From contig JBGQJI010000053.1 in assembly GCA_041498975.1 (NCBI GenBank), positions 1 through 15,422 on the forward strand: DNA of 15,422 nt. Reading direction: 5' to 3'. Both the position numbers and the translations under genes were made by a program. Origin of the DNA: Candidatus Methylomirabilis sp. GTDB lineage: Bacteria > Methylomirabilota > Methylomirabilia > Methylomirabilales > Methylomirabilaceae. Positions 1 to 15,422 of this stretch are shown here, one piece after another; positions within the stretch are counted from its first letter, which is position 1, and each line of letters begins with the position of its first letter. Below the pieces are notes generated by a model that saw only the letters and a program-made list of their open reading frames with translations, was not told where the DNA came from and did no database searches.

Positions 1-952
1 AATAGGTGATCTCCCCGTCGCTCTTCACGAGAACGCGGTCTTTGTCGTCGCCAAAGGCGGTGGAGCGAAACCAGAGCGCTCCCTCCTGCTCGTACAGGAT
101 ACCTCGCGCTCTCAATGCCTCAATCGCCCGCTCTGGCTCGCCGCGTTCCCGGAGGGCACGTTCGCTGAACCAATTGTCAAAGGTGACCCCGTACGCCTCG
201 AGCGCCGCCCGCTGCCAGCCGAGGATCCGCTCGACCGCAAAGCGGCCCAATCGCTCCCGGCGCTCCCGTTCCGGGGCGCTCAGCGCCTCTTGCCCCTGCG
301 TCTTCAGAAACTCGCGCGCAAGCTCGATCAGGTATTCGCCGGGGTAGGCCTCCTCGGGCATCGGGCACTCCTCGCCCAGGAGCTGCCGACAGCGCACCTC
401 CATGGCCAAGGCGAGGGTTCGGAACTGGTTTCCGGCATCGTTCACATAGTACTCGCGGTACGGTCGATACCCCACCGCCTCCAGGAGGCGGACGATGGCG
501 TCACCCACGGCTGCGGCCCTGGCGCTGACGACGACTAGCGGGCCGGTCGGATTCGCGCTGACGAACTCCACGAGCACCCGGTGCCCCCCGCCGACATCAG
601 CCCTCCCGTACGTGGACCCCGCCTTCAGGATCCCCTGAACCACGCCCCGCCAAAACGCCTTCGCGACAAAAAAGTTGAGGTAGCCCGCCCCGGCCACCTC
701 CACGCGATCAACCAGATCGTGCGGGAGTTGCGCGCAGGCGGCAACCTGTTCGGCAAGCTCGTGCGGCCTGCGTTTCAGCGCCTTCGCAAGGCCGAAGGCC
801 AATGTGGTCGAGAGGTCACCGAAGGCCGCGTCGGGAGGATATTCCCACGAAACCTCCGTGGGCACAATCGGAGGCAGGCCGGTTTCGAAGCCAGCCTTCT
901 GCACGGCGGCGAGCAGCGCGCCTGCCAAGTCAGCTTTCAGGCGGGCGATCAT
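1..952 (-). CDS. argS: Arginyl-tRNA synthetase, N-terminal ~317 aa (runs off the left edge; not in the ORF track)
   Basis: Manual translation from ATG at 952: MIARLKADLAG...FGDLSTTLAF...EVAGAGYLNFF...VEFVSANPTGPL...GDAIVRLL...EYYVNDAGNQ...YPGEYL...GALWFRSTAFGDDKDRVLVKSDGEITY, all diagnostic ArgRS segments. Confidence 0.96.
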   Translation of the reverse strand, partial: MIARLKADLAGALLAAVQKAGFETGLPPIVPTEVSWEYPPDAAFGDLSTTLAFGLAKALKRRPHELAEQVAACAQLPHDLVDRVEVAGAGYLNFFVAKAFWRGVVQGILKAGSTYGRADVGGGHRVLVEFVSANPTGPLVVVSARAAAVGDAIVRLLEAVGYRPYREYYVNDAGNQFRTLALAMEVRCRQLLGEECPMPEEAYPGEYLIELAREFLKTQGQEALSAPERERRERLGRFAVERILGWQRAALEAYGVTFDNWFSERALRERGEPERAIEALRARGILYEQEGALWFRSTAFGDDKDRVLVKSDGEITY

Positions 953-969
953 GTGGCCAGCGATTTCTC

Positions 970-1018
970 TTGCATTCCGACATCAACCTTTTATAATGCC
1001 CCACCAGACACGATCCAA
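970..1018. promoter_or_regulatory. Overlapping divergent sigma70-like promoters (small protein on +, argS on -)
   Basis: Plus strand: TTGCAT(970-975)-16 nt-TATAAT(992-997). Minus strand: TTGGAT(1018-1013)-17 nt-TATAAA(995-990). AT-rich island in GC-rich DNA. Confidence 0.6.
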
Positions 1019-1038
1019 TTCCTCGTGGAGAGACCACA

Positions 1039-1275
1039 GTGCGAGAGAAAGACCGAGAGCTCAGACGCAGGCAGAAACGGCGTGAGGAGGCCAGAAAGGC
1101 CAGGCACAGGGCTGCGTTGGCATCCAGGCCTGCCCCGCGGCCTCCGTCGGAAAAGCCGAAGCCAAAGAAACGAGCGGAGCCCGCGGCAGCAGAAAAGCGG
1201 CCCAAACCCAAGACCGCGGTATCCACGCCTGCGGCAAGCCCGCCCCCAGGGGAGACCCCGCCCCAGTCGAAGTGA
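1039..1275 (+). CDS. Small basic protein (78 aa) with an Arg/Lys-rich helical N-terminus and Pro/Lys/Ala-rich tail; N-terminus reminiscent of DUF6800
   Basis: GGAG SD upstream of GTG 1039, a good promoter upstream, and it fills the gap between argS and the phosphomutase. MREKDRELRRRQKRREE resembles the ERxRELRRRRxR start of DUF6800 proteins (recollection, unverified). Confidence 0.6.
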   Translation: MREKDRELRRRQKRREEARKARHRAALASRPAPRPPSEKPKPKKRAEPAAAEKRPKPKTAVSTPAASPPPGETPPQSK

Positions 1276-1292
1276 GCGACCACGCGAAAGGC

Positions 1293-1329
1293 TTGGTATG
1301 TGGCCGACCATCAGGGTCGCCCTCACCAA
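1293..1329. repeat. Degenerate REP-like palindrome / possible terminator hairpin
   Basis: TTGGT...CGACC-atcag-GGTCG...ACCAA inverted repeat just after the small-protein stop; resembles the GTAG-type element at 7435-7463. Confidence 0.4.
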
Positions 1330-1369
1330 TAGCCTTTTCCCCATCGGGACGAGCGCGTTGGTTTGTGCT

Positions 1370-1407
1370 TCCTCACTCTTGAGGGAGAGCGCCGGGGTGA
1401 GGGTGTT
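1370..1407 (-). repeat. CCCTCACCCC/CTCTCCC-type intergenic palindromic repeat, copy 1
   Basis: Reverse complement aacaccctcaccccggcgctctccctcaagagtgagga matches 8914-8951 at 29/38 positions. Confidence 0.6.
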
Positions 1408-1422
1408 GAGCCCGCTTGTGGA

Positions 1423-2901
1423 TCACCCAGGCTGAGGCAGCTTGCACACCCTGGCCGCGTACGCTTTCCCCCAATCGAGCAACCGGGAGACCTGATCGAC
1501 GGTCTGCGCCTCGGCGTAAAGGCGAAGTACCGGCTCGGTCCCTGATGGCCGCATCAAAAGCCAGCTTCCATCCTCGGCGACCAACTTCACCCCGTCCAAG
1601 GTCTGAACCTCTTTCACGTGCAGGCCCTCGAAACCGGCCGGCGGTTCGGCGCCGATTCGCCTGCCGACCTCCAACGCCTCTTCTACCCCGGCCAGCTTCA
1701 GGTCCAGGCGCCGATAGAAATGCGGCCCAACCTCGGCTTCCAACCCCTTGAGGAGCGCAGCTAGCGTCTTCTCCTCGGTCGCGAGAGCCTCCAGCAGCAG
1801 CAAAGCGCTTAGGATTCCATCCCGCTCAGGAATATGACCGGCAACCCCGATTCCGCCGCTCTCCTCTCCCCCGATCAGGAACGGCTCCTCCCGAATGACC
1901 TCGGCAATGTGCTTGAACCCGATCGGGGTCACCGTAAGCGGCAGGCCGTAGGTGGCCGCTAACCGGTCAATCATCATGGTGGTGGAGAACGTCTTGACCA
2001 CCATCCCGGCAAGGCCTCGCCTGGTCACCAGGTGCCGCAACAGCAGTGCAAAGATCTGGTGCGGGGTGACGTAGGAGCCGTTCTCATCGATCGCGGCCAG
2101 GCGATCGCCGTCACCGTCAAACGCCAGCCCGATCGTCCTCGAATCGCCCAGGGCCTTCATCCCTGCCACCAGCTCGCCGAGGTGCCCGGGCAGCGGCTCC
2201 GGGGGCACTCCCCCGAACCATGGGTTGACCTCTCCATGGATCTCCTCGACATCCAGCCCGAAGTCCCGAAGCAGAGTCGCCACAAAGCCCTGGGTCGCCC
2301 CGTACATCGGGTCGATGATCACGTGAATGCGCGACCGGGTGATACGCTCCACGTTGACCAGGGCGCGCAGCCGCTCACAATACTGCGGAAGGGGATCGAA
2401 CGGCCCGATCGCGCCTCCGGCTGTGGGGGGCACACGGGAAGGAACGGCTTCATGCCGAACGTCGGGATCGCCGGCGTTGCGCCGCACCTCTGCCTCGATC
2501 TGGTCCGTCAATCTCGCCGTCGCCGGGCCGCCGTCGGCCATGCGGACCTTCAGCCCGTTATAGCTGGGAGGATTGTGGCTCGCGGTGATCATCAGGCCGC
2601 CCTGCGCGGCGAGAAGAGGGACAGACCATGCCAAAACCGGGGTGGGAACGTGGGAAGCCGTCACGCAAACGTCTAGGCCTTCGGCGGCAAGGACCTCGGC
2701 CGCTTCGAGCGCAAACAGAGGGGATAGGAAGCGCGTATCGTGGCCGACGGCGAATAGCGGCCGGTGGCGATCAGGATGGATGGCCTGGAAGGCCGCCGCG
2801 ATGGCCCTGGCAGCCAGTCGAACGCCATCAAAGGTGAAGTCCCTGGCAATGACCCCGCGCCATCCGTCCGTCCCGAACCGGATCTGCAGCGGCGCAGGCA
2901 T
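1423..2901 (-). CDS. Phosphoglucomutase/phosphomannomutase family alpha-D-phosphohexomutase
   Basis: FGTDGWRG, GHDTR, phospho-Ser motif TASHNP, metal loop FDGDGDR, sugar loop GGEESGG, RPSGTEP. Confidence 0.95.
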   Translation of the reverse strand: MPAPLQIRFGTDGWRGVIARDFTFDGVRLAARAIAAAFQAIHPDRHRPLFAVGHDTRFLSPLFALEAAEVLAAEGLDVCVTASHVPTPVLAWSVPLLAAQGGLMITASHNPPSYNGLKVRMADGGPATARLTDQIEAEVRRNAGDPDVRHEAVPSRVPPTAGGAIGPFDPLPQYCERLRALVNVERITRSRIHVIIDPMYGATQGFVATLLRDFGLDVEEIHGEVNPWFGGVPPEPLPGHLGELVAGMKALGDSRTIGLAFDGDGDRLAAIDENGSYVTPHQIFALLLRHLVTRRGLAGMVVKTFSTTMMIDRLAATYGLPLTVTPIGFKHIAEVIREEPFLIGGEESGGIGVAGHIPERDGILSALLLLEALATEEKTLAALLKGLEAEVGPHFYRRLDLKLAGVEEALEVGRRIGAEPPAGFEGLHVKEVQTLDGVKLVAEDGSWLLMRPSGTEPVLRLYAEAQTVDQVSRLLDWGKAYAARVCKLPQPG

Positions 2902-2938
2902 CAGGGAAAGGGGCGCGGTGACGCTGGGCGGCTCGGCA

Positions 2939-3277
2939 TCATTTCACTAATGGATAGCCTTGCTTCCACCAGGCGATGGTCCCACCTTCCAGGTTGTAGA
3001 GCTGTGTCCTGCCGATAGCGGCCGCGACCTCGCAGGCCACTGCGCTCCGCACCCCCTCAGCGCACACGAAAATGATGCCGTCCTGCAGCAGCAGCTCCCG
3101 AGGACGGTTCATGAGTGTACCAAGGGGGATGTGCACAGCGTTGGGGATATGTCCCTGGCTCCACTCCGCCGGCTCGCGTACGTCAACCACAACCACGCCG
3201 CCCTTCTCAATCATCTGCTTGGCCGTCTCGGCGCCGATACGCTCGAACGGGTCCCGAACGTCCTGTTTCGACTCCAT
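2939..3277 (-). CDS. Single-domain rhodanese-like sulfurtransferase (112 aa)
   Basis: VDVREPAEW..GHIPNAVHIPL, active loop CAEGVRS, NLEGGTIAW. Start set at ATG 3277 behind the AGGAGG SD. Confidence 0.92.
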   Translation of the reverse strand: MESKQDVRDPFERIGAETAKQMIEKGGVVVVDVREPAEWSQGHIPNAVHIPLGTLMNRPRELLLQDGIIFVCAEGVRSAVACEVAAAIGRTQLYNLEGGTIAWWKQGYPLVK

Positions 3278-3362
3278 CGTTTTCCTCCTGAACACCCACC
3301 GGTACAACTCCCCCCTCAAAGCGCGGGAGGTATCAAGATTTCGCGCATTCAATCGTCCCGTC

Positions 3363-3392
3363 ATCATAGCCCACATTGCCGCTGCCCTTCAA
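3363..3392 (-). promoter_or_regulatory. Putative sigma70 promoter of the rhodanese-phosphomutase operon
   Basis: TTGAAG(3392-3387)-18 nt-TATGAT(3368-3363). Confidence 0.5.
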
Positions 3393-3416
3393 GAACGATC
3401 TGACACCCCAAATCAG

Positions 3417-3597
3417 GAGATCGCTTGTCATTGCCCCGGAAGGCCCCCCCGCTAGTGTCATTGCGAGGAGCGAGACCCCTCGCCTGTCACTTCGACAGGC
3501 TCAGTGCGCAGCCTGAGCTGAGTCGAAGGGCCTGCGCTGAGCTCTGTCGAAGCGGGCCTGTCATTGCGAGGCCGACAACGTCGGCCGAAGCAATCTC
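3417..3597. repeat. Composite cluster of short palindromic (REP-like) repeats
   Basis: TGTCATTGC at 3426, 3456 and 3559 (TGTCATTGCGAGG in the last two). CTTCGACAGGCTCAG 3490-3504 is near-complementary to CTGAGC..GTCGAAG at 3513-3528 and 3537-3552. The ends GAGATCGCTT and AAGCAATCTC are imperfect inverted repeats. Confidence 0.75.
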
Positions 3598-3680
3598 GCC
3601 GTATTTTCTCGATGATCAGCAGCTTTCTCACGCGATCAGCTCATGAAGAAGCGCGAGATCACGATTGGTGTCCAAGAGTC

Positions 3681-3710
3681 TTGACGGCTAAGAAAGGGGG
3701 ATCGTACGAT
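3681..3710 (+). promoter_or_regulatory. Putative sigma70 promoter
   Basis: TTGACG(3681-3686)-18 nt-TACGAT(3705-3710). Confidence 0.45.
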
Positions 3711-3745
3711 GTGTTACAAGGTGAACATCAAGGAGAGGAAAAGAG

Positions 3746-3826
3746 ATGGCCTTTAAGATTCCGAAGCGAGGCGATGAAGCGCCTATCGGGGCTACTGAAA
3801 GCCTTGCAGGTGCTCGCGATGACTAG
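3746..3826 (+). CDS. Possible 26-aa small ORF or gene remnant (MAFKIPKRGDEAPIGATESLAGARDD)
   Basis: Purine-rich SD (AAGGAGAGGAAAAGAG) directly before the ATG, with a promoter upstream. No recognisable domain. Confidence 0.3.
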   Translation: MAFKIPKRGDEAPIGATESLAGARDD

Positions 3827-3854
3827 CTGGAAGGTTGTCTGATGTGGCCGGTCG

Positions 3855-4925
3855 TCACTCTTCCAGGAAGGCCTGGACGCCCCGATAAAGCTGGAGGCGA
3901 TTTTTCTCCAGGAGGGCGTAATGGGTGGAGTCCCCGATGTCCAGACGTCGTTTGTACGGCGCTGAGGTGAGCTTCTGGAGGAGATCATCGGCCGCTTCGC
4001 TGCTGATCATCTCCTCGCTGCTCCCCCGAACGATCATGGTCGGAACCTTGATCTTCGCAGGGTCGAACAACGATCGGCCCGCATGGATCTCATGCCAATC
4101 GATGTACGGGCCGTTCGGGAGCTGGATCGATTCCGGCGTCCGCTGCTTCGCCGTCGGGTCGGAGGCGAAGACCGCATCGATCCAGGCATCCATCACCTCC
4201 TTCTCTCGCCAGCCGTCCCGGAGCTCCGGCTTGATCCACCCGTCCCAGGTGTCCAGCAACTCACCGCGGGGGACATAGCGGTACGCCCCCATCTCATAGT
4301 AGGGCCGGTCCGGGTTCGTGGGGTCGCCGAACGCTTTGAGAAAGGTGGGGTTCTTTCCGTACACCGCCCCATACATGACCAGCTTGTTCACCTTCTCCGG
4401 GTGCAGCGTCGAATAGAGGGCGCACCACGAGGCGCCGATCGAGAATCCGATGAGGTTGACCCTGTCCACCTTTCGTTTGGAGCGGATGTAATCGACGGCC
4501 GCATCGATGTCCCGCATCACTTGATCTGCGCGGACGAGCGGGAGGTTCTGGTCGCGCGGGTCCTTCATCTCGGGTGGCCTGGTCGAGCGTCCGAACCCCC
4601 TGATATCCAGGGTGAACGCATCAAAGCCACGTTCGGCCACATAGTCCACCCATGAGTACCCGGGAACGGCAAGGTCAAAGATGACGGAGGCAGGGCTTGG
4701 AAGACCGTGGACGAAGAGGACCACATTGTCCCTGGTGATCTTTGGCAGGTTCGCCAGTCGCTTCTCCCGAACGAACAGCTTGATCCCCTGGTCCCTTCCC
4801 TGCACCAGGAAGTCCTCTTTGATGACGACGTTCTCCTGCTCCGCCGCGACCACGGCCGACGCGCCCGTGATGATGACGGCGACCGCCGTCCACCAGGCCA
4901 CGCCGATTCGCGACCACTGACCCAT
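3855..4925 (-). CDS. Secreted alpha/beta-fold hydrolase
   Basis: Signal-peptide-like N-terminus (…ASAVVAA), LFVHG oxyanion motif, LDIRGFGRS, nucleophile elbow GFSIG, C-terminal His (DSTHY). AAAGGAG SD before the ATG. Confidence 0.9.
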   Translation of the reverse strand: MGQWSRIGVAWWTAVAVIITGASAVVAAEQENVVIKEDFLVQGRDQGIKLFVREKRLANLPKITRDNVVLFVHGLPSPASVIFDLAVPGYSWVDYVAERGFDAFTLDIRGFGRSTRPPEMKDPRDQNLPLVRADQVMRDIDAAVDYIRSKRKVDRVNLIGFSIGASWCALYSTLHPEKVNKLVMYGAVYGKNPTFLKAFGDPTNPDRPYYEMGAYRYVPRGELLDTWDGWIKPELRDGWREKEVMDAWIDAVFASDPTAKQRTPESIQLPNGPYIDWHEIHAGRSLFDPAKIKVPTMIVRGSSEEMISSEAADDLLQKLTSAPYKRRLDIGDSTHYALLEKNRLQLYRGVQAFLEE

Positions 4926-5150
4926 CCTGTGCTCCTTTCTCCGCGGATCACGCCCGAGGACGAACTATTGCGACTACACAACAGAATGGCAACAATACTT
5001 CATCTACCGCATGTGGTGTAGTATATGGCCACGCAAAGCACGGGTGTCAACTTCTTTTCGCGCTGACACACCGAGGGCAGCCATCGGGCCGATATTTCAA
5101 GCTATACCCTCCGACCGTTCTACAGTATGATGGCCGAGGAAGGAGGGGCG

Positions 5151-6320
5151 ATGGGCCTTGCAAGGCTGGCGATCTTGAGCCTCATGGCGGCATCGGTTGG
5201 ATACTGGCTGCTCTGCCTCCTCGGCGCGCTGAAATTCCTCTCAAAGCGGCCCACAGAGCGTCCGGAGGGCGCGCCGCCGGTAACGATCCTGAAGCCTGTC
5301 AGGGGCCTGGACCCGGACCTTGCAGAGAACTGCCGCGGCTTTTGCCGCCAGGACTATCCGGCCTACGAGGTGATCTTCGGCGTGGCCGACCCTCAGGACC
5401 CTGCGATGCCGGTGCTACAGCGCGTCCTGCAGGAATCGCCCGGCGGCCGGCACCGGCTCGTAATCGGGCCTGAGAGCTATGGGCCGAACCGCAAGATCAG
5501 CCTGCTGCAGCAGATGCTTCCCTTTGCGACCCACGAGATCGTGATCATCAGCGACAGCGACGTCAGCGTCGGACCCGACTATCTGCGCCACATCGCCCCA
5601 CCGTTCCTCGATCCGACGGTCGGCCTGGTCACCTGCCTCTATCGCGGAGACGGCGCAGAGGGCTTCGCCGCTCGCCTCGAGGAATGGGCCATCGACGCCG
5701 CCTTCGCGCCGTCTGTGATGGCCGCCTATGCGGTTGAAGGAGTCGCCTTCGCATTCGGCTCCACCCTCGCCCTCCGCCGCAGCATCGTGGAGAAGGCCGG
5801 CGGCTTCACCCCGTTTGCCGACCTCCTGGCAGACGACTACCACCTGGCCCTGGAAGCCCGGCGACAGGGGTATCGGCTGCTCCTCTCCGACTACCCTGTT
5901 GCCTGTGTCCTGGGGCGGCCACGGTTCTCCGAGGTATTCGGCCGCCTCGTCCGCTGGACCAGGACCAACCGTGCCTCCCGACCAATCGGCTACCTCCTCT
6001 CCGGGATCAGCCATGGCACGATCTTCTCAGTGCTCTTCCTGTTCCTCGACCGCTTCTCGGCCACAGCCCTGACCGCCGCCGCTGCCACGATCGGGGTCAG
6101 GGCTGCCGCAGCGTATGTCGTTGATGCCTTCATCCTCAAGTCCCGACATGCCGCCGCTCACCTGATGCTCTTGCTGCCTGGGGATCTCGTGAGCTTTCTC
6201 GCGTGGGCTCTGAGCTTTACAGGAAAACGAATCCGCTGGCGCGGCACCCTCTACCGGATCGGCGATGGCGGCCGGCTGATCGAGCTGCGCGAGGCCGAAC
6301 CTTCCTGCAGGTCCCGGTAG
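5151..6320 (+). CDS. hpnI: Hopanoid biosynthesis-associated glycosyltransferase (GT2/GT21, ceramide glucosyltransferase-like)
   Basis: N-terminal TM helix, ILKPVRG, NRKI, SDSD (DxD), LADDY, RLVRW, C-terminal TM helices and WRG. Adjacent to hpnK and hpnD. Start at ATG 5151 behind AGGAGG. Confidence 0.85.
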   Translation: MGLARLAILSLMAASVGYWLLCLLGALKFLSKRPTERPEGAPPVTILKPVRGLDPDLAENCRGFCRQDYPAYEVIFGVADPQDPAMPVLQRVLQESPGGRHRLVIGPESYGPNRKISLLQQMLPFATHEIVIISDSDVSVGPDYLRHIAPPFLDPTVGLVTCLYRGDGAEGFAARLEEWAIDAAFAPSVMAAYAVEGVAFAFGSTLALRRSIVEKAGGFTPFADLLADDYHLALEARRQGYRLLLSDYPVACVLGRPRFSEVFGRLVRWTRTNRASRPIGYLLSGISHGTIFSVLFLFLDRFSATALTAAAATIGVRAAAAYVVDAFILKSRHAAAHLMLLLPGDLVSFLAWALSFTGKRIRWRGTLYRIGDGGRLIELREAEPSCRSR

Positions 6321-7156
6321 GAGGTCAACACGATCCCTTGAGCCGCCACCCCCTTCAGCACGCGTTCACTCGTCAGGGCCTCGAGCTCCTGGCGGTGCCG
6401 ATAAGTCGGGGTCCAACGCTCAAGCTGCGGACAGGGGGGCAGACCCACATGACAGTACCACTCGACCAGCCCGTCTCGAATCCTGGGCAAGAGGCCCAGC
6501 AGGAAGGCCTCGTTCATGTCACCGCTTTGAAGCAGCCCATAGACGCGGTCGGGCGCGCGGATCCCCGCCCTTGCAAGTCGTCCCTTGGCGTACCGGGACA
6601 ATAATCCGAAGATGACGGCATGAGACAGCTTATAGCCGAGTCGCTTTGTATCCAGGGCCAGAGTCGATCGAAGGTCGTCGAGCGGGAGGCGCATGGCGTG
6701 AATGCGATACTGGCTCGCCAGCTCCAGGAGGATCGTGAGGACGGTCGGGTGGAGGTGAAGGTTCAAGTGTCCATCCAGGTGCGAAAGGACAAGGCCGGTG
6801 GCAGCAAATGCGGCGAGCTGGGCCTCGATCTCGCGGCGCAGTTGGCCCAGGAGTGATCTGACGAAGAAATACCGGAAGCCGGCGCGAACCGGGCTCCTGC
6901 AGAAGTTTCCTTCGGCATCCACGAGACCTGGAATCCGGTGGGGGGCGAGCGTCGCACGGCCCTGGCACAGAACAAGGTGCAGCCCGACGGCGAGCGTCGG
7001 GTGCGCCTTGGCCAGCGCGACTGCCTCTGCGGCGGCGGACCCGTTCACCATCAGGCTCGCGCTCGTGAGCAGGCCATGCTCGTGGGCTTTTAAGATCGCC
7101 TGGTTGACCGCCGGCGACAGCCCGAAATCATCCCCCGTCACAATCAGACGTTTCAT
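6251..7156 (-). CDS. hpnK: Hopanoid biosynthesis-associated deacetylase (YdjC/ChbG family)
   Basis: MKRLIVTGDDFG, ASLMV, VGLHLVL, EIEAQL..F, HLDGHLNLHLHP, GLLQSG.M, EWYCH. Hopanoid gene context. Confidence 0.88.
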   Translation of the reverse strand: MKRLIVTGDDFGLSPAVNQAILKAHEHGLLTSASLMVNGSAAAEAVALAKAHPTLAVGLHLVLCQGRATLAPHRIPGLVDAEGNFCRSPVRAGFRYFFVRSLLGQLRREIEAQLAAFAATGLVLSHLDGHLNLHLHPTVLTILLELASQYRIHAMRLPLDDLRSTLALDTKRLGYKLSHAVIFGLLSRYAKGRLARAGIRAPDRVYGLLQSGDMNEAFLLGLLPRIRDGLVEWYCHVGLPPCPQLERWTPTYRHRQELEALTSERVLKGVAAQGIVLTSYRDLQEGSASRSSISRPPSPIR

Positions 7157-7184
7157 GTCCCCATCATCTCCACCCAAAACAATG

Positions 7185-7234
7185 AACCCGAGCAGGGCCT
7201 CTGCGCCTTCAGCAGATCAACCCTCGCCCGGGCT
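7185..7234 (-). terminator. Long RNA hairpin upstream of the hpnK RBS (terminator or attenuator candidate)
   Basis: Minus strand pairs AGCCCGGGC/GCTCGGGTT, AGGGTT/GGCCCT and TCTGC/GCAGA. The G-U pairs work only on this strand. Followed by CATTGTTTT. Confidence 0.45.
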
Positions 7235-7249
7235 TTTGATGCCTCTCAG

Positions 7250-7339
7250 TCATTGCCGGGCCAGCTTCTTCAATTCAGCGCTCGAACATACCGGAATCAA
7301 CCTCGGATGTCGCCGATCGAGCAGCAATTCGTCATCCAC
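7250..7339 (-). CDS. Possible 29-aa leader or small protein (MDDELLLDRRHPRLIPVCSSAELKKLARQ)
   Basis: GGAGG SD 7 nt before GTG 7339; lies between a promoter and the hairpin preceding hpnK. Confidence 0.4.
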   Translation of the reverse strand: MDDELLLDRRHPRLIPVCSSAELKKLARQ

Positions 7340-7392
7340 ACGACATCCTCCTCTCCTGAGGAGGCAATGCTCGGAGGCTCAGGATGGTCTGC

Positions 7393-7422
7393 AGCGTACA
7401 CGAAGGGATTCGCGCCTGTCAA
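7393..7422 (-). promoter_or_regulatory. Putative sigma70 promoter for the small ORF and hpnK
   Basis: TTGACA(7422-7417)-18 nt-TACGCT(7398-7393). Confidence 0.55.
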
Positions 7423-7434
7423 TCGTAAAGCCGG

Positions 7435-7463
7435 GTAGGCGCGACCGGGCCGGCCGCCCCTAC
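7435..7463. repeat. GTAG-family REP-like palindrome
   Basis: GTAGGCGCGACCGG-G-CCGGCCGCCCCTAC: an imperfect palindrome with GTAG/CTAC ends, between two divergent promoters. Confidence 0.6.
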
Positions 7464-7466
7464 AAG

Positions 7467-7495
7467 TTGCCTCGGAGCGGTGATCCCTCTATAAT
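7467..7495 (+). promoter_or_regulatory. Sigma70 promoter of hpnD
   Basis: TTGCCT(7467-7472)-17 nt-TATAAT(7490-7495). Confidence 0.7.
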
Positions 7496-7502
7496 ACCGG
7501 TC

Positions 7503-8360
7503 ATGAACCGGTCAGATGACCTTCGAACCGTCAGCCGCAAGGTCACGAAAGGGAGCGGCTCGAACTTCTACTATGCCTTCCTCTTCCTCCCCAAGCCGAA
7601 ACGCGAGGCGATCTACGCCGTCTATGCCTTCTGCCGATTGAGTGACGACTTGGTGGACGAGGCGAAGGCCGGAGGAGATCCCGCCGAGGCGCTTTCTCGA
7701 TGGCGGAAGCAACTCGATACCTACTTCCAGGAGAACATTGGCCCCCCCGTCATCGCCGCAGTGGGCCAGGCGGCGCGCCGGTTCGACATCCCGAAGGTCT
7801 ACTTTGAGGAACTGCTCAACGGCATGGAAATGGATCTTGCCCGCGCCAGATATGCGACATTTGGGGAGCTGTACCCATACTGTTACCGGGTGGCATCGGT
7901 GGTGGGCCTCATTTGCATCGAGATCTTCGGATATACGAACCCGAAGACGAAGACGTACGCCGAGCAACTGGGCATCGCCTTTCAGCTCACCAACATCCTT
8001 CGGGATCTCGCGGTCGATGCAAAGCGGGGACGGATCTATCTCCCACAAGATGAACTCAGGAAGTTCGGGTACTCTGAAGAGGAGCTGCTTGCCGGCAGGT
8101 ACAACGACGCCTTCGTGGAGCTGATGCGGTTTCAGTGTGAGCGAGCTCGGGATTATTTTCGGGCGGCCTCGGCGGCGTTGCCGCCGGATGATAAGCGCTC
8201 GCTTCTGGCCGCAGAGATCATGCGGGCCATCTACTACCGCCTCTTGCTCAAGATCGAGCAACGACAATACAATGTCTTTCGGGGCGGTATCGCGCTCGGA
8301 AAGTCCCGGAAGCTCTTCCTGGCCAGCGGCCTCTGGCTACGGTCGGCGCTGACCTCATAG
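7503..8360 (+). CDS. hpnD: Presqualene diphosphate synthase (squalene/phytoene synthase family)
   Basis: SGSNFYYAFLFLP, YAFCRLSDDLVD, GMEMDL, YCYRVASVVG, QLTNILRD, GRIYLP. True start is ATG 7503; the 520-aa ORF-track version extends over hpnK. Confidence 0.88.
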   Translation: MNRSDDLRTVSRKVTKGSGSNFYYAFLFLPKPKREAIYAVYAFCRLSDDLVDEAKAGGDPAEALSRWRKQLDTYFQENIGPPVIAAVGQAARRFDIPKVYFEELLNGMEMDLARARYATFGELYPYCYRVASVVGLICIEIFGYTNPKTKTYAEQLGIAFQLTNILRDLAVDAKRGRIYLPQDELRKFGYSEEELLAGRYNDAFVELMRFQCERARDYFRAASAALPPDDKRSLLAAEIMRAIYYRLLLKIEQRQYNVFRGGIALGKSRKLFLASGLWLRSALTS

Positions 8361-8424
8361 CAATGACCCGGCCGCGCACAGGAGGACACACACACCGACC
8401 CTCACACCTAAAGGAGGATTGCCT

Positions 8425-8889
8425 GTGGCTGAGCTGATCCATGTCTCCAAGTCCAAGATCATCAAGGACAAGGGCCCGGTCCGCCGGGCCTATATCGAGG
8501 CATTTCCTGAACCCGTGCGGTACGGGGTGCACGGCGGGATCAAGAAGTTCTACGGAGTGGAGCCGGAGGAAGAGCTGCCCACTACCCTCGACCACATCAT
8601 CGCAGCGGTGGCCGGGTGAATGACCGGCACGCTAGCCGGGGCGCTAGCGGCACGCAAGATTCCGACACAGCCCGACCGATTGTCATCGGAGGTCGAGGGA
8701 ATCATCGAAAACATTGACGGCAAGCCGCTAATCACGAAGATCAAGGTGCACTACACGGTGAAGGTCCCCAAGGGGAAACGCGAGGAGGCCCTGCGCGCCA
8801 TCGAGGTCCACGAGAAGGGCTGCCCCGCCTCCCAGTCAGTGCAGCGCGGCATCGCCATCGAATGGGATGGCGAGGTGAAGGAGGAGTAG
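8425..8889 (+). CDS. OsmC-family peroxiredoxin-like protein, probable selenoprotein (154 aa, UGA at codon 65)
   Basis: AAGGAGG SD and GTG 8425. The two ORF-track fragments are in frame across TGA 8617-8619 (LDHIIAAVAG-U-MTGTL), the position of the first OsmC catalytic Cys. Second Cys in EKGCPAS. SECIS-like hairpin follows. Confidence 0.88.
8627..8651 (+). promoter_or_regulatory. Bacterial SECIS-like hairpin of the OsmC gene
   Basis: CGCTAGC(8630-8636)-CGGGGC loop-GCTAGCG(8643-8649). The loop starts 18 nt after the UGA with G at loop position 2. Confidence 0.75.
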
Positions 8890-8913
8890 CCCGGATCGTT
8901 CATCAACGCACGT

Positions 8914-8951
8914 AACACCCTCTCCGCCGCCCTCTCCTCCAAGGGAGAGGG
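8914..8951 (+). repeat. CCCTCTCC/GGAGAGGG-type intergenic palindromic repeat, copy 2
   Basis: aacaccctctccgccgccctctcctccaagggagaggg contains a CCCTCTCC/GGAGAGGG hairpin and lies between convergent genes; 29/38 identical to the reverse complement of 1370-1407. Confidence 0.65.
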
Positions 8952-8973
8952 TCCAGCGGTACAAACCGGGCAC

Positions 8974-9570
8974 CTAGCCACCGCTGCGGTGATGGTCGAT
9001 CCCGATATGGGTCTTGATGAACGTGACGATGCGCGTCTCGTCGAACTCGTCAAATTTGTCGATCCTGCCCCATGCCGTCAGCGCGATTTTCCGATCCAGC
9101 CCAGGGTATGGCGCAAGAACGACCCGATCGTATCGCCCGGCGACCGCCTTCAAGCGCTCGACAAGCTCCGGGCAGTCCCGACAGGAATAGTTGATGACAA
9201 CCCCGCCGTCTTCGAGATTGTGAAGCTGCATCTCCTTGGGGATCGGATCACTGTGAACACCCCATACGGCCAGTTCATCTGTGTGGGGCCCCGAGGTGGG
9301 TGGATCGGTGTTATACGGTGGATGAGCGGTGCCGAGAGGGATATGCGGACTTTGAAGGATCGGGGCACCGGTCCAGGCAACCTTCTCGGTGATCTTCCCA
9401 TACGCCCAGTAGGCAGAGACCAGCAGCGCTGCTGATAGGGTTGCGTAAAGGCCGATCTTCAAGGCCACGTTCCGCTGTTGCGCCCGCCTCTTCTCGAACG
9501 CTCGCTGTTCTTTCACCTCCTGCTTGCGCTGTTTCCTCACCTCGTGTTTGGTGGTCTGCCTGTTCGCCAT
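8974..9570 (-). CDS. DUF3105 family membrane-anchored protein
   Basis: Basic N-terminus, single TM helix, YNTDPPTSGPH, LHNLEDGGVVINY, IALTAWG. GAGGGAG SD. Confidence 0.85.
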   Translation of the reverse strand: MANRQTTKHEVRKQRKQEVKEQRAFEKRRAQQRNVALKIGLYATLSAALLVSAYWAYGKITEKVAWTGAPILQSPHIPLGTAHPPYNTDPPTSGPHTDELAVWGVHSDPIPKEMQLHNLEDGGVVINYSCRDCPELVERLKAVAGRYDRVVLAPYPGLDRKIALTAWGRIDKFDEFDETRIVTFIKTHIGIDHHRSGG

Positions 9571-9623
9571 CGTCTCCCTCTGAAGCGATTCGCCTCGCGA
9601 GTCCTCCCAGCCGTTAGAGCAAG

Positions 9624-9652
9624 AAGATACCCTGTTTCTCAGGTGATTTCAA
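9624..9652 (-). promoter_or_regulatory. Putative sigma70 promoter of the DUF3105 gene
   Basis: TTGAAA(9652-9647)-17 nt-TATCTT(9629-9624). Confidence 0.5.
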
Positions 9653-9919
9653 CGGTGAATTGGGCTGCAGGAAGGGCCTCACCTTCGAACGCAACCATTC
9701 GAGACGACCACTGCAACGAAACTCCAACCAAGGGCTTCGCAACAAGAATGGCGAGCCTCATCACCTGTATTCCAGAAACCGTGAATGAGGAAACTGCGGC
9801 TGGCGATGGAAACGCCTATCGAGGAGACTCAGGGAGGTTGCTGGCGCAGAACACAGGGGAGAGTGCAACCCTTCTCGGGTTGAGACGTCACCTGACAATG
9901 GAGAACGCGTTCACACCCG

Positions 9920-10834
9920 CTACGCGGTTCTTCGAACCGGCCGCGAGCCGCGCGCTTTGGCTGCCTTTCTTTGACGCCTGCGTGGCTCCTTCTCCGCAGC
10001 CGGCGCCGATGCTCCGCGGGCTGGTATCAGGCCAAGGACCTCGCTCGCTGCCTCCTCGATCGATTTGCTGGTCATGTCGATGACGGGCCAGCCCGCCCTG
10101 CGGAAGAGGGACCGGCTGTAGCGGAGCTCGGAGCGCACCTCTTCCAGATCCGCATAGGCGTGACTGGAGGGGGCGCCCTGGTGCTCGAGCCTGGCGCGGC
10201 GCAGCTCCACTAACCGTTCCGCGTCCTGGATGAGCCCGACGATCCGACTTTGATCGATCTTCATCAATTGGCCAGGGAGAGGGAGATTCAGGATGACCGG
10301 CACATTCGCCACCCGCCACCCTTTCCCCGCAAGATAGATGCTGAGCGGCGTCTTTGAGGTCCGCGAAACCCCCGCCAGGACGATGTCCGCCAGGTCCAGG
10401 CCGAAGGGGTCCTGGCCGTCATCGTGTTTGACGCTGTATTCGATCACTTCGATCCGATGCAGGTACTCGGCGCTCAGTTGCCGGAACAGGCCTGGCTGGA
10501 CGAGCGGCGGAATGCGAAGCAGGTCGGTGAGGCGTAGCAGGAGCGGACCGAGCAGGTCGATGGTTGCCACGTCCATCCTCCTCCCCTCGTGCAATGCCGC
10601 CTGGCGGAGTTCCTCGGAGACCAGGGTATGGACGACGATCCCTCCGCTCGCCTTCGCCGTCTCGATCGCACGTCGAACCTCATCGACCGTCCGGACATTG
10701 GGGAGGCGTCGGATCTCGACCTCGACTGTCTGAAACTGGGCCAGCGCCGCTCGCACAACCAGTTCCGCAGTGGCGCCGGTGGCGTCAGAAACTGCGAGGA
10801 TCTGATGACGAGTGGCCTCGGACGGCGGGTTCAT
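9920..10834 (-). CDS. Pyruvate phosphate dikinase / PEP synthetase regulatory protein (kinase-pyrophosphorylase, DUF299)
   Basis: VSDATGATAE, HTLV, RIEVIEYSVKHDDG, P-loop GVSRTSKTPLSIYLA, VANVP, KSIEEAA. Start at ATG 10834. Confidence 0.93.
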   Translation of the reverse strand: MNPPSEATRHQILAVSDATGATAELVVRAALAQFQTVEVEIRRLPNVRTVDEVRRAIETAKASGGIVVHTLVSEELRQAALHEGRRMDVATIDLLGPLLLRLTDLLRIPPLVQPGLFRQLSAEYLHRIEVIEYSVKHDDGQDPFGLDLADIVLAGVSRTSKTPLSIYLAGKGWRVANVPVILNLPLPGQLMKIDQSRIVGLIQDAERLVELRRARLEHQGAPSSHAYADLEEVRSELRYSRSLFRRAGWPVIDMTSKSIEEAASEVLGLIPARGASAPAAEKEPRRRQRKAAKARGSRPVRRTA

Positions 10835-10850
10835 GGCGCCTGTCCTCTTT

Positions 10851-11429
10851 TCACTGCGATGGCCTCCACCCGGCCCCCCTGGCCAGCAAGAGGATCTTCG
10901 CCGACGCCTCAAGGGTCGTGGTGAACTTCAGAGCCTCCTCGAGGCTTCCACCGGCCGCGAAACTCCCATGCCCTTTGACGAGGACAGCGCGGTGTGCTTG
11001 GAGGAGCGACGAGGCCCGGTCGGCGACTTCGGCGGAGGCCACGACGTTCTTCGCGGCAATCACCGGAACCCTCCCAAGGATGTAGCCTCCCTCGGAATCG
11101 GCCGGGACGATCGCCTCGTCGAGCAGCGACAGCGCGACCGCCGACGGCGGGTGAGCATGGAGGATCGCTTGCGCGGAGGTCGCACGGTAGATCGCCAGGT
11201 GAACCGGCAGCTCCATCGACGCTTTCGCGTGCGGGGGTTCACGTCGCGAGAGCGAGGTTTCAACAACGTCCTCTGCTTCGAGATGGCCCAGCATCGAGCC
11301 GGTCCTGGTGATCCAGACCCGCTCGCCCGTCCGGAGGCTGATGTTGCCGGCGTGCGACGTGATCAGGCCCAGATGATACAAATCCCGCCCCACCCACTGA
11401 AACGCCTCGAAGATCCTCGATCGCTCCAT
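10851..11429 (-). CDS. Class II aldolase/adducin family protein (fuculose-1-phosphate aldolase-like)
   Basis: HAGNISLR, ASMELPVH, HAH and KGHG zinc ligands. Start uncertain (11429, 11447 or 11453). Confidence 0.9.
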   Translation of the reverse strand: MERSRIFEAFQWVGRDLYHLGLITSHAGNISLRTGERVWITRTGSMLGHLEAEDVVETSLSRREPPHAKASMELPVHLAIYRATSAQAILHAHPPSAVALSLLDEAIVPADSEGGYILGRVPVIAAKNVVASAEVADRASSLLQAHRAVLVKGHGSFAAGGSLEEALKFTTTLEASAKILLLARGAGWRPSQ

Positions 11430-11433
11430 CAGG

Positions 11434-12300
11434 TCATCTCGCCGCATCGGCAAGGCGCGCGATAATCGGGGGTATCAGCGACGAGGCCAGGTCTGCTCTC
11501 GAGCCGCCTCCAAGGACGACCAGGAGGCGACCGCCGCAGACCTGACCCGACAGTGCAAGAGTCAGGCCGACGAGCCCGTTGTAGCACGCGGCGGTGAGGC
11601 CGAGGTCGCCGTAGTCGCCCCGATGTCCGTCGAATCCAAAATACCAGACGAGCAGGTCCGGGCAGAAGGTCCCGGCCCGTGCGGCGAGCGCCGCCTCCGC
11701 AGCCTCAAGGTACACCTCGTCACTTCTGGCCCCGGCTTCCAAGCAGCGGCGATAGACCGCCACGTCCACTTTTGTCCCATCGGCAGACGCATAATCGCTC
11801 CCGCACAGACAGACGTGTAAGACCGCCGGGTCGTCGCGGTAAATGTCCCGGGTTCCGTCGCCATGGTGCGCGTCGGTGTCCAATATGGCCACCCGCCGCA
11901 CCCCGTGCATTTCCCTGAGTCGCTCTATGGCGATCGCGACGTCGTTGAAGCAGCAGTAGCCGCCAAAAAAATCCCGCCCGGCATGGTGTCCCCCGGCGCC
12001 GATGAAAGCAAAGGCGTTGATCAGTTCCCCGAGCCAGATTCGCTCGGCCGCCGCAACCACCCCTCCGACCGAGTGGCGCGCGGTCGATCAGAGGGGGTCC
12101 TTTGCGACCTCGCGGATCAGGTCGGCGGTGTGAACCTTCAGGAGAAGCTCATCGGAAACCGGCTGGGCCTCGAACAGGACAACCTGGGGGAGAGCGAGGA
12201 GGTCTCCCAGGGCGTCGGGAAATGCGGCCAGGCGCCTTCCCACCGTCAGGTAGCTCCGCCGGGAGAAGCTCGGGTGATAGAAGATCCCGGTCCGCGGCAT
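11434..12300 (-). CDS. Histone deacetylase (HDAC/AcuC/APAH) family protein with in-frame UGA at codon 71; probable selenoprotein (288 aa)
   Basis: ORFs 12088-12324 and 11434-12060 are in one frame separated only by TGA 12090-12088 (…EVAKDPL-U-STARHSVGGVV…). Upstream part has TGIFYHPSF and LLKVHT; downstream part has GGHHAG, GYCCFND, DTDAHHGDGT and FGFDGH. SECIS-like hairpin follows the TGA. Confidence 0.82.
12051..12083 (-). promoter_or_regulatory. Bacterial SECIS-like hairpin of the HDAC-family gene
   Basis: After the UGA: CCGCG-C-GCCACTC-[GGTCGGAG]-GGGTGGT-TGCGG. A 12-bp stem with one bulge and an apical loop beginning GG at +18. Confidence 0.6.
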
Positions 12301-12313
12301 CAGGTTGGGTCGC

Positions 12314-12763
12314 TCAGAGCTCAAGGAGCACCGCCACCTCGTCGCAATGGTAAAACTTGCTGCACTTCAGACAATCTTTCCAGATCTTTTCCGGCAGCTC
12401 GATCTTGTTGACGACCCGGAAGCCCAGACGTTCGAAAAACGCCGTCTTGTACGTCAACGCGAAGACCCGCTTGATCAGGAGGTTCTTCGCCTCCGCGACA
12501 CAGGCCTCGGTCACCGCCCAGCCGATGCCTCTTCCCTCGAACTCCGCCTCGACGGCAAGGGATCGGATCTCCGCCAGGTCCGCCCCGTAGATGAAGAGTG
12601 AACAGGCCCCGGCGACCTGTCCTTCATGCTCAAAGATGTAAAAATCCCTGACCCGCTCGTATAACTCCTGGAGCGTCCGCGGCAAAAGGTCGCCCTTCTG
12701 CGCGTAGAAATTCACCAGCCGCTGAATGGCCGGGACATCGATCGTCCTCGCCTTCCTGACCAC
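12314..12763 (-). CDS. GNAT N-acetyltransferase, short ArgA-like (amino-acid acetyltransferase) type
   Basis: LLPRTLQELYERVRDF, LAEIRSLAV, GRGIG, VFALTY..FF.RLGF, LPEKIWKDCLKC...CDE. Confidence 0.88.
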   Translation of the reverse strand: MVRKARTIDVPAIQRLVNFYAQKGDLLPRTLQELYERVRDFYIFEHEGQVAGACSLFIYGADLAEIRSLAVEAEFEGRGIGWAVTEACVAEAKNLLIKRVFALTYKTAFFERLGFRVVNKIELPEKIWKDCLKCSKFYHCDEVAVLLEL

Positions 12764-12771
12764 GCTCCGCC

Positions 12772-13860
12772 TCAGGCACAGGCCGCCGCCGTTCCCGCCT
12801 TCGACGACGCGGCGAACCCGGCGCCATCGATGGTGACCCGGCCGGGCTGGCCCATCCCACCTTCAAGCGATATCGACAAAGGAAGGAATTGCTGAATCGT
12901 CCAGAGGTTCGTAAGAAGATGCTGGCTCACCCGGGCTGTGGTCAGGACCGAGCGGCCCGGTGCCAACGCCATGAGGATCGCCAGTTGATCGGCCAAGTGG
13001 GAGTCGGTGGCAGCGTCGCCGGCGAGGAACTGAAGCAGCGCGTCCGTCGCCTCATCGGCGACACGTTCGGCGGGCTTGCCACGCTCCCCAAGTGCGCCGA
13101 AGCCTGCGCGGGACCGCTCGAACTCCGCCCACAGGAACAGGGCATCCCCCGGGCAGGCCGCATCGAGCTCCTGGATCTCGATCTCGACCGCCGGGTACCC
13201 GGCCTCTGCAAGACGGCGTCGAACGTGGGCTGCCTGCCGCTCGGCAATCCGTCTCGGCAATCTGGCGATCGCCGAAAGGCCGCGGATGGCCAGCATCTTG
13301 CCGCGATCCGACAGATCGAGCGCCGCGAGCCGCATGGATGGCTGAACAGCGGCTCGGACCTCGCCACCCCCCCTTGGATAGAAACCGGCCCGCTGCACCT
13401 GCCAGGAGGCGAGGACTCCCATTCTGGCAGTGATGGGGAGGAAGACCTCAGACACATAGGGGGCCGACGGACTCCATCGGACGTGGGTCCCGCCCGTCAT
13501 CGTAAGAGAGGACGGCGTTGTCGCGCATGCAAGCGGAGCAAGGATGGTCTGGAAGACCAGGGACAGGGCCCCGGCCGTCCCGACGTCAAATCGACGCGAT
13601 CCTCCAGTGATCGGTCCAGGGCGGAAACGCAGGTGCGGGGAGCCTCGCTCCGCCCCTTGCACCTCCGCGCCGGCGATCTCGGCCAGTGCCCGGACGCAGG
13701 CCAAGTGTTGCGGCTGAAGCCCCGGGTTCTTCCGGCCGCCTCGGATCTTGACGAGCTCGACCGGCCTCCCAAGGATCGCCGAGAATGCGAGGGCTGTCCT
13801 GAGGATCTGCCCGCCGCCCTCCCCATATGAGCCATCGATCGTCAGCACCTCGCCCCTCAT
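12772..13860 (-). CDS. rtcA: RNA 3'-terminal phosphate cyclase
   Basis: IDGSYGEGGGQILR, RKNPGLQPQH, GGTHV, GFYPRGGG, AERVA, and DSHLADQL carrying the adenylated His. Start at 13860 or 13869. Confidence 0.95.
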   Translation of the reverse strand: MRGEVLTIDGSYGEGGGQILRTALAFSAILGRPVELVKIRGGRKNPGLQPQHLACVRALAEIAGAEVQGAERGSPHLRFRPGPITGGSRRFDVGTAGALSLVFQTILAPLACATTPSSLTMTGGTHVRWSPSAPYVSEVFLPITARMGVLASWQVQRAGFYPRGGGEVRAAVQPSMRLAALDLSDRGKMLAIRGLSAIARLPRRIAERQAAHVRRRLAEAGYPAVEIEIQELDAACPGDALFLWAEFERSRAGFGALGERGKPAERVADEATDALLQFLAGDAATDSHLADQLAILMALAPGRSVLTTARVSQHLLTNLWTIQQFLPLSISLEGGMGQPGRVTIDGAGFAASSKAGTAAACA

Positions 13861-13890
13861 GCTTCGCACCCCGCACTTCGCACCTGGTCC

Positions 13891-14283
13891 CTACGACTTC
13901 TGCTTCCGCGCGACCCGCTCCGAAAACTTTCCCAGATTGACCACATACCGCTCGTTCTGTCCCTCGGCGATCTTCTCTTTCTCATCGTGGGCCTCGAGGT
14001 CGAACAGCAGGCGTCGCCCGTCCACCTCCCTCAGCGTCGCCTTGACCCTCACCGTCATCCCGACCGGGGTGGCGGCAAGATGCTTCAGTGTGACCATGCT
14101 CCCGACGGTGCCCTGCCCCGTCTCCAGGTTCGCGGCCGCCATCATCCGGGCGGCTTCCTCGAACCAGGCGAAGATAATCGGCGTGGCCAGCACGTGGAAC
14201 CCTTCGTTTCCCATCCGATGCGCGGTCACCTCGTCACTTACCAGATGTTCGAGTTCGAAGGTCATCCCGGCCTGCAGGCCCAC
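13891..14283 (-). CDS. Hotdog-fold thioesterase, fluoroacetyl-CoA thioesterase (FlK)-like, copy 1
   Basis: VLATP...WFEEAA, GTVG, KHLAATPVG, DGRRLLF (Thr/Glu/His triad). Start set at GTG 14283 behind GAGGGGAG. Confidence 0.88.
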   Translation of the reverse strand: MGLQAGMTFELEHLVSDEVTAHRMGNEGFHVLATPIIFAWFEEAARMMAAANLETGQGTVGSMVTLKHLAATPVGMTVRVKATLREVDGRRLLFDLEAHDEKEKIAEGQNERYVVNLGKFSERVARKQKS

Positions 14284-14357
14284 CCTCTGTCTCCCCTCAC
14301 AGGAACGCAAGTTGATAAGAAGACCGGCGTGCACTGTGGTCCCTTGCTTCGAAGCGT

Positions 14358-14386
14358 ATTATTTGCCCCCTGGCAAAGGCTGTCAA
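14358..14386 (-). promoter_or_regulatory. Putative sigma70 promoter of the thioesterase 1-rtcA operon
   Basis: TTGACA(14386-14381)-17 nt-AATAAT(14363-14358). A TTTGCC/GGCAAA inverted repeat spans the spacer and the edge of the -10. Confidence 0.55.
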
Positions 14387-14420
14387 GCGAACTCTTCGGC
14401 GGGAACAGCAAGAAGGAGGG

Positions 14421-14825
14421 TTAGCGAGAGGCCGTGCCTCCGCGCTTCTTTCCAACCTTTTCGTGAAAGCGCGCCAGGTCAACGATGAATCGCTCGTGAT
14501 GGCACTCCCCGATCTTCTCCACTTCATCGAACGCTTCGATCCAGAAGACCAGGCGTCGCCCGTCAATCTGTTTCAGATGGGCTACCACCCGTACTGTGAG
14601 CCCGATGGGGGTGGCTGCCAGGTGCTTCATGTTCACGACACTACCGACCGTTCCCTGCCCTTCGGGCAGGTATTGCTGCGCACCCGCCGTCGCCACCTCC
14701 TCCATCCACTCGACCACGATCGGGGTGGTGAGAACATGGACGATCGGATTACCATGCCGGTCGGATGACTCGGCCTCGGTCACCCGCCGTTCCATCTCAA
14801 ACGTCAGTCCCTCCCGAAGGCTCAT
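14421..14825 (-). CDS. Hotdog-fold thioesterase, FlK-like, copy 2
   Basis: VLTTP...WMEEVA, GTVG, KHLAATPIG, DGRRLVF, HERF. Start at ATG 14825 behind GGAGGAG. Confidence 0.88.
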   Translation of the reverse strand: MSLREGLTFEMERRVTEAESSDRHGNPIVHVLTTPIVVEWMEEVATAGAQQYLPEGQGTVGSVVNMKHLAATPIGLTVRVVAHLKQIDGRRLVFWIEAFDEVEKIGECHHERFIVDLARFHEKVGKKRGGTASR

Positions 14826-14884
14826 CTGCTCCTCCCATCTCATGCGTCTCGCTCGTTGCAGCTTCCGGAACGCGATCTCCGCGC

Positions 14885-14913
14885 CTTGTACCATCCCGGT
14901 TCCAAGGTGTCAA
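14885..14913 (-). promoter_or_regulatory. Putative sigma70 promoter of thioesterase 2
   Basis: TTGACA(14913-14908)-17 nt-TACAAG(14890-14885), with a TGn extension. Confidence 0.5.
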
Positions 14914-14970
14914 GGAAAAGGTCAGAAACGGATGCGGTGGACCGAGCCCTGCAGGAGGCCGGAATAATAC

Positions 14971-15000
14971 TTGACAGCCTCCGGTGGGAGCAGCTAGATT
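14971..15000 (+). promoter_or_regulatory. Putative sigma70 promoter of the 2-hydroxyacid dehydrogenase
   Basis: TTGACA(14971-14976)-18 nt-TAGATT(14995-15000). Confidence 0.55.
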
Positions 15001-15057
15001 GAGCCGGTTTTCCTGACCAGACGCCCTTTTGCTGTACCCTTACAGAGGAGCGGAGCG

Positions 15058-15422
15058 CTGAGACCAAAGGTCCTGATCACCCGAAAGGTCTTCAAAGAGT
15101 CGATCGCGTTCGTCGCCGAGCACTGCGACGTCGAAACCAACCAGCGCGACATCCCCTTGACCCCGCGCCAGCTCATCAAGAAACTGCAGGGGAAACAGGG
15201 TGCGATCACGGCGCTCACCGACATCATCTCCGAATCTGTCCTGGCCGGTTGTCCCGACCTCAAGGTCGTCTCCAATGTCGCCGTCGGGTTCAACAACTTC
15301 GACGTCACGGCCGCGACCAGACGCGGGGTCATGATGACCAACACACCTGGCGTCCTCGACGACACCACCGCCGACCTGGCCTGGTGCCTCATCCTGGCCG
15401 CCGGCAGGGGCCTCATCTATGC
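15058..15422 (+). CDS. D-2-hydroxyacid dehydrogenase (glyoxylate/hydroxypyruvate reductase, D-glycerate dehydrogenase type), 5' part; probable CTG start
   Basis: Manual translation: (M)RPKVLITRKVF...LKVVSNVAVGFNNFDV.AATRRGVMMTNTPGVLDDTTADLAWCLILAAGR. Runs off the right edge. Confidence 0.9.
   Translation, partial: MRPKVLITRKVFKESIAFVAEHCDVETNQRDIPLTPRQLIKKLQGKQGAITALTDIISESVLAGCPDLKVVSNVAVGFNNFDVTAATRRGVMMTNTPGVLDDTTADLAWCLILAAGRGLIY

Follow-up and report, generated by a model that had tools for sequence, protein, structure and literature searches.

The stretch of DNA analysed in this study (15,422 nucleotides; hereafter the window) comes from Methylomirabilis, a methane-oxidising NC10 bacterium. 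On its minus strand it carries a histone deacetylase (HDAC)-like coding sequence of 288 codons (11437..12300), which begins with an ATG at 12300..12298 and closes with a terminal TGA at 11436..11434. Exactly one internal stop interrupts this frame, a TGA at 12090..12088 in the context KDPL-*-STARHS, and no frameshift was seen along the 288 codons. This in-frame UGA is codon 71 (12088..12090, minus strand) and is predicted to encode selenocysteine (Sec; U71). According to the original prediction, the N-terminal HDAC segment and the catalytic core lie in one frame with a single TGA and no frameshift at it. Both the ORF and its translation agree with this; once joined, the two parts make a product of 288 aa. 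Its N-terminus, MPRTGIFYHPSF, lines up with full-length homologues in our alignment. When the window was scanned for other TGA-split frames, only numerous spurious open frames were seen in this sequence of 63% G+C.

A search against Pfam placed the protein in PF00850 (Hist_deacetyl) at 148.6 bits (E 3.3e-43; cut-off 27.9), and an NCBIfam search returned 0 families. The names given to homologues at JGI and NCBI are generic, and some sources use AcuC (acetoin utilisation protein). Directly upstream of the HDAC-like gene is a GNAT N-acetyltransferase gene (12314..12763, minus strand; NF005840, 195 bits), whose stop codon is 13 nt before the HDAC-like ATG. Among relatives this gene is present in some only, and it is absent from loci L004 and L005. 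The other upstream neighbour encodes RtcA, an RNA 3'-terminal phosphate cyclase (12772..13869, minus strand; PF01137 and PF05189), which is also found upstream in 16/23 of the related loci with a TGA at codon 71. Directly downstream is a class II aldolase family gene (10851..11453, minus strand; NF006413, 206.8 bits). An ATG at 11429..11427 follows the HDAC-like stop by 4 nt, and the aldolase gene adjoins the HDAC-like gene in L001-L006. RtcA, a Tpt1-like gene and a CCA-adding-type nucleotidyltransferase are recurrent neighbours in three separate lineages.

For comparison with relatives, 24 full-length protein homologues were aligned and 80 related loci in species-representative genomes were analysed. 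The alignment column at position 71 holds Cys in all 24 homologues, while codon 71 at the 80 loci is TGA in 23, TGC in 47 and TGT in 10. The original prediction expected homologues to have Cys in a DPLCST-like context, and Cys is indeed present in 24/24 proteins and at the 57/80 loci with TGC or TGT. In the comparisons below, the 23 TGA loci and the window make up the Sec-form set (n=24) and the remaining loci the Cys-form set (n=57). Where the records of the 23 TGA loci are named, all are Methylomirabilota or Rokubacteria MAGs, and some TGA-bearing loci are only 63-66% identical to the window. Phylogenetic analysis placed the 24 Sec forms in a single clade with 96% support, with two Cys forms inside the same clade. 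As the Sec forms essentially make up a single clade, contrasts between Sec and Cys forms are phylogenetically non-independent.

The Cys-form orthologues (for example P0005 and P0006) belong to the same short HDAC-like subfamily as the window protein, with 57-68% full-length identity and lengths of about 286-312 aa. They include loci from Thermodesulfobacteriota, Myxococcota-labelled 'Deltaproteobacteria' and Deferrimicrobiaceae. They share with the window protein the motifs DPL-C-STA (C being codon 71), GGHHAGR, FGGYCCFND, DTDAHHGDGTR, WYFGFD.H.GDYGD and LGGGS, but have TGC or TGT in place of TGA. Differences also occur just after this codon. Codon 75 encodes Trp in 55/57 Cys forms versus Arg in 24/24 Sec forms, codon 78 encodes Ala in 44/57 versus Val in 24/24, and codon 79 is GGA in 10/57 Cys forms versus 21/24 Sec forms.

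One in-frame stop in a single sequence resembles a fresh nonsense mutation. We therefore considered a pseudogene, a nonsense mutation, an assembly error and a genetic code in which TGA stands for Trp or Gly. However, the same TGA recurs in 23 independent species-level assemblies that show no further defect, being the sole internal stop in 23/23 of the TGA loci within a match of 278-286 codons. In 24/24 Sec forms the 67 codons 5' of the UGA make up an open, conserved frame, and within the genus dN/dS has a median of 0.115 upstream of the UGA and of 0.035 downstream. Both flanks are under purifying selection. A genetic code with TGA as a sense codon is contradicted by the 7/14 Pfam-supported ORFs of the window, the HDAC-like gene among them, in which TGA is an ordinary stop, and by homologues that carry Cys and never Trp or Gly. 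The original prediction had set two outcomes against a Sec codon, namely Trp, Arg or Gly at this position and a TGA unique to this assembly. Neither was found; Trp, Arg or Gly occurs at position 71 in none of the 24 homologues or 80 loci. These explanations are effectively refuted.

Downstream of the UGA, folding and conservation point to a SECIS-like hairpin at 12051..12083 (minus strand), at nt 8-40 when numbering starts with the U of the UGA. In minimum free energy (MFE) folds of 45-66 nt from the UGA, nt 8-12 pair with nt 36-40 to form the lower stem, and nt 14-20 pair with nt 29-35. The resulting window stem has 12 bp and a bulge at C13, and its 8-nt loop, GGUCGGAG, begins at nt 21; an alternative register has a 5-nt loop, GGUCG. 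A G-initiated apical loop on a 12-bp bulged stem had been proposed downstream of the UGA, and it is present in the MFE fold. Within the loop, G22 and U23 (12068..12069, minus strand) occupy the first two positions of codon 78 (Val) and are invariant in 24/24 Sec forms. According to the legend of Fig. 2 in a 2026 review, the bacterial SECIS (bSECIS) model specifies a loop of 3-9 nt with a G within its first two positions, an upper stem of 4-16 bp, a UGA-to-loop distance of 16-37 nt and an MFE <= -7.5 kcal/mol (PMC13188914). The window hairpin, with a 7-bp upper stem, 17 nt from UGA to loop and an MFE of -21.4 kcal/mol, agrees with all constraints of this model.

By itself, the window fold is unexceptional against 200 dinucleotide shuffles (z = -1.0, with 34/200 folding equally well), since the folded segment has 75% G+C. 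It is comparison with relatives, and not the single window sequence, that gives the hairpin its significance. A competing hairpin immediately after the UGA had been raised as a caveat. It does exist, with nt 4-10 opposite nt 20-26 and 7/7 pairs, but it is weak (-8.1 versus -18.9 kcal/mol, a negligible ensemble weight). Nor is it conserved: among the Sec forms, 7/7 pairs form in 6/24, 6/7 in 4/24 and 3-5/7 in 14/24.

The arrangement is similar to that of genes with an intragenic SECIS, of which E. coli fdhF is the type case. In both, the UGA stands at the homologues' Cys, the hairpin follows immediately 3' within the coding sequence, and a small apical loop presents G-U, here at nt 22-23 from the U. 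The corresponding bases in the SECIS of E. coli fdhF are G23-U24. The window protein differs from those encoded by such genes in being an HDAC-fold metal hydrolase and not a thiol oxidoreductase or formate dehydrogenase.

The hairpin columns that are invariant in the Sec forms are C18, U19 and C20, G22 and U23, and G25, G26 and G28. GU at nt 22-23 together with the core pairs C18-G28, U19-A27 and C20-G26 occurs in 24/24 Sec forms versus 4/57 Cys forms. The window's own MFE register pairs in only 69.8% of cells across the set, which indicates that the stem register differs between sub-clades. Two hand-drawn structures were tested for this reason. The 14-pair structure is paired in 81.3% of cells, a value reached by 0/500 shuffles and compared with 44-64% in slid controls, and a mean of 11.4 of its pairs form in Sec forms versus 7.95 in Cys forms. 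The fold downstream of codon 71 is also weaker in Cys-form orthologues. Over the 42 nt after codon 71, the mean MFE is -21.9 in the 24 Sec forms versus -16.6 in the 57 Cys forms (Mann-Whitney p = 1.4e-9). Compared with synonymous-codon shuffles, the Sec-form folds have a mean z of -1.58, with negative values in 23/24. Independent TGA-bearing orthologues with a conserved hairpin had been suggested as a decisive check, and 23 species-level genomes share the hairpin with its G-U loop.

Covariation support for the hairpin is modest. Pair 16:30 varies in composition (GC 11, CG 4, GU 3), and the covariation score of the hand-drawn structure is 0.095 versus 0.071 in shuffles, of which 23/500 reach 0.095. 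Double changes occur in only two pairs of this structure, no more than in shuffles. RNAalifold, applied to the 24 Sec forms, returned a consensus consisting only of the 3-bp core and a spurious 3' helix, with no compensatory pair. An Rfam gathering scan of the window gave no match, which carries no weight against Sec because bSECIS elements are too diverse. We also built a covariance model from the 24 hairpins and searched it over the window and the 80 loci (761 kb). It recovered its 24 training sites, a match by construction, gave scores of 17-30 bits to the homologous sites of Cys forms and produced one chance match (L028, E 0.27). These 761 kb yielded no further gene carrying the element, and there is therefore no independent SECIS for comparison.

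Public gene calls treat this locus differently. The start chosen by gene callers is the GTG of codon 81 (12058..12060, minus strand), which yields a truncated 208-aa protein (ORF 11434..12060), and lengths of 207-208 aa appear in 15/120 among the homologue matches listed. These calls raise the prospect of a split gene, in which translation would stop at UGA 71 to leave a 70-aa piece, restart at GTG 81 or 82 to make a 208-aa piece, and the two pieces would assemble. The 3' arm of the hairpin does contain GGAGG (nt 25-29) followed by GTG, a possible ribosome-binding site, and the restart would use this GGAGG as its Shine-Dalgarno sequence. Codon 81 is GTG in 17/24 Sec forms, and a conserved TGA is compatible with a stable split as well. 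Against this, the GGAGG-GTG spacing is 1 nt for codon 81 or 4 nt for codon 82, codon 81 is GTC in the other 7/24 Sec forms, and locus L051 has GTC GTA at codons 81-82 and therefore lacks a start codon at either position. The break would also fall exactly on the codon of the invariant Cys, one base from TGC or TGT, and at the beginning of helix 74-89 of the structural model.

The span between the UGA and the alleged restart provides further evidence. Codons 72-80 would go untranslated in a split gene, yet in the Sec forms they hold S-T-A-R-x-S-V-G-G. Ser72 is encoded by TCN in 10 and AGY in 14 Sec forms, and Arg75 by CGN in 15 and AGR in 9. Since the amino acids are kept despite these Ser and Arg codon switches, codons 72-80 are evidently translated. 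Based on these observations, we give a split gene very little chance. It is unlikely that translation really starts at the GTG of codon 81, and the N-terminally truncated 208-aa fragments in public gene calls are a systematic annotation error.

Neither a tRNA nor selA, selB, selC or selD was found in the 15.4-kb window. Ca. Methylomirabilis oxyfera is listed with SelD, positive entries in both Sec columns and six known selenoproteins in the supplement to PMC5029168. A review passage also mentions 63 selenoprotein genes predicted in one Methylomirabilota MAG from a survey of groundwater MAGs. UGA could in principle be recoded to Cys or another standard residue, either by near-cognate read-through or by a SelB-dependent tRNA of the tRNA-ReC type that carries Cys. 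Such recoding would leave the hairpin and the conserved TGA looking identical, and a 2026 paper on [NiFeSe] hydrogenases looks for selC* tRNAs of this kind among Sec-using MAG lineages. However, the genus has been catalogued as carrying the standard Sec trait, and a costly UGA and hairpin have no obvious advantage for inserting Cys when TGC encodes it directly. We therefore consider recoding to a standard residue highly improbable.

The original prediction also stated that HDAC proteins are not among the known bacterial selenoprotein families. Consistent with this, neither HDAC nor PF00850 appears among the 119 prokaryotic selenoprotein families catalogued in Table 1 of the 2026 review (PMC13188914). 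We found no report of an HDAC-like selenoprotein in the literature on bacterial selenoproteins, deacetylases and acetoin utilization, and the main text of deep-Sep contains no HDAC-like term. The bioRxiv preprint 'Actinomarina, resolved' was considered as a prior report and rejected, as it mentions acetylornithine deacetylase only. With a UGA at the position of the relatives' Cys and a conserved hairpin behind it, the most likely product of this gene is a selenoprotein, from a family so far absent from such lists. The groundwater survey, which reportedly predicted the 63 selenoprotein genes, is that of Deng et al. 2026 in Cell Rep, and it may already include this protein.

Taken together, the Cys/TGA pattern, the hairpin and the Sec-using genus support the original prediction that UGA 71 encodes Sec. 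We estimate a probability of about 90% that the HDAC-like gene encodes a 288-residue selenoprotein with a histone-deacetylase/arginase fold in which UGA71 is read as Sec. By this mechanism, codon 71 would escape termination during translation. The hairpin, beginning 8 nt into the downstream coding sequence, would offer its invariant apical-loop G-U at 22-23 nt from the U and, as a bacterial SECIS, would presumably recruit SelB with Sec-tRNA(Sec). Sec would then be inserted where Cys-form relatives hold their invariant Cys. On this reading, a Cys form gave rise to the Sec form within Methylomirabilota/Rokubacteria, and the Sec form has been retained across that clade.

With a Sec predicted at position 71, we were interested in its place in the protein. 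An AF2 model was obtained with pLDDT 87 and pTM 0.90, in which the active-site loop 103-115 has low confidence. Its top Foldseek matches were HDAH, HDAC4 and HDAC6, with query-normalised TM scores of 0.75-0.81. D143, H145, D224, H105 and H106 are invariant in the 24-homologue alignment and align with HDAC6 motifs; we take the first three to be the Asp-His-Asp metal ligands, and H105-H106 the tandem His of zinc deacetylases. At the position of the catalytic Tyr, the GGY of HDAC6 aligns with G265-G266-S267. S267 is invariant in the same alignment, and Tyr is absent from position 267 in 22/22 short relatives. With Ser in place of Tyr, the protein still belongs to the fold, but it is doubtful that it works by a canonical deacetylase mechanism. 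Class II zinc deacetylases of solved structure (HDAC6 CD1/CD2, HDAC4 and bacterial HDAH/APAH) match the protein at the sequence level with E values of 7e-40 to 1e-23. Compared with them, the window protein is about 80 residues shorter, has Ser267 for the Tyr of EGGY, carries extra invariant Cys residues (116, 117, 164, 166 and 239) and, in the model, has a very short loop before helix 74-89.

In the model, U71 lies in this short loop, which corresponds to the L2 rim loop. HDAC6 CD1 has Phe at position 71, and distant members of the short HDAC-like family have Tyr, Phe or Trp there. We infer that U71 most likely acts in the active site, either in redox chemistry or by contacting the metal. In HDAC8, a regulatory, reversible disulfide has been described between loop Cys102 and Cys153 of the active-site GFC motif (PMC6174833, PMC7692948). 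C116 of the window protein aligns with the GFC Cys, and the modelled U71 sits in the loop preceding the equivalent helix. By analogy, U71 might be the counterpart of HDAC8 C102, which we offer as a lead only.

We can also speculate that Cys/Sec71 is itself catalytic, in a new type of HDAC-fold enzyme with a thiol/selenol-assisted or redox-gated mechanism and an RNA-end-linked substrate. This possibility follows from the lack of the catalytic Tyr in the whole short family and from the replacement of an aromatic residue by Cys/Sec beside a Cys-rich metal site. The neighbouring RtcA, Tpt1-like and CCA-adding-type genes hint at a substrate tied to RNA ends or to RNA repair and not at acetyl-lysine. 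We regard such an enzyme as rather unlikely.

In conclusion, if the UGA is read as Sec, the metal-hydrolase (HDAC) fold would join the prokaryotic selenoprotein families, which are mostly thiol oxidoreductases. Residue 71 would stand out as critical for function in a short HDAC-like family that is widespread, uncharacterised and without the canonical catalytic Tyr, and the public 208-aa calls would be corrected to a 288-aa protein. The gene would also add to the evidence for large selenoproteomes in Methylomirabilota.

Our analysis places a histone deacetylase (HDAC)-like gene on the minus strand, running from an ATG at 12300..12298 to a TGA at 11436..11434 and encoding 288 aa when joined across its sole internal stop, the TGA of codon 71 (12090..12088; context KDPL-*-STARHS). 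ORF analysis and translation reproduced exactly the coordinates, peptide context and stop position of the original prediction. The ORF list splits the gene in two (12088..12324 and 11434..12060); the joined product scores 148.6 bits (E 3.3e-43) against Pfam PF00850 (Hist_deacetyl) and matches no NCBIfam model. A search covering 5.8 billion proteins revealed two types of relatives among the 120 matches listed: full-length proteins of 286-332 aa with 60-68% identity, and a closer set (82-94% identity), each 207-208 aa long and aligned to just the final 72% of the query. The latter account for 15 of the 120 matches listed, including the window's own call and NCBI-sourced entries, and no full-length match listed exceeded 68% identity. 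This is the pattern expected when gene callers stop at an in-frame TGA. Since the 3′ arm of the hairpin downstream of codon 71 holds GGAGG and then GTG (12058..12066, minus strand), gene callers begin a 208-aa protein at codon 81. The 207-208-aa database versions are a systematic misannotation.

The codon-71 column is Cys in 24/24 aligned full-length homologues (consensus DPLCSTAWHS), in line with the original prediction. A scan of 185,579 species-representative genomes yielded 186 relatives, and each of the best 80 was aligned to the window protein to read codon 71. Among these best 80 of 186 loci, the codon is TGA in 23, TGC in 47 and TGT in 10; the TGA-bearing orthologues that the prediction had looked to thus exist, with the TGA at exactly the same codon. 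One group (L001-L006, Ca. Methylomirabilis and close relatives) shares 84-88% identity with the window, and the other comprises 17 more distant MAGs (63-66%) labelled Methylomirabilota, 'NC10', Rokuibacteriota or 'uncultured bacterium'; several TGA loci are groundwater MAGs. In all 23 TGA loci, the TGA is the only stop within the 278-286-codon match. In a few Cys-form matches (TGC or TGT at codon 71), the alignment ran one residue too far and took in the terminal stop, which accounts for the extra stops there; the exception is one Cys-form locus, L075, where a TAG occupies position 9 of the match, probably because the match extends upstream of the true start.

Several observations indicate that the region spanning the UGA is read through into a single protein. 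In each of the 24 Sec forms (the window and the 23 TGA loci), the frame stays open through the 67 codons that precede the TGA, and these are visibly conserved. Nei-Gojobori median dN/dS within the Methylomirabilis group (7 sequences) was 0.115 upstream of the TGA and 0.035 downstream, with dS at ~0.9-1.0; over 23 Sec forms, L043 being excluded owing to an indel, it was 0.184 upstream and 0.131 downstream. An internal TGA could also reflect a pseudogene, an error or an alternative code, which we consider extremely unlikely. The 14 Pfam-supported ORFs of the window end in TGA (7), TAG (6) or TAA (1), and the stop of the HDAC-like gene is itself a TGA, so this codon has undergone no general reassignment. 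Another explanation is a split gene, in which translation stops at the UGA and restarts at the predicted GTG. The clearest sign comes from codons 72-80, which would then be untranslated: across the 24 Sec forms their amino acids (S-T-A-R-x-S-V-G-G) are kept while the codons vary, even through the codon switches of Ser72 (TCN in 10, AGY in 14) and Arg75 (CGN in 15, AGR in 9); three codons occur at Thr73 and three at Ala74. We regard a split gene as very improbable.

The downstream hairpin of the original prediction is present in the window and, at about nt 8-40 counted from the U of the UGA, folds in 24/24 Sec forms with an invariant G22-U23. A 48-nt ungapped alignment of these forms has invariant columns C18, U19, C20, G22, U23, G25, G26, G28 and others, and the core common to all is CUC / S-G-U-S-G / GRG. 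The RNAalifold consensus consists of this 3-bp core alone, with no compensatory pairs, because the stem register varies between sub-clades. A hand-drawn structure of 14 pairs (nt 8-21 with 25-40, 2-nt bulge at nt 34-35) had 81.3% of cells paired, a value reached by 0/500 column shuffles, and slid controls gave 44-64%. Pair 16:30 occurs as GC 11, CG 4 and GU 3, and pair 12:36 as CG 8, GC 2 and GU 1. The covariation score of this structure was modestly above shuffles (0.095 versus 0.071; reached by 23/500), and double changes, seen in two of its pairs, were no commoner than in shuffles. With its 8-nt loop, the MFE register of the window itself fits the 24 forms less well (69.8% paired). The hairpin is thus conserved mainly as sequence and pairing potential; its bases also code for a conserved peptide, which limits true covariation. 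Taken alone, the window sequence has a fold that does not stand out (-21.4 kcal/mol, z = -1.0; 34/200 shuffles fold equally well) in a stretch that is 75% G+C. The competing hairpin noted in the original prediction does exist in the window, but the SECIS-like fold is more stable by 10.8 kcal/mol, and the competitor is absent from the ensemble and not conserved.

In the window, 17 nt separate the UGA from the loop, which is GGUCGGAG or GGUCG; in most other Sec forms the apical loop is C-GUG-G or C-GUC-G. The essential loop bases of E. coli fdhF are G23-U24, whereas the G-U of the HDAC-like hairpin sits one nucleotide nearer the UGA. In the consensus bSECIS model, as given in a 2026 review (PMC13188914), the apical loop measures 3-9 nt and the upper stem 4-16 bp, the first two loop positions include a G (pattern N1-G-[G|U]-N-N2), the UGA and the loop are 16-37 nt apart, and the MFE is <= -7.5 kcal/mol. 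The SECIS-like hairpin falls within every limit of that model.

The Cys forms encode nearly the same peptide and served as the better control for the hairpin (24 Sec forms, the window among them, and 57 Cys forms; the other loci are the best 80 of 186 relatives). GU at nt 22-23 occurs in 24/24 Sec forms versus 13/57 Cys forms, and GU together with the 3-bp core in 24/24 versus 4/57. Sec forms average 11.4 of 14 pairs and Cys forms 7.95, and mean MFE over the 42 nt after codon 71 is -21.9 versus -16.6 kcal/mol (Mann-Whitney p = 1.4e-9); these contrasts in GU, pairs and MFE are not phylogenetically independent. Compared with their own synonymous-codon shuffles, Sec forms had a mean MFE z of -1.58, negative in 23/24. 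Val78 (GUN), the source of G22-U23, is present in 24/24 Sec forms, while 44/57 Cys forms have Ala; residue 75 is Arg in 24/24 Sec forms and Trp in 55/57 Cys forms. Gly79 is GGA, whose A27 pairs with U19, in 21/24 Sec forms versus 10/57 Cys forms. These amino-acid and codon changes of the Sec lineage build the hairpin element.

Based upon the Cys/TGA pairing, the conserved reading frame and the hairpin kept in 24/24 Sec forms, the original interpretation is well supported, and we put the probability of a Sec-containing HDAC-like protein produced through SECIS-directed UGA recoding at about 0.9. The UGA of codon 71 would be recoded to selenocysteine under the direction of the downstream hairpin; the proposed mechanism is standard bacterial Sec insertion, and what is new is the host protein family. 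Recoding of the UGA to Cys, the residue of the homologues, instead of Sec seems to us highly unlikely. No sel or tRNA genes lie within the 15.4-kb window. In their supplementary table, Peng et al. 2016 (PMC5029168) score Candidatus Methylomirabilis oxyfera as positive for SelD and both Sec columns, with 6 known selenoproteins. The 2026 review (PMC13188914) mentions a Methylomirabilota MAG predicted to hold 63 selenoprotein genes, and a 2026 paper describes Sec-type Group 4 hydrogenases in nine phyla, Methylomirabilota included. A maximum-likelihood tree of 83 rows (window, 80 loci and the full-length Cys-form proteins P0005 and P0006; none excluded), built by a quick method with SH-aLRT support only, has one clade (96% support) holding all 24 Sec forms plus P0005 and P0006. 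On this tree, 2 changes of the Sec/Cys label are required, only 1 of them forced by well-supported branches, and L027 is a Cys form from the same phylum as the Sec forms. The data fit one Cys-to-Sec change early in a Methylomirabilota/Rokubacteria lineage, in which case P0005 and P0006 would be either a sister group or a reversion.

The nearest solved structures by sequence are HDAC6, HDAH and HDAC4 (E 7e-40 to 1e-23). An AlphaFold2 model from a 30-row alignment (pLDDT 87, pTM 0.90) matched HDAH, HDAC4 and HDAC6 CD1 in Foldseek, with TM 0.75-0.81 normalised to query; its active-site loop 103-115 (GGHHAGRDFFGGY) was modelled at pLDDT below 50. Subfamily invariants are H105, H106, D141, D143, H145, D148, D224 and Cys 116, 117, 164, 166 and 239. 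From alignment to HDAC6 and the known architecture of HDAC active sites, we take D143, H145 and D224 to be metal ligands and C116 the conserved cysteine of the G-F-C motif. Unlike HDAC6, the protein has no catalytic Tyr, the GGY of HDAC6 aligning with G265-G266-S267 (within residues 264-268). Tyr occupies this position in 0/22 short relatives, down to 29% identity, and alignments show the whole short HDAC-like family to be without it. The close subfamily is small: when 1.84 billion cluster representatives were searched exhaustively, only 61 clusters reached E <= 1e-30. In the alignment of the 22 short members, position 71 is Cys only in the two closest clusters (53% and 48% identity) and mostly Tyr, Phe or Trp in more distant relatives (29-44%); HDAC6 CD1 has Phe where this subfamily has Cys or Sec. 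In the predicted model, residue 71 ends a short turn directly before helix 74-89, presumably a much-shortened counterpart of rim loop L2 of HDAC8. HDAC8 has a regulatory disulfide from loop C102 to the G-F-C cysteine C153, according to PMC6174833 and PMC7692948. A selenenyl-sulfide between U71 and C116 or C117 would be an analogous arrangement.

In line with the original prediction, HDAC proteins are missing from the catalogued prokaryotic selenoproteins: neither PF00850 nor any deacetylase appears among the 119 prokaryotic families or subfamilies listed with domain ids in Table 1 of PMC13188914, and the words histone, acetoin and AcuC are absent from its text. Full-text literature searches and a term search within the deep-Sep paper returned no published HDAC-like selenoprotein. 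Deep-Sep was reportedly applied to 44,000 groundwater MAGs by Deng et al. in 2026, who may list this gene among unvalidated candidates. With that caveat, we rate the protein a new selenoprotein family.

Elsewhere in the window, a single-domain rhodanese protein (2939..3376, minus strand), with no internal stop, resembles NCBIfam rhodanese selenoprotein models weakly, at scores below their cut-offs (NF041203 at 39 bits, cut-off 115; TsoB at 25 bits). The Pfam match of a 520-aa ORF with a squalene/phytoene synthase domain (6798..8360, plus strand) begins only at residue 251, and its first ~125 codons overlap a YdjC-like gene (6251..7177, minus strand); its true start is probably much further downstream. 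Neither Pfam nor NCBIfam gave a match for the predicted ORFs 581..1435 (plus strand, 284 aa) and 14994..15416 (minus strand, 140 aa). A tandem pair of FlK-type (fluoroacetyl-CoA thioesterase-like, PF22636, hot-dog) genes upstream of RtcA (13891..14334 and 14421..14894, minus strand) is conserved in Methylomirabilota loci.

Read along the minus strand, the window has two FlK-type thioesterases, then RtcA, a GNAT acetyltransferase and the HDAC-like gene, followed by a class II aldolase and a PpsR-like kinase; the ATG of the aldolase is 4 nt past the HDAC-like stop. This order recurs only in Methylomirabilota, and GNAT is absent in two Sec-form loci, L004 and L005. Among the best 80 of 186 relatives, 16/23 Sec-form loci have RtcA upstream in the same orientation; in 8 Cys-form loci the ORF immediately downstream is weakly Tpt1/KptA-like, and 7 of these have a divergent DHH-family gene upstream; and in 4 loci the gene immediately upstream is of the PolyA_pol/CCA-adding type, overlapping by 4 nt in L040 and L066. 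The short HDAC-like gene thus adjoins different RNA-end enzymes in three lineages, the adjacency sites being 12772..13869 in the window (RtcA) and L007:6866-7648, L040:4739-6004 and L013:4613-5641 in related loci. Neighbours that recur in theme hint at a link between the HDAC-like gene and RNA-end metabolism, and the substrate of the enzyme may be related to RNA ends or RNA repair.
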